A stretch of 62,197 bases of DNA, filler included. It is 4 parts of 4 records of this genome, joined end to end, with 100 filler letters (N's around TTAATTAATTAA, not from the genome) between each part and the next. Parts side by side here need not be neighbours in the genome. Positions count along the whole stretch, not along the records: positions 40,150 to 55,935 come from DRR723986_7771; 3 more parts are not named here. The stretch is one strand, 5' to 3'. A program made the translations under genes and the position numbers. Numbering within the stretch: the stretch's first letter is position 1; every line of letters starts with the position of its first letter. Positions 1 to 62,197 of the stretch are shown here, one piece after another. Below the pieces are notes generated by a model. That model ran no database searches. It was not told the DNA's origin and saw only the letters and a program-made list of their open reading frames with translations.

Positions 1-330
1 GCCGCTGTCGATGCTTTCCATCACAGCCAGTTCGCGGGCGTTGCGCGTCAACAACTTGGCAAAGCGGATCAAGATGTCTTTGCGTTCAGACGGATGCATC
101 CGCGACCAGCGCCCATCTTCAAACGCATCCCGTGCTTTTGAAACGGCGAAATCCACATCCTCGGCCCCGCAGGCCGCAATCTCTGCGAGTGTTTCGCCCG
201 TTGCCGGGTTCACAGTGGCAAAGGTTTTGCCCGACGCCGCAGGACGGTATCCACCGTCAATATAGGCATTCACCGGCAAGGTAAGGTCGCCAGCAAGGGC
301 GCGGTATTCTTCTTGTGTCAGCAAATCCAT
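1..330 (-). CDS. Aldehyde dehydrogenase (PuuC-like), N-terminal part, runs off the window edge
   Basis: Manual translation from ATG at 330: MDLLTQEEYRALAGDLTLPVNAYIDGGYRPAASGKTFATVNPATGETLAEIAACGAEDVDFAVSKAR...ESIDSG, a typical ALDH N-terminus. Not in the ORF track. Confidence 0.9.
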   Translation of the reverse strand, partial: MDLLTQEEYRALAGDLTLPVNAYIDGGYRPAASGKTFATVNPATGETLAEIAACGAEDVDFAVSKARDAFEDGRWSRMHPSERKDILIRFAKLLTRNARELAVMESIDSG

Positions 331-335
331 GGCTC

Positions 336-1256
336 TTACCCCTCTGCCTGAATGTCAGCGATGGTGCGCTTCAGCACCTTGATCACCTGTTCCAAGGCGC
401 GTTTATCGTCTTTGTTCAATCCCTTAAGCGGCGGGCGCATAGGGCCGGTGTCGATCCCGTTCAAGGTCACGCCATGCTTGATGCATTGGATGAATTTGCC
501 GCCCTGCTCTAACACGCGCATCAGGGGCATCATCGCCGACATGATCCGGCGACCTTTGTCGAAATTACCCTCGACCGCGCAGGCATTGTACAGCGCCAGA
601 TGTTCAGACGGTAAAAAGTTCGACCCACCGCAGACCCAGCTGCGCGCACCCCAGGCAAAAAATTCCAACGCCTGATCATCCATGCCACAGGACATTTGAA
701 TATGCGGATAGTCGCGCGCCAACAGGTGCACCCGGTTGATATCGCCCGAGCTTTCCTTGATCGCGCAGATATTGCGGGACCGTCCGACCCGGTCGAGAAA
801 CTCTTCGCCCATGTGCACGCCCATGCGGCCGGGATAGTTATAGAGCATCACCGGCAAGTTCGCGGCCTTGTCGATGGCCAGCGCGTTCAGCGCGTTTTCC
901 CGTTCTGTTGGAACCGAATAGGGCGGCGTGGCCAGCAAGATCGCATCAGCGCCGATCTCGCGCGCGCCGGTTGCCAAAGCGATTGAATCCGGCGTCATCA
1001 TGGCCCCGGTCCCAACAATCACAGGCACCCGACCTTTGGATTGTTCGCGGGTGAACTTGGCCACTGCAATGCGTTCCTCGACGCCCTGTGCATAGTTTTC
1101 GCCGGTTGATCCACCTGAGATCAGCCCATGCACACCAGAACTGATCAGGAATTCGATCACCTCGGCCAGAGCCTCCCAATGGACGCTGCCATCATCGTGA
1201 AACGGCGTCACGACAGGGGTATAGATCCCCTCGAATTTGAAAATCGGAGTCATCAT
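336..1256 (-). CDS. Dihydrodipicolinate synthase (DapA-like) family aldolase/dehydratase
   Basis: TPF, GSTGE, LYNYP and IKESSGD (Schiff-base Lys) motifs; catabolic context next to the ALDH. Confidence 0.88.
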   Translation of the reverse strand: MMTPIFKFEGIYTPVVTPFHDDGSVHWEALAEVIEFLISSGVHGLISGGSTGENYAQGVEERIAVAKFTREQSKGRVPVIVGTGAMMTPDSIALATGAREIGADAILLATPPYSVPTERENALNALAIDKAANLPVMLYNYPGRMGVHMGEEFLDRVGRSRNICAIKESSGDINRVHLLARDYPHIQMSCGMDDQALEFFAWGARSWVCGGSNFLPSEHLALYNACAVEGNFDKGRRIMSAMMPLMRVLEQGGKFIQCIKHGVTLNGIDTGPMRPPLKGLNKDDKRALEQVIKVLKRTIADIQAEG

Positions 1257-1260
1257 GTCC

Positions 1261-1971
1261 TCATGCAGGGGTTTTGCGCGCCATGGTGCCCAACGGCATA
1301 TCCAACCCGGCGGGCATTACAAAAAGTTCGATTTGGTCGCGCGACAGATTCCAGTGATCTATCGCCAACTGAGCAGCGGCGTTGGCATTCTTGGCCTCGA
1401 TCGCAGCGATAATCGCATCATGTTGGGCGCTGGCCTCTGACACGTTGTCAGCCATGCGGGCGTCTTGCGGACGGTAAAACGTCATCGAGATCCGGGCATG
1501 GTCAATCAACAGACGCTGAAACGACGGCATCAGGTAAATGTTGTCCGCCATTTCACCCGTGACCTCGTGGAACCGGTTGTTTGCCATTGCACGCGCCGAG
1601 CCATCACCGCGATGCAGGGCAGCTTTGAAATCCTCTTGTGCGGCCTTCAAATCGACAATCTGCTCGTGACGCGCATTTTGCGCCGCCAATTGCAGCACTG
1701 CGCCGTAAACCATCGGGGCCGCCAGAAAGAAGTCGCGCAGGGTGGTGTGCGACATTTCACTGACCCGCGCCCCGCGATTTTCGCGCAGGTCAAGATACCC
1801 CTCGCCCGCCAATTGACGAAACACCTCACGCAGGGGGGTGCGCGACAAAGAAAAATCGTCGCTCAGGCTTGCCTCATCCAAATCGGCACCGGGGCGCAGT
1901 TCCAATGTCATGACAGCCGACTTGAGATGCGCATAAAGCTCAGCTTTGCGCTGTTTGGACGTGTCTTTCAT
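1261..1971 (-). CDS. GntR/FCD family transcriptional regulator
   Basis: wHTH LSRTPLRE plus FCD NNRFH; start moved to MKDTSK (GAGGGG upstream). Confidence 0.9.
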   Translation of the reverse strand: MKDTSKQRKAELYAHLKSAVMTLELRPGADLDEASLSDDFSLSRTPLREVFRQLAGEGYLDLRENRGARVSEMSHTTLRDFFLAAPMVYGAVLQLAAQNARHEQIVDLKAAQEDFKAALHRGDGSARAMANNRFHEVTGEMADNIYLMPSFQRLLIDHARISMTFYRPQDARMADNVSEASAQHDAIIAAIEAKNANAAAQLAIDHWNLSRDQIELFVMPAGLDMPLGTMARKTPA

Positions 1972-2136
1972 GTCTTCCCCCTCATTTCTGAGTGTCTGTT
2001 TGCTGCAAATGAAACCTGCACAAACTGTGAGTCGACTACTGATTAGACTTGAAAATACAATTTGTACACAATAAAAATATCTGAGCAAAACAGAGTCACA
2101 ATCGACTCACCCCACGCGCCACCAGAAAGCTCCCCA

Positions 2137-3087
2137 ATGGCAAAACCTCAGCATTTCATCTTTCTTCTGGTCCACGACTTTACCCACATCGCATTTTCCT
2201 GCGCTGTCGAACCCTTGCGAATTGCCAATCTGGTCAGCGGGAAAGAGCTTTATACGTGGTCGTATGCCTCTGAGAACGGCGAGACCGCGACCTGTTCAAA
2301 CGGCTCTGTGACCCTGGTTCATCATAAACAAGATGCGCTGCCGGACTGTGACCGGCTGTTTGTGTTGTCGGGCATTCGGGTTCAGGACCATACAGACAAG
2401 CCCTTGCTCAGCTGCTTGCGCAGGGAACGGGCGCGTGGAACAAAAATTGGCGCGCTGTGCTCGGGCGCTTATGTTCTGGCCAAAGCAGGGTTTCTGACAG
2501 GAATCCAAACCGCAATCCACTGGGAATTCCACGATGGCTTCATGGAGGAGTTTCCGCAGGTTAATCTGGTTCGAAATGTCTTTGTGTCTGATGAAAAGAT
2601 CATCACCGCATCGGGCGGGACCGCAACGGCGGACCTGATGCTGCACATGATTGAACGTGATCACGGCTATGATCTGTCGGTCGCTGTGTCCGATCAAATG
2701 GTCTACAACGCAGTGCGCGATGCCACCGCCGAACAACGGGTTTCCCTGCAATCACGCCACGGGATGCGCAACAAGCACCTCGCCCGCGCCATCCAAAAGA
2801 TGCACGAAACCATCGAATACCCCATCTCGCCAACGCTGATCGCCGAAGAAATCGGGGTTTCTACGCGACAGATGGAGCGCTTGTTCGGAAAATTCCTGAA
2901 CTGTTCACCCAAGAAATACTACGTTGAAATCCGTCTGGAACGGGCCCGCCATCTCTTGCTGCAAACCGAGGGATCCGTGACCGAAATCTCGCTCGCTTGC
3001 GGCTTTGAAAGTGCTGGCCACTTCTCCCGCGTTTACAGGTCCGCCTTTGGCGTCACACCCTCAGTTCAGCGCAGCAGGCTTAGCTAA
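2137..3087 (+). CDS. GlxA-family AraC regulator (DJ-1/PfpI domain plus AraC HTH)
   Basis: ALCSGAYVLA, IHWE and ACGFESAGHFSRVYR motifs; start moved to MAKPQH. Confidence 0.9.
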   Translation: MAKPQHFIFLLVHDFTHIAFSCAVEPLRIANLVSGKELYTWSYASENGETATCSNGSVTLVHHKQDALPDCDRLFVLSGIRVQDHTDKPLLSCLRRERARGTKIGALCSGAYVLAKAGFLTGIQTAIHWEFHDGFMEEFPQVNLVRNVFVSDEKIITASGGTATADLMLHMIERDHGYDLSVAVSDQMVYNAVRDATAEQRVSLQSRHGMRNKHLARAIQKMHETIEYPISPTLIAEEIGVSTRQMERLFGKFLNCSPKKYYVEIRLERARHLLLQTEGSVTEISLACGFESAGHFSRVYRSAFGVTPSVQRSRLS

Positions 3088-3093
3088 GCCTGC

Positions 3094-3825
3094 TCAGCGA
3101 TAGCGAAACGCCAACAGCGGGATTGAAAACAGATAGAGCAGGGCGAGCAAGGCAAACGAATACCAAGAAAACGACAGGATCAGCACCAAGAACACCGCAC
3201 CCAGAAACGACACCAGCCGCGCGTTGGCTGATTTCATTTTGAACATCTTGGGCGAATAGGTCGGGATCGTGCTGATCGCCAAAAGTGCCACACCAACCAA
3301 ATAGACAAGAAAGATGTCTTGGAAAAAGTCAGTCGGCGTAAAACCACTTTGTTTCAGATAGATCGGCAGCAGCGACAGGAATGCCAGAGCCGGGGCCGGA
3401 ACCCCCACAAAGGCGGACGATCCGTTGGTCTCAGGCTCTGAACTGGCCACGTTAAACCGTGCCAAACGCAACATGCAGCACACAACCAGAAACAGGACCA
3501 CAGCCCAGCCAATGCCCATCTGGTCCGTGCCATCAAACATGAAACGATACAGCAACAGGCCCGGCGCGATACCAAAGCACAGGAAATCAGAGAACGAATC
3601 CAGTTCAGCGCCAAATCGGCTTTCGGCCTTAAGCAGGCGCGCCACGCGCCCATCCAAGCCGTCCAAAATGATCGCGATCAGAATAAGATAGATAGCGGGC
3701 TCCAGCCGGTCCATCAGGGTCATCCGCAAAGACGTCAGCCCCGAACACAGCGACAATACAGTCACAGCATTGGGGATATTGCGCGTCAGATACCCACTTG
3801 AAAACCCGGATCCCGCTCGCTTCAT
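3094..3825 (-). CDS. pssA: CDP-diacylglycerol--serine O-phosphatidyltransferase
   Basis: DGLDGRVAR...[12 protein letters not shown]-alcohol phosphotransferase motif and RLARFN; start overlaps the psd stop (ATGA). Confidence 0.9.
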
Positions 3826-4514
3826 ATCATAGTCCCTAATCGCTTGCTTTGCTCTTCGCCAAGAGTGGCCAAGACTGTTTCGCCTGCGGTGGTGGTTTGC
3901 CCAAGTGTCGCCAACGGCTGCACACCAACGGGGAGGTACACATCTAGACGACTTCCAAAGCGGATCAAACCAAATCGTTCCCCAACACTGAGAGTTTCTG
4001 TCTCTTTCGTAAAGCACACGATCCGGCGCGCAACCAAACCTGCGATCTGAACCACGGCGATATCGGTGGCATCGTTCCGACGGATGGCGAGACCGTTCCG
4101 CTCGTTATGTTCGCTGGCTTTGTCCAAAGACGCGTTCACAAATTTTCCTTTGTGATAGACGATTTTGGTCACTTCGCCCGTCATCGGCATCCGGTTCACA
4201 TGGCAGTTGAACACGCTCATGAACACAGACACGCGGATACGCGGCGCATCCCCCAGACCCAATTCTGGTGGCGCCACGGTTTCCGTTATCAACGACACCA
4301 CCCCATCAGCGGGTGATACGATCAATCCCTCGTCCGTTGGCACCGAACGCACAGGGTCGCGGAAAAAGTAGTAACACCAGACCGTCAGTCCCAAACCGAT
4401 CCAGAACAAGGGTTCAAACAGGAAACCTGCGGCGACACTGATCGCGGCAAATGTCGCAACAAACTTACGACCCTCGGGGTGCATCGGCACCGCCACGATT
4501 TTGAGCATATTCAT
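3822..4514 (-). CDS. psd: Phosphatidylserine decarboxylase proenzyme
   Basis: FFRDP, SPADG, FNCHVNR and the FGS self-cleavage motif. Confidence 0.93.
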
Positions 4515-4865
4515 AGTGCGTCCTACTTCCGCAGCATTTCTGTTACAAACTTGTTCATTACGGCATGCCCCATCGATAGCAATAGGCAGAATGCGACAAA
4601 CCCACCATAACCGGCGAGTGTTTCGCAAATGCCGCCTGCTTGCCTGACACCCCTGCTACAATTTGGGGGCTTTGGAATCAGGTGGCGCAATGATCGGCCT
4701 TCGCTACGACACACAACCCATAAAGCCAATGCATTTGATCGACGCGACATCATATCGTGATAGGTCTTAACAGCCCCCAAAGGGCAGTATTGCGCTGTGA
4801 AAAACCCTTGCCCCCACGCCCAAAACAGACAAAGTGGCCGCACGTAGACATAGCAAGAGGCCCCT

Positions 4866-5468
4866 ATGCAGACTATCGACACACTGGCCGCGCTTGAGGC
4901 ACTCTATGATGCTCCGGTGCCCGCGTCGCTTACCAAAGTCACGCCACGCATCACCCCGCACTATCGCACTTGGATCGGCGCATCGCGCTTTGTGATCCTG
5001 TCGACAATCGGCCCCGAGGGCACCGATGCCAGCCCCCGCGGGGACAATGAACCGGTCGTCACAATTGCAGATGACAAGACAATCCTTTTGCCCGATTGGC
5101 GCGGTAATAACCGGATCGACTCGCTCAGGAACATTGTGCGCGACAACCGGGTCAGTCTAATGTTCATGGTGCCCGGGTCCAACAACGTGGTGCGAGTCAA
5201 CGGAACAGGGGCTATTACCGCTGACCCCTCCGTGACCGAACAATTCAAAAAGCGCAGCACCAGCCCGAAAACCGTCATCGTGATCACCATTGATGAGCTC
5301 TATTTTCAATGCGCCAAGGCCCTGATGCGATCAGCCCTCTGGAGCAGCCCGGACGAAAGCGCATCAGTACCAACCGCCGGGCAATTCGTCAAAGAGATGC
5401 AAAGCAATTTTGATGCTGAAAGCTATGACAGCGGATATCCGGAATACGCCAAAACGCGCATGTGGTAG
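4866..5468 (+). CDS. Pyridoxamine 5'-phosphate oxidase-like FMN-binding protein (MSMEG_1061-like)
   Basis: DASPRGD, PDWRGNNRIDS and YFQCAKALMRS motifs. Confidence 0.85.
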   Translation: MQTIDTLAALEALYDAPVPASLTKVTPRITPHYRTWIGASRFVILSTIGPEGTDASPRGDNEPVVTIADDKTILLPDWRGNNRIDSLRNIVRDNRVSLMFMVPGSNNVVRVNGTGAITADPSVTEQFKKRSTSPKTVIVITIDELYFQCAKALMRSALWSSPDESASVPTAGQFVKEMQSNFDAESYDSGYPEYAKTRMW

Positions 5469-5480
5469 GCGTCCTTAGAT

Positions 5481-5514
5481 CTGAGTTGGGCCCATTCGCT
5501 TGGGCCCAACTCAG
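5481..5514. terminator. Perfect 14-bp hairpin between convergent genes, probable bidirectional terminator
   Basis: CTGAGTTGGGCCCA-ttcgct-TGGGCCCAACTCAG; no clear U-tract. Confidence 0.6.
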
Positions 5515-5519
5515 GTGTC

Positions 5520-6839
5520 TTACAGCGATTGCGTAATCGCCAGATCCAGCTTGGTGACGATCTCATCAATCTGGTCTTCGGTCAGGATAAAGGGCGGTGC
5601 CAAAAGGATGTGATCCCCATGCACACCGTCGCGCGTGCCTGACATCGGATAGCAGATCAAACCGGCCTCAAATGCGGCTTTCTTGATCTTTTTGGCCAGC
5701 CCAAGCTTGGGATCAAACGGCGTTTTGGTTTCGCGATCTTCCACCAGCTCAATGCCACGGAACAGGCCCCGTCCCCGGATATCACCGACATTGGGATGCT
5801 GGCCAAACTTCTGCACCAGCGCTGATTGCAGTTTTTCACCCATCTCAGCGCTGCGCTGCACCAATCCCCGATCCAGCATGGTTTTGACAACGGCCAAAGC
5901 CGCAGCTGTCGCAACCGGGTGTCCGAGATAGGTGTGACCGTGCTGGAAAAATCCTGATCCGTCTTCGATCGCCTGATAAATCTGCTTGGAACACAGCATC
6001 GCGCCAATCGGCTGATAACCCGCACCCAAGCCTTTGGCGATGCACAAGATATCAGGTGCGACCCCATCCGCGTCGCAGGCGAACAGGTGACCCGTTCGCC
6101 CCATGCCGCACATCACCTCGTCCAAGATCAACAACACGCCATACTTGTCACAGATTTCGCGAATGCGCTTGAAATACCCTTCAACCGCAGGCACCGCGCC
6201 CGAGGTTGCACCAACAACAGGTTCGGCCATGAATGCCATAACGCTGTCTTCGCCCAACCGCAGGATTTCATCCTCTAGGTCCTGTGCCGCGCGCTGACCG
6301 TAATCAAAGGCGCTTTCGTCCTCGGCACGGTCAACGTATTCGTAACAGGGCGCGATGTGGCTGATATCAATCAACAAAGGTGCAAACTGCTGACGCCGCC
6401 ATTCATTGCCACCCGCCGCCAAGGCCCCCAAGGTATTGCCGTGATAGCTTTGGCGTCGTGCGATGATGTGGCGGCGTTGCGGCTCGCCCCGTTCCAGATG
6501 GTACTGACGCGCCAGCTTGATGGCGGATTCTGTGGCCTCGGACCCGCCCGACACGAAATAGACCCGGTCCAGATCACCCGGCGCGTTTGCAATCAACAGA
6601 TCCGCCAGTTCCTCGGCAGGTTCCGAGGTCAAGAACCCCGTATGGGCAAAGGCCAGCTTTGCCACCTGATCCTGCACCGCCTTAATCACTTCGGCATCTG
6701 AATGGCCCAGACAGGACACCGCAGCGCCACCGGATCCGTCGAAATAGCGCTTGCCATCGGCATCAATCAAATAGCAGCCATCGCCCGATACGGCTGTAGG
6801 TGGGTTGGCTTTGGTGTGGCGTGGAAAGACATGGCTCAT
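5520..6839 (-). CDS. Class III PLP-dependent aminotransferase
   Basis: SGGSEATE, SYHGNT, DEVMCGMGRTG, AKGLGAG and HGHTY motifs. Confidence 0.92.
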   Translation of the reverse strand: MSHVFPRHTKANPPTAVSGDGCYLIDADGKRYFDGSGGAAVSCLGHSDAEVIKAVQDQVAKLAFAHTGFLTSEPAEELADLLIANAPGDLDRVYFVSGGSEATESAIKLARQYHLERGEPQRRHIIARRQSYHGNTLGALAAGGNEWRRQQFAPLLIDISHIAPCYEYVDRAEDESAFDYGQRAAQDLEDEILRLGEDSVMAFMAEPVVGATSGAVPAVEGYFKRIREICDKYGVLLILDEVMCGMGRTGHLFACDADGVAPDILCIAKGLGAGYQPIGAMLCSKQIYQAIEDGSGFFQHGHTYLGHPVATAAALAVVKTMLDRGLVQRSAEMGEKLQSALVQKFGQHPNVGDIRGRGLFRGIELVEDRETKTPFDPKLGLAKKIKKAAFEAGLICYPMSGTRDGVHGDHILLAPPFILTEDQIDEIVTKLDLAITQSL

Positions 6840-7618
6840 CAGGCAACCTCGTTCAATGTGTGTCTCGCAGTTTCGGCTGCGCGGACAAATGCAGCAACCG
6901 AAGCCGCGTTGTCGGCGAAAACCTCGCCTTTTGGTGTTTCAGTGTTATTCTCAAACCCAATCCGCACCGCGCCGCCGTATTTCAGCGCCTCTAGCAGACA
7001 GGTATGTTCGTAACGGCCAAAGGCACAAACTGTCCAATCAAGATTGGCCCCTTTGGTGTCATTCAGGAACGGCAGCAGCCCCTCTGGCCGCGCCAGTACC
7101 GGCGGATTGTACTGCCCAAGGACAAAAATCACCTGGTTCTGTCCCGGATTGATCACTCCAGAGTGCCGCCAGTCCAACAGCGTCTTGATACAGTCAGGCC
7201 CATACAAGATATGCTGCACCTCGGTTCCCGCCTCAGAGCATAAGGCATAGACGCGCGCCGCGATTTCGGGATCACGCGCCATTTCGCGCACCGAAATGCT
7301 GGCCGCTGCAGGTCGCAGGGCCGCCAGCGTCTGATATTGTTCGCCAACCTGAAAGATACCGCCGGACTCGGTCGTGATTTGGATCGCCATATGTGGGGCC
7401 GCAGTCTCAACCGCCGCAATCGCCTCGCGATAGCGACCCGGGTCCAGCGAATGGCAGCCCGTGTCATCGCGCACGTGCAGATGCAGCGCATGTGCCCCCG
7501 CCAGCTGACAGGCGCGCGCAGTTTCTGCGATCTGATCTGTTGTCACCGGCAAGGCCGGGTGATCGCTGCGCTGACGTCGCGCCCCATTGGGCGCGACTGT
7601 GATCAATGGTAAAGGCAT
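6839..7618 (-). CDS. Beta-keto acid cleavage enzyme (BKACE/DUF849, Kce family)
   Basis: ITVAPNGA, HLHVRD (metal-binding HxH) and RIGFEN motifs. Confidence 0.88.
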   Translation of the reverse strand: MPLPLITVAPNGARRQRSDHPALPVTTDQIAETARACQLAGAHALHLHVRDDTGCHSLDPGRYREAIAAVETAAPHMAIQITTESGGIFQVGEQYQTLAALRPAAASISVREMARDPEIAARVYALCSEAGTEVQHILYGPDCIKTLLDWRHSGVINPGQNQVIFVLGQYNPPVLARPEGLLPFLNDTKGANLDWTVCAFGRYEHTCLLEALKYGGAVRIGFENNTETPKGEVFADNAASVAAFVRAAETARHTLNEVA

Positions 7619-7622
7619 CGCG

Positions 7623-10007
7623 TCACCCTCTCATCCGGCTGCCGGTTGGATCATAGGCTGGCGCAAACTGCACCCACGCCGCAAACCGCGTGCCCGCTAT
7701 GTCCATCTCGACCTCGGCCCCATCCGCGTCGTCCATATGAACGCTGGCCAAACAGATCGGCTTGCCAATGCGATAGCCAAAGCTGGCCGAGGTTGTGTGG
7801 CCGACGATTTTGTCCCCGAAATAGATCGGCTCGTGACCCAAAGGCACCGCGTTGACGTCATCAATGATCACCGTCATCAACGACCGCTTGCCAGTGGCCC
7901 GACGCTCAACCAGCGCCGCAGAGCCGACAAAATCTTTCTTCTTGGACACCATCATATCCATGCCGGTTTCAATCGGGGTGATGTCACTGTCCAGCTCGTG
8001 GCCCATCGCGGCAAAGCCCTTTTCGATCCGCATCGAAGATTGCGCATACATGCCCGCCGGTGTCGCCCCTGCTGCGACCAAAGCGTCATAAACCGCCTGC
8101 GCATTCTCGGCCTTCATGGTGATCTCCCAGCCGGCCTCGCCTACATAAGACATGCGGACCGCACGCACATGTTTGCCCGCAATATGTGCCGGGCCAACTT
8201 TGAAATACCCCAACTTGATCAGCTCTGGCGCACCAACTTCGACTGCTATCCGTGCCGCTTCGGGGCCCATCAGGCCCAGAACAGCATAATCTTCGGTGCT
8301 GTCCGTCAGGGTCACATCAAACCCATCCGAGTGGCGCTTAAACCACGACAGATCCCGTTTGATCGCGTTGGTGCCCACAAACAGACGATAATGATCCTCG
8401 GCTATGCGGTGCGCGGTGATGTCTGATTCATAGGTGCCCCGTTCATTCAGAACCGCAGAATAGATCGCGCTGCCCGGTGCCTTGGCCATGTTCGACGCAC
8501 AAACGTGCTGCATGAACGCCTCGGCATCTGCGCCGTGCACTTCGATCTTACCAAAGGGTGACGCATCAAAGATCGCCGCACTTTCATGGGCTGCTTTGAC
8601 CTCGGCCGCGACGTTGTCGAACCAATCCGGCTTGCCAAATGTCATCTTAGGCTCGGCCGTTTTGCCGAAATAAAGCGGACGTTCCCAGCCATAAAACTGA
8701 CCAAAGTGCGCCCCTGCCGCCTTATAGGATTGCTCCAGCGGCAGGGCACGCAGATTCCGAGCCGTTGAGAGCTGCCGCCCCGGAAATGCAATTTCGTAAT
8801 GGGTACCCAGAATTTCGGGCGCGCGCGCCATCAGGTGGTCAAGGCTGTTGAACACCGGCGCAAAGCGTTTTGCATCCGCTTCGCCCAGATCATAGGCCGT
8901 CCGACCATGCACGATGCAATGGGCAAGGTTCATGCCCGCACCGCCGCCCGACGCCATACCGACCGAGTTCATACCACAGCCCAGGAACAACCCCTTGGTT
9001 TCAGCAGTTTCCCCCAGCATGAACATCCCATCCGGCGTAAAGCTTTCTGGTCCGTTCAACAGCATTTTAACCTCGGCAGTTTCCAACGCGGGCAGGCGAT
9101 GCAGCGCGTTCATCATCATGGGCTCAAAGTGTTCCCAATCTTCACCCAACAGACCGAATTCGAAATTCTCGTCCAGGATGCCCGGTTTGATTGGCTTGCC
9201 CATGGGTTCGAAACAACCAACCAGCAATCCACCGGAATCATCCCGAATATAAAGGTGATTATCGTGATCACTCAGCGTCGGCATGTTGCCGACGATGCCG
9301 TCAATCGGCTTGGTCAACAGATAGAAATGTTCGCACGCCAGCGCAGGAATTTCCGCCCCGGCCATGGCCCCCACTTCACGCGACCAAAGACCGGTACACA
9401 GTGCAATCGCATCACACGATACGGTGCCTTGGGTGGTTTCAACACCAACAACTTTACCGTTTTCGGTCAAGATGCCAGTCACGCCGGTGTCTTCAAAAAT
9501 TCGCGCGCCAAGTCCCTTGGCCGCTTTGACCAAAGCCGCGCACACATCGCTGGGGGACACGCGCCCGTCGTCTGGCGACCAGACCGCGCCCAACACATCA
9601 TCCGCATTCATCAAAGGCCAGCGTTCTTTCGCCTCGCCGGCGGACACTGATACCGCCTCGACGCCATAAGCATGGGCCAGCGCCTCTTGCCGCTTGACGT
9701 GGATCATCCGGTCCTCAGTCGTGGCGATCGACAATGACCCCTTTTGGATCCAGCCAACGTTCTGACCCGTTTCCTGTTCCAGCTGCGCATACAGATCGAC
9801 AGAATACTGGATCATCCGCGTCAGGTTCTGTGAATGGCGCAGCGCCCGCACCTGCGCCGCCGAATGCCATGTGGTGCCGCTGGTCAGCTTGTTCCGCTCG
9901 ATCAAAATGGCATCTGTGACACCCATTTTGGCAAGGTGATACAGGGTCGAACACCCCATGATACCGCCACCGATGACGACCACTGAGGCATGAGTTGGGA
10001 GAGACAT
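7623..10007 (-). CDS. FAD-dependent oxidoreductase with GcvT folate-binding domain (dimethylglycine/sarcosine dehydrogenase-like)
   Basis: GGGIMG, SGTTWHSA, NGPESFTPDG, GWERP, SYVGEAGWE and RIEKG motifs; 794 aa. Confidence 0.9.
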   Translation of the reverse strand: MSLPTHASVVVIGGGIMGCSTLYHLAKMGVTDAILIERNKLTSGTTWHSAAQVRALRHSQNLTRMIQYSVDLYAQLEQETGQNVGWIQKGSLSIATTEDRMIHVKRQEALAHAYGVEAVSVSAGEAKERWPLMNADDVLGAVWSPDDGRVSPSDVCAALVKAAKGLGARIFEDTGVTGILTENGKVVGVETTQGTVSCDAIALCTGLWSREVGAMAGAEIPALACEHFYLLTKPIDGIVGNMPTLSDHDNHLYIRDDSGGLLVGCFEPMGKPIKPGILDENFEFGLLGEDWEHFEPMMMNALHRLPALETAEVKMLLNGPESFTPDGMFMLGETAETKGLFLGCGMNSVGMASGGGAGMNLAHCIVHGRTAYDLGEADAKRFAPVFNSLDHLMARAPEILGTHYEIAFPGRQLSTARNLRALPLEQSYKAAGAHFGQFYGWERPLYFGKTAEPKMTFGKPDWFDNVAAEVKAAHESAAIFDASPFGKIEVHGADAEAFMQHVCASNMAKAPGSAIYSAVLNERGTYESDITAHRIAEDHYRLFVGTNAIKRDLSWFKRHSDGFDVTLTDSTEDYAVLGLMGPEAARIAVEVGAPELIKLGYFKVGPAHIAGKHVRAVRMSYVGEAGWEITMKAENAQAVYDALVAAGATPAGMYAQSSMRIEKGFAAMGHELDSDITPIETGMDMMVSKKKDFVGSAALVERRATGKRSLMTVIIDDVNAVPLGHEPIYFGDKIVGHTTSASFGYRIGKPICLASVHMDDADGAEVEMDIAGTRFAAWVQFAPAYDPTGSRMRG

Positions 10008-10103
10008 GATAAGACTCGTTTTGGGTTCCGTTGGGTCATAGTTAGGCGCAGATCAATATTTTTGTATTTGCTATTTGCAGAACATTTGTTTTTATCTGAC
10101 TTT

Positions 10104-11000
10104 ATGGATCAAAGCCTAAAACATCGCCTGATCGAACGTCTCAAAGACGACATCGACTCCCTGCCGCCCCGGCTTGAGGCGGTCGCCAAGTATGTCATTG
10201 ATCACCCAGCAGATTTCGGCCTAAACCCAATCCGCGAAACCGCGTCCACGATTGGGGTCAGCCCCAATTCGCTTGTCCGGCTCGCGCAGAAAATGGGCTT
10301 TGACAGCTTTGATGCATTCCGCGAACCCTTTCGCGAGGCTTTGGTCACAGATGGCGAACGCGATCTGGGCGAAGACTGGATCAACCGGATGCAGGACGCC
10401 GGTGAAACCGGGGGGTTACAAGCCCGCGCGGCCCGAAATGAGATCAATATTGTCTCCCGCTCTTTGCGTCTGATGACCCCTGAAAAAGTACAAGGGGTCG
10501 TGGACTGTCTGCTGAAAGCAGAACGGCGTTTTGTGACTGCGACGCGCGCCAGCTATGCAGTTGCGTATTATTTCCACTATGTGGGCCGTATGGCCCTGCC
10601 CGATCTTAATCTGATCCCCCGCCATATGGGCAGCGCCGTGGATGAGCTGGTCGAGGGCACCGCCAACGATGTTCTGATTGCAATGACCCTTGCGCCCTAC
10701 AGCGCGGAAACGATTAAGGCGCTGCGGTTTGCTCGTGCGCGTGGCATGAAGATCGTCTTGATCTCAGACTCTGAACTGGTGGCCCCGAATATCGAAGCGG
10801 ATCATGTTTTGACCGTGGCGGCCAATTCGACCCACTATTTTGGCTGTTATGTCGGCGCGATGGCGGTGGTTGAATGCCTGCTCAGCCATCTGGTGGCAGC
10901 GGGGGGCGATCAAATCCGCAAGAAGATCGGGAATTACAACGATGTACGCGAAGAATCCGGCGCGTATTGGAGCCCATCCAAACTGCCGCGCATTCGCTAG
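10104..11000 (+). CDS. MurR/RpiR family transcriptional regulator (HTH plus SIS)
   Basis: VSPNSLVRLAQKMGF HTH and SIS domain; divergent from the GcvT operon; start moved to MDQSLK. Confidence 0.88.
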   Translation: MDQSLKHRLIERLKDDIDSLPPRLEAVAKYVIDHPADFGLNPIRETASTIGVSPNSLVRLAQKMGFDSFDAFREPFREALVTDGERDLGEDWINRMQDAGETGGLQARAARNEINIVSRSLRLMTPEKVQGVVDCLLKAERRFVTATRASYAVAYYFHYVGRMALPDLNLIPRHMGSAVDELVEGTANDVLIAMTLAPYSAETIKALRFARARGMKIVLISDSELVAPNIEADHVLTVAANSTHYFGCYVGAMAVVECLLSHLVAAGGDQIRKKIGNYNDVREESGAYWSPSKLPRIR

Positions 11001-11006
11001 CTGGGC

Positions 11007-11456
11007 TTAGATAACGTCCAACGACACCTTGACCCGATCCATCACCACAGATGTTTTGAACCGGCTGATGTTGGATTCTTCAAAGAAATGGGTCTGCGTG
11101 AACTGTTCGTATTCCTTGATATCTTTGACCGTCAGGATCAGCACAAAATCCGCCTCTCCCGTCGTGTAATAACACTGCTGCACACAGTCCGCCGTCCGAA
11201 TGCGCCGCTTGAACGCATCCAGATGCGCAAGGTTTTCCCGTTCGAGTATCACCTCGACGATGATCATCATCTCACGGCCCACCTTGGCCGGAGACACCAC
11301 CGCGATCTCGCGTTCGATGGCACCGGTTTCGCGTAACTTCTTTAGACGCTTCTGTACCGCTGGCGGGGATAGACCGACGTCCAGACTGATGGATTCAGCC
11401 GTAAGGCGCGCATTGGATTGCACGAGGCGGAGTATCTGAAGATCTTTGTCGTCCAT
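11007..11456 (-). CDS. Lrp/AsnC family transcriptional regulator
   Basis: MDDKDLQILRLVQSNAR...GLSPPAVQKRLKKL and CYYTTGEADF. Confidence 0.92.
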   Translation of the reverse strand: MDDKDLQILRLVQSNARLTAESISLDVGLSPPAVQKRLKKLRETGAIEREIAVVSPAKVGREMMIIVEVILERENLAHLDAFKRRIRTADCVQQCYYTTGEADFVLILTVKDIKEYEQFTQTHFFEESNISRFKTSVVMDRVKVSLDVI

Positions 11457-11522
11457 ACCGTGATGAAATGCCCCTGCTTTGTACGAAACACAATCAATTT
11501 CGTACAGTCTTGCCCAAAACTC

Positions 11523-11535
11523 GATGAAATTCATC
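11523..11535. promoter_or_regulatory. Candidate operator palindrome between lrp and the amidohydrolase operon
   Basis: GATGAA-A-TTCATC, a perfect 6-1-6 inverted repeat in a divergent promoter region. Confidence 0.35.
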
Positions 11536-11581
11536 CCAGCAGATGAATACTCTGGTCGCACCATTGAGACAGGATTCCCGC

Positions 11582-12733
11582 ATGTCCGACTTTGACAGCA
11601 AATTACGCGCACTCCGCCAGACCTTTCACCGCTCGCCAGAGCTTGGGTTTCAGGAACACCAAACCCGTGCCCGCGTCGCCGCACATCTGCGCGACCTCGG
11701 CATAGAGGTGCACGAAGGCGTTGGCGTGGTCGGCATTTTGCGCGCCGGAACAGGCAATCGTGCCATTGGGTTGCGCGCTGACATGGATGCCTTGCCCATT
11801 CACGAGGCCACAGGTCTGGACTATGCGTCCCAAACCGATGGAGTGATGCACGCCTGCGGACATGACGGTCACATGACCATGTTGCTGGGCGCTGCCGAAA
11901 CGCTTGCGAAAAACCCCGATTTCGACGGTACAGTTGTTTTCCTGTTCCAACCCAACGAAGAACACGGTCTGGGTGCCAAAGCGATGATCGATCAGGGCGT
12001 GTTGGAGCAGTTCCCGATGGAAGAGGTCTATGCCATCCACAACCTCCCCGGCGCTCCTACTGGACAGGTGACAACACGGCCCGGACAAATTTGTGCAAGC
12101 GAAAGCCTGTTTGAAATCACAATCACCGGTCAGGGCGGCCATGCCTCGATGCCGCAAGTCGGAGTGGATGCGATCACCGTGGGTGCAGAGCTGGTGCAAG
12201 CGCTGCAAACCATCGTCGCGCGCAAACTGGCGCCCAGTGCCGGGGCTGTTGTTTCAGTGACCGAGTTCCTGACAGACGGGCAGCGCAATGTGTTGCCGGG
12301 TGAGGCCACGCTAAAGGGCGATTGCCGCGCGCGTCTGCCCGAGGATCGTCAACAGATCGAACGCTTTATGCGCCAGATCGCAAACGGCGTTGCAGCCGCA
12401 CATAGCGTTCAGGTGGATGTGCAGTTCCGCACCGAATTCATCGAAACCATCAATGCGGTTGAACCGACAGAGGCCGTGGTCCAAGCCGCCAAGGCGTTGG
12501 ATCTGGAGGTTGACGGCAACCGATCCCCGATGAGCTTTTCCGAAGATTTCGCCCACTTCACCGCCGCCGTTCCGGGTTGCTTTCTGTTGATGGGCAATGG
12601 CGAAACGGGGGCCAACGGACAACCGTTGCACGCCGCCGATTATGATTTCAACGATGCGTTGTTGCCGATTGGCGCGGCGTTCTGGACGCAATTGGTCAAA
12701 GACCGATTGCCCCTGACCAAAGGACAAAACTGA
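11582..12733 (+). CDS. M20D amidohydrolase (hippurate hydrolase/N-acyl-amino acid hydrolase family)
   Basis: PELGFQE, RADMDALP, MHACGHDGH, FQPNEE and SEDF motifs. Confidence 0.9.
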   Translation: MSDFDSKLRALRQTFHRSPELGFQEHQTRARVAAHLRDLGIEVHEGVGVVGILRAGTGNRAIGLRADMDALPIHEATGLDYASQTDGVMHACGHDGHMTMLLGAAETLAKNPDFDGTVVFLFQPNEEHGLGAKAMIDQGVLEQFPMEEVYAIHNLPGAPTGQVTTRPGQICASESLFEITITGQGGHASMPQVGVDAITVGAELVQALQTIVARKLAPSAGAVVSVTEFLTDGQRNVLPGEATLKGDCRARLPEDRQQIERFMRQIANGVAAAHSVQVDVQFRTEFIETINAVEPTEAVVQAAKALDLEVDGNRSPMSFSEDFAHFTAAVPGCFLLMGNGETGANGQPLHAADYDFNDALLPIGAAFWTQLVKDRLPLTKGQN

Positions 12734-13920
12734 TGGATATCTTTGCTACAGCGCCGATGGCGCATGCCACAGGCGCCCGCCACCAAGGGGATGCAGCGCA
12801 ACGCATTCTGAGCCCGGACAATTTTGGACAGGCCATTGGCGAAATCACCCAATGGGATGGCTATGCCCCCACCCCGCTTGTTTCGCTTCCTGCACTGGCC
12901 GCCAAAATCGGCGTCGGCGAAATCCACTACAAACACGAGGGGCCGCGGTTTGGCCTTGGCAGTTTCAAAGCGCTTGGAGGTGCTTACGCCGCCCTGCGCG
13001 TTCTTCAGCGGGAACTGTCCAACCGCCTTGGCAAAGATGTGACCTTGGCCGACATCCGCAATGGCGATTACAGCGATGACTGCGCCAAGATCACCTTGGT
13101 TTCCGCCACTGATGGTAACCATGGTCGGTCGCTCGCTTGGGGCTGCAAACGGTTTGGTGCGCCCTGCCGGATCTATATCCACGCCGAAGTCAGCGAAGGC
13201 CGCGCCCAAGCGATGCGCGAGCTGGGGGCGGACGTCATCCGGATCGAAGGGGATTATGACGATTCAGTCGATCTGGCCCGCGCTGAGGCAGAGCAAAACG
13301 GCTGGTTCGTGGTCTCTGACACATCCTGGCCCGGCTATTCCGAACCACCGCGCGATGTTATGGCGGGATATTCCGTGATGACCCGCGAAGCCTGCGAAGA
13401 ACTGGGCAACGCCCCTACGCATGTCTTCTTACAGGGTGGCGTTGGTGGTTTGGCGGCCTCTGTCGCGGCGAAACTGCGTCAGTATTGGGGGGATCAATCC
13501 CCGCGCGTGGTGATCGTCGAGCCTGACATGGCCGCGTGCCTCTATGAGAGTGCCCGCAAGGATGCGCCAACGGCTGTGAACATCGAAGTCGAAACCATCA
13601 TGGCGGGCCTGTCGTGCGGTGAACCCTCGGAAATGGCGTGGGACATCCTGCGCGAAGAAGCCGCCGATTACGTCACAATCCCTGACAGTGTCGTTGGTCC
13701 AACAATGCGCTTGTTGGCCCGTCCGTTGGGCAGTGATCCGGTGGTCGAAGCCGGTGAAAGCGCGGTTGCGGGACTGGCCGCGCTGATCGCGGCGCAAGCA
13801 GGCACAACCGGCGCGACACTGGGTTTGGATAGCAATTCGCGCGTGTTGCTCATCGGATCCGAAGGCATCACAGATCCGGAAATCTTTGCAGCCGTCATGG
13901 CGGAGGACAGCAATGTCTGA
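12733..13920 (+). CDS. Diaminopropionate ammonia-lyase family PLP enzyme
   Basis: RFGLGSFKALGG, ATDGNHGR, SDTSWPGY, QGGVGG, TIMAGLSCGEP and GESAVAG motifs. Confidence 0.87.
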   Translation: MDIFATAPMAHATGARHQGDAAQRILSPDNFGQAIGEITQWDGYAPTPLVSLPALAAKIGVGEIHYKHEGPRFGLGSFKALGGAYAALRVLQRELSNRLGKDVTLADIRNGDYSDDCAKITLVSATDGNHGRSLAWGCKRFGAPCRIYIHAEVSEGRAQAMRELGADVIRIEGDYDDSVDLARAEAEQNGWFVVSDTSWPGYSEPPRDVMAGYSVMTREACEELGNAPTHVFLQGGVGGLAASVAAKLRQYWGDQSPRVVIVEPDMAACLYESARKDAPTAVNIEVETIMAGLSCGEPSEMAWDILREEAADYVTIPDSVVGPTMRLLARPLGSDPVVEAGESAVAGLAALIAAQAGTTGATLGLDSNSRVLLIGSEGITDPEIFAAVMAEDSNV

Positions 13921-15079
13921 CGCCCCTGTTCGCGGATTTGCTGACGCTGAATTCGAAACACGCACGGCCAAAGCCCAAGCCTTGATGGCGCAACAGGGCT
14001 TGGCTGGTCTGTTGCTGTTGACCGAACCCGAAGTCCGCTATTTCAGCGGATTTCACACGCTGTTCTGGCAAAGCCCGACACGCCCTTGGTTCTTGTTTGT
14101 GCCCGCATCCGGCAAGCCCATCGCCATCATTCCTGAAATTGGCGCCGCCCTGATGCGGCAAACTTGGCTGGATGATATTCGCACGTGGAGCGCGCCTGCG
14201 CCTGAAGATGACGGGATTTCGTTGTTGCTCGAAATCCTGACCCCGTTGTCAAACAGAGGCGCGCGGGTTGGTGTGATGAAGGGGCATGAGACCGCGCTCA
14301 GGATGCCGTTGGGCGATTACGAACGCCTGATGGCAGCACTACCGGGGTTGGATATCGCGGATGCCACGCCGCTGGTGCGATCCCTGCGCATGGTCAAATC
14401 GACAGCTGAAATCGAAAAGCTTGCCCATATCTGTGACATTGGTTCGCGCAGCTTTGCCGCTGTGCCCAGTTTTGTCAGCCAAGGCCAACCGTTTGAGGAC
14501 GTATTCCGGGCATTCCGACGCGAAGCGCTGGCTTTAGGGGCGGATGACGTGCCCTATCTGGTGGGGGGGGCAGACCAAGGCGGCTATCACGATGTGATTT
14601 CGCCGCCCTCTCGTCGTCCCTTGCAATCCGGCGACATTTTGATGCTGGACACTGGCGCGACATTTGACGGGTATTTTTGCGATTTTGATCGCAACTGGGC
14701 CATTGGTCAGGCGGACGATCAATCCAAACGGGCCTATGATGTGCTTTGGCGCGCGACCGAGGCCGGGATGGACGCCGCCCGACCCGGCGCAACCTGTCGG
14801 GATCTCTTTACGGCGATGCAGACCGTGATTGCCGAGTTGGATGATCAGGGTGGTGATGTTGGGCGTTTGGGTCATGGGTTGGGGATGCAACTGACCGAAT
14901 GGCCATCACATGCGGCCTTTGATGAAACAGTTCTGCAAGAGAACATGGTGCTGACGCTGGAACCCTCGCTTAGTTATGGGGATGGCCGTATTATGGTTCA
15001 TGAGGAAAACATTGTCGTGACCGATGGGGTGCCCCGCCTTCTTAGCACCCGTGCGGCGCGCGAATTACCGATACTCTGA
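13913..15079 (+). CDS. M24 (Xaa-Pro peptidase/creatinase-fold) hydrolase
   Basis: Creatinase N-domain; DTGA..DGYFCD, GHGLG, TLEP and HEEN metal ligands. Confidence 0.85.
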   Translation: MSDAPVRGFADAEFETRTAKAQALMAQQGLAGLLLLTEPEVRYFSGFHTLFWQSPTRPWFLFVPASGKPIAIIPEIGAALMRQTWLDDIRTWSAPAPEDDGISLLLEILTPLSNRGARVGVMKGHETALRMPLGDYERLMAALPGLDIADATPLVRSLRMVKSTAEIEKLAHICDIGSRSFAAVPSFVSQGQPFEDVFRAFRREALALGADDVPYLVGGADQGGYHDVISPPSRRPLQSGDILMLDTGATFDGYFCDFDRNWAIGQADDQSKRAYDVLWRATEAGMDAARPGATCRDLFTAMQTVIAELDDQGGDVGRLGHGLGMQLTEWPSHAAFDETVLQENMVLTLEPSLSYGDGRIMVHEENIVVTDGVPRLLSTRAARELPIL

Positions 15080-15086
15080 GGGACAC

Positions 15087-15842
15087 ATGAAACTCGACTT
15101 TGCGACGGATGATGGGATTGGAACGCGGGCGACCTTGGGTGTTGTCGTGCTGGAAACCGATGAATCGCTTGAACCTGAATTCTCGCGGATGATGGATTTG
15201 GATGGGGTGGCGCTGTATCATTCGCGCATCCCGATGGTGACGGAAATCCGCCCCGACACGCTGATCAAGATGGAGCAGGATTTACCGGCCTCTGCGCAAC
15301 TGTTGCCAGCCGCGTTGAACTTTGACGCGATTGGCTATGGGTGCACATCCGCATCGACCGTGATCGGCTCGGATGGGGTGGAACGGGCCATTCAGACCGT
15401 AAAGCCCGGCGTTCCTGTCACCGACCCGCTACGGGCTACGATTGCCGCGTGTCGGGCTTTGGGCGCGACAAAGTTGGGTTTCATAACCCCGTATCTGCCC
15501 GAAGTTTCGGGCATGATGCGCGGGAAGTTGGAACAGGCCGGGATGTCCATTGCGGCCTTTGGCTCGTTCGAAGAAAGCGATGATCGCGTGGTCGCGCGGA
15601 TCACAGAAAGCACGATTTCAGCGGCGATTGACAAGATTGCGAATGAGGCGCCTTGCGATGCGATCTTTGTCAGCTGCACCAACTTGCGTTGCCTTAACAT
15701 CATCGCAGAGGCCGAATCCCGCACCGGCGTTCCGGTGGTATCCAGCAACCAAGCACTGGCGTGGCACATGCTTCGCTTGGCCGGGGTTAAGGCCGAAAAC
15801 CCCGCCTTTGGTCAGCTTTTCACGCGGCAAATAGCACAATAA
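15087..15842 (+). CDS. Maleate isomerase/Asp-Glu racemase family protein (EutA-like)
   Basis: Two-Cys dyad GYGCTS and SCTNL; TPY and SSNQALAW motifs. Confidence 0.87.
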   Translation: MKLDFATDDGIGTRATLGVVVLETDESLEPEFSRMMDLDGVALYHSRIPMVTEIRPDTLIKMEQDLPASAQLLPAALNFDAIGYGCTSASTVIGSDGVERAIQTVKPGVPVTDPLRATIAACRALGATKLGFITPYLPEVSGMMRGKLEQAGMSIAAFGSFEESDDRVVARITESTISAAIDKIANEAPCDAIFVSCTNLRCLNIIAEAESRTGVPVVSSNQALAWHMLRLAGVKAENPAFGQLFTRQIAQ

Positions 15843-15867
15843 CCCTATCTCATGGGGCTAGACCCTA

Positions 15868-15892
15868 ACGCCGTCCCTATTTGGGGCGGCGT
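15868..15892 (+). terminator. Hairpin after the catabolic operon, possible terminator
   Basis: ACGCCGTCCC-tattt-GGGGCGGCGT; weak U-tract. Confidence 0.45.
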
Positions 15893-15931
15893 CTTGCCGC
15901 GTGGGGCATTCTCTCTTGAGGTTTTTACGCC

Positions 15932-15941
15932 TTATCTATAA
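15932..15941. promoter_or_regulatory. BioR binding box 1
   Basis: TTATCTATAA matches the BioR consensus TTATMKATAA, upstream of bioB. Confidence 0.85.
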
Positions 15942-15972
15942 TCACCTCCATCAAGCAGAGCGCAGCTCATTT

Positions 15973-15982
15973 TTATCTATAA
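15973..15982. promoter_or_regulatory. BioR binding box 2
   Basis: Second identical TTATCTATAA, just upstream of the bioB RBS (GGAGG). Confidence 0.85.
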
Positions 15983-16002
15983 TTCCCAATGGAGGAATAC
16001 CG

Positions 16003-16980
16003 ATGCTCGACAACCAGACCATTCGTACGGACTGGAGCCGCGCCGAGGCGGAAGAAATCTACAACAAACCCCTGATGGATTTGTTGTTTGAGGCACAAAC
16101 CGTGCATCGGGAAAACTTCGATCCAAATCAGGTCCAGCGCTCCAAGCTGTTGTCGATCAAAACCGGTGGCTGCGCCGAGGATTGCGCCTATTGCAGCCAG
16201 TCTGCGCGCAACGGATCCAAGCTGTCGGCCTCTAAACTGATCGAAGTCGAGCAAGTTCTGGCACAAGCACGCAAAGCCAAAGAAGGCGGCGCAACGCGGT
16301 ATTGCATGGGCGCGGCATGGCGGTCCCCCAAAGAGCGCGACATGCCAATGCTTGAGGCGATGGTGCAAGGCGTCAAGGACATGGGTATGGAAACCTGCAT
16401 GACATTGGGCATGCTAGAGGACGATCAGGTGTTCCGCCTGCGCGATGCGGGTTTGGATTACTACAACCACAACATCGACACCTCGGAACGGTACTATTCC
16501 GAAATCATCACCACACGCACCTTTGCAGACCGCATCGAAACGCTGAACCGCGTGCGCGAAGCAGGCATGAAGGTCTGCGCAGGTGGCATTGTCGGCATGG
16601 GCGAGCAGAAAATGGACCGCATCGACATGTTGCTGGCCTTGGCCACCCTGCCCGAGCACCCGGATTCAGTTCCGGTCAACATGCTGATCCCAATCGCAGA
16701 CACGCCGCTGGCCGATGTTAAACCGCTGGACCCGATCGAATTTGTACGCACCGTTGCTTTGGCCCGTATCCTGATGCCAAAATCGCATGTGCGTCTGTCC
16801 GCCGGTCGCACCGACATGAGCGACGAAATGCAGGCTATGTGTATCTTTGCCGGGGCCAATTCGATCTTTGTGGGCGACACCTTGCTGACCGCCGACAACC
16901 CCGAAGAAGACAAAGACAGCGTGCTGTTTGACAAACTTGGCCTGACAGCCATGGCCGTGGGATGTGACGGCTCAAGATGA
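16003..16980 (+). CDS. bioB: Biotin synthase (radical SAM)
   Basis: [16 protein letters not shown] and RLSAGR motifs; GGAGG RBS before ATG 16003. Confidence 0.97.
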
Positions 16981-18116
16981 CGCTGTTTGCGCGGCACGAA
17001 ACAGCGCTCAGGTCGCTGGAAACGCGAGGGCGTTACCGGCAACTGATCCCGCGTGCCGGGCATGATTTTGCATCAAACGACTATCTCGGGCTGGCGGAAT
17101 CTGACGTCTTGCAGGCCGCCGCCCGATCCGCACTGGACCGGGGTGTTCCGGTTGGTGCAGGCGGGTCGCGGCTGTTGCGCGGCAATCAAGATGAACATTG
17201 CCTGTTAGAACAAGAGGCCGCGACGTTCTTTGACACAGAGGCCGCACTGTTTGTTGGCGGTGGATTTGTCGCCAACACCGCGATCTTTTCGACCCTGCCT
17301 GCGCAGGGCGATCTGGTGTTGTATGACGCATTAATCCACGCCAGCACGCATGACGGTATGCGTTTAGGCCGGGCGGACACGATGGCCTTTGCCCACAACG
17401 ATGTCACCGACGCAGCTGAGCGTATTCGGCACTGGCGCGAGGCGGGCAATACCGGACAGATCTGGTTGGCTTGCGAAAGCCTGTATTCGATGGACGGCGA
17501 TCTGGCACCGATTGACGATCTAGCCACTCTGGCCGCTGAGACAGATGCCGTCCTAGTCATAGACGAAGCCCACGCCACAGGTGTTTTCGGCGATTTGGGC
17601 CGCGGTGTGAGCCACAGCTATGCGAGCCGGGCAAATACCCTGACACTGCACACCTGCGGCAAGGGATTGGGTGTATCTGGTGCGCTGATCTGTGGTGCGC
17701 AGGTTCTGATCGATACGTTAATCAATCGCGCGCGGGGGTTTGTCTTTGCAACCGCCCCGTCGCCGCTGAATGCCGCGCTTGTGCGTGCAGCCCTGACCGA
17801 ATTGCGCACAAATCCCGCACGTCAACAGCGAGCCCGGGCCCTGATCGCACATGCGCATGCGCAGGCCGAGCACCACTGTGGCTTGTTCGGGTTTCAAAGC
17901 CAGATTATGCCGGTGATCATTGGCAAAGACAAACCCACGATGGCGCTGGCGGCCCATATGCAAGGGCTGGGCTATGACATTCGTGGCATTCGTCCACCGA
18001 CGGTCCCACGCAACACGGCGCGTTTGCGGATCTCGATCACTCTCAACACCTCTGCCGATGTGGTCACGCAGATGATGCATGACCTGAGCCTGGCGATGAA
18101 AGAGCACAGCCAATGA
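16977..18116 (+). CDS. bioF: 8-amino-7-oxononanoate synthase
   Basis: [23 protein letters not shown] and IRPPTVP motifs. Confidence 0.95.
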
Positions 18117-18742
18117 CCCAACCCATTGTTGTAACCGGGACAGATACCGAAATCGGGAAAACCGTGTTTTCTGCGGGTCTGACGCTTGCGTTGAACGCAA
18201 CCTATTGGAAACCCATCCAGTCCGGGATCGAAGAGCAGACCGACAGCCAGATCATCGCGTCTTTGACAGGCTGCCCGACGCTGCCCGAGGCACATCTGTT
18301 GCAATTGCCGGCCTCGCCGCATTTGTCGGCCGAGGCCGAAGGTGCGCATATTGGTTTGAACGACCTGACCATCCCGGCGATTGACGGTCCGCTGGTGATC
18401 GAAGGGGCTGGCGGCGTCATGGTCCCCCTGAACCGGGAAGAGCTGTTTCTGGATGCCTTTGCCCATTGGGGGGCACCGGTGATCCTGTGTGCCCGCACAC
18501 AATTGGGCACGATCAACCATACCCTGATGTCTTTGCTGGCCTTGCGTCAGGCACGATGCGCGATCGTTGGCGTGGCCTTTATCGGGGATGCCGTGCCCGA
18601 GGTTGAACAGACAATTTGTGACTTTGCCGATGTTGCGCATCTGGGTCGCCTGCCCCGCCTACCCGCCTTGAACGCAGACACGTTGAGCGAGGCCTTTAAA
18701 GCCATCGACATGAAAACCATCACCGGAGCCCTGGCCAAATGA
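18113..18742 (+). CDS. bioD: Dethiobiotin synthetase
   Basis: GTDTEIGKT, KPIQSG, EGAGG and LGTINHT motifs. Confidence 0.96.
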   Translation: MTQPIVVTGTDTEIGKTVFSAGLTLALNATYWKPIQSGIEEQTDSQIIASLTGCPTLPEAHLLQLPASPHLSAEAEGAHIGLNDLTIPAIDGPLVIEGAGGVMVPLNREELFLDAFAHWGAPVILCARTQLGTINHTLMSLLALRQARCAIVGVAFIGDAVPEVEQTICDFADVAHLGRLPRLPALNADTLSEAFKAIDMKTITGALAK

Positions 18743-20022
18743 CACCTCTGGAATTCGACCAAAAGCACCTTTGGCATCCCTATACCAATGTGGAAAACCC
18801 CGGACCCACCTTTGTGGTCAAGGAAACCGAGGGCATGCACATCACATTGGATGATGGCACCCGATTGATCGACGCCATGTCATCGTGGTGGTGCATGATG
18901 CATGGCCACCGACACCCCAAGATTACGCAGGCCATTCACGATCAACTGGACCGAATGCCCCATGTGATGTTTGGCGGCCTGACCCACGATCCCGCGATTG
19001 AGCTTGGCAAAGCACTGCTGCGTGTCGCGCCCCCGTCAATGCAACGCATTTTCTACTGTGACAGTGGATCGGTCTCTGTCGAGGTTGCGATGAAAATGGC
19101 GGTTCAATATCAGCACGCCAAAGGGTTTCCGGGACGGTCCCACTTTGCCACCATCCGCTCGGGCTATCACGGGGATACGTGGAAGGCGATGAGCGTCTGT
19201 GACCCGACAACAGGAATGCATCACCTGTTTCAAGGCGCGCTGAGTGTGCAGCACTTTGTTGATCGCCCCCCGATCCGCATTACCGAGCTGTGGAACGACG
19301 ATCCGGCGTTGAACGGGTTGGGTGACTTGCGCGCCCTGATCGAGGCCAATCACCGCGAGATCGCGGCCTTTATCCTTGAGCCCGTCGTGCAGGGCACCGG
19401 CGGTATGTACTTCTATCACCCGGAATACCTGAACCAAGCGCGCGCAATTTGTGATGAGTTCGGCGTCTTGCTGATCTTTGATGAAATCGCGACTGGGTTT
19501 GGCCGAACTGGCAAAATGTTTGCCACTGATTTCTGCACAATCGAACCTGATATCCTGTGTCTGGGCAAGGCGTTGACCGGCGGACATATCAGTTTTGCCA
19601 CCACCATGACCAATGATCGCGTGGCTGAGGGCATTGGCAACGGGGAACCCGGCATCTTTATGCATGGCCCCACATTCATGGCCAATCCGCTGGCTTGCGC
19701 CGCCGCCCGCGCCAGCCTTGAGGTGCTAGAGGCACAGGATTGGCACGGTACAGTGAATGCCATCGCCAGACAGATGACGCAGGAACTGGCCCCTGCCCGC
19801 GATCTGCCAAACGTGGCAGATGTGCGTGTGCTGGGCGCAATTGGTGTCATTGAGATGAAACATCGGGTCAGCGCCGATGAGGCCCACGCCTTGGCCCGCG
19901 AAATGGGCGTTTTCCTGCGCCCGTTTGGCACCAACATCTACACAATGCCTCCGTTCATTGCGTCGCCTGATGAGGTTTCAAAAATTTGCACTGGCATGTT
20001 GCATCTGGCTCAGGTGCTCTGA
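18739..20022 (+). CDS. bioA: Adenosylmethionine--8-amino-7-oxononanoate transaminase
   Basis: WHPY, MSSWW, DEIATGFGRTG, GKALTGG and HGPTFMANPLAC motifs. Confidence 0.96.
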   Translation: MTPLEFDQKHLWHPYTNVENPGPTFVVKETEGMHITLDDGTRLIDAMSSWWCMMHGHRHPKITQAIHDQLDRMPHVMFGGLTHDPAIELGKALLRVAPPSMQRIFYCDSGSVSVEVAMKMAVQYQHAKGFPGRSHFATIRSGYHGDTWKAMSVCDPTTGMHHLFQGALSVQHFVDRPPIRITELWNDDPALNGLGDLRALIEANHREIAAFILEPVVQGTGGMYFYHPEYLNQARAICDEFGVLLIFDEIATGFGRTGKMFATDFCTIEPDILCLGKALTGGHISFATTMTNDRVAEGIGNGEPGIFMHGPTFMANPLACAAARASLEVLEAQDWHGTVNAIARQMTQELAPARDLPNVADVRVLGAIGVIEMKHRVSADEAHALAREMGVFLRPFGTNIYTMPPFIASPDEVSKICTGMLHLAQVL

Positions 20023-20645
20023 TGCAGTGGCGTTGGGTGCAACACACAGGGGCCAACGATTTAATCGTGGTCTTTGGCGGGTGGGCGTTGGGGCCTGCAC
20101 CGTTTGCGCACCTGACCGGGCCATATGACGTTGTATTGGCAGACGATTACAGCGACCTGAACCAAGAGTTACCGGATATCAGCGCCTATCACTCTGTCAC
20201 GCTGATCGCCTTTTCGTTTGGGGTAGCGGCCTATGGGCATTGGCAGCAGGTCCAACCGGATCCGTTCATCAAAAAGGTAGCGATTAACGGCACCTTTTTC
20301 CCCATCGACAGACGTTGCGGAATTGCGCCAGTTGTCATGCAGCGGACAATCGAAACGCTGATCCATGAGGCGTTTCAGGTCTTTCTTGAGCGATGCTATA
20401 ACGCGCGCCAAAGCGACACGCCAATCGACTTGCAGGCCCGCAAACAAGAATTGCGCGCGGTTCAGGCCCGGGGCACCGCGCCCGCGGTGTCATTTGACCG
20501 TGTGTGGATCAGTGACCAAGATCGCATTTTTCTGTCGGCCAATCAAAAGCGCGCCTGGGCTGATCAAGTTGAACGCGTTCAGCACATTGATGCCCCTCAT
20601 GTCCCGTTTAAGCGTTGGTCAACATGGGCTGAGGTGCTGGCATGA
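20022..20645 (+). CDS. bioG: Pimeloyl-ACP methyl ester esterase, BioG/DUF452 family
   Basis: LIVVFGGW, AFSFGV (catalytic Ser), AINGT, DRIF and HVPF motifs; lies between bioA and bioC with a TGATG overlap. Confidence 0.82.
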   Translation: MQWRWVQHTGANDLIVVFGGWALGPAPFAHLTGPYDVVLADDYSDLNQELPDISAYHSVTLIAFSFGVAAYGHWQQVQPDPFIKKVAINGTFFPIDRRCGIAPVVMQRTIETLIHEAFQVFLERCYNARQSDTPIDLQARKQELRAVQARGTAPAVSFDRVWISDQDRIFLSANQKRAWADQVERVQHIDAPHVPFKRWSTWAEVLA

Positions 20646-21424
20646 AAGATCTGCAGTCGTTCACAGATATCACCCGCGTCAAAACCAGCTTTGCGCGCGG
20701 CTTGCCCAGCTATCACGATCACGCCCAAGCTCAGGCGCGCATTGCCCGAACCCTTGCGGATCATCTGCAGATCGCAAAATTGCAGGTCGAGTCGCAGAAT
20801 ACGTTTGAAACCGTTCTGGAATTTGGCTGTGGAACGGGGCACCTGACCCGACAGCTGTGCAATGCGTTCAACATTGAAACGCTGCATTTGAATGACTTGG
20901 TTCCAGACTGCGCGACCCTTGCCGCCCCTTTGGCGCAAAGCTTTGTCGCCGGGCCGATCCAAGAAATTGAGTTACCCCGGCACCTTGATCTGATCGCGTC
21001 GGCTTCGACCGTGCAATGGATCGAAGATCTTCCCGGTTTGATGCACCGTTTGACCGACCACTTGCGCCCCGGTGGCTGGTTGGCGTTATCGAGTTTTACC
21101 CCCGCCCATTTTCCTGAGCTGGCGACCTTGGGGTCGAGGTCAGCTGCACCGAGCTATGTCACCCCGACAGATTGGCAGGCGATGCTGCCAAGAGATATCG
21201 ATATACACCACTTGGCCGAGGCCAAAGACGTCATGCGATTTGCCAGCCCGCGAGACGTACTGCGCCACCTGCGCGCGACTGGCGTGAATGGCAAGGCCGA
21301 AGGCAGATGGACGCGCGCCCGGCTGGGCAAATTTGAAGATCGCTATACTGAAATGTTTGGCGATGGATCCACGGTTTCGTTGACCTATGCGCCGGTGTGG
21401 TTGGTCGCCCGAAAACGGGGTTAA
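20642..21424 (+). CDS. bioC: Malonyl-ACP O-methyltransferase
   Basis: SFARGLPSY, LEFGCGTG, VQW and HLRATGV motifs; operon context. Confidence 0.88.
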   Translation: MKDLQSFTDITRVKTSFARGLPSYHDHAQAQARIARTLADHLQIAKLQVESQNTFETVLEFGCGTGHLTRQLCNAFNIETLHLNDLVPDCATLAAPLAQSFVAGPIQEIELPRHLDLIASASTVQWIEDLPGLMHRLTDHLRPGGWLALSSFTPAHFPELATLGSRSAAPSYVTPTDWQAMLPRDIDIHHLAEAKDVMRFASPRDVLRHLRATGVNGKAEGRWTRARLGKFEDRYTEMFGDGSTVSLTYAPVWLVARKRG

Positions 21425-22032
21425 CCCAAGCGGGACAGGTGTTTACGCAGTACAGACACCGCCGTTTCAACGTCGCGGCGTGTGATTGCTGCCATGATCG
21501 CGCGATGATCTCGATCTGCGCGCGCCTCCCATCGGGTGCTATAGGTCGCCAACAGATGACGCGCCGCAAGCGTTTGCAGATCAGCAATTTCGGCCAGCAT
21601 TCTGGGCATGTCACAACCTGCCAGAATGGCCATGTGAAACCGACGGTTTTCATGTTCCCATGTGGCCAGATCCGTTGCTTCGTCACAGGCCAGTCGCGCC
21701 AGTTCCGCTTGTTGTTTTTGCACGGGCGACATGTGAGCAATGGAGTGGCTTAGCGCAACGGGTTCCAACGCCAATCGCATTTCGCGAATTTCCCGCATAT
21801 TGGCAGGATCAAACGGGGCCACACGGGTTCCACGGCGCGGCAGGCTGACAGCCAAGCCTTTGGCCTCGAGCCGCAACAGCGCCTCGCGCACCGGAACGTG
21901 GCTGGTCTTGAATTCTGTCGCGATATGGTCCTGACGCAGCTTTTCATCCGCGGCCAGATCACCGCGCACAATCTGATCTGTCAGGCTTTGGGTTATCTGA
22001 TCCGAAATGGTGGATTTGGCAGTTTGCGACAT
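21421..22032 (-). CDS. bioR: GntR-family biotin regulator BioR
   Basis: LRQDHIATEFKTSHVPVREA HTH; adjacent to a bio operon carrying BioR boxes. Confidence 0.8.
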   Translation of the reverse strand: MSQTAKSTISDQITQSLTDQIVRGDLAADEKLRQDHIATEFKTSHVPVREALLRLEAKGLAVSLPRRGTRVAPFDPANMREIREMRLALEPVALSHSIAHMSPVQKQQAELARLACDEATDLATWEHENRRFHMAILAGCDMPRMLAEIADLQTLAARHLLATYSTRWEARADRDHRAIMAAITRRDVETAVSVLRKHLSRLG

Positions 22033-22129
22033 GGGTTTTGATACGAAACCCTACGTGTGCAAACAAGTCTCTAACACCTGTTTGCCCTGTTTTTTCACGC
22101 AATCTTAGCAGGTCACACCCGCCAGTGAA

Positions 22130-22930
22130 TTACTGCGCCCACCGCGCCCAGCTTTCGGGGGAACCCCGGAACACATTGATATCGACAGGCCCGGTGATGC
22201 CCGGGACAATACCCGTGCCGGTGTATTGCCAGAACGCCCAAACCGACCTTGGATAGGTTTTGCGCGGGTGCGCGGCGACCGACCGCAGCCAGAAATCTGT
22301 GCCTTTCAATTTGCCTATGCCGGTGTCTCTGTAAAAATCGACTGTGGAATAGACCACCGGGCGACGCCCGTAATGATTTTCCAGAATCCTTAGGAACTTC
22401 TTGGCTTCGGCGCGCACGGTGGCGCCATCGGGACGCAGGGTGCAGGTTTTGGAATGCGGGGTCCATTCCATATCCAACACATGCGGCAAGGCCCGGTTAT
22501 CGCGCGGTACATTTTTGATGAACCATGCGGCTTGTTCCTCGGCGGGGCGACAGAAGTAGTAATAGTGATATGCTCCGTACCGCATCCCTGCGCGTTTGGC
22601 GCCGCTGAGGTGGGTTTTGAACATCGGGTCTAAGAAATCACCGCCTTCGGTGGCTTTGATAAAGGCAAAAGAAACCCCTGCGGCGCGGGCTGTGCGCCAA
22701 TCAATGTCACCTTGCCAGCGAGACACATCAATGCCGTGCACCGGGTAAGAATAGGGTGTTCGCCCCTCCCACGGGTGGGGATCGCTATCGCCGAATTTTG
22801 GATATGATATAACCTTTTCAGGGACATACGTCGGCACGGCCGCAATGGGTTCCGGTTCTGGCGCGCGCGATCTCCCACAACTGGAAACCATGGCCAAAGC
22901 CAACACTGCACACACCACAACACGCATCAT
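22130..22930 (-). CDS. GH25 lysozyme/muramidase, lipoprotein
   Basis: Lipobox [24 protein letters not shown] and WQYT motifs. Confidence 0.9.
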
Positions 22931-23135
22931 AACAATCCAAAACCAATGTTCGCCTAATTCGGTTATCCCCTCATTTTGGGCCCGCGGCAACACAGGATCC
23001 CATGAAGGGGAATCGAGCACCCATTTTCCGCTTACGCAAACGCTTTCGCAGAGAAATCACCCCCTGAAACAATTGGCCTCTTGGTCCAAGCAGCGTTACA
23101 CAGGATATCCCACTTGCCGCCAAAAGGACGCCGCC

Positions 23136-25478
23136 TTGGACACTGCCAACCGCATTGCACGCACGATCGCCACTGAAATCAACGCTCGCCCCGATCAGGT
23201 TGGCGCTGCGGTCAAATTGCTGGATGAAGGGTCAACCGTTCCCTTTGTGGCCCGGTACCGGAAAGAGGCAACTGGCGGGCTGGATGACACACAACTGCGC
23301 ACCCTTTCGGATCGTTTGGTGTATCTGCGCGAGCTAGAGGCGCGCCGCCAAACCATTCTGGGCTCGATCAAGGATCAGGGCAAACTGACCGATGATCTGA
23401 GCAAATCCATTGCCAAGGCCGACACCAAGGCACAGCTCGAAGATATCTATCTGCCCTACAAACCCAAACGCCGGACCAAAGCGATGATTGCGCGGGAAAA
23501 TGGGTTGGAACCCTTGGCAGATGCCATTCTTGCGAATCGCATCGCAGACCCTGAAACACTGGCACAAGCCTATTTGACAGAGGCCGTCGCCACCACCAAA
23601 GACGCGCTGAATGGGGCGCGCGATATCATTACCGAAAAGCTGACTGAAAATGCCGGTCTGTTGGGGGAATTGCGATCGTTCATGCAGCGCGAGGCGCTTT
23701 TGACATCCAAGGTGATTGCGGGTCAGGAACAAAGTGGGGCCAAGTTTTCGGATTACTTCGACCATCAGGAATTGTGGTCCAAAGTACCCTCGCACCGGGC
23801 CTTGGCGATGCTTCGCGCGTCAAAAGAGGGTGTTGTGACACTGGATATCGCGCCGGACCCCGAAACTGGCAAAGACCGCGCCGAAGGGTTGGTCGCCAGC
23901 CATCTACACACACGCGGTACGGGTCCCGGTGATCAGTGGTTGCGCAAGGTTGCGGGCTGGACGTGGCGGGTCAAGCTGAGCCTGTCAATGATGGTTGAAT
24001 TGATGGCCGACCTGCGCACCCGGTCGCAGGATGAGGCGATCAATGTCTTTGCCCGCAATCTCAAGGATTTGTTGTTTGCCGCACCCGCTGGGCCGCGTGC
24101 CACATTGGGGTTGGATCCCGGCATTCGAACCGGGGTCAAAGTGGCCGTAGTGGATGCGACCGGGAAGCTGTTGGCGACCGACACGATTTATCCGTTTCAG
24201 CCCAAAAATGATCTGCGCGGGTCCGAAGCTTCGATCCTGCGGATGATCACACAGCATGGTGTTGATCTGATCGCGATTGGCAACGGAACCGGCAGTCGTG
24301 AAACCGAGCGGTTGGTCGCGGATACTCTGAAACTGCTCCCCAACTCTGTCAAAACCCCAACCAAAGTGGTGGTGTCCGAGGCCGGGGCCTCGGTCTATTC
24401 CGCGTCAGAACTGGCCGCGCGGGAGTTTCCTGATCTGGATGTGTCGTTGCGCGGGGCGGTTTCGATTGCGCGCCGGTTGCAGGATCCGTTGGCAGAGCTG
24501 GTAAAAATCGAACCGAAATCCATTGGCGTTGGTCAGTATCAACACGACGTCGATCAGCACCGTCTCGGCAAATCGCTGGAAGCGGTGATCGAAGATGTGG
24601 TGAATGCGGTCGGCGTGGATTTGAACATGGCCTCGGCCCCACTGTTGGCGCATGTCTCGGGGCTTGGCCCCGGATTGGCGGACTCGATCGTCAGCCACCG
24701 CGACGCGAACGGGGCGTTCAAATCCCGGCGTGAGTTGTTGAAAGTCGCCCGTTTGGGGCCACGTGCCTATGAGCAATGTGCTGGGTTCTTGCGGATTCGC
24801 GATGGCAAAGAACCGCTGGATGCTTCATCCGTCCATCCCGAGGCGTACAATGTCGCGCGCAAAATCGTCAGCGCCTGTGGCCGCGATATCCGCCAGATTA
24901 TGGGCGACGAAGGGGCGTTGAAATCTCTGCGCGCCGAGCAGTTTGTTGATGAGACCTTTGGTCTGCCGACCGTGCGCGATATCTTTGCGGAATTGGAAAA
25001 GCCCGGTCGCGATCCGCGCCCCAGCTTTGTGACCGCCAGCTTTGCCGATGGGGTTGAGGATATCAAAGACCTGAAACCCGGCATGGTGTTGGAAGGGACC
25101 GTGACCAACGTTGCGGCCTTTGGTGCCTTTGTTGACGTTGGTGTGCATCAAGATGGTCTGGTTCACGTCAGCCAACTGGCGGATCGGTTTGTCAAAGACC
25201 CGCATGAGGTGGTCAAGGCCGGTCAGGTGGTCAAGGTCACCATCACCGAGGTCGACGTGCCCCGCAAACGGATCGCGATGAGCATGCGCAAGGACGGCGG
25301 CGCCTCGGCGCGCGAAGATCGCAATGCCCGTGACGCTGGTCCGCGCAAAGGGGGCGGTCAAAGCAAAGGTGGGCGCGGTGGGTCCAAGGGACCGATGCGT
25401 GCCAGCCCCAAACCCAACCCCAAAGACAGCGGCGGGGCCTTGGGGGCCGCTTTGATGGATGCCTTTAAGAAATCCTAA
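23136..25478 (+). CDS. tex: Tex family transcription accessory protein (YqgF/HhH/S1 domains)
   Basis: [31 protein letters not shown] and S1 [15 protein letters not shown]; probable TTG start after AAGGA. Confidence 0.95.
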
Positions 25479-25495
25479 GCAACTACACTAGAACG

Positions 25496-25536
25496 AAAAA
25501 AGGCGCCCGAGGGACACTCGGGCGCCTTTTCTTTTT
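25496..25536. terminator. Bidirectional intrinsic terminator between tex and icd
   Basis: AAAAAAGGCGCCCGAG-ggaca-CTCGGGCGCCTTTTCTTTTT. Confidence 0.88.
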
Positions 25537-25550
25537 CTCAATCGAACAGC

Positions 25551-25806
25551 TTAGTCGATGATCGCGTTCAAGGTTGCGCTTGGGCGCATGACAATCGCTG
25601 CTTTGGCTGGGTCGGTGTGGAAATATCCACCCAGATCCGCAGGTTTACCCTGTGCCGCCGCAAGCTCACCCAAGATCGCGGCTTCGCCATCTGCCAGTGC
25701 TTTGGCCATTGGTGCGAAATGCGCCGCCAGATCTGCATCGTCGGACTGTGACGCCAAGGCTTCAGCCCAGTAGCGTGCGAACCAGTAGTGGCTGTCGCGG
25801 TTGTCG
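25551..25806 (-). CDS. icd: Monomeric NADP-dependent isocitrate dehydrogenase, C-terminal fragment
   Basis: [18 protein letters not shown]...DLGGY...MRPSATLN; truncated by the contig end. Confidence 0.88.
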
Positions 25807-25906
25807 NNNNNNNNNNNNNNNNNNNNNNNNNNNNNNNNNNNNNNNNNNNNTTAATTAATTAANNNNNNNNNNNNNNNNNNNNNNNNNNNNNNNNNNNNNN
25901 NNNNNN
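25807..25906. other. Artificial contig linker
   Basis: N-run, TTAATTAATTAA (stops in all six frames), N-run. Confidence 0.98.
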
Positions 25907-25907
25907 C

Positions 25908-25982
25908 CTGCGCAAAGGCGCGGCATTGAACGCTGTACAGATTGCTGAGTTGTTGGGTCGCGAAGTCCTGAAAAAGGGCTAA
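25908..25982 (+). CDS. asd: Aspartate-semialdehyde dehydrogenase, C-terminal fragment
   Basis: LRKGAALNAVQIAELL, the Asd C-terminal signature. Confidence 0.85.
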   Translation: MRKGAALNAVQIAELLGREVLKKG

Positions 25983-26006
25983 GCCTCGGCAACAATTGAC
26001 CAATTC

Positions 26007-26040
26007 CAAGGGCGTCCTCACGGGCGCCCTTGTTTTGTTT
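26007..26040 (+). terminator. Intrinsic terminator after asd
   Basis: CAAGGGCGTCC-tcac-GGGCGCCCTTG followed by TTTTGTTT. Confidence 0.8.
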
Positions 26041-26092
26041 GTGGACCGCTGCAAAGCTCGGGCTGTGTCATTAGTGATCAAAGCGAGCCCGC

Positions 26093-27730
26093 ATGCGTCT
26101 TCTTCTTTCCGTCTTTGCCCTTATCCCATCCCTTGCATGGGCAGATACAATCCCGGTGGAGAGCCGGGTATCAGATGTCACCCTGCACCCTTACAGTGCC
26201 GCGATCACGCGCACGTCCAGCCTTGATATCCCGGCTGGCGCGCATCGCCTTGTGTTGCTGGGTGTTCCGCGCGGCATCGTTCCAGAATCACTGCGTGTTG
26301 ATCTATTAGGCGCGGAACGCACCGGTCTGATCTATCGCGATACCTTTGTCCCGCCACGGGATTACAAATCAGACGCGGTTTTGGCAGCCGAGAGCAGGCT
26401 TCGGGCCATCAACGCACGCATTCAGGACCTGCATAACGCCGCTGCCAAGGCCCGGCTCGCTGCTGACGCGGCCAAAAGCACCATCAGATTTCTGGACAAG
26501 CTCGGCGAGAATGAAGGATTGGCACAGGCCGACCCGGATTCCCTGCGCACTCTGGCTCAACTGGTTGGACAAGAGGCCCTCGGCGCTGCGCAAATTGCAC
26601 ACACAGCTGAATTAGAGGCCCGCAGCATCGAACAGGGTCTCAAGCCCCTGCAACAGGAACGCCAAGAGGCACAGGAAGCGCTGCAAGCGATCGCGTTGGA
26701 AGACGAAAACCGACTCTACATTGCAATTGAGGCAACTGCTGCAACCGCCGGGACGGCCACAGTCACCCTGTCTTATCTCATCGAAGGAGCCAGCAATTGG
26801 GCGCCCGCTTACGATCTAATGCTTGAGACATCGGGCACGCCGACGCTGACCATTCAGCGGGATGCGATGATCGAACAATCCACTGGCGAAAACTGGACCG
26901 ACGTCACCCTGCATCTTTCAACAGTGGAGCCTATCGGGCAAATCGCGCCCTCTGAAATCCACACAAACCGGCTCCGCATTTCAGAACCAGCGCCACGGCC
27001 CGTTCCACTGCCCAGACAAAAGCAACGTGCCGAGGCTTATCTGAGCGATGCCCCGTTGGCTGAACCCGTGGTCGTTGATGGCGTTGCGCAAACTTGGCAG
27101 GTCGCTACATCCACGGTTGGCGTGACCTATACCTACGACCGCCCTGTCTCGATTGCATCAAATGCGGATGTCCTGCGGTTGGAACTCGACAGTTTAAACG
27201 AACCAGCCGAGGTTATGGCCTGGGCCGCCCCCTTGCGCGACAACACAGCATTCCGCATCGCCCGGATCACCAACACCACGGACGAGGAAATCCTCGCGAG
27301 CCCGTTCACCAGCCGATATGTGGACGGTGAACTGATCGGAAGCGACGCATTTGGTGGTTTGGTCGCAGGGGAACAGGCCGATATCGCCTTTGGTCCTATC
27401 GACGGGTTACAGCTGTCCCGCGATATTCTAGCCAGAAACGAAGGCGACACTGGAATCATCTCGCGATCCAACCAAAAGACGGAAACGGTCGAAATCAAAA
27501 TCGACAACCTAACCAAACAAGATTGGCCGCTACGCCTGTTGGACCGGGTTCCATACTCTGAACAAGAGGATTTGCAAATTTCGTGGACGGCCCGCCCAAT
27601 GCCAAGCGATCAGAACCTAGACAATCGTCGCGGCATTCTTGCTTGGGATATGAAGTTAAAGCCGGGTGATGTGCGAACAATTCACCTCGAAACCTCCCTA
27701 AACTGGCCCGAAGGCATGGTGCTGCGCTGA
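26093..27730 (+). CDS. DUF4140/DUF4139 exported protein (MuiA-like)
   Basis: Signal peptide, VTLHP, coiled coil, WAPAYD, QSTGENW and DRVPYSE motifs. Confidence 0.82.
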   Translation: MRLLLSVFALIPSLAWADTIPVESRVSDVTLHPYSAAITRTSSLDIPAGAHRLVLLGVPRGIVPESLRVDLLGAERTGLIYRDTFVPPRDYKSDAVLAAESRLRAINARIQDLHNAAAKARLAADAAKSTIRFLDKLGENEGLAQADPDSLRTLAQLVGQEALGAAQIAHTAELEARSIEQGLKPLQQERQEAQEALQAIALEDENRLYIAIEATAATAGTATVTLSYLIEGASNWAPAYDLMLETSGTPTLTIQRDAMIEQSTGENWTDVTLHLSTVEPIGQIAPSEIHTNRLRISEPAPRPVPLPRQKQRAEAYLSDAPLAEPVVVDGVAQTWQVATSTVGVTYTYDRPVSIASNADVLRLELDSLNEPAEVMAWAAPLRDNTAFRIARITNTTDEEILASPFTSRYVDGELIGSDAFGGLVAGEQADIAFGPIDGLQLSRDILARNEGDTGIISRSNQKTETVEIKIDNLTKQDWPLRLLDRVPYSEQEDLQISWTARPMPSDQNLDNRRGILAWDMKLKPGDVRTIHLETSLNWPEGMVLR

Positions 27731-27738
27731 AAATAGAA

Positions 27739-27762
27739 ATGGCGCCTAGATCCGGCGCCATT
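27739..27762. terminator. Hairpin between convergent genes
   Basis: AATGGCGCC-tagatcc-GGCGCCATT. Confidence 0.55.
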
Positions 27763-27787
27763 CTCAAATTTATGAAGTGAGACGAGC

Positions 27788-28438
27788 TCAGACCTTTTGG
27801 AATTTTTCGACCTTTGGGTCGTAACATTCCAACCCACCTTCGCCGATGTCTGTCCACAGGCCATGCAAGCTCATCGATCCCTCTTCTACCGCCGAAGCGA
27901 CAAAGGGGAACGTCATCAGATTCTCCAACGACGCCACAACAGCCTGACGCTCAAACTGTCGGGCCTGCACTTCGGGATCTTCGATATCGCGCACCAGCTC
28001 GAACTTTGGTTTCAGAATATCCATCCAACGGCCAACAAAGCTTTCTTTTGCTTCCAGCGTTGGGGCGTGCCCGTGGCACATATCGATGCATCCCTGAACA
28101 CCACCGCATTGCGAATGTCCAAGCACGATCAAATGTGAAACCTTTAGGACGGTCACCGCATATTCAATCGTCGCACTGGTGCCGTGATGATCCCCATCTG
28201 GCTGATAAGGTGGCACCAAATTAGCGATATTTCTATGAATAAAGAACTCGCCTTGATCAGCCCCAAAGATGGATGTCACATGCACCCGACTGTCACAGCA
28301 AGAGATGACCATAGCGCGCGGGCGCTGGCCCTCGGTGGCTAAACGTCGATACCACCCTTGGTTTTCCTTATACGCCGTGGCTTTCCAACCGTGATAGCGT
28401 TGCACCAGATAGCTGGGCAAAGGTCTGGCAAATTCCAT
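27788..28438 (-). CDS. Beta-class carbonic anhydrase
   Basis: CCDSR, RNIANLVP and GHSQCGG zinc ligands. Confidence 0.95.
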   Translation of the reverse strand: MEFARPLPSYLVQRYHGWKATAYKENQGWYRRLATEGQRPRAMVISCCDSRVHVTSIFGADQGEFFIHRNIANLVPPYQPDGDHHGTSATIEYAVTVLKVSHLIVLGHSQCGGVQGCIDMCHGHAPTLEAKESFVGRWMDILKPKFELVRDIEDPEVQARQFERQAVVASLENLMTFPFVASAVEEGSMSLHGLWTDIGEGGLECYDPKVEKFQKV

Positions 28439-28584
28439 TTATCAGTCCCTGATTTTGTCTCTCCCAGACCCTCACATACAAAGGATTGAGAGAAAATTCG
28501 AGCGATTATGCGCCAGATTGGCAACCTTTTGCAAACCACTCTGGCTTCAAGGTGCAAACGTGCCGTGGGGGTACGTAAATTGGG

Positions 28585-28974
28585 GTGACTGTGGTGAACA
28601 AGATATTCACACTTAATCAAACTGAATCCGTCCGTTTGGACTCTGAACGCCTTGGGGCGTTGTACAATCAACTTGGCGACACCGGTGCCGAAGACGTGGT
28701 CTGTCGCGCGATCGAAGAACTGGCCGTTCGGCTGTCGCATTGTGAACGGCTGTGGCGGCAACGCGAATGGCAGGACTTGCGCAAAAGTGCACGCTCTTTG
28801 ATCGCCATTTCCGAACAAATTGGCATGTCTGCTTTGGCCTCAGTTGCGAAAGAGGTGACCATAACGATCGACAACGAGGATCATGTGGCAACTGCCGCAA
28901 CATTATTCCGGTTGATCCGTGTCGGGGAACGGTCGTTAACGGCCGTCTGGGATTTGCAAGATTTATCGGTCTGA
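28585..28974 (+). CDS. Hypothetical protein, Hpt-like helical bundle without the canonical His
   Basis: LGALYNQLG...SARSLIAISEQIGMSAL resembles the Hpt AHxLKGxSxxIG pattern; start codon uncertain. Confidence 0.6.
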   Translation: MTVVNKIFTLNQTESVRLDSERLGALYNQLGDTGAEDVVCRAIEELAVRLSHCERLWRQREWQDLRKSARSLIAISEQIGMSALASVAKEVTITIDNEDHVATAATLFRLIRVGERSLTAVWDLQDLSV

Positions 28975-29044
28975 CAGGGGCTTGCGGGCGGCGAAGCGGT
29001 GGGTAATCTGACGACAGCCCGTCCTTTTTGAAAAGAGCCATCGC

Positions 29045-30427
29045 ATGACCCTGACCTTTGCCGCGCCGACACCAGACGCCATACCGCTCCACGTGGTCGA
29101 TCAATCCAACTGCGACGCATGGCTTGCCGATCAAGGGGAGCAGGTTTCCCAATGGGCAAACAGCAACGGATTTACCGGCGCTGCCGGACAAACAGTGTTG
29201 ATCCCCGGATCCGATGGATCGGTCGTAATGGCACTGGCCGGATTTGGCACAGCAGACACACGGGCGCGCAAACGGTTTGTTTTGGCCGCCGCAGCGGCGA
29301 ACCTGCCCAAAGGCGCCTACCATATTGCCTCGGGCCTGACCGGACACGCGCTAGAGGTTGAATGCTTTGGTTGGCTGATGACTGGTCACATGTTTGACCG
29401 TTATCGTACCCAATCGCCCAGCGCGGCCTTATTGGTCGCGCCCGAAGGCATTGATGCCGCACGGGTAGAGGTTCAAGCCAACGCCGAGGCGCTGATTCGC
29501 GATCTGATCAACACGCCCGCACAAGATATGGGACCGGACGCGTTGCAGCTGGCGACCGAAACCCTTGCTGCGGAATTTGGAGCAACCAGCAATACGGTCT
29601 TGGGCGACGACCTATTGTCTGAAAATTTCCCGATGATTCACGCAGTGGGACGCGCCGCTGAAAAAGCACCCCGCCTGATCGAATTGAACTGGGGCGCAGC
29701 TGGACCCAAGTTGACTCTGGTTGGTAAAGGTGTGTGTTTTGACACCGGCGGCTTGGATCTAAAACCAGCGGCGGGCATGTTGCTGATGAAAAAGGACATG
29801 GGTGGCTCTGCCAATGTTCTTGGGCTGGCCCGTATGATCATGGCGCTGAACCTGCCTTTGCAATTGCGTGTTCTGATCCCAGCAGTTGAGAATTCGGTGG
29901 CAGGCAATGCGTTCCGCCCCGGCGATATCCTGACATCTCGCAAGGGGTTGAGCGTCGAGGTCAACAACACAGATGCCGAGGGGCGATTGGTCTTGGCTGA
30001 TGCGCTGGCTCTTGCAGACGAAGACAATCCCGACCTCATCATCTCGATGGCAACATTGACCGGCGCGGCGCGGGTTGCAGTCGGCCCTGACCTTGCACCG
30101 TTTTACACGGATGACGAAAATCATGCCGTCGCTCTGTCCAAAGCAGCCCCAGAGGCCGCAGACCCTGTGTGGCGGTTGCCCTTCCACACGCCGTATGAGG
30201 CCATGATTGAACCCGCTTATGCCGATCTAGACAACGCCCCCAGTGGTGGGTTTGCCGGATCAATAACCGCTGCCCTGTTCCTGCGCCGGTTTGTGACCCA
30301 GACCCCTTACATGCATTTCGACATCTACGGCTGGCAACCTGTCGCCGCCTCTGCCCGTCCCAAAGGCGGTGTGGGTCAAGGGCCACGCGCCTTGCTCGCG
30401 GCACTGCCTGAAATGTTGAACCTGTAA
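29045..30427 (+). CDS. Leucyl aminopeptidase family (M17)
   Basis: VGKGVCFDTGG, MKKDMGG and NTDAEGRL motifs. Confidence 0.95.
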   Translation: MTLTFAAPTPDAIPLHVVDQSNCDAWLADQGEQVSQWANSNGFTGAAGQTVLIPGSDGSVVMALAGFGTADTRARKRFVLAAAAANLPKGAYHIASGLTGHALEVECFGWLMTGHMFDRYRTQSPSAALLVAPEGIDAARVEVQANAEALIRDLINTPAQDMGPDALQLATETLAAEFGATSNTVLGDDLLSENFPMIHAVGRAAEKAPRLIELNWGAAGPKLTLVGKGVCFDTGGLDLKPAAGMLLMKKDMGGSANVLGLARMIMALNLPLQLRVLIPAVENSVAGNAFRPGDILTSRKGLSVEVNNTDAEGRLVLADALALADEDNPDLIISMATLTGAARVAVGPDLAPFYTDDENHAVALSKAAPEAADPVWRLPFHTPYEAMIEPAYADLDNAPSGGFAGSITAALFLRRFVTQTPYMHFDIYGWQPVAASARPKGGVGQGPRALLAALPEMLNL

Positions 30428-31161
30428 TGCATCTCCAAATCCATCCTCCGGTCGTGGACCTGTTGCGTCGACCCGACGGACCCCGCGATCGCCAACTCTT
30501 GGCCGGTGACAGTGTTCAAGTCTTGGATACCAACGCTGGGTGGAGCCATGTCCGAGCGGACAAAGATACCTATGAAGGATTTGTGCGCTCAGAGGTTTTG
30601 AACGTACATAAAGAGCCAACCCACTGGGTCAGCACCTTGGCCACGCACGCCTATGCCCGACCAGACATGAAAAGCCCCGATCAATTGTCGCTCAGCTTTG
30701 GGTCCCGCGTTACCGCGTTATCCGCAAACGGAGACTTTGTTGATACAGAGCACGGGTATATCCCAAAGTCACATCTGTCGGAAATCGAAATTCTGTTCGC
30801 AGACCCCGTAGACGTTGCTGCCAAATTCCTTGGAACCCCGTATCTGTGGGGCGGAAACAGCCGCTTAGGATTGGATTGCTCTGGCTTGGTTCAAGCTGCT
30901 TTGCTGGCCTGTGGGCATGCTTGCCCCGGCGATAGTGGTGATCAGGAACAGATTGTTGGAACCCTATTAGCCCCCGGAACACAGCCTCAACGCGGGGATC
31001 TGATGTTTTGGAAAGGACATGTGGCTTGGGTCGCGGATACCGATACCTTGCTGCACGCCAACGCTTACCACATGGCAGTGCGGTACGAACCACTCGGCCC
31101 CGCCATTGACCGCATTCATAGCCAAGGTGACGGCCCAGTCACCGCACACAAACGGCTCTAG
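30427..31161 (+). CDS. NlpC/P60 (C40) peptidase with SH3-like N-terminus
   Basis: PYLWGG, DCSGLVQ, WKGHV and HANA catalytic motifs. Confidence 0.9.
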   Translation: MHLQIHPPVVDLLRRPDGPRDRQLLAGDSVQVLDTNAGWSHVRADKDTYEGFVRSEVLNVHKEPTHWVSTLATHAYARPDMKSPDQLSLSFGSRVTALSANGDFVDTEHGYIPKSHLSEIEILFADPVDVAAKFLGTPYLWGGNSRLGLDCSGLVQAALLACGHACPGDSGDQEQIVGTLLAPGTQPQRGDLMFWKGHVAWVADTDTLLHANAYHMAVRYEPLGPAIDRIHSQGDGPVTAHKRL

Positions 31162-31508
31162 TCCAGTTTAACAGAGCGGATCAATTTACGCTCAAGCACA
31201 CGTAGAACTGTTTTCAGATCCTGACCCCGCTTCAGGATTTGCCCATCCATCCCCACAACCGAATACATCCCTTGGCGCATCCGCAACTTGGGGCGTTTTT
31301 CGATCCTATAAAGCGGGTATTCGGCGGTTCTGCGAAATACGGAAAAAACGGCTATCTCGCGCAGGCATGAAATCCCGTAATCACGCCACTCTCCTGCGGC
31401 GACCATACGGCCATACAGAGATAATATCATAGACAGTTCGCGGCGATCAAAAGCGACCTGCATCGGTGCCGGTCCCGATGACATTGAGCTGGGAGGCTGC
31501 ATATTCAT
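31158..31508 (-). CDS. DUF2794 family protein
   Basis: FDRRELSMILSLYGRMVAAGEWRDYG and PLYRIEKRP. Confidence 0.88.
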   Translation of the reverse strand: MNMQPPSSMSSGPAPMQVAFDRRELSMILSLYGRMVAAGEWRDYGISCLREIAVFSVFRRTAEYPLYRIEKRPKLRMRQGMYSVVGMDGQILKRGQDLKTVLRVLERKLIRSVKLD

Positions 31509-31552
31509 CCCCCAACCTTGCCACAACTGACGCCAAATTCAAGTCTGCCGCA

Positions 31553-31744
31553 ACGCGTTCACCCTTTGGTGAAACTGGAATTGCACGTCCCCCACATCTT
31601 AACGCCCATGGGTCTTGGGCCCCCAATCGGCTGTCTTTCGTGTCCAGAATCGATTGGGATTGTCTTCGTCCATGCCGCGCAGATGACGGGCTCGCAAGGC
31701 TGGAAGGGCCCGAGTAACCAACTCCTCATAGGGGTGAACTGTGT
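31553..31744. ncRNA. Candidate structured non-coding RNA
   Basis: Closing stem GTTCACCC (31557-64)/GGGTGAAC (31732-39) encloses hairpins GCCCA/TGGGC, CCCAATCG/CGATTGGG and CGGGCTC/GGGCCCG; no credible ORF. Confidence 0.4.
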
Positions 31745-31961
31745 AAATCTCTATGATAATTCAACTCAACTGGTCGGGACCGACACAGGAAGACATCGAA
31801 AGCTCGACACAAGACACCGTGCCAGTACTCCCTATTGTAGCATTAATACCAGCGCCCGTTGAACGCGAACGCTGAATTCCGGGCATAGAACAGGAGACCT
31901 AATCATAATCACCGCAGGTCAGCAGGTCTTGGCAAGTGATTGCGGCCAAACCACGTTCGCT

Positions 31962-31987
31962 ATTTGGTTCAGGCTCCTGAACCAAAT
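31962..31987. repeat. Perfect 12-bp inverted repeat
   Basis: ATTTGGTTCAGG-ct-CCTGAACCAAAT. Confidence 0.75.
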
Positions 31988-32300
31988 GCGATGCCCTGTT
32001 TCGCTTAGGAATTTATCCTATGTGCTCTGCCGCAGTCTCATACGACACCCGTGACAAAAGCTCTCGTGGGATTGCCAGAATCTGTTCAAAAGCATCTAAC
32101 CCAGTTGCGCTGATCAACAAGCCGCGTTTCCCTATTTGACGCTGCACCCAAGACATCAAGCCTATGAAACAAAGTCATAAGACGACCCTACCGTGTGATC
32201 GTCTGCACCCACAGAAAAAGCACTTCGTTCACGATCGAACTGATTTGAAATCAATTTTGGCTTTAACACCCTGCTAACATCCATGCCGGATGGTCAGCTT

Positions 32301-32747
32301 ATGCGGTATTGTCTTATCTGTCTCTTCGTTGTGCTCACAGGCCTAAGCGGGGCATCCTTGGCCGAAGATATCATGGCTGTCAGCCACCCACGAGTCAAAG
32401 ACCGCATTGCCCTTATGCGCAACGCCCATCACGCCCTGAGTGTGCTGGTGGATATGGCAGCTGGGCGGCTCATGTTTGACAAACAACAAGCGAAAACAAA
32501 CCGCCGGGCCCTGATAAAGACAACCCGCAAAATACCAGAACGATTTCGCAACAACCCGAGCGACCCCGCCTCGAACGCTCGCGAAAAGATTTGGGACAAT
32601 TGGGGGGGGTTTAAAACGCACGCCAAATCCGCCAATCAAAAGGCCAAGCTGATCAATACACGGAACTTAGGAAAACTGCGCCAAAGCTTGCAACCGATGA
32701 TGCACGCCTGCCTGAGCTGTCACAAAACGTATCGCAAGCCGCCTTAA
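32301..32747 (+). CDS. Class II cytochrome c (c'/c556 family)
   Basis: Signal peptide, RIALM, KIWDNW and C-terminal CLSCH heme motif. Confidence 0.88.
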   Translation: MRYCLICLFVVLTGLSGASLAEDIMAVSHPRVKDRIALMRNAHHALSVLVDMAAGRLMFDKQQAKTNRRALIKTTRKIPERFRNNPSDPASNAREKIWDNWGGFKTHAKSANQKAKLINTRNLGKLRQSLQPMMHACLSCHKTYRKPP

Positions 32748-33019
32748 CCGCAGCGAACGCCTGTGATTATGTCAGCGTCATCCACCTCAACATTGACACG
32801 ATCAGGACGAAAATCCTGTGTCACTGCTGAATTTGGCGCAACAACCCGCGCATTCTTTGGCAATTTCCCGTCAAGCTGCGCAGCTGGTTGCCCGACGAAA
32901 GCAAGCCATTCCTGCCCGTTGCAGCCGCTTAAATCTGGACTGTTTTCGTCTGCCACGCTTTCAACTGCGCCTTGAGCGCACGCAGCCACAAAAACAAACG
33001 CCATCAATACATATCGCAT
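32744..33019 (-). CDS. Peptidase inhibitor I78 family lipoprotein
   Basis: Lipobox VAAC; VTQDFRPDRVNV...RCG. Confidence 0.88.
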   Translation of the reverse strand: MRYVLMAFVFVAACAQGAVESVADENSPDLSGCNGQEWLAFVGQPAAQLDGKLPKNARVVAPNSAVTQDFRPDRVNVEVDDADIITGVRCG

Positions 33020-33690
33020 CAGCAACGCCTACTCTTTGTCCCGTTCAGCTCCAAGTTACCTGCGACTTGGTTCCTAGATTGATACCGCGCGAGGAACATA
33101 TCTACCGCATTCCGCGCCACGTCTTCGATCTCATCTTCACTAAACTGGCTTTGGATACCAAAGACGGCACGTGTCCACAACTTGACCTTACACAGCTCTG
33201 AAAATTGCTCGGCGGCCATGGGAATGTCGTCGATAACCAACTCTCCATTTTCTACAGCTTTCAGCAGGAACTCACTTATCCGCTCTTTGCCGTTCTCGGG
33301 ACCCGCCGCATAAAAGGCGCGCCCTAATTCCGGAAAGCGATCCCGCTCAGCCACACAGATCCGAAACACTTGTTGCGCAAATTCAGATGTCAGGAACCCC
33401 ACAACCTGAACTGCGGTTACCATCAACACTTCGCGTAACGGCTTTGTTTCATCAATCATCGCCACTATCTTTTCAGACATCAGCGTGCATTCTGTCTGGG
33501 CGACTTCCATAAACAGCAACCGTTTGTCCGGAAAGTAGCTGTACAGAGTCGCCTTGGACACGCCTGCTGCACGCGCGATATCGTCTACGCTTGCACCCTC
33601 GAACCCATCTGCCATGAATACATCTCGGGCCCCGCGCAAAACTTGATCGAATTTTCGACCCGTACGCAGGATAGTGGCTGTATCGGGCAT
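33019..33690 (-). CDS. TetR/AcrR family regulator
   Basis: SVDDIARAAGVSKATLYSYF HTH; RFPELGRAFY. Confidence 0.93.
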   Translation of the reverse strand: MPDTATILRTGRKFDQVLRGARDVFMADGFEGASVDDIARAAGVSKATLYSYFPDKRLLFMEVAQTECTLMSEKIVAMIDETKPLREVLMVTAVQVVGFLTSEFAQQVFRICVAERDRFPELGRAFYAAGPENGKERISEFLLKAVENGELVIDDIPMAAEQFSELCKVKLWTRAVFGIQSQFSEDEIEDVARNAVDMFLARYQSRNQVAGNLELNGTKSRRC

Positions 33691-33726
33691 GGCGATTCCT
33701 GAAATTTGGCTATGCAGTAACGTATA

Positions 33727-33738
33727 AACCGGTCGGTT
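33727..33738. promoter_or_regulatory. Candidate TetR autoregulatory operator
   Basis: AACCG-gt-CGGTT palindrome about 40 bp upstream of the tetR start. Confidence 0.4.
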
Positions 33739-33790
33739 CAGTTTCAACGACTATTATAAGAGCGGTTGTATTTGCCGCGCAACGCACTAA

Positions 33791-33807
33791 CTTAGAACCG
33801 TTCTAAT
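33791..33807. promoter_or_regulatory. Iron control element (ICE, Irr box) upstream of mbfA
   Basis: cTTAGAA-ccg-TTCTAAt versus consensus TTTAGAA-N3-TTCTAAA, 12 bp before the ATG. Confidence 0.85.
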
Positions 33808-33819
33808 TAGGTGTGAAAA

Positions 33820-34794
33820 ATGAGATTCTTAGCCCAACGAAAACGGTTCCGGGATTTATCAGAACAAGAAGTCCTCGCGTTGGCCATCTCTTCGGAAGAA
33901 GACGATGCGCGTATCTATCGCGGCTATGCTGAAACACTGCGGGCTGATTTTCCAGCCACCGCGAAAATCTTTGATGGCATGGCTACCGAAGAAGACACGC
34001 ATCGTGCCCGTCTCATTGCGCTGCACGAATCTCGGTTTGGTCACGTTATCCCGCTCATCCGGCGCGAACATGTGGCTGGGTATTATGCCCGACGCCCCAT
34101 CTGGTTGGTCGAAAACCTTGGCATTGATCGCATCCGCAGCGAGGCCGAGGCGATGGAACGCGACGCCGAACGGTTTTATCTGGCTGCCGCAGCGCGTACC
34201 ACCGATAGCGCAACGCGCAAATTGCTTGGTGATCTGGCGGCCGCAGAAGCCGGACATCAAAACACCGCAGCCGAGCTGAGCGAAACCCATCTAACCGGCG
34301 ACATAAAGACAGACGAAGATGCCACGGCACACCGGCAATTTATCCTGACTTGGGTGCAGCCAGGTTTGGCCGGGTTGATGGATGGTTCTGTCTCTACGCT
34401 CGCGCCGATCTTTGCCACCGCATTCGCCACACAGGACACGTGGACCACCTTTCTGGTTGGTGTCGCCGCGTCTGTGGGCGCGGGGATCTCGATGGGCTTT
34501 ACCGAGGCCGCGTCTGATGACGGAGAGCTATCCGGGCGTGGATCCCCGATGAAACGCGGCCTCGCCTCTGGGATTATGACCACCGTTGGGGGCTTGGGCC
34601 ACGCGTTACCGTATCTCATCCCTGATTTCTGGACCGCGACCTCTCTGGCGTTTCTCATCGTGTTCATTGAGCTATGGGCGATTGCGTGGATTCAGAACAA
34701 ATACATGGAAACACCGTTCTTCCGGGCTGCATTTCAGGTGGTTCTGGGCGGTGCGTTGGTTCTGGGGGCCGGGATTCTCATCGGCAGCGGCTAA
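33820..34794 (+). CDS. mbfA: Membrane-bound ferritin-like iron exporter MbfA
   Basis: Rubrerythrin-like ExxH motifs (EEDTH, AEAGH) plus VIT1/CCC1 domain QPGLAGLMDGSVSTLAP. Confidence 0.93.
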   Translation: MRFLAQRKRFRDLSEQEVLALAISSEEDDARIYRGYAETLRADFPATAKIFDGMATEEDTHRARLIALHESRFGHVIPLIRREHVAGYYARRPIWLVENLGIDRIRSEAEAMERDAERFYLAAAARTTDSATRKLLGDLAAAEAGHQNTAAELSETHLTGDIKTDEDATAHRQFILTWVQPGLAGLMDGSVSTLAPIFATAFATQDTWTTFLVGVAASVGAGISMGFTEAASDDGELSGRGSPMKRGLASGIMTTVGGLGHALPYLIPDFWTATSLAFLIVFIELWAIAWIQNKYMETPFFRAAFQVVLGGALVLGAGILIGSG

Positions 34795-34833
34795 GGGCAT
34801 TGCGGATCGGTCAAATCATGTTACCAATCCGCC

Positions 34834-35763
34834 ATGGTTGAGATTTTCCTGCGCACCTTACCGTTTTTCGTGATTATCGGCCTGGGGTACTGGGCCGGGC
34901 GCACCCGGTTTTTCAGCGAAGAGGCCACGGCCTATCTCACCAAATTCGTGTTCTTCTTTGCCCTGTCGGCGATGCTGTTCCGATTTGCAGCCAACCTGCC
35001 CTTTGCTGAGATCTTTAACGGTCGGCTTGTGCTGGGCTATTTGCTGGGAACCGCCGGTGTCTATGCCATCGCAACCATCGTGGCCTATTTTCGTCGATTG
35101 GATATCCCGACAGCCGCAGTCGAAGCGCAATGCGCAGCCATTGGCAATGTCGGGTTTCTGGGGCTTCCAATGCTCGCCATGTTGTTTGGCGAGGCAGCAA
35201 TTGGCCCTGTTATGCTGGTTCTGACTGTCGATCTGGTAGTTTTCTCCTCGCTCATTGTCATTTTGATCAATGGTGGGCGGGATGGTCGATTGACTCTGAA
35301 AACCGCACGGTTGATTGGGCTGGGCTTGGTCAAAAACCCGATGATTGTCTCGATCTCTGCCGGGTTGATCTGGTCCGCTCTGCAAATCCCAATCCCGCAA
35401 CCGATGAACGATTTTCTCACCATTCTGGGTGGCGCAGCTACACCCGGCGCGCTGTTTGCAATCGGGGCCTCTCTTGCCAGCAAATCCGCCGAACGCATGC
35501 ACATCGCGGGGTGGCTCAGCTTTTGTAAACTTGTCTTACACCCGCTGTTGGTCGCTGCTGCTTTGATCTATGTATTTCCCATTGCAGCGTTCCCTGCAGC
35601 GGTCGCCATCGCAGCTGCCGCATTGCCAGTCGCAGGTAACGTCTACATGTTGGCCGCGCACTATGGCGTGGCCCCCCACCGTGCATCGGCGGCAATCCTT
35701 GTTTCGACCGTGATCAGCATCGCCACCGTTCCGTTGGTGATTGCCTGGGTAGGTACACCCTAA
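34834..35763 (+). CDS. AEC (auxin efflux carrier) family transporter
   Basis: About 10 TM segments; GNVGFLGLP, KNP, KLVLHP and ALPVAGN motifs. Confidence 0.9.
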   Translation: MVEIFLRTLPFFVIIGLGYWAGRTRFFSEEATAYLTKFVFFFALSAMLFRFAANLPFAEIFNGRLVLGYLLGTAGVYAIATIVAYFRRLDIPTAAVEAQCAAIGNVGFLGLPMLAMLFGEAAIGPVMLVLTVDLVVFSSLIVILINGGRDGRLTLKTARLIGLGLVKNPMIVSISAGLIWSALQIPIPQPMNDFLTILGGAATPGALFAIGASLASKSAERMHIAGWLSFCKLVLHPLLVAAALIYVFPIAAFPAAVAIAAAALPVAGNVYMLAAHYGVAPHRASAAILVSTVISIATVPLVIAWVGTP

Positions 35764-35867
35764 CCTATTCCACGAAAAAAAGAGCCCTACTCAGTGCTTC
35801 ACCTACTGGACGCACACGACAACGCTCGCTAGCGATAAAGCAACCATAAACGCGAAGGACCACATTC

Positions 35868-36698
35868 ATGGAAACCCTCTCAGAAAATGCCTGCTTTGGT
35901 GGCAAACAGGGCGTTTACCGTCACACATCAACAGCCTGCAAATGCGACATGACCTTTGGACTGTTCCTGCCCGCTGAGGCGCAAGATGGTCCCGTGCCGG
36001 TTTTGTGGTACCTGTCGGGTTTGACTTGCACCCACGACAACGCCATGACCAAAGCCGGCGCGCAAGCATGGGCCGCTGAGCAAGGCATCGCTCTGGTGTT
36101 TCCGGACACCTCACCGCGCGGCGAAGGCGTGGCAGACGACGAAGCCTATGATCTGGGTCAAGGCGCCGGGTTCTATGTAAACGCGACACAAGAACCTTGG
36201 GCCCCGCATTTCAAAATGTGGGACTATATCGCCGAAGAGCTGCCCACCTTGATCACCGAAAACTTTCCCATCGACCCCGATCGCCAGTCGATCACGGGCC
36301 ACTCGATGGGCGGACACGGTGCGCTGACGCTGGCCATGAACCTGCCGGGACGGTATCGCTCTGTTTCGGCATTTGCACCTATTTCTAACCCGACGGGAGC
36401 AGATTGGGGCCGCAAACAATTGTCCGCCTATCTGGGCGACGACGAAGCGAACTGGGCGAAACACGATGCCAGCCTGTTGATGCGCGACGTTGGGTTTCAA
36501 GGGCCTGTATTGATCGACACCGGCGCCTCGGATCAATTCATCGACCTGCTGCGCCCCGAAGAGCTGTCACAGGCGATTGCACAAAAGCGCCAGCAAGCTG
36601 TGGTCCGCCTGCAGCCCGGATACGATCATTCATATTTCTTTGTGTCGACGTTTATGGAAGATCACGTGACCTTCCACGCCGAACACTTGTGGGCCTAA
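35868..36698 (+). CDS. fghA: S-formylglutathione hydrolase
   Basis: LSGLTC, PDTSPRG, GHSMGGHG and GYDHSYFF motifs. Confidence 0.96.
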   Translation: METLSENACFGGKQGVYRHTSTACKCDMTFGLFLPAEAQDGPVPVLWYLSGLTCTHDNAMTKAGAQAWAAEQGIALVFPDTSPRGEGVADDEAYDLGQGAGFYVNATQEPWAPHFKMWDYIAEELPTLITENFPIDPDRQSITGHSMGGHGALTLAMNLPGRYRSVSAFAPISNPTGADWGRKQLSAYLGDDEANWAKHDASLLMRDVGFQGPVLIDTGASDQFIDLLRPEELSQAIAQKRQQAVVRLQPGYDHSYFFVSTFMEDHVTFHAEHLWA

Positions 36699-36704
36699 GC
36701 AAAA

Positions 36705-37157
36705 ATGACGCTCTTCATTGATGCCGATGCCTGTCCCGTCAAAGCCGAAGCCGAACGGGTTGCGACCCGCCATCGGTTGAAAATGTACGTTGTTTCAAAT
36801 GGCGGATTGCGACCATCGCAGAATCCATTTGTGGAAAACGTCATTGTGGCCGCCGGCGCAGACGAAGCGGATATGTGGATTGCAGAGCGTTGCGGCAAGG
36901 GGGATGTCGTTGTCACTGGCGACATCCCCCTTGCCGCCAAATGCATCGAAGCAGGGGCACGGGTGATCCGCCACAATGGTGAAGCATTCACCCCCGCCAA
37001 TATTGGACAACAATTGGCAATGCGCGATCTGATGGCCGACATGCGCGCGGCCAACCCACTGGGCGCTGGCGGTGGCGGCAAAGCCTTTTCCAAAGCAGAC
37101 CGATCCCGGTTTCTAGACGCGTTGGAGCGCGAATTGCGCGCCGCTGCCCGCAGCTAA
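36705..37157 (+). CDS. YaiI/YqxD family protein (DUF188)
   Basis: IDADACPVK and VVTGDIPLA motifs. Confidence 0.93.
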
Positions 37158-37285
37158 CCCCGCTCGCAAGACCTCCCGCCCGTCGGGATCGCATCACAGA
37201 TGCGCAACCTCCCGTTGGGCCGAGCGGTGCACGGGCAAGCCCGCACACCGCAGGCGCGCATTCACCTAACGCATTGGAAGTGTAA

Positions 37286-38248
37286 ATGGCCGGTCAGGGC
37301 AATGTGAACATTCTGGGCGTGCTGGCCGCAGTCGGCGCCGGTATCTCTTTTTCGATCATCGATACCATCTTCAAATTCCTATCTGGGGACTACCCGCTTT
37401 ATGAGGTGGTATTGATGCGCTCTATCGGGGCGCTGATCATCTTGTTGGCGATCATCGTTCCGCTTGAGGGCGGGTATCATATTTTGCGCACCGACAAGCC
37501 ACGGCTTCACCTCTTGCGGTGTTGCGCAGTCTTGTTTGCGAACCTGTGTTTCTTTACCGGGCTAGCGATCATGCCCTTGGCCGAAGCCGTGGCGATTGCT
37601 TTTGCCACGCCGTTGATCGTCACAACCCTTTCGGTGATCTTCCTGAAGGAACGCGTTGGACCATGGCGGTGGACTTCTGTGGGAATCGGGTTTCTGGGCG
37701 TCTTGGTGATCATGCGCCCGGGGCTGGACACCTTCCAACCCTCAGCCGTATTGCCGCTCTTTGGTGCCTGCGGTTACGCAACGCTCCATATTCTAACCCG
37801 CAGCGTCGGTGGCACAGAACGCGGCGCGACACTGGCGTTTTATCCAATGTTCGGATTCCTCGTTGTGAGTGCCTGTGTTGGACTGGCCTTTGGGGACGGC
37901 CGGTTTGCCAATTCCGAAAGTGCTGCCTTAGATTTCATTTTCCGCGCATGGATCTGGCCCGCGCCAGAAGATTGGAAATACTTTATCGGCGTCGGCGTTG
38001 TTGGATCTGTGGGCGGGTATCTGGTCAGCCAAGCCTATCGGCTTTGCGAGGCAGGGCTTGTCGCCCCCTTTGAATACATCGCGATGCCAATGGCGGTGCT
38101 CTGGGGACTACTTGTGTTCAACGAATGGCCCGATTTGCCGGTCTGGATCGGTTCCGGCTTGATCATTGGCTCTGGGCTTGTTTCAGTCTGGCGGGAAACC
38201 CGCCGCACCCGGCCCGCCAGCCGCCCGCGCCCCCGTTCAATTGGTTAG
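37286..38248 (+). CDS. DMT/EamA family transporter
   Basis: About 10 TM segments; LKERVG..RW and VAPFEY motifs. Confidence 0.9.
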   Translation: MAGQGNVNILGVLAAVGAGISFSIIDTIFKFLSGDYPLYEVVLMRSIGALIILLAIIVPLEGGYHILRTDKPRLHLLRCCAVLFANLCFFTGLAIMPLAEAVAIAFATPLIVTTLSVIFLKERVGPWRWTSVGIGFLGVLVIMRPGLDTFQPSAVLPLFGACGYATLHILTRSVGGTERGATLAFYPMFGFLVVSACVGLAFGDGRFANSESAALDFIFRAWIWPAPEDWKYFIGVGVVGSVGGYLVSQAYRLCEAGLVAPFEYIAMPMAVLWGLLVFNEWPDLPVWIGSGLIIGSGLVSVWRETRRTRPASRPRPRSIG

Positions 38249-38257
38249 GAATATTAT

Positions 38258-38878
38258 ATGCCCATTCACGCCGTCATTTTTGACATCGGTAACGTTCTGA
38301 TCGAATGGCAGCCTGAGCGACACTATGATCGGGTCATCGGCAAAGAGCGACGTGAGGCGATGTTCGCCGAGGTTGATCTGCACGGGATGAACGATCTGGT
38401 GGATCAAGGGCACCACTTTACCGACACCATTTATGAATGGGCCGAAAAATACCCGGAGTGGCGCGATGAAATCCGCATGTGGCATGACGATTGGATCGAA
38501 TTGGCAGCCCCCGAAATTCCACATTCCGTGCGCCTGTTACGGGCCCTGCGCAGCAAAAACATCCCGGTCTTTGCTCTGACCAATTTCGGCGTGCAAAACT
38601 TTGATTATGCGACAACCGTCTATCCGTTCCTGAATGAGTTCGACCGGTTGTACGTCTCGGGCCGGATGAAAACCGTAAAGCCGCATTCCGACATTTATCA
38701 ACGCGTCGAAGAGGATTGTCAGTTAGCCCCGGAAGCCCTCTTGTTTGCGGACGATCGTCTAGAAAACATAGAAGCCGCCCAAGCGCGGGGATGGGCGACG
38801 CACCACTTCACCACGCCGCAAGGCTGGGCAGAGTGTCTTGTCTCTGCGGGTTTGTTGTCTCCAAACGAAGCCAAATAG
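38258..38878 (+). CDS. HAD family phosphatase
   Basis: FDIGNV, LTNF, KP and FADD motifs. Confidence 0.9.
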   Translation: MPIHAVIFDIGNVLIEWQPERHYDRVIGKERREAMFAEVDLHGMNDLVDQGHHFTDTIYEWAEKYPEWRDEIRMWHDDWIELAAPEIPHSVRLLRALRSKNIPVFALTNFGVQNFDYATTVYPFLNEFDRLYVSGRMKTVKPHSDIYQRVEEDCQLAPEALLFADDRLENIEAAQARGWATHHFTTPQGWAECLVSAGLLSPNEAK

Positions 38879-39046
38879 GACCTCTCCTAGCCCCTTCTGA
38901 CCCGGGGGCGCAGCAGGTTTGGCTTGATTTTACCAGCTAAAGCCTATGCGCCACCGCCAGATGACATTACGCTATCTAAAACGGTAACAGGCCGATCCGG
39001 CCCCCTTTATTCGCCGTTCCCTTTTCAACCGGCGGTGCTTGGCACA

Positions 39047-39976
39047 ATGATCTTATTTCTCATAGTTCTCCTTGTTATCCTCATCTCTGTGCCCTTCGCA
39101 ATCGAAGCAAGGCGCAAACCAATGGGCCGCGAAGCACGCCACGAAGCCCCCGGCGAATTAATTGAGCTGTCCCGCGGCGTCACGCATTTCCAATGGCATG
39201 GCCCGGTGCGCGGACCCATCGCCGTCTGTGTGCACGGGCTCACGACACCGTCCTTTGTGTGGCAGGGATTGGTGACCGGCCTCACCGCGATGGGATACCG
39301 TGTTTTGACCTATGATCTGTATGGACGTGGATATTCAGACCGCCCCACAGACCCCCAAACGGCTGATTTCTTCATCACCCAACTCGAAGAGCTATTGGCC
39401 GCGCAGGATGTAGTCGAAGACATCACCCTGATCGGGTACTCGATGGGTGGCGCGATTTCGACCAGCTACACGGCCAAACATCCGCATCGGGTCCGCCATC
39501 TAGTGCTTCTTGCTTCAGCCGGGATGCGTTTATCGACAGATCGCATGGCAAAATATATCCGCAAAACGCCCATCATCGGCGACTGGCTAATGATGGCGTT
39601 TTTTCCAACCCGCCATCGCACCGGTGCCGAAGCGGAACGCGGCTTGCCCAGTTCAGTTCCCAATATCGTCGACCTGCAACAGCGCGAACTGGACTATCGC
39701 GGATTTGTCCGAAGCGTTCTGTCCAGCCTGCGCAATTTGCTGTCACAAGATCAGCACTCAGAACACAAGACGATCTATCGCGCAGGCGTACCTGTGTTGG
39801 CGATCTGGGGGCGGCAAGACAGCGTGATCCCGATCCAGGCAATGGGCATGCTGACCGAGTGGAGCCGCACAACCCGACAAGAGGTGATCGAGGATGCAGG
39901 TCATTCCCTAGCCTACACCCACTCGGAGGAGATTATCCAAATTCTACAACAGCGACTGCGCGAAGGTTTGAACTAG
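39047..39976 (+). CDS. Membrane-anchored alpha/beta hydrolase
   Basis: N-terminal TM; VHG, DLYGRGYS, GYSMGG, WGRQD and AGH motifs. Confidence 0.9.
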   Translation: MILFLIVLLVILISVPFAIEARRKPMGREARHEAPGELIELSRGVTHFQWHGPVRGPIAVCVHGLTTPSFVWQGLVTGLTAMGYRVLTYDLYGRGYSDRPTDPQTADFFITQLEELLAAQDVVEDITLIGYSMGGAISTSYTAKHPHRVRHLVLLASAGMRLSTDRMAKYIRKTPIIGDWLMMAFFPTRHRTGAEAERGLPSSVPNIVDLQQRELDYRGFVRSVLSSLRNLLSQDQHSEHKTIYRAGVPVLAIWGRQDSVIPIQAMGMLTEWSRTTRQEVIEDAGHSLAYTHSEEIIQILQQRLREGLN

Positions 39977-39981
39977 CGGCT

Positions 39982-40049
39982 TCAGGCGTTCAGCGCCTCT
40001 AGCGGCCGTTCACGGATGGGCAGGTGCACAATCGCGCTGAACGCGCCAA
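39982..40049 (-). CDS. C-terminal fragment of a probable MFS transporter
   Basis: GAFSAIVHLPIRERPLEALNA* at the contig end. Confidence 0.5.
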
Positions 40050-40149
40050 NNNNNNNNNNNNNNNNNNNNNNNNNNNNNNNNNNNNNNNNNNNNTTAATTA
40101 ATTAANNNNNNNNNNNNNNNNNNNNNNNNNNNNNNNNNNNNNNNNNNNN
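40050..40149. other. Artificial contig linker
   Basis: N-run, TTAATTAATTAA, N-run. Confidence 0.98.
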
Positions 40150-40273
40150 CTGAATGCAATGAAAGGGGCGCAGCGCTCTTGCCTCAGAAAAATAGCTTAA
40201 CAGCAAAACAACTCTAGCCAAATGCGGTGAGCGGTTTACGTAACAAATCAAAACAGCAAACAGCCTGGAAACA

Positions 40274-42232
40274 CTAATCCGGAAGTGATAGAATCAATAT
40301 ACCATTAAAAGGGGAGACACTTGACATCGAGCCTGGATGCTCAGAAAGCCGACGCAGCATGTCGCTTTTGTTAAACACTTCGTCCGCCTGATTGCGCCGC
40401 CGTGGAGATTCCAGAATTTTGAACGTGTTACCGCCCGACGTCAGCAAATCAACCGCCTGTTTATATGCCGCGCTGCCGGAGTTAAGCCCCGAATCAAAGA
40501 GCACAAGTTCCTTGCGCGAATTAACAATTGGGCTGCTGTCCTCACCCTCACGAAAGCGCAAAGTACCGCTGCTGATGACCTGCGAACCGCCGCTGGAATC
40601 GCTTACCGTAAACTCGTAAACCGTTGGGTGTTCAATCAAAATTCCCAAATCGTACGCAAACTTAATTGGCACTTCCAGGCGCTCAGGAGGCATGCCTTCG
40701 CCGCCAAGTGAATCAACTTTTATGCCATTGTAGCGCAGGGACAGAGCCCAGCTGGTAACGCCTGCTTCGGAAATAATATCGGGCAAAAAACGTACCACGG
40801 GAGTGCTGCCGAGGGCAATTGTATCCAGCGAACGCACAAAATGTTTACCGTCGGCGAATTGAATGTCGAGTTCGAGTGGCGGCACAACTTCTTCTGGAAG
40901 GCCACTGCCCGGTTTTGTGTTAACTTCCAGTTGTGAATTTTTGACGCTATTGGTAAGCGCAGCAAAACGCAGGGCGCGCAGTTCGGAGGACGCACCTTTT
41001 TCACCTTGAGAGAAGTAGCCGATTGAGATGCTGTTAACATCACTTTCGGGCGCACCAATCGTCAGCGGTAGGTCTGCGTAACAACCATAAAGCGGATTAA
41101 CCTTACGGAAGGCCTCTTCGCGCTGAGACTTGGGCCGCGGGCTGTAAAACTGCGGAACCTGAATCAGACGCTCCACACGTGTGGGCTCCAAATCAAGCGT
41201 CAGTGTTTCGGTCTCGCTGCCATTATCGTCTATAAACACGGCCCGAACATTCCCAGTTAACAGGGGCATGGGCGCTGGTATTTCTTGCAGCCAATTTTCG
41301 TGTATTTTTGTTAAAATATAACGTTCGGTTTCACCTTCTACCGATGTTTCTTCAATCTTGCGCTCGCGCAGAGTCATGCGTTCGGCTTCAATTCCAAAGG
41401 TGAGTGACATCGCGGTATCGCGCTGAATAACGGTGTCACGCCGAATATACTTGTCGGGCCGTGCGCCAAAAGCCAGAGCCACGCCACCGCGAATTGACCA
41501 GGTTTTCCATTCCGTGTCACTGACCAAATTGTTTAAGCCCAGGACTGCGTCCACCGACGGACGAATGACAGCGTCGGCGCCACCAATCGGAATATCGTAA
41601 CCGACACCCAGGTGCACAGCCATCTGCATGTTTAACTCGGGAACGTCACCAGATTTTTCAGGAAACTCAAACACCAAATCAGTTCCGGCGGGCAAACCCT
41701 GCTGCTGCTCGTACGTTCCGGCGGCAAACAGCGAAAAATGCGCACCAAGTGTAAGCCACGGCCAATAAGGTTCGCGCCAGGCCAAGTAGGGCTCAAGCGC
41801 AATCGCATCCAGACTGGTGGTTAACTCATGCCTGAACATTGTGTTCAGCGGCGCATCATTGGAGAGAACTACGGTTGGCTCAAAGGCCAGGAATTGCGGA
41901 CTGTAATGTTGATATTCCAGGCGCAAACCCGCATGGAAAGGCGTGTTGAGCGGCAGTTCTACAAAAGTGAAAAGGCTGAATTGAATTTCGGTTGTGTCAC
42001 CAAATACCGCATCTGCTTTGGGTACGCCCGGCAAATTGTTAAAGTCTGCCGAATGCGTGACCTGGCCCGCACCAACTCCCAGCCCATATTGAATATCGCC
42101 TGAGCGCGCCAATATTTGCACAGTTGGGCACAGACATAGCGCGATTGTGCACAGTAATAGCCTGCCGAAAATTAAACGGGTGTAAGCACGGGTTGAGAGT
42201 CGTCTCATGCGTTGCGGCAGGTGTGTGAACAA
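40274..42232 (-). CDS. Outer-membrane protein: N-terminal beta-barrel plus extended C-terminal region
   Basis: Signal-like segment and alternating aromatic/aliphatic strands (HLGVGYDIP, SIRGGVALAF); start uncertain. Confidence 0.6.
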   Translation of the reverse strand: MFTHLPQRMRRLSTRAYTRLIFGRLLLCTIALCLCPTVQILARSGDIQYGLGVGAGQVTHSADFNNLPGVPKADAVFGDTTEIQFSLFTFVELPLNTPFHAGLRLEYQHYSPQFLAFEPTVVLSNDAPLNTMFRHELTTSLDAIALEPYLAWREPYWPWLTLGAHFSLFAAGTYEQQQGLPAGTDLVFEFPEKSGDVPELNMQMAVHLGVGYDIPIGGADAVIRPSVDAVLGLNNLVSDTEWKTWSIRGGVALAFGARPDKYIRRDTVIQRDTAMSLTFGIEAERMTLRERKIEETSVEGETERYILTKIHENWLQEIPAPMPLLTGNVRAVFIDDNGSETETLTLDLEPTRVERLIQVPQFYSPRPKSQREEAFRKVNPLYGCYADLPLTIGAPESDVNSISIGYFSQGEKGASSELRALRFAALTNSVKNSQLEVNTKPGSGLPEEVVPPLELDIQFADGKHFVRSLDTIALGSTPVVRFLPDIISEAGVTSWALSLRYNGIKVDSLGGEGMPPERLEVPIKFAYDLGILIEHPTVYEFTVSDSSGGSQVISSGTLRFREGEDSSPIVNSRKELVLFDSGLNSGSAAYKQAVDLLTSGGNTFKILESPRRRNQADEVFNKSDMLRRLSEHPGSMSSVSPFNGILILSLPD

Positions 42233-42234
42233 TT

Positions 42235-43470
42235 CTACTCTTTGATTAACAAACGAGTAACAGAGTTGGCGTTTATAGACAAACGCAGGAAGTAGAGCCC
42301 CGTAGGCAGCACAGCCGGAAGGGAACTCGTGAATTCAACTACGCCGTTTTCGAGCGGCAAAAATTCTGTGAGGTTGCGAACCAGTTCGCCCCGTGAGTTA
42401 AACAGCAAAAGCTGTACATCGTCAAAACGCGCCAGATCATCATCACTTTCGGCGCTGGTGGCACGAATTGTAACTGACTCCTGGACAGGGTTGGGCTGGA
42501 TTTCGAGCAGAAGATCGGCGCGACTGGGATTTAGCAGACGCGGAATTCCGTTTTCTACGTAGACATCTTCGATCAGGAAACTGCCGTCGCCGATGCCAAC
42601 GGGGCTTAACAAAGTATCCCGCGGAACCGGATTTAAGGGAGCATTCCAGGTGAATGTAATAATGTTTATCGCAGATTCCTGCAGGTCGCCAAGCATAACC
42701 ACCATTGGCATTGTAAACAGGGTATCACCTTCATCCAGGGCCGAGGCACGTGTGATTGTCCGCGTTTGCAGGATTGTCTGCCGTCCGCGTACGATTGGCG
42801 CGCGATCACCAATCGCGGCGGGAATCAGCACGGAAGCGTTAATTGAGTAGGCAATGCGTGCCGAATTTGCGCGCGTCAATGTGTAGTTACGCGAATCAAA
42901 ACGCTCCAGAATGACCGGGACATTTACTGTATCGCCTATTTTGCCGGAAATCGCAGGAATGTAAACGCTGTCAATCGCAGTGCGATCCTGAAACAGGTTG
43001 GCGCGCAGCTCTACTCGTATGGTGTCGTTGCGTCCGTTGATTTGCAGTGTAGCCGTTTTAATGCCGTTCGGCTCGGGGTCCAGCGGCGGCGGTGGGCGGA
43101 AGGTAACGGCAATGCCGATGCGAGAGTCACGCCGGATTACAAGACGTGTAGTTCTTTCGACTCTAAAAAAGCGTTCATCCGGTCCACTCAGCGTTGGGCC
43201 GGGCAGTTGAATGTCGTTGTTGGTGCAGTTGCTGATCTGCAGAGTCAGAGTGCGCCCATCTGCTTCGCGATCCACCGATCCAAAATTGAGCGTTTCAGGC
43301 GCCACAATCGAGTTGTCCGCCAAAAGCTGATCGCCGCCGGACTTGGATTGGGCCAGGGTGGGTATCGACACGCAAATACATGCCAGCAGAGCGACACTCA
43401 AAGCACATACGGCGGACAGCAACGGGGGGTAAAACCCATGTCTACAGTGAAAATATCGATGCATATTCAT
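42235..43470 (-). CDS. Secreted protein with ASH/Ig-like domain and T9SS C-terminal sorting domain
   Basis: LNFGSV..LQISN..AVTFRP..ATLQI Ig pattern; C-terminal IQPNPV..LFNSRGELV..LPTGLYFLRL. Confidence 0.8.
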   Translation of the reverse strand: MNMHRYFHCRHGFYPPLLSAVCALSVALLACICVSIPTLAQSKSGGDQLLADNSIVAPETLNFGSVDREADGRTLTLQISNCTNNDIQLPGPTLSGPDERFFRVERTTRLVIRRDSRIGIAVTFRPPPPLDPEPNGIKTATLQINGRNDTIRVELRANLFQDRTAIDSVYIPAISGKIGDTVNVPVILERFDSRNYTLTRANSARIAYSINASVLIPAAIGDRAPIVRGRQTILQTRTITRASALDEGDTLFTMPMVVMLGDLQESAINIITFTWNAPLNPVPRDTLLSPVGIGDGSFLIEDVYVENGIPRLLNPSRADLLLEIQPNPVQESVTIRATSAESDDDLARFDDVQLLLFNSRGELVRNLTEFLPLENGVVEFTSSLPAVLPTGLYFLRLSINANSVTRLLIKE

Positions 43471-43733
43471 AGTTGTTTCCGCTGAAACGCCGCTTTTTTC
43501 AAACAGCGATAATACAAAAAGAGTAGCGGCCGGACAAATGCGACTGCCGGGACCCGCGTTACGGTATTTGGCCGCGGCGACTGTAGCGAGTATTTTGCAG
43601 TCACCATATTCTGGATAAATGCGCTGCCGGCGGCTATGTTACGGGGAATCCTGCGGCGGCACGACTCGCGCAGGCGCATAAAATCTGGAATTCTGACTGC
43701 TCTCTTGTTCTACAACTGTCTGACGGCTGCAAC

Positions 43734-46472
43734 ATGCAATGTTCTCGATTAGGTCTTTCCGGGTCTGCGGAATTTACGTGCAAGAATTCGCGCAACATTA
43801 ATGGGCTGATTTTCTCACTGTTTTTCGGCATGGCATTTTTCTGTTTGTCTCCGGGATTACATGCCCAGGACACCGATTCCGGTGTGCTTGAAGGTCAGAT
43901 TCTGAATGCGGAATCCGGTGATCCGATTCCCGGTGCCGTGATTGCCGTGCTGGGGCTGCGACGCGGTGGAATCAGTCGCGCCGATGGCTCTTTCCGCATT
44001 TCACTGCCGGCCGGTGTTTATACTGTCCGGATTTCGGCTTTGGGCTACGGCCTGGTACAGGAAGAAGTCACCATCGTCATTGGTGAAAGTACCGTCAAAG
44101 AATTCAATCTGGAAAGCAGCGTCGTACAGCTGGGTGAAGTTACGGTAACAGTTGGTTCACGTGCCGATAGAACGGCGATTGAGACAGCCGCACCGGTAGA
44201 TATCATCGATTCACGTGCCATTGAGCGCGGCGGCTACACGGAGCTGGGCGAAGCACTCCAGCAATTGGCGCCGTCCTTCTTTTCGGCCAATCAAACGGTC
44301 TCGGACGGCACGGATCACGTTGATCCCGCCAGTTTGCGCGGCCTGGGGCCAGATCAGGTGCTCGTCCTGGTTAACGGTAAACGCCGGCATAGTTCCGCGC
44401 TGGTGAACGTCAATGGCACAGTGGGACGCGGCACAGTCGGCACCGACTTTAACGCGATTCCCGTCGCGGCGATTCACCGGATTGAAATCCTGCGTGACGG
44501 CGCCGGCGCACAGTACGGGTCTGACGCCATTGCAGGTGTAATTAACATTGTCCTTAAGTCCGATGCGCGTTTGTTGGAGGCCGGCACAGTCGTAGGCACC
44601 ACCGCCGAAGGTGACGGTGAGGAAGTCATGGCATATGCAAATCTGGGCGCTGAGCTGGGAGACATGGGCTATGCGATGATCAGTGCAGAGGTGCGCGACC
44701 GCGCGCCAACCAATCGTGCCGGTGAATATACCGGATCGGTGTACGACGCTGATGCCGCAACCGATGAAGCCCAGATTGCGGCGCGTGGTTTTGACCGTGC
44801 CGCCATGCAAATTGGGCGTTCCGAGCAGAGCAGCGCCGCCATTTTTGTGAACGCACTTACGCCGATTTCGCAGGAAGTTGACTTCTACGCTTTTGGAGGT
44901 CTCAGCTTCCGCGAAGGCAATGGTTTTGGTTTTTATCGTTATCCCATCCAGGAAGAGCGCGGCAATCTGGAACTGTATCCCGACGGCTTTTTACCTGAAA
45001 TTTCCACTACAATTTTGGATAAGTCGCTGGCACTGGGTTTAAGTGCGTATTACGGTGACTGGATCAGCAATTTCAGTCTGAATCACGGTGGCAACCAATT
45101 TGCCTTTGGTGTTAACAATTCTTTGAATGCTTCACTGGGGCTTGCCACGCCGACGGAGTTTGACGCAGGCAGTGTTTTATATGATCAGACCAGTCTGAAT
45201 GTAGATATGTTACGCTACTTTGACAACGCCTTGCTGGGTGCGGCAGTTACATTGGCGCTTGGCGGTGAATATCGCGTTGAACATTATGCAATTGCAGCCG
45301 GCGATCCTGAATCGTATTCTTTTGGTGGTGATACTACCAGTTCCGGCGCGGTAAAATCACCTGGAGCGCAGGTGTTTCCCGGATTTCAGCCTGCAAACGA
45401 AGTCGATGAATATCGCAGTAATCTGGCTTTGTATGCCGAACTTGAAAGTGACCTGACCGAGCAATTGTTTTTGGGGCTTGCCGCGCGTTATGAGAACTAC
45501 AGTGATTTTGGCGATCAGATCAGCGGCAAGTTCTCGGCACGCTTTGAGCCTATCGAAAATCTGGCGCTGCGTGCTACAGTTGGTAATGGATTCCGCGCGC
45601 CTTCACTACATCAGCGTTACTTCAATAATATCAGCACGCAGTTTGTGGAAGATCCTACGTCCGGGGCGCTCGTAGCCCGCCAGGTGCTGACGAGTGAAAA
45701 CAGCAGCCCCGTTACACGCGCCTTTGGGATTCCAGTCCTCAAGGAAGAGACGTCGATCAATATGAGCGCCGGAATAGTTGCGCGCCCAATCGATAATCTC
45801 TCACTGACCGTAGACCTGTATCAAATTGATATCGACAACCGGATTGTGCTTTCAGGACGATTTTCTGACAGCGATCCGGCCGCCGCGCAGATTCTGGCCC
45901 CGTTTACCTCAGTAAGTGCCGCACAGTTTTTTACAAATGCTGTGGATACGCGCACACAGGGGGTTGACCTTGTTTTGGCTTACAACGTCAAGATTAGCGC
46001 GGGAGAGTTAAACTCCAGCATTGCCCTTAATCTGACGAAAACCGAGGTGCAGAACCTGAATGTTCCCGATAATCTGACCGGCCTGGAAACAACATTGTTT
46101 AACAGGGAAGAACGTTCGCGCCTGGAGAGTGCGTCACCAAATGAGCAGGTGACTCTGGGCCTGGCCTATCTGCTGGACAACTGGACTGTCTCGGCGCGTG
46201 TTAATTACTTTGGATCTGTGGAATACGTGCATCCCAGCCTGCCGGCGAATGACCAGACATTCAGCGCAAAAACGCTGCTGGATGCTGAGTTGCAATACAA
46301 GCTGTTTGAGACTCTGCGCATCGGGCTTGGCGGCAAAAATGTGTTTAATGTTTATCCGGATGAAAACATCGAAGCCAATCGCAGTCAGGGACGGTTTGTG
46401 TACAGTCGCCGCGTGACGCAGTTTGGATTTGAAGGCGCCAATTACTACCTGAAGTTGCACCTGACGCTCTGA
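43734..46472 (+). CDS. TonB-dependent receptor with N-terminal CarboxypepD-like domain
   Basis: EVTVTVGSR TonB box; plug LRGLGPDQVLVLVNGKRRH and GAQYGSDAIAGVINI; barrel GFRAPSL. Confidence 0.93.
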   Translation: MQCSRLGLSGSAEFTCKNSRNINGLIFSLFFGMAFFCLSPGLHAQDTDSGVLEGQILNAESGDPIPGAVIAVLGLRRGGISRADGSFRISLPAGVYTVRISALGYGLVQEEVTIVIGESTVKEFNLESSVVQLGEVTVTVGSRADRTAIETAAPVDIIDSRAIERGGYTELGEALQQLAPSFFSANQTVSDGTDHVDPASLRGLGPDQVLVLVNGKRRHSSALVNVNGTVGRGTVGTDFNAIPVAAIHRIEILRDGAGAQYGSDAIAGVINIVLKSDARLLEAGTVVGTTAEGDGEEVMAYANLGAELGDMGYAMISAEVRDRAPTNRAGEYTGSVYDADAATDEAQIAARGFDRAAMQIGRSEQSSAAIFVNALTPISQEVDFYAFGGLSFREGNGFGFYRYPIQEERGNLELYPDGFLPEISTTILDKSLALGLSAYYGDWISNFSLNHGGNQFAFGVNNSLNASLGLATPTEFDAGSVLYDQTSLNVDMLRYFDNALLGAAVTLALGGEYRVEHYAIAAGDPESYSFGGDTTSSGAVKSPGAQVFPGFQPANEVDEYRSNLALYAELESDLTEQLFLGLAARYENYSDFGDQISGKFSARFEPIENLALRATVGNGFRAPSLHQRYFNNISTQFVEDPTSGALVARQVLTSENSSPVTRAFGIPVLKEETSINMSAGIVARPIDNLSLTVDLYQIDIDNRIVLSGRFSDSDPAAAQILAPFTSVSAAQFFTNAVDTRTQGVDLVLAYNVKISAGELNSSIALNLTKTEVQNLNVPDNLTGLETTLFNREERSRLESASPNEQVTLGLAYLLDNWTVSARVNYFGSVEYVHPSLPANDQTFSAKTLLDAELQYKLFETLRIGLGGKNVFNVYPDENIEANRSQGRFVYSRRVTQFGFEGANYYLKLHLTL

Positions 46473-46476
46473 GAAA

Positions 46477-48705
46477 TCAGTTTAGAGTATATTCAAAGCC
46501 GAGCCTGAAACCGCGCCCCTGATGTGCCAATGCACCGACCGATAATCGGTCGGTGTACAACTCATCAAAGAGATTGTGCGCCGTAAAATTGAGCCTGAGC
46601 TTTGGCAGCACCTGCCATCCGCTGTTAAGTGTAACAATTGCAGCGCTGGAGCTAGGCGGCGTGTCTGCTGTAAACTGCGCGACACGCTCCGATGCAAACA
46701 GTGTGCGAAGCATAATTTGTGCATACCAGTCCTGTTGTTGAGTGCCCAGCGTCAGTTGAAGTTCCGGCTGAGGGATAAAACCGAGAGGATCATCCAGCGT
46801 GTGGTTTTGTCCGTAATACAGTCGAAACTGTGAAGCCAGTGTCCATTCAGGCAAAAAGGTCCAGGCGGCCTGCAGGTCTGTTCCCAGACGTGTTGCGCGG
46901 CCCAGATTTTCGAACTGCCGCAGTTCGGTACCAAAGTCTTCGCCTCCAACAATGTCATCAATTAGATACAGGAAAATGTTGGATGAGAAGCTCCAGCTGC
47001 TACTTGAGTGCTCAGCCCGCAGGTTAAACTGCAGGGCTTGCTCAGGATCGATGTCCGGATTGCCAAGGTAAAAATGGCCGTCCGAGACTTCAAAGAGCAG
47101 GTTTCCATACAGCTCAATTGGAGTCGGTGCGCGCCGCACAAACGCAACACTGAAGTCTAGCGCGGTATTTTGATCCACCTGCCAGGCCAGGGCTCCTGTT
47201 ATTCCACCTGAAAAAATGCTGCGCTGATCTGCACGCATCCCGGTTGAGGCTTCGAGTGCTCTGCGTCCGGCCTGATCGCCCAAATTGTTAACACCAAGTT
47301 CGAGTCTGGCCGAAACCTGCAGCAGCCAGTTTGGATCAAGTGCCCAGGGGAGTGTACCTGAGACTGCGAGATTGTCCGAATAGTAATCACCAATTGTTTT
47401 AACAAATGCCTGGTCCTGTGGATCATCCAGGTTGATCATGCGCATGTCTGCATCAAAATTGCGGCGAAACAGATTAAACTTCAGGCGTGGCAACAGAGCA
47501 CTGCCGGACTGAAGGTGTGCCCGCAGGGAAAGCCCCATGGTTTGTGAAACGCCGTACATCGGCATATTCATACCGGGCATGGCAACGCGCGTCCGAATCT
47601 CGTCCTCACTGCGATCATAGTCATCCATCCAATGTTTAATCTGGTTGGCGTACACGCGTGATTCCAGCTTAAACAAGGCCGATCCAGGAATGTGGATTTC
47701 ATGTGTTAAGGCGCCAATCCAGGCATCCGCGCTGCGTGCATCCATAATCATGGCTGGATAACCCACGTCGCGCGTGGCATCGTAAAGCAGGGAAGCCCGC
47801 AGTGTTTGATTCCGGCCCAGCCGGAGAGTGGCGGCCAGATGCGCATTCCACTTGTCAAATTCCGATCCTGCAATTGCCACGTTTTGACCGGCGGTATAGT
47901 CTTCACTGGCGCGTTGAGTGACGGAAAGCAGGATCGCCTTACTGCTATCTCCACCGGCGATACTGCCGAATAACTGGCGACCGCTGCCATTTGAATTGTA
48001 GGCCAGACCGAGTTTTCCACCCCAGGGCCTGGCGAGTTCCGCGCGCCGCATTTTAAGATTAATGCCGCCACCGATCACAGAGCTGTGCTCCAGGTCTGGA
48101 GCTTCCGTGTTAATCTCGGCTTTCTGCAGATTCTGTGGTTCCACATAGGCTGCTGCCGGATCCATATGGTCCACGCAGGCGCCCTGGATTTGCATGCCGT
48201 CGATCGTCAGTCCCTGGCTTGCACTGCGAATTCCATTAACGATCGGTTCATTGGCGAAACCAGCGCGGCGAACGAGGCAGACTCCGGGCTCGGCGGCGAT
48301 GGTCTCTTCGATGCTGCGTCCACCGCGGCTGCCATTGCGTCGGGCTCCTTCGTCAAACACAACTATGGCTCCTGTCTGAAATTCTGCGCGCCGTCGCAGA
48401 GAAAGTTCGAGCGTCGTATCTGCCGGGTTTAAGCCGGGAAGCGTTACCGAACGCTTGTAATCAAGGTAGTCAGAATGTGTGGCCTCAAATATATATGTGC
48501 CGCTGTTTAACTCAATTCGGCATATACCGGCTTCATCACTTATCTGTGCCTCGCTTGAATTGTTAATGCGCAGCATCACACCTGCAAGCGGAGCATTATT
48601 TTTGGCATCAGTAAATACGACACGAACGTTAGCTGCAGCAGCATTGCCGGCAGCTGACAGAAGTATCAACAGCGCAAGCAGCGCCGGAGGGATGCGTGTT
48701 TTCAT
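46477..48705 (-). CDS. TonB-dependent receptor with OprC/NosA-type copper motif
   Basis: Plug IDGMQIQGACVDHMDP (CxxxM), HWMDD (HxM), Met-rich MPGMNMPM, GNPDIDPE and C-terminal GFEYTLN. Confidence 0.85.
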   Translation of the reverse strand: MKTRIPPALLALLILLSAAGNAAAANVRVVFTDAKNNAPLAGVMLRINNSSEAQISDEAGICRIELNSGTYIFEATHSDYLDYKRSVTLPGLNPADTTLELSLRRRAEFQTGAIVVFDEGARRNGSRGGRSIEETIAAEPGVCLVRRAGFANEPIVNGIRSASQGLTIDGMQIQGACVDHMDPAAAYVEPQNLQKAEINTEAPDLEHSSVIGGGINLKMRRAELARPWGGKLGLAYNSNGSGRQLFGSIAGGDSSKAILLSVTQRASEDYTAGQNVAIAGSEFDKWNAHLAATLRLGRNQTLRASLLYDATRDVGYPAMIMDARSADAWIGALTHEIHIPGSALFKLESRVYANQIKHWMDDYDRSEDEIRTRVAMPGMNMPMYGVSQTMGLSLRAHLQSGSALLPRLKFNLFRRNFDADMRMINLDDPQDQAFVKTIGDYYSDNLAVSGTLPWALDPNWLLQVSARLELGVNNLGDQAGRRALEASTGMRADQRSIFSGGITGALAWQVDQNTALDFSVAFVRRAPTPIELYGNLLFEVSDGHFYLGNPDIDPEQALQFNLRAEHSSSSWSFSSNIFLYLIDDIVGGEDFGTELRQFENLGRATRLGTDLQAAWTFLPEWTLASQFRLYYGQNHTLDDPLGFIPQPELQLTLGTQQQDWYAQIMLRTLFASERVAQFTADTPPSSSAAIVTLNSGWQVLPKLRLNFTAHNLFDELYTDRLSVGALAHQGRGFRLGFEYTLN

Positions 48706-49520
48706 CAGGGAACCTGGACGAACATTTCAATCGATTCGATGCGTGCGCTCTGTTCATTAAGAGTCGGTACTTCAATCCCGACTGTCACGCGCCAGCGGCC
48801 GCTCATCGTGAAGTTAACGGCGCCATTAAATTGTCCGGGCATTTCACCGGCAACAGGAGTAACATTGTTGTTTGAACCGTGCCCCATACTGGGCATGTCC
48901 GGCTCCATTGTAAAGCTCGCAATGCTGACCGGCTGGAACTGCATGTGTGACTTGCGCATGTAAAGCATAAATTCCACATCATTCATTCCGATTTGCCAGT
49001 CGGCTTTTTTAAGTGCCAATGCATAGGTTCCGGCTTCTGTCAAAGCCGGATCAGTGACCATTTTGCAGTAGTCGGCCTGTTTTACCTCAAGAGGAAAGTT
49101 TGGCGAATACTCTTTGCCATCAATAGTGATGTTTAGTGCCAGGTTCCATTTGTTGTCCAGCATGGACGGCATGACAAAAACAATGTCAAACTTGCTGTCA
49201 TCTACGACTAAACGCGGAGCCGAGTGGAGATGAGTGCCCATGTCCATCGTTGGCAGGAATTGCCAGGAGTCGGGTGTAATCAACGCATCTGTTTGTTTAT
49301 CGCGAACTTCAATTTTGAAGTTGTTATAACCAACGTAGGGAGCCTCTTTTCCAAGGATGTTAATCCGGAAACCATCCAGATCAATGAATGTGACGACCGT
49401 TGAGAATTGTGCGTCAACATCTGTGTCCTGCGATGGTCCCGCAGAATCATCATCATCACACCCAATGACAAACAAAATGCTTATGCTTAAAAGTACTACC
49501 AGGGAATTGCGATTAAACAT
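48705..49520 (-). CDS. YtkA/FixH-like lipoprotein with Met/His metal-binding motifs
   Basis: Lipobox VIGC; PTMDMGTHLHSAP, PDMPSMGHGS and VNFTMSGRW; TGATG overlap with the TBDT. Confidence 0.8.
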   Translation of the reverse strand: MFNRNSLVVLLSISILFVIGCDDDDSAGPSQDTDVDAQFSTVVTFIDLDGFRINILGKEAPYVGYNNFKIEVRDKQTDALITPDSWQFLPTMDMGTHLHSAPRLVVDDSKFDIVFVMPSMLDNKWNLALNITIDGKEYSPNFPLEVKQADYCKMVTDPALTEAGTYALALKKADWQIGMNDVEFMLYMRKSHMQFQPVSIASFTMEPDMPSMGHGSNNNVTPVAGEMPGQFNGAVNFTMSGRWRVTVGIEVPTLNEQSARIESIEMFVQVP

Positions 49521-49803
49521 GATTTCACCAATTGTGAACGTGTATATGGAATTCTAATATTATTCGTACGGATATAAACATGTGTAACAGGGCATTGCGC
49601 TCCGGCCAAACACGTAGAACTGTCGAGGTAGAAACTACCCTGTAGAATCAATAAGTGCAACCTGAATCCTTCGCGAACTCGGATGCAAGAATTGCTGCAA
49701 ATGGAGAGTTTCGTCAGGCAATGCCGGAGCTACAACCAGACAACTCCAGGCAAATGCTGGAAATGCAGTTGAAAAAGCGAAAATGCAGGGAAGAATGTAA
49801 GAA

Positions 49804-50163
49804 TCAGGCGCGCGGCGGGTGTTCTGGGCGGCGCAGATATCCGTTAAGTTCGGATTCGGAGATTAAACTGTGATGTTCCAGAGTAATAATCGGTGTTTTG
49901 TTTAATTCCGCCAGGTTCTGAATAAGGGGTGCAAGTTGAATAACCTGACTGTCCAGTTGAAGCTGTTTACTGTCGGATGCATCACTTTCCTGTTCAACTT
50001 TAGTGATGTGACATTTACCTTTGCAGCATTCGGACTCGGGATTAACACAGTAGGTTTCGGCGATCCATTCGCTACAACCATAGTACGTGGTCCACAACAC
50101 GGTGGCGCCGTGAAAGTGAAAACCAAGGAGGACCAGAATTAATATTGCGACTGTTTTTTGCAC
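49804..50163 (-). CDS. Small Cys-rich exported-type protein ending in HPP (DUF2946/CruR-like leader candidate)
   Basis: N-terminal hydrophobic segment, YCVNPESECCKGKCH, C-terminal RRPEHPPRA*; GTG start. Confidence 0.7.
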   Translation of the reverse strand: MQKTVAILILVLLGFHFHGATVLWTTYYGCSEWIAETYCVNPESECCKGKCHITKVEQESDASDSKQLQLDSQVIQLAPLIQNLAELNKTPIITLEHHSLISESELNGYLRRPEHPPRA

Positions 50164-50235
50164 GGCTTCAAATTAACATTTTAGGGCTAGAATTGCAAGG
50201 CGAATACGCGATTGGATCGTTGATTAGTTGCGAAG

Positions 50236-50697
50236 CTAATTCTGTTTAACTTTCTTACGTGCGGCCAACCATTCGTCCAGAGAATACTTTCCGGCCTCAT
50301 GATGCAGAAAGTGGACACAGGCACCGAGCAGGCATAAATTCTTAAACAAATTGCTGCGTTGGTAAACATCCCACAACCACAAGCAATCGCTGGAGAGATC
50401 CGCCGGAGCCTGCAAAACCGCCGGAAGATGCACCGTGGCGGTGACGCCAATCAGAAATCCCCCTAATATCATTGCGCCCCAACTAACGCGATAGCCGATC
50501 ATGATCATGAGGCCGCCCAGGAGCAGCACCATGCCTATCAGAATCGAGACTTCGCGTTTGAAGCCGACCCAGACCGGCATAAGCGTCTGCAGTAGCTCAT
50601 CTGCAAATAAGTGCTCCATGCCCAGCCCAAGGAAGATCAGGCTGAACAGAAAACGAAATATTACACTTGAGGCATCATGGCTAATCAACTTTCGCAT
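50236..50697 (-). CDS. DoxX-like membrane protein
   Basis: FRFLFSLIFLGLG.EH, several TM segments, LFKNLCLLG; start MRKLISH overlaps the SDR end. Confidence 0.75.
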   Translation of the reverse strand: MRKLISHDASSVIFRFLFSLIFLGLGMEHLFADELLQTLMPVWVGFKREVSILIGMVLLLGGLMIMIGYRVSWGAMILGGFLIGVTATVHLPAVLQAPADLSSDCLWLWDVYQRSNLFKNLCLLGACVHFLHHEAGKYSLDEWLAARKKVKQN

Positions 50698-51586
50698 GTT
50701 CGGGCACCCAGGATTTGATGTTTGGCAGAGAATGATACAGCAACCTGTGATACATCCTGCGCGGAAGAAATTTGCGAAGGTAAAAGAAGAACCAGGCGTC
50801 AACGGTAGCCGGCACGCGTAGCGGCGGACGGCGGCTTTCAATTGTGCGCACTATTCGGCGAGCTATATCTTCGGGCCGGGTGGGCGAAAGCTTCATCATG
50901 CGCTCGATAAACGGCAGCATGTTCGAGTAGTAATGATAGTATGTGGCGCAATCATCGTTTAGCGAGTCGCGGCAGCGTTTGGTGATACGTGCGTGCCTGA
51001 AGGAATCGGAATGCACAAAACCCGGCTCAAATAGTGTGACGCGCACGTTCCAGGGTTTGAGTTCGTAAAAGAGCGCCTCACTGCCGCCTTCCAGCGCAAA
51101 TTTGGAAGCGGAGTAGGGGCCCATGGTCGGCATCGCCATCATTCCACCGACTGAAGAAACGTTGATGATGTGGCCACTGCGCTTGGAGCGCATGCGCGGA
51201 ATCACCAGGCGCGCCAGTTCCATCGGCCCAAAGTAATTGATATCGAACTGGTTTTCTTCTTCCTCCTTGGTGATATCTTCCATCACCGCACGAACAGTTA
51301 AACCGGCATTGTTAACGAGCACGTCCACACCGTTCCACATCATGCTGATTTCGTTGATCAGGCGCCTGCGCTCCCGGTCATTGGTTACATCCAGTGGCCT
51401 GATCAGCAGGCGGTCGTTATCGCGTAAACCTTCCAGTCCAAAGCGGGGCAGTGAAGACTCACGTGCCGTGGCGATGATGCGCATATCGGTTTTGAGTAAC
51501 TCGCGGACTAGCGCAAGGCCTATTCCGGTGCTGGCTCCCGTGACCAGTACAACTCGCCGACGCCGCGCTGCGGCTGTGTGTGGCAT
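50681..51586 (-). CDS. Short-chain dehydrogenase/reductase
   Basis: TGASTGIG, VNNAG, NVSS and YSASK motifs. Confidence 0.93.
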   Translation of the reverse strand: MPHTAAARRRRVVLVTGASTGIGLALVRELLKTDMRIIATARESSLPRFGLEGLRDNDRLLIRPLDVTNDRERRRLINEISMMWNGVDVLVNNAGLTVRAVMEDITKEEEENQFDINYFGPMELARLVIPRMRSKRSGHIINVSSVGGMMAMPTMGPYSASKFALEGGSEALFYELKPWNVRVTLFEPGFVHSDSFRHARITKRCRDSLNDDCATYYHYYSNMLPFIERMMKLSPTRPEDIARRIVRTIESRRPPLRVPATVDAWFFFYLRKFLPRRMYHRLLYHSLPNIKSWVPEHAKVD

Positions 51587-51704
51587 GTATCCAAATCCTC
51601 TGACTCAAAATCCCGAAATTCCAGATTATCCCGCCGATGCCTATGGAACAGCTGCCACAAAATACAAAGCCGGCATTTTGAAACAAGTGCGGCCAATAAA
51701 TAAG

Positions 51705-51738
51705 AAAAGCCCGGTCTCCATTTGGAAACCGGGCTTTT
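51705..51738. terminator. Intrinsic terminator downstream of the DUF4397 gene
   Basis: AAAAGCCCGGTCTCC-attt-GGAAACCGGGCTTTT. Confidence 0.85.
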
Positions 51739-51806
51739 GATGTTTGTCAGGCCAAATGCCCGCCGAATGACAATTCAGTCACATCAGCAGGCAGCATTGG
51801 CTGTTT

Positions 51807-54800
51807 TTAGCGCAGATTAACAACCTGAATGTCAAATGAGCCACTCAGTGTTGAAACGCGCACAGTGAACGTTCCCGAAGCCTGTGCAGCCAGGTCAAGT
51901 GGCAATACCTGTTTGCCAATGCCCTGGAAGCCGTTGAAAATCTGACCCAGCGGGCGTCCAGTTTGGTCAAATAGCTCAGCACGTACGAGGCCGGCTTCAA
52001 CCAGTTCGTATGCTATCGTCGCCTGGCCATTGGCTGGTTGCGGGTAGATAGCAATGCTGGATGCTTTGACTTCGCGTGGAGTTTCACCAACACTGGTAAC
52101 AACCGGGAAGTCCCGTACGCTACCGTCTTCGAGTACCAGACAGAGACGCAGGTCGTAGCCAGAAGGAACCGTACCAGGTTCGTCACCTGGTGTCAGGAAG
52201 CCACATGCCAGCAGGACGCCGGTTTGACCACCCAGGCCGTCAGTGTTGAGGAAGTACTGACCAGCAACCGTGTTTGGGTCACCGGCGGCAGTAACAGTTA
52301 CGTCAAAGACGGCTGGAGATTCAGAGATATAGTCGCTGAAAGAACCAAAAGCAAGATTCGAGAGCAGAGGCGTACCGTCATCAGTCAGGACAACGTCCAC
52401 GTCCGGCGCATCGGTTGAGCCATGGAAAACAGTGAACTCAAAGTTGTTCGGGTTTTCAGTTGGCTCAGAACGCAGCTGCAATACGTCAACGTCCAGCGAA
52501 ATATCACGACCGTTGACAGGATTGTTAAATCCTTCGCCGGCTACACCATTGACAATCGCTGCATAACGTTGGTCAACGTCCATCGCTGGAAGCGTCATGC
52601 TCAGGATCACCTCGGAATCGACTCCAGTGCTGGAGGAACCTGCAACGACGATGTTGTTCGCCTGTCCGGCTGGAACTCCCAGAAATTCCGTTGCGCCGCG
52701 GAAGGGCACATCGTCAAGTACGGGTGTCTTGGAACCATTGATATAGATGTCAACGACTGCAGCAGCCGGATCCGGAGAGTTGTGAATCAGCTGGACGTTG
52801 GCCAGATCCGGTGCATCAGCAAACAGCTCCGTTACCGATCCGTCCGGGCGCATGATATAGACACCCAGGGTAGATGTAGCAGGAACGGTTCCTGGCTCTC
52901 CATCAAGCGTGGCAAAGCCGGAGGCAAATACCAAACCGGCGCCGCCATCCTCATTGAGGTCAGCCGCATAGAGGCCAATGATATTATTTACGTTGCCGGA
53001 TTCCGTTACGGTGAATACATAGTCGCCGTTTGGAAGTGCGAGGTAAGTCGATTGCTGTCCGTAATCAAGGCCCGGAATAACCGGAATGTCAAGACTCAGC
53101 CCAAAGACGTCGAGCTCCGGTGCATCAGTCACACCGTGAAAAGCCACTAACGCGAAGGTACCCGCATCTGGAGACGTTGAAACAGCGTCAATCAGGTAGG
53201 TTTGAATCTTAATGTCACGTGTGCCTGGATCCGGATTCTCATAGTCGTCTTCATCAACACCGTTAACGATCAGGAAATGCTCCGAATCAGTATTCAATGG
53301 TCCGATGCTGCGACGGTGCAGAACGCGGTCATCACTACGCGTGCTGGCGCCTTCAGCTACTACAAGGTCAAGTGTTTCATTCGCAGGCACATTGATAAAC
53401 GGCGTCGCACTGCGGAAGGCCAGGTCATCTGTTCCCGCTAAACGCTTACCGTTGATGTAGATGTCTACCGTACCGGCTTCGGTCATTGCCGAGTTATTTA
53501 GGAATTGAATCTGAGCGGCGTCTTCCACGGCAACCGTCAGGGGAGTGACTGTACCGTCGGCAGCAGCCATAGAGAGGCCAAAGTTATAGACTTCTCCCAG
53601 CACGGCCGGTTCGTTTTCAGGCGTCACAAATCCGTGTGCAAAGATGCTGACCGATTGACCTTCAAAGGCACTCAGGTTCAGATCATAACTTTGAACAACC
53701 AGGTCTTCATTGCCTGCAGCAGTTACGCGCAGAATAAAGCCTTCCGGTGCCAGCGAAACATAGTCGCTGATATCAGCATAGTCCAGGTTGGCAATCGGAG
53801 GTGCACCAATTCCATCAATGCGGAAGTCAACGGCCGGCGCGTCAGTTACGCCGTGGATTGCCAGGAATTCAGCATTGATGTCAACGTCGGCTTCCGAGCG
53901 CGCTTCAGCGATGCTCAAACCGAGGTTCAGGTCGCGGTTTTCGCTATCCGGATTTTCATAGTCGGCTGGGTCGTTAAGGCCTACAGCCACTCCAACGTAC
54001 TCTGTGTAGCGCGTCAGCTGGCCAGGCATAATTTCTTTGATTACGCGATTCGTAGGGCCGGAGCTGCTTGGCTGTGCAAAAGTCACAGTCAGGTCAACTT
54101 CTGCAGGCAAGTCGATGTACGGCGTTGCGCCAAGGAAGCTCAGGTTGTCCGTCGCCATCGGCTTAAAACCGTTAACGTAAATGTCAACAGTCTCGGCTGC
54201 AGGGTCTGAGGCCGAGTGAATAACCTGCATGCGCGCTACAAACGGCATTTCGATTACATCACCATTACCGAGTGCGGCATACAGTTTCATTTCATATGCT
54301 TTCGGAATCACAACCGGCTCATTTTCGGTCGTCACAAATCCCGAAGCAAACAAGACGATGCTCTGTCCACCAACTTCGCTCAGGTCAGCGAACCAGCGGC
54401 CAATCAGATCAATCTTGGAATTATTTTCAGTCACTGAGAATGAGTAGACGCCATTTGGAACGGTCACAGGTGGGCCGTCATCACCAAAGCGCACATTCTC
54501 CATCAGTGGCGAACCTTCAAGGTTCGTAAAGATGTCAATGCTGGGAGCGTCGGTCACACCGTGAACGGTGTAAATGTCAACTCTGTCATCTGCGGATGAA
54601 GCTTTGTCAACTTCCACCAGTACGATGTCCAGCGCCAGATCGCGGTTGCCCGGATCGCCATTTTCAAATCCGGCATCCTCAATCAGGCCATTGATGACTA
54701 CTGCATAGTCCTGGCCGGGAATCAGGAAGTTAGGATTGATTTCACGAATCAGGTTGTCATCGGAATCTGTGCTCTCGTCCCCATTAATGCGAATTTCAGG

Positions 54801-55730
54801 GCGAATACCGGATCGTGTTGTGATGTAAGGAGCAGCGCTGCGGAACGCCAGGTCATCCAGCGCGTCCGGTTTTTCGCCGTTGATGTAGACATCAATCACG
54901 TCAGTATTTGGAAATCCACTGTTGTGGATAATCTGAATATCTGATCCTATTTCCGGGAAGGGCACCACCGAGCCGCTCGGGCGCACGGCGTACATGCCAA
55001 ACTCGTGGTCGGCCGCTATTGCTTCCGGCTCGTCTTCCGGTGTATAAAAACCGGATGCCACAACCACAAAAGGTTCGTTAAAACCAACGATAGGGGCTTC
55101 AAAACCGCGAATCGGCTGGTTGAGGTCATTCGCAAGCGTAAAGACGTAATTGCCTGGGTCAATCGAAACGTAGCCCGAAAAAGCGTTGTACGCCAAATCG
55201 TCTACATCCGGTGTCCCCGAACGGAAATCCGTCAGGAAGTCAAACGCAGGTACGTCTGTTCCGGTGTGGAACAGTACAAATTCTGCTTGTGCATTGTTCT
55301 GGCGTGTGTTGCGCACTTCACGACGCTCAATCGTGTAGGTCAGGTCACGACCATCACCTGGATCCTGAAAACCGTCACCACGTACACCGCTAATCACGAA
55401 TACGTAGTAACCATCGGCCACCAGCTGTCCGGTATTGATGAAAACTCCATCATCAAGTTTGCCTTCACCAACACTTGTACTGCTTGCATCAGTCAAGGTG
55501 ATTTCATAGATGCCCGGGTCCACCTCAAAGAACGGCGTCGCACGGCGATACCGTAAGTCATTGAGGCCCGCGGGTTTAAGGATGTTTAGATAAACGTCAA
55601 GGACCGCATGATCCGCACTGTGGAAGTTGTGGATAAACTGGACGTTGGCCTGTTGAGCCTGGCCCGGGCTTGCACACATCAGCAGGCCCAATATTGTGCC
55701 GGCGATCAGAAAACGAAACTTTACATTCAT
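51807..55730 (-). CDS. Large secreted protein with five tandem DUF4397-type modules and T9SS C-terminal domain
   Basis: Five repeats starting VQFIHN/IQIIHN/MQVIHS/IQFLNN/VQLIHN, each with H.xxDAP.D-type and ASGF-type motifs; C-terminal IYPQPANG..SGTFTVRV. Confidence 0.85.
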   Translation of the reverse strand: MNVKFRFLIAGTILGLLMCASPGQAQQANVQFIHNFHSADHAVLDVYLNILKPAGLNDLRYRRATPFFEVDPGIYEITLTDASSTSVGEGKLDDGVFINTGQLVADGYYVFVISGVRGDGFQDPGDGRDLTYTIERREVRNTRQNNAQAEFVLFHTGTDVPAFDFLTDFRSGTPDVDDLAYNAFSGYVSIDPGNYVFTLANDLNQPIRGFEAPIVGFNEPFVVVASGFYTPEDEPEAIAADHEFGMYAVRPSGSVVPFPEIGSDIQIIHNSGFPNTDVIDVYINGEKPDALDDLAFRSAAPYITTRSGIRPEIRINGDESTDSDDNLIREINPNFLIPGQDYAVVINGLIEDAGFENGDPGNRDLALDIVLVEVDKASSADDRVDIYTVHGVTDAPSIDIFTNLEGSPLMENVRFGDDGPPVTVPNGVYSFSVTENNSKIDLIGRWFADLSEVGGQSIVLFASGFVTTENEPVVIPKAYEMKLYAALGNGDVIEMPFVARMQVIHSASDPAAETVDIYVNGFKPMATDNLSFLGATPYIDLPAEVDLTVTFAQPSSSGPTNRVIKEIMPGQLTRYTEYVGVAVGLNDPADYENPDSENRDLNLGLSIAEARSEADVDINAEFLAIHGVTDAPAVDFRIDGIGAPPIANLDYADISDYVSLAPEGFILRVTAAGNEDLVVQSYDLNLSAFEGQSVSIFAHGFVTPENEPAVLGEVYNFGLSMAAADGTVTPLTVAVEDAAQIQFLNNSAMTEAGTVDIYINGKRLAGTDDLAFRSATPFINVPANETLDLVVAEGASTRSDDRVLHRRSIGPLNTDSEHFLIVNGVDEDDYENPDPGTRDIKIQTYLIDAVSTSPDAGTFALVAFHGVTDAPELDVFGLSLDIPVIPGLDYGQQSTYLALPNGDYVFTVTESGNVNNIIGLYAADLNEDGGAGLVFASGFATLDGEPGTVPATSTLGVYIMRPDGSVTELFADAPDLANVQLIHNSPDPAAAVVDIYINGSKTPVLDDVPFRGATEFLGVPAGQANNIVVAGSSSTGVDSEVILSMTLPAMDVDQRYAAIVNGVAGEGFNNPVNGRDISLDVDVLQLRSEPTENPNNFEFTVFHGSTDAPDVDVVLTDDGTPLLSNLAFGSFSDYISESPAVFDVTVTAAGDPNTVAGQYFLNTDGLGGQTGVLLACGFLTPGDEPGTVPSGYDLRLCLVLEDGSVRDFPVVTSVGETPREVKASSIAIYPQPANGQATIAYELVEAGLVRAELFDQTGRPLGQIFNGFQGIGKQVLPLDLAAQASGTFTVRVSTLSGSFDIQVVNLR

Positions 55731-55935
55731 AGCTAAATCCTTTGACAGTCTATGATCAAGAGCTTAAGAATCAATTCATTAAGCCTCGATGGCGGGCGGC
55801 GCCAGGAGGCATCCAGTGTGCGTGTTGGGTCTAAATGCTAATGCAGTTGTTGAATGCAGACGAGTCACCAGGCTCTCTGCCTTACATCATCGATCAATGA
55901 CCCCTCAAATTACAAAAGGACTCATCTTGAATTGC

Positions 55936-56035
55936 NNNNNNNNNNNNNNNNNNNNNNNNNNNNNNNNNNNNNNNNNNNNTTAATTAATTAANNNNNNNNN
56001 NNNNNNNNNNNNNNNNNNNNNNNNNNNNNNNNNNN
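55936..56035. other. Artificial contig linker
   Basis: N-run, TTAATTAATTAA, N-run. Confidence 0.98.
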
Positions 56036-56489
56036 TGTCCCAATACATGCTGCCCAGATCCTCGGCAAAACATTTGGCCAGACCATAGAAGGTATCCGGG
56101 CGGTGCGGCGCGTCGGTGCCGATAAAATCGGTCTTGGCGTGCATTCCAACCGCATGGATCGAGCTGCCGTAAACCACGCGCCGCAGGCCCTGGCGATAGG
56201 CAGCTTCCCAGATGTTATAGGCCCCGATGAAATTCGGGCCGAGCAGTTTTTCAAACGGGCCTTCATCCGCGTAGGCGCCCATATGCACAACCATGTCCGC
56301 GCCTTCGAGAACCTTCAGCATGTCATCAAGGCTGGCCAGATCACCCTTCATGTAGGTTTCACCGGGATAGAGTTTGCCAATGTCATCCACGATGTCGGTC
56401 GAGACAAGTTCATCACATATCTGGGTCAGCGGTTCGCGCAGGTAGGAACCAAGGCGGCCAGCGGCGCCTGTCAAAACGAGTTTTTTCAT
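56036..56489 (-). CDS. NAD-dependent epimerase/dehydratase (uronate dehydrogenase-like), 3' truncated
   Basis: TGAAGRLG, SSIHAVG and RPDTFYGLAK (YxxxK) motifs. Confidence 0.85.
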
Positions 56490-56492
56490 GGG

Positions 56493-57704
56493 TCAGTCTT
56501 TCTTGAGTTTTGATGTGGCTTCGGCAAGGCGGATCATCGCCTTGTCCAGAACCTCGGCCGAGGTGGCCGTCGAGAGGCGGAAAAAGGGTGACAGCTCATA
56601 GGCGCTGCCGGGCACGGCGGCGATGCCTGCCGCGTCCAGAAGATAGGCGGCAAAGTCGATGTCGCCCGCAATCACCTTGCCGTCAGGTGTCCTGGCTCCG
56701 ATAAAATCCGCGCAGCCAATATAGGCGTAGAACGCCCCGCCCGGTGCGTCGAGTGTCAGGCCCTCAATCTGCGCGATCCGGTCTACCACCAGATTGCGGC
56801 GGGCCTCAAACGCGGCGTTGAACCGGCGCACGCCATCTTGGGGGCCGTTCAATGCGGCCACGGCAGCGGCCTGCGCGATGGTGCAGGGGCCAGAGCTGAT
56901 TTGCGATTGCACCTTGGTCATTGCAGCAATCAACGGCGCAGGGCCGCCCGCATAACCGATCCGCCACCCTGTCATGGCATAGGCTTTGGACACGCCGTTG
57001 ACCGTAAGCGTGCGGTCTTTCAGATACGGACAAGCGGCAGCAAAAGACAGGAAGTTGCGCCCGTCGAACAGAATGTGTTCATAGATCTCATCAGACAGGA
57101 TCAACACCCGAGGATGATCGCGCAGCACTGCGCCCAAGCCGCGCAGGGCTGCATCATCATAGGTTGCACCCGCTGGGTTGGACGGGCTGTTGAGGATGAT
57201 CCAGCGGGTCTTGGGCGTGATCACCTCCGCCAGCGCCTTGGGTGTCAGGCAAAAGCCATCCTCGGCCTTGGCTTTGACCGTCACCGGCACACCGCCAAGG
57301 ATCAGCACCATATCCTTGTATTGGCCAAAGTAGGGCGCACAAAGCACCACTTCATCGCCCGGCTCCAATGTGGCCATCAGCGCGTCAAAGATCACCTGTT
57401 TTGCGCCATTGCTGACAATCACATCGGTCTCTGCGGCATAATCCAGACCGTTTTCGCGGGCGAATTTGGCACTGACCGCCTGCCGCGCGGCCAAAGTACC
57501 TTGGGTGGGCGGATAACGGGTGTCTCCGGCCAGCGCGGCCTGATGCGCGGCCTCGATGATATGGGCAGGCGTGTCAAAATCCGGCTCGCCCAACCCCAGA
57601 TCGATGACATCGCGGCCTGCGGCCTTGGCGGCTTTCGCAGCTTGGCTCACGGCGGCGGAGGCCGACGGTTTCACTGTAGCAAGACGGGCGGCGGCATAGG
57701 TCAT
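56493..57704 (-). CDS. Class I/II aminotransferase (aspartate aminotransferase-like)
   Basis: GEPDF, GAKQ, NSPSNPAG, SDEIY and SKAYAMTGWRIG motifs. Confidence 0.93.
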   Translation of the reverse strand: MTYAAARLATVKPSASAAVSQAAKAAKAAGRDVIDLGLGEPDFDTPAHIIEAAHQAALAGDTRYPPTQGTLAARQAVSAKFARENGLDYAAETDVIVSNGAKQVIFDALMATLEPGDEVVLCAPYFGQYKDMVLILGGVPVTVKAKAEDGFCLTPKALAEVITPKTRWIILNSPSNPAGATYDDAALRGLGAVLRDHPRVLILSDEIYEHILFDGRNFLSFAAACPYLKDRTLTVNGVSKAYAMTGWRIGYAGGPAPLIAAMTKVQSQISSGPCTIAQAAAVAALNGPQDGVRRFNAAFEARRNLVVDRIAQIEGLTLDAPGGAFYAYIGCADFIGARTPDGKVIAGDIDFAAYLLDAAGIAAVPGSAYELSPFFRLSTATSAEVLDKAMIRLAEATSKLKKD

Positions 57705-58474
57705 TTGAGCTGGCCTTTCACCTCTGCCAGCAAGGTATCGCTGGCCTTGGCCAACAGGCCGGTGTCACTGCCACAAGCAACAAAAGTGAACCCGTCGTTC
57801 AGCAATTTGGCGGCAAATGCCGGATCAGACACCAAGGTGCCAACAGGCATGCCCTTGTCCATCAACCGCCGCGCAACCGGCATGATCGCGTCCCAAACCG
57901 CATCATCCATCGGCTTGCCCAGCAGACCCATATCGGCGGCAATATCCGCAGGCCCAAAGAAGATCCCGCTGACACCGTCCACGGCGGCAATATCCTCGGC
58001 TTGTTCAAGCGCGGATGCGGTTTCGATCTGCAACAGTACCGTGGTTTCATCCGCGACCTTGGCAAAATAATCCCCCACACGGCCAAACTTGTTGGCCCGC
58101 GTGTTGCCCGACACGCCGCGCATCCCCAGCGGGGGATAACGGGTTGCGGCGACTGCTTTTTGCGCTTCCTCGACCGTTTGGATCATCGGAAACAACAGCC
58201 CCGGCACGCCCATATCGAGCAGGCGTTTGACGATCACCGGATCATTCCATTCGGGCCGCACAATGGCGGTTGTCTGGCTGGAGGCAAATACCTGCAACTG
58301 GCCCAGAACGCTGAAGTAGTCGTTGGGCGAATGCTCCATATCGATCAGCGCCCAGTCATAGCCGCTTGGCGCTGTGACCTCGGCGGCAAAGGCGCTGGCG
58401 AAACTGATCCAGAGGCCAAGCTGCTTTTGCCCTGCGGCAATGGCATGGGTAAACGGGTTCTGCTCCAGATCCAT
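57701..58474 (-). CDS. HpcH/HpaI class II aldolase
   Basis: IDMEHSP, RYPPLGMRG, QIET and GPAD motifs. Confidence 0.92.
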   Translation of the reverse strand: MDLEQNPFTHAIAAGQKQLGLWISFASAFAAEVTAPSGYDWALIDMEHSPNDYFSVLGQLQVFASSQTTAIVRPEWNDPVIVKRLLDMGVPGLLFPMIQTVEEAQKAVAATRYPPLGMRGVSGNTRANKFGRVGDYFAKVADETTVLLQIETASALEQAEDIAAVDGVSGIFFGPADIAADMGLLGKPMDDAVWDAIMPVARRLMDKGMPVGTLVSDPAFAAKLLNDGFTFVACGSDTGLLAKASDTLLAEVKGQLK

Positions 58475-59688
58475 TAGATCACTGCCTTCTCGCTGACCGG
58501 CAGGTTTTGCCCGATCCGGTTGAAATGAAACTCGCTCAGGTCGAGGGTCTTGTAGTTGCCATGCAACATGATTTCGGCGGTGCCGCGCCCCATCGCCGGG
58601 GATTGCTGCAATCCGTGGCCCGAGAAACCGTTGAGGAAAAAGAAGTTCGAAACCTCATCATGTGGCCCCAAGATCGCGTTGTGATCAAAGGTGTTGTAGG
58701 AATAATGCCCGGCCCATTCCGACTGCACTTTGATCGCTTCAAACTGCGGGATGCGGGTCGCGAGAGTCGGCCAGATATGGTTTTCCCAGATCGAATGATC
58801 CATCGCAAAATCATCAAAGTCCACCGCCGGATCAATATCCGCATGACCGCCTGCCTGATAGGTGCCGCCGCCGTTTTCGCGCACGTGCACGCCGGAGGGA
58901 TCAATTGTCAGTGGCAGGTCGCGGTCCAGCGGCTTTTCTGCCGTGAATATCCAGGTGAAACGCTTGCGCGGCTCAACCGGAATTTCGATCCCCGCCATTT
59001 GCGCGGTGCGGTTGGCGCGGGGGCCCGAGGCGTTCAAAACCTGTCCGCAAGACACGACCTCGCCCGAGGACAGCGTGACACTTTCCACCTGCGTGCCGGC
59101 GGCATTCTTGGTGATCGCGACGACCTCGTTCTGGATATACTCAACACCGGCCTCTTTGGCGGCGCGGCGTTGGCAATCAAACACGGCTGTGCCGTCCCAA
59201 TAGCCTTCGTCAACCAGATTGATCGAGCCAAGCACGATGTCATCAAGGTTGTAGAATGGATAGGCCTGCGCAATCTCGTCGCGGGTCATCAACTGGGTCG
59301 CCGCCCCTGCGGCATGCTGAATTTTCTGGTTCTCGCGCAATACATCGGCAAAGCCGTCATTGTCCGCCAGATACATATATCCAAAACTGCGGATACCAAG
59401 GTCAGGCACACGGGTGTCGCCGCCCATGTATTCGCGCAGGTTTTTCACAAACTCGGCGGCAAACTGCGAGATTTTCACATTAAGCTGGGTCGAGAACTGC
59501 TGACGCATGCAGGAATTCGTGTGCATGGTTGATGAGTTCTGATAGGTCGGATCACGCTCCACCACCAGAATGCGTCCGTCAAAATCTTTGTCCTTGGACA
59601 AAAACCAAGCGGCCGACGATCCCATAATGGCACCGCCGACGATCACAACATCATAGTTTTGATGTGCAGGGGCTTGCAGTTTGCTCAT
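58474..59688 (-). CDS. FAD-dependent oxidoreductase (DAO family, FOXRED1/sarcosine oxidase beta-like)
   Basis: VGGAIMG, RQQFS, WAGHY and NGFSGHGLQQ motifs. Confidence 0.88.
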   Translation of the reverse strand: MSKLQAPAHQNYDVVIVGGAIMGSSAAWFLSKDKDFDGRILVVERDPTYQNSSTMHTNSCMRQQFSTQLNVKISQFAAEFVKNLREYMGGDTRVPDLGIRSFGYMYLADNDGFADVLRENQKIQHAAGAATQLMTRDEIAQAYPFYNLDDIVLGSINLVDEGYWDGTAVFDCQRRAAKEAGVEYIQNEVVAITKNAAGTQVESVTLSSGEVVSCGQVLNASGPRANRTAQMAGIEIPVEPRKRFTWIFTAEKPLDRDLPLTIDPSGVHVRENGGGTYQAGGHADIDPAVDFDDFAMDHSIWENHIWPTLATRIPQFEAIKVQSEWAGHYSYNTFDHNAILGPHDEVSNFFFLNGFSGHGLQQSPAMGRGTAEIMLHGNYKTLDLSEFHFNRIGQNLPVSEKAVI

Positions 59689-61397
59689 GCTAGGTTCTCT
59701 CCTTTGTTGATGGCCGCTTGCACGGCGGCGATGTCTTCGGGGCTGAGCCCATAGTCTTTTGCGGCGGTCTCCGCCGAGATATAGCCGCGTGCCAGATCGC
59801 GTTTGACCAGCGCCGGATCACGCTGGGACGGATCGCCGTAGCCCGCACCGCCGGGGAAGGCCATCATCACCTTGCGGCCGTGGGGCACAAATTGTTTGCC
59901 CTTGCCGTTCATTGTGCTGCCGTCATCCTGCGCAATCGTAGTGGGCGCGCCGGACGCGCCGCCGCGGCGACCACGGGCCGGATGATCCACCCTGTCAAAC
60001 ATCGCCTGAATGTCAAACTCGTAGCCTTCTTGTGCGCCCACTTCCATGAATTGCCCCAGACCGCCGCGCTGTTTGCCCGCGCCGCCGCTGTCTTCGCGCA
60101 GTTCCTTGCGCCAGATGATCACCGGGCCGACATGTTCGGTGGCCTCTACCGGCATGGTCATCACGCCCGAAGGGAAGGCCGTTGCGTTCAGCCCGTCATG
60201 TTCGGGCCGTGCGCCTGATCCGCCCGAGTTGAAGGTCAACACCTCGGACCGTTTGGCCCCCTTGGGCGCAGGGCCATCGCTGCGCGGGCGCAGGGAAACC
60301 TGGAAGTTACACAGACATCCGGCCCCTTCGGCGGGCACCAGATCCGGCAGGATCTTATCGAGCGCATCATAGACCGTATCCGGCACAAAATGCCCCACGA
60401 TATGGCGCAGCGCCACGGGTGCGGGATGCACGGCATTCACAATGGTATCTTCGGGCGCGGTGATCTCAAACGGGGCAAGTGAGGCCGCGTTGTTCGGGAT
60501 CTCAGGCGCGATGGCACATTTAAGCGCATAGCAGGCATAGGCCTTGGTATAGACCAGCGGGCAGTTGATGCCCTTTTTGTCGACGCCGGTGGTGCCGGTG
60601 AAATCCGACAGGATACGATCCTCTTCGATGCTGACCTTGACCCTAAGCGTGATCGGCGTGGCAAAGCCATCCACCGTCATCTCGCCCGAGGCAGATTTGC
60701 GCGGCAGGGCGTTGATCCGTTCCAGTGTCGCACGGCGGGAGTTTTCGAGGATGAACCCGCCGATCCCGTCCAGATCATCCAGATCAAATTCCTCCATCAT
60801 CTCGACCAACCGGCGATGGCCAATCTCGTTGCAGGTGGTCAGGGCAAAGATGTCCCCGACCAGTTGATCCGGCTCGCGCACGTTGCCGCGAATGATACGC
60901 ACCAGCGTTTCATCCACCTCACCGCCTGCGGCGAATTTCATGATGGGGATATAGAGCCCCTCTTCGTAGACACTGGCCGCATCCGCGCCAAACCCGCGTC
61001 CGCCGATATCCACGATATGTGCGGTGCAGGCAAAGAACCCCACAAGACCGCCCTTGTGGAACGAAGGCGTGACCATGGTGATGTCATGCAGGTGGCCGGT
61101 GCCTTCCCATGGATCGTTGGTGATATAGACATCGCCCTCGATGATATTATCGCGCCCGATCCGGCGGATGAAATGCGCAACCGCATCGGCCATCGCGTTA
61201 ACATGCCCCGGCGTTCCGGTGACCGCCTGCGCCAGCATTTTGCCTTGGGTGTCATAGACCCCCGCCGACAAATCGCCCGCCTCGCGCACAGAGGTGGAAA
61301 AGGCAGTGCGCACCAGCGCCTGCGCCTGTTCTTCAACCACGGAAATCAGGCGGTTCCACATGACCTGATAGGCGACGTTTGAATGTTGCTGAGCCAT
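59685..61397 (-). CDS. Hydantoinase B/5-oxoprolinase subunit
   Basis: TAFSTSVRE, NDPWEGTGHLHD, HIVDIGG, DSGGAG..RGG and PGGAGYGDP motifs. Confidence 0.93.
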   Translation of the reverse strand: MAQQHSNVAYQVMWNRLISVVEEQAQALVRTAFSTSVREAGDLSAGVYDTQGKMLAQAVTGTPGHVNAMADAVAHFIRRIGRDNIIEGDVYITNDPWEGTGHLHDITMVTPSFHKGGLVGFFACTAHIVDIGGRGFGADAASVYEEGLYIPIMKFAAGGEVDETLVRIIRGNVREPDQLVGDIFALTTCNEIGHRRLVEMMEEFDLDDLDGIGGFILENSRRATLERINALPRKSASGEMTVDGFATPITLRVKVSIEEDRILSDFTGTTGVDKKGINCPLVYTKAYACYALKCAIAPEIPNNAASLAPFEITAPEDTIVNAVHPAPVALRHIVGHFVPDTVYDALDKILPDLVPAEGAGCLCNFQVSLRPRSDGPAPKGAKRSEVLTFNSGGSGARPEHDGLNATAFPSGVMTMPVEATEHVGPVIIWRKELREDSGGAGKQRGGLGQFMEVGAQEGYEFDIQAMFDRVDHPARGRRGGASGAPTTIAQDDGSTMNGKGKQFVPHGRKVMMAFPGGAGYGDPSQRDPALVKRDLARGYISAETAAKDYGLSPEDIAAVQAAINKGENLA

Positions 61398-61401
61398 GGT
61401 C

Positions 61402-62197
61402 TTACCCTTTCACGCTTACGTCGATGCAGCCGTCAGGCTGGCGGATTGCCTTGCGGCTGGAGGGGATGATGATGGTGGTTTCATCCTCGATCACGGCGGC
61501 GGGGCCGGCGATCTCTGCCCCTTCGGCCATTTGGTCGCGCAGGACCACGGCGGCGTCCTGATAGGCGGATTTGGCCGGGTCGAACATCTGGCGGCGTCCG
61601 GCAACCGGTGCATCGCCCGCAGGCTGAGCCATGGCAATTTGTGCCACCTGTTCAGGCGGGGTTGTCGCGTTGACGGACCAGACAGTGATCTCGATATCAA
61701 GTCCGGTCACCTTGCGGCCGAATAGCTTAACGTAATCTTCTTCAAACCGCGCCTCGAATGTGGCGGCATCTGGGGTCATCGCTTGATCTTCGGTCAGGAC
61801 AATCGGGATCTCCCAGCCCTGCCCGGCATAGCGCATGTAGACTTTGAATTCTGACAGGATCGGCGCGTTTGCATCGCAGTTGCGGACAAAGCCGGTGGCC
61901 TCGGCCTTGAGCTCTGACAACAGGCCTTGGATCTTGGGCGCGTCAAAGTCCGACAGTTTCATATAGACGGAACGGTTGGCCTCAAAGCTAAAGGGCGCGC
62001 GCAGGAAACCGATGGCAGAGCCGACCCCCGCCCCCGGCGGCACCAGCAGGCGATCCACGCCCAGTTTCTCGCACAGCCGCCCGGCGTGCAGCGGGGCCGC
62101 GCCGCCAAAAGCGATCATCGTGTATTCGCTCAGGTCTTCGCCGTTCTCAACCGCGTGCACGCGGGCGGCGTTGGCCATGTTTTCGTCAACCACTTCG
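61402..62197 (-). CDS. Hydantoinase A/5-oxoprolinase subunit, C-terminal part
   Basis: AFGGAAPLH, SAIG, MRYAGQGWEI and GPAVIED motifs; runs off the window edge. Confidence 0.92.
   Translation of the reverse strand, partial: EVVDENMANAARVHAVENGEDLSEYTMIAFGGAAPLHAGRLCEKLGVDRLLVPPGAGVGSAIGFLRAPFSFEANRSVYMKLSDFDAPKIQGLLSELKAEATGFVRNCDANAPILSEFKVYMRYAGQGWEIPIVLTEDQAMTPDAATFEARFEEDYVKLFGRKVTGLDIEITVWSVNATTPPEQVAQIAMAQPAGDAPVAGRRQMFDPAKSAYQDAAVVLRDQMAEGAEIAGPAAVIEDETTIIIPSSRKAIRQPDGCIDVSVKG

What the first reader, a model, noticed from the sequence alone, without database searches (positions are those of the whole stretch)
49804..50163. Candidate copper-sensing ribosome-arrest leader peptide (CruR/CutF-like) ending in HPP rather than RAPP
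Seen: an N-terminal export-like hydrophobic segment, a Cys cluster (CSEW..YCVNPESECCKGKCH), a polar linker of about 60 aa and a terminal RRPEHPPRA*. Known: Bordetella CruR (DUF2946) has a signal segment, CxxC and a C-terminal RAPP arrest motif and controls a downstream copper-related TBDT post-transcriptionally. Inference: this is an analogous nascent-chain metal sensor with a different Cys pattern and arrest motif; the linker is long enough for the Cys cluster to be outside the ribosome while the Pro-Pro codons are decoded.
Basis: partly seen in the sequence, partly recalled or inferred. Interest (0 to 1): 0.75.

Follow-up and report, generated by a model that had tools for sequence, protein, structure and literature searches.

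The report
Bacteroidota copper-sensing stalling leader gene
A small membrane-anchored gene in front of copper-uptake genes belongs to a large unnamed Bacteroidota family built like known copper-sensing, ribosome-stalling leader peptides but from different parts, so it probably switches copper import off when copper is plentiful, although no stalling has been measured.

Summary
The ORF is real (minus strand, 50163-49804, 119 aa). It heads a YtkA-like lipoprotein and a TonB receptor that keeps OprC's CxxxM-HxM copper site. It belongs to an unnamed family found in 49 of 151 sampled Bacteroidota genomes. Invariant in 103 aligned members: three Cys (C39, C47, C51), G49 and Pro-Pro; His of 'HPP' only 68%. 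The linker is 11% identical but fixed in length (last Cys to Pro 67 +/- 1.4 aa). Added here: a TAnnTTTG promoter box 3-9 nt before the start (35/107 vs 3/260), i.e. probably leaderless mRNA; no promoter enrichment or Shine-Dalgarno before the next gene; a G-poor, pyrimidine-rich tract after the stop. Best reading: CruR-like arrest leader, copper relieves the stall, Rho terminates (about 0.55). Not a DUF2946 member (0/103). Stalling, metal and polarity are untested. Ozturk 2023's 'CutF-like' list may already hold it (unreadable figure). This scan reported the same family before on other DNA. New variant of a known kind.

The parts
50168..50175 (-). Bacteroidota sigma-A -7 box-like element (TAATTTGA; TAATTTGC in L001/L002), placed so that the GTG start would be at or next to +1: predicted leaderless mRNA. 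A TTG lies 20 nt further upstream (50196-50198).
   Evidence: box position -12 to -5 and TAnnTTGY variant from PMC9723704 passages; the upstream TTG spacing is recalled consensus; window box is one base off both consensus forms; start site not measured
49804..50163 (-). Leader ORF, 119 aa, unnamed Bacteroidota Cys3...Pro-Pro family
50092..50151 (-). Hydrophobic N-terminal segment (about residues 5-24), signal peptide or signal anchor; no lipobox
   Evidence: KD19 2.2; lipobox 0 of 103; AF2 helices 2-17, 19-29
50011..50049 (-). Cys cluster C39-x7-C47-x-G-x-C51, putative metal site between helices 31-38 and 50-68
   Evidence: C39, C47, G49, C51 invariant in 103 rows (most rows were selected on this pattern); model
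49822..50010 (-). Fixed-length, sequence-variable linker (helix 50-68 then predicted disorder)
   Evidence: 11% mean pairwise identity for residues 56-110; last Cys to first Pro 65 here, family median 66-67
49813..49821 (-). His-Pro-Pro; Pro-Pro is the candidate arrest site, 2 codons before the stop
   Evidence: P116, P117 invariant; all 16 Pro-Pro codon pairs used among 69 loci, so the constraint is on the peptide
49764..49803 (-). G-poor, pyrimidine-rich tract directly after the stop (78% pyrimidine, 12 C vs 3 G): candidate Rho loading site
   Evidence: C>G stretch from about 49976 to 49740 in 78-nt windows, partly due to Pro codons
49521..49803 (-). 283-nt intergenic region; no Bacteroidota -7 box, no intrinsic terminator, no Rfam match, folding no better than shuffles
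   Evidence: (z -0.09)
48705..49520 (-). YtkA-like lipoprotein with Met/His motifs, first regulated gene (putative periplasmic copper chaperone; function inferred)
   Evidence: PF13115 E 1e-9; alignment
46477..48705 (-). OprC-like TonB-dependent receptor with CxxxM and HxM copper-site motifs
   Evidence: best NCBIfam TIGR01778 E 9e-36, below the family cut-off; only PDB hit is OprC, both motifs align; site defined in PMC8610252 passages

Best explanation
The gene is a cis-acting, ribosome-arrest leader (uORF) that makes a copper-import operon respond to copper. Steps: (1) a constitutive sigma-A promoter starts a leaderless mRNA at the leader's GTG, so a ribosome follows RNA polymerase from the first base [promoter box shown by comparison; start site inferred]; (2) the hydrophobic N-terminus docks the nascent chain at the membrane/Sec [hydrophobicity shown; topology inferred]; (3) the ribosome pauses at x-x-H-Pro-Pro, with the three-Cys site held 65-67 residues away, outside the exit tunnel [spacing shown; pause inferred]; (4) without copper the paused ribosome covers the G-poor, C/U-rich tract at the stop codon, Rho cannot load, and the lipoprotein and OprC-like receptor are transcribed [tract shown statistically; Rho action inferred]; (5) Cu(I) bound by the three Cys folds the helix-Cys-helix unit, the pull releases the stall, the ribosome leaves and Rho terminates in the 283-nt gap [inferred by analogy to CruR]. 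My odds: cis-acting arrest leader of some sort 0.8; copper as the signal 0.65; the whole CruR-like, Rho-based, copper-OFF scheme 0.55.
For: Ruler signature: last Cys to Pro-Pro 67 +/- 1.4 aa (62-70) in 69 of 70 YtkA-anchored loci while the linker is 11% identical and predicted disordered; that is as tight as spacing inside the folded YtkA domain (sd 1.6 over 57 aa, 3.3 over 96 aa). CruR shows the same kind of fixed spacing, 45 +/- 1-2, and it is functionally needed (PMC9426467 passages). Pro-Pro is invariant at peptide level, with a 1-6 residue tail, which fits elongation arrest. Position: 70 of 80 YtkA loci have the ORF directly upstream; 58 of 74 with enough downstream DNA have a TBDT with C-x3-M-D-P. 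Of 37 loci found from the leader profile, the next gene is a YtkA-like lipoprotein in 11, a TonB receptor in 12 (4 with the copper receptor TIGR01778 as best hit), MbnP in 4, SCO in 1, an unassigned C-D-x-C-G protein in 5, other in 4. Promoter box before the leader in 36 of 68 (shuffled 8.4) but in only 6 of 60 intergenic regions (shuffled 11.6), so downstream genes seem to depend on read-through. First 40 nt after the stop: C>G in 52 of 69 vs 121 of 291 control genes, G 0.14 vs 0.21, pyrimidine 0.60 vs 0.50, weaker folding. No Shine-Dalgarno-like site in 0 of 61. Rho is present in the 3 closest genomes tested. Importers such as OprC are repressed by copper (PMC8610252 passages), which sets the polarity.
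Against: No stall, metal binding or expression data. The motif lacks the Arg at -2 whose loss abolishes CruR arrest (RAPP to AAPP; PMC12992588 passages); xHPP is not among the motifs met in the passages of the arrest-peptide surveys. The post-stop bias is G-depletion, not C-enrichment (C 0.21 vs 0.20, p 0.12) and synonymous C>G bias in the 3' coding part is marginal (p 0.06); loci are related, so p-values overstate. 8 of 12 downstream TonB receptors in the leader-first set have no copper-receptor best hit, and 4 of 37 next genes look unrelated. Spacing is looser in that set (62-74, sd 3.5). Divergent relatives L124-L127 keep the architecture and Pro-Pro but lose part of the Cys set. The window's own promoter box is one base off consensus.
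Confidence: 0.55

Rival explanations
1. Arrest leader, but the signal is not (only) copper: thiol redox/disulfide state of the periplasm, another soft metal (Zn, Ni, Ag), or secretion capacity as in SecM.
For: Many downstream TonB receptors are not copper-type (8 of 12); Cys-poor paralogs exist; 30 of 103 members carry 4-5 Cys near the motif; CutF's Cys are proposed to form disulfides (bioRxiv 2025.02.05.636593 passages).
Against: Three invariant Cys cannot all pair; 20 of 37 next genes are copper-linked by family or by the operon they head (YtkA-like 11, MbnP 4, SCO 1, TIGR01778-type 4); no sec gene among the 37.
Confidence: 0.15
2. Copper-sensing arrest leader with CutF logic: the stall opens an RNA structure at the next gene's start and acts on translation (possibly copper-ON), without Rho.
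For: Membrane-targeting N-terminus and a long Cys-to-PP distance suit periplasmic sensing as in CutF; the window's R-P-E-H-P-P-R end resembles CutF's P-E-G-P-P-P-R-L; some gaps are short (35-60 nt).
Against: Gap is 283 nt here, median 130-135, too far for direct unwinding; no Shine-Dalgarno to hide (0 of 61); region folds no better than shuffles and is poorly conserved even among the three closest loci; targets are importers, not detoxifiers.
Confidence: 0.13
3. An ordinary membrane-anchored periplasmic copper-binding protein that works in trans with the lipoprotein and receptor; Pro-Pro is a binding or turnover motif.
For: The N-terminal half folds confidently (pLDDT 87-95 for residues 1-60) and has a conserved amphipathic helix; Cys-rich tails often serve as chaperones (own knowledge).
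Against: Does not explain the fixed-length junk linker, invariant first position, long gap with G-poor tract, leaderless-type promoter, or replacement by unrelated Cys-rich PP-ending ORFs at the same place (L021, L027, L068).
Confidence: 0.12

Closest known systems
CruR (Bp2923, Bordetella pertussis; DUF2946/PF11162), Roy et al. 2022, PMC9426467 (passages; section 6); arrest shown in PMC12992588 (passages)
   Same: First gene of a copper-uptake operon with a TonB receptor; N-terminal export-like segment; Cys motif; C-terminal Pro-Pro; fixed motif spacing; long intergenic gap; C>G, unstructured stretch near the 3' end.
   Different: No sequence similarity (0 of 103 hit PF11162); C-x7-9-C-x-G-x-C instead of CxxC; [IV]-F-H-P-P instead of R-A-P-P; spacing 65-67 instead of 45; helices flank the Cys site; Bacteroidota; predicted leaderless mRNA.
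CutF (Rhodobacter capsulatus) and the rule-based 'CutF-like' set, Ozturk et al. 2023, PMC9973294 (passages; sections 11, 12); bioRxiv 2025.02.05.636593 (passages)
   Same: Under 150 aa, N-terminal targeting segment, Cys-rich site, PP within the last 15 residues, same-strand neighbour within 1000 nt. 19% of their list D is Bacteroidota, so this family may be among the 29 clusters.
   Different: CutF is copper-ON for a multicopper oxidase via a stem-loop over a Shine-Dalgarno; here targets are importers, the gap is long and no Shine-Dalgarno exists. The cluster logos (Fig. S6) are a picture and File S1 was not among the held supplements, so overlap is unresolved.
RAPP/RGPP arrest peptides (ApdA, ApdP, SecM class), PMC10987492 and PMC12992588 (passages)
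   Same: Small uORFs with localisation signal and C-terminal di-proline.
   Different: No Arg at -2; PMC12992588 states that RAPP/RGPP uORFs before copper-related genes are missing in Bacteroidota, a gap this family would fill.
OprC (Pseudomonas aeruginosa), PDB 6FOK, for the regulated receptor
   Same: CxxxM and HxM both align; P. aeruginosa oprC is itself preceded by a cruR homolog.
   Different: Distant (TIGR01778 124 bits, cut-off 472); preceded by a YtkA-like lipoprotein.

Membership tests
DUF2946 / CruR family (PF11162) | Match to the PF11162 profile | tested here: not met
   0 hits at E<=1 for the window protein; 0 of 103 members at E<=0.1; the 4 weak PF11162 hits in 151 Bacteroidota genomes are other proteins that do not match this family's profile
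DUF2946 / CruR family (PF11162) | CxxC motif | tested here: not met
   Invariant pattern is C-x7-C-x-G-x-C here (C-x6-9-C-x-G-x-C over the alignment)
DUF2946 / CruR family (PF11162) | C-terminal RAPP | tested here: not met
   -2 position is F 58%, D 15%; -1 is H 68%; window E-H-P-P
DUF2946 / CruR family (PF11162) | 45-residue Cys-to-arrest spacing, conserved | tested here: not met
   Conserved, but 65-67 residues vs 45
CruR-like mechanism (works like) | First gene of a copper-homeostasis operon, long intergenic gap | tested here: met
CruR-like mechanism (works like) | C>G, unstructured Rho-loading stretch near the 3' end | tested here: inconclusive
   Post-stop C>G 52/69 vs 121/291, due to G depletion; synonymous test p 0.06
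CruR-like mechanism (works like) | Ribosome arrest at PP, relieved by copper, acting in cis through Rho | not testable with these tools
   needs toeprinting and reporters
'CutF-like' rule set (Ozturk 2023) | <150 aa, PP in last 15 aa, same-strand neighbour <1000 nt | tested here: met
   119 aa, PP at 116-117, gap 283 nt; rules
'CutF-like' rule set (Ozturk 2023) | SignalP-predicted cleavable Sec signal peptide | not testable with these tools
   No SignalP; hydrophobic segment present, no lipobox, small-x-Ala site in only 23 of 103
'CutF-like' rule set (Ozturk 2023) | Reached by jackhammer from CutF clusters (listed in list D) | not testable with these tools
   Fig. S6 unreadable, File S1 not held
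CutF mechanism | Stem-loop shielding the Shine-Dalgarno of the next gene | tested here: not met
   No SD-like site in 0 of 61; folding z -0.09
DUF6660 / DUF6769 (nearest named Atlas clusters) | Pfam match | tested here: not met
   Feature scores 0.92/0.91 with only 92 of 256 shared; no Pfam hit in 103 members

The most novel reading that the evidence does not exclude
Bacteroidota evolved, independently of DUF2946, a phylum-wide class of metal-sensing arrest leaders with a new Arg-free arrest motif ([IV]-F-H-P-P), translated from leaderless mRNA so that ribosome and polymerase are locked from base one, and with a 67-residue ruler long enough to read periplasmic Cu(I) across the membrane and convert it into Rho-dependent termination, a combination (periplasmic sensing plus Rho, copper-OFF) shown by neither CruR nor CutF; Cys-variant paralogs would retune it to other ligands.
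Probability: 0.3. Interest if true: 0.8.

Novelty: new variant of a known kind. Interest (0 to 1): 0.6.

Why it matters
How Bacteroidota, a major phylum of soils, waters and sludge, regulate copper uptake is not addressed in the papers my searches found, and a recent survey notes that RAPP/RGPP leaders before copper genes are missing there. A family present in about a third of sampled genomes (49 of 151) would close that gap, add an Arg-free arrest motif that could be solved by cryo-EM, and give a marker for finding copper-uptake genes among the many unannotated TonB receptors. Every step is testable in Flavobacterium johnsoniae.

Tried and rejected
Plus-strand reading: has stops. Pfam, NCBIfam, PDB sequence and Foldseek searches name nothing for the leader. 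Riboswitch or known RNA in 49300-50400: no Rfam match at E<=1; fold not better than shuffles. Intrinsic terminator in the gap: none. Sigma-70-type sites near 49551-49588: 5 found in the region vs 2.1 +/- 1.4 by chance, AT-rich, not taken as a promoter. Lipoprotein reading of the leader: no lipobox in 103. Arrest at termination (Pro-stop type): rejected as main reading, the tail after PP varies 1-6 residues. RNA-level conservation of the CCN CCN codons: rejected, all 16 codon pairs occur. No RNA holder was listed for 46400-50900, so no reads were laid. No whole genome is held for the window. Rows dropped: L045 (no PP) and L047 (different Cys pattern, 249 aa) were left out of the nucleotide statistics; L012, L024, L062, L065 and 15 of 52 new library hits were left out of alignment A3 (near-duplicates, fragments, long or uncertain starts); 5 of 42 leader-first loci (L123-L127) did not fit the Cys pattern and were examined apart. 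A few downstream start codons were misplaced (L002, L018, L024) and were recomputed. The TSS paper PMC7366714 was seen only as a search listing.

Full report
OBSERVATION. The coordinates hold a 119-codon ORF on the minus strand, GTG at 50163 to TGA at 49804; the plus frame is closed. The protein has the hydrophobic start, the Cys cluster and the RRPEHPPRA end described. Downstream on the same strand, after 283 nt, come a YtkA-like lipoprotein (49520-48705; PF13115) and, overlapping it by one base, a TonB-dependent receptor (48705-46477) whose best NCBIfam model is the copper receptor TIGR01778 (E 9e-36, below cut-off) and whose only solved relative is OprC, with both halves of the CxxxM-HxM copper site aligned (site defined in PMC8610252, passages). 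The leader has no Pfam, NCBIfam or PDB match.

THE FAMILY. A word-based search gave one homologue (58%); a profile of the two found 53 representatives, nearly all 100-150 aa; the ESM Atlas placed it among unnamed Bacteroidota/Ignavibacteriota clusters. Independently, I fetched 80 genomic loci using only the downstream lipoprotein: 70 of 80 carry an upstream ORF with C-x7-12-C-x-G-x-C, and 69 of these 70 have Pro-Pro in the last 14 residues, against 5 of 383 control ORFs. Of the 10 others, 3 are recognisable variants (L039, L044, L075), 3 carry different Cys-rich PP-ending ORFs, and 4 have none or too little upstream DNA. In a 103-row alignment C39, C47, G49, C51, P116 and P117 are invariant (most rows were chosen on the Cys pattern, not on PP); N41 89%, Y27 F/Y 100%, H115 68%, F at -2 58%. 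The window's extra Cys (C30, C46) and its R-x-P-E-H end are subfamily traits; the two closest loci end in Q-P-P. The profile hits 49 of 151 genomes drawn evenly from the phylum, 1-3 copies each, whereas DUF2946 passes its cut-off in 1 of the same-sized sample, and those weak hits are different proteins. None of the 103 members matches DUF2946.

ANATOMY. AlphaFold2 gives confident helices 2-17, 19-29, 31-38 and 50-68 and an unstructured tail; no fold match. Mean pairwise identity is 49% around the Cys, 40% at the end and 11% in the linker, yet the distance from the last Cys to the first Pro is 67 +/- 1.4 (62-70) in the YtkA-anchored set, 66 +/- 1.9 in the alignment, 65 in the window, and 62-74 (sd 3.5) in 37 loci found from the leader itself. 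As a control, spacing within the folded lipoprotein has sd 1.6 over 57 aa and 3.3 over 96 aa: the junk linker is as length-constrained as a folded domain. This is the hallmark reported for CruR, whose 45-residue spacing is conserved and needed (PMC9426467, passages). All 16 Pro-Pro codon pairs occur, so selection is on the peptide; the tail after PP is 1-6 residues, which favours an elongation pause. If helix 50-68 folds with the Cys site, the folding unit ends 48 residues from the P-site, close to CruR's value; alternatively the extra 20 residues span a membrane. I cannot tell these apart.

NEIGHBOURS. Starting from the leader (profile trained partly on YtkA loci, so not fully unbiased; three loci are near-duplicates), the next gene in 37 loci is YtkA-like in 11, a TonB receptor in 12 (4 copper-type by best hit), MbnP in 4, SCO in 1, an unassigned protein starting C-D-x-C-G in 5, and other in 4. 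In YtkA-anchored loci 58 of 74 have a receptor with C-x3-M-D-P. The context is copper acquisition rather than detoxification.

mRNA SIGNALS. (a) The Bacteroidota -7 box TAnnTTTG lies 3-9 nt before a start codon in 35 of 107 leaders vs 3 of 260 first-in-operon control genes (relaxed pattern 48/107 vs 18/260), peaking at 4-5 nt. The box occupies -12 to -5 and leaderless mRNAs are only 5.5% in Flavobacterium psychrophilum (PMC9723704, passages), so the leaders are predicted leaderless; L001/L002 match the TAnnTTGY variant with GTG exactly at +1, the window is in the same register with one mismatch. A search of earlier scan notes for this feature found none. (b) The box is enriched before the leader (36 of 68; shuffles 8.4) but not in the gap (6 of 60; shuffles 11.6), and absent from the window's gap: downstream genes appear to need read-through. 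(c) Gaps are long (median 130-135 nt, 35-364), without Shine-Dalgarno-like sites (0 of 61). (d) The 40 nt after the stop are G-poor and pyrimidine-rich (C>G in 52 of 69 vs 121 of 291 controls; window 12 C, 3 G); C itself is not enriched and the synonymous-site test is marginal (p 0.06). No terminator, stable fold or Rfam match. Rho is encoded in the three closest genomes tested. Loci are phylogenetically related, so the p-values are optimistic.

MECHANISM. Most likely a CruR-like switch: leaderless start, membrane docking, pause at H-P-P that shields a Rho site when copper is scarce, release on Cu(I) binding to the three Cys, termination before the import genes. Shown: gene, family, spacing, context, promoter and composition signals. 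Inferred: pause, ligand, polarity, Rho. The main weakness is that the Arg needed for CruR arrest (PMC12992588, passages) is absent, and F/E-H-P-P has not been tested in the passages I saw. Rivals: other ligand or redox (0.15), CutF-type translational control (0.13), a trans-acting copper protein (0.12).

WHAT IS KNOWN. It works like CruR/CutF but fails DUF2946 membership on profile, Cys motif, arrest motif and spacing. It meets the testable rules of Ozturk et al.'s 'CutF-like' set, 19% of which is Bacteroidota (PMC9973294, passages and sections 11-12); their cluster logos are a picture and File S1 is not held, so the family may already be listed there in silico. Six searches found no paper that describes or tests this motif set; subscription papers are mostly outside the library. 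PMC12992588 notes that RAPP/RGPP leaders before copper genes are lacking in Bacteroidota. PMC12914433 and PMC11213822 (passages) add only context. Earlier notes of this scan reached the same reading on other genomes; they are not independent evidence and did not change my reading, stated before.

VERDICT. Observation confirmed; interpretation well supported by comparison but unproven. New variant of a known kind, widespread and directly testable; interest 0.6.

Noticed in passing
window 25807-25906, 40050-40149, 55936-56035: Three paired N runs join separate contigs. The segment 40150-55935 that holds the finding has lower GC (0.51-0.53 vs 0.54-0.61) and type IX secretion tail domains; the flanking pieces look like another organism (impression, not tested), so the window may mix genomes.
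   Followed up: partly
L001, L002 (G001, G002): The closest loci are titled 'bacterium' and 'uncultured Hyphomicrobiales', but their listed relatives overlap the Bacteroidota phylum sample (G049, G081, G085, G097, G121, G141), so the record titles are unreliable. A DoxX-like gene precedes the leader in L002 as in the window.
   Followed up: partly
L124:1452-1854 +, L125, L126, L127: Divergent relatives with the same length, hydrophobic start and terminal PP but only part of the Cys set, in front of other exported proteins that look like TonB receptors: possible retuning to other ligands.
   Followed up: partly
L128-L131: His-rich leaders ending in RAPP before lipoprotein-like genes in Bacteroidota genomes; weak DUF2946 hits, unrelated to this family's profile.
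   Followed up: no
L021:3480-3920, L027:3270-3707, L068:3156-3731, L047: At the same place before the YtkA-like gene, some genomes (Calditrichota among them) carry different Cys-rich, PP-ending ORFs (CxC, CCC motifs): the leader slot appears exchangeable.
   Followed up: no
L117, L119 vs L120-L122: Cys-to-PP spacing comes in subgroups (74 before one TonB type, 62 in another clade), suggesting lineage- or target-specific rulers.
   Followed up: no
window 51807-55730 (-): 1307-aa secreted protein with about ten DUF4397 stretches and a type IX secretion tail.
   Followed up: no
window 43734-46472 (+): A second TonB receptor converges on the copper receptor with only 4 nt between the stop codons.
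   Followed up: no
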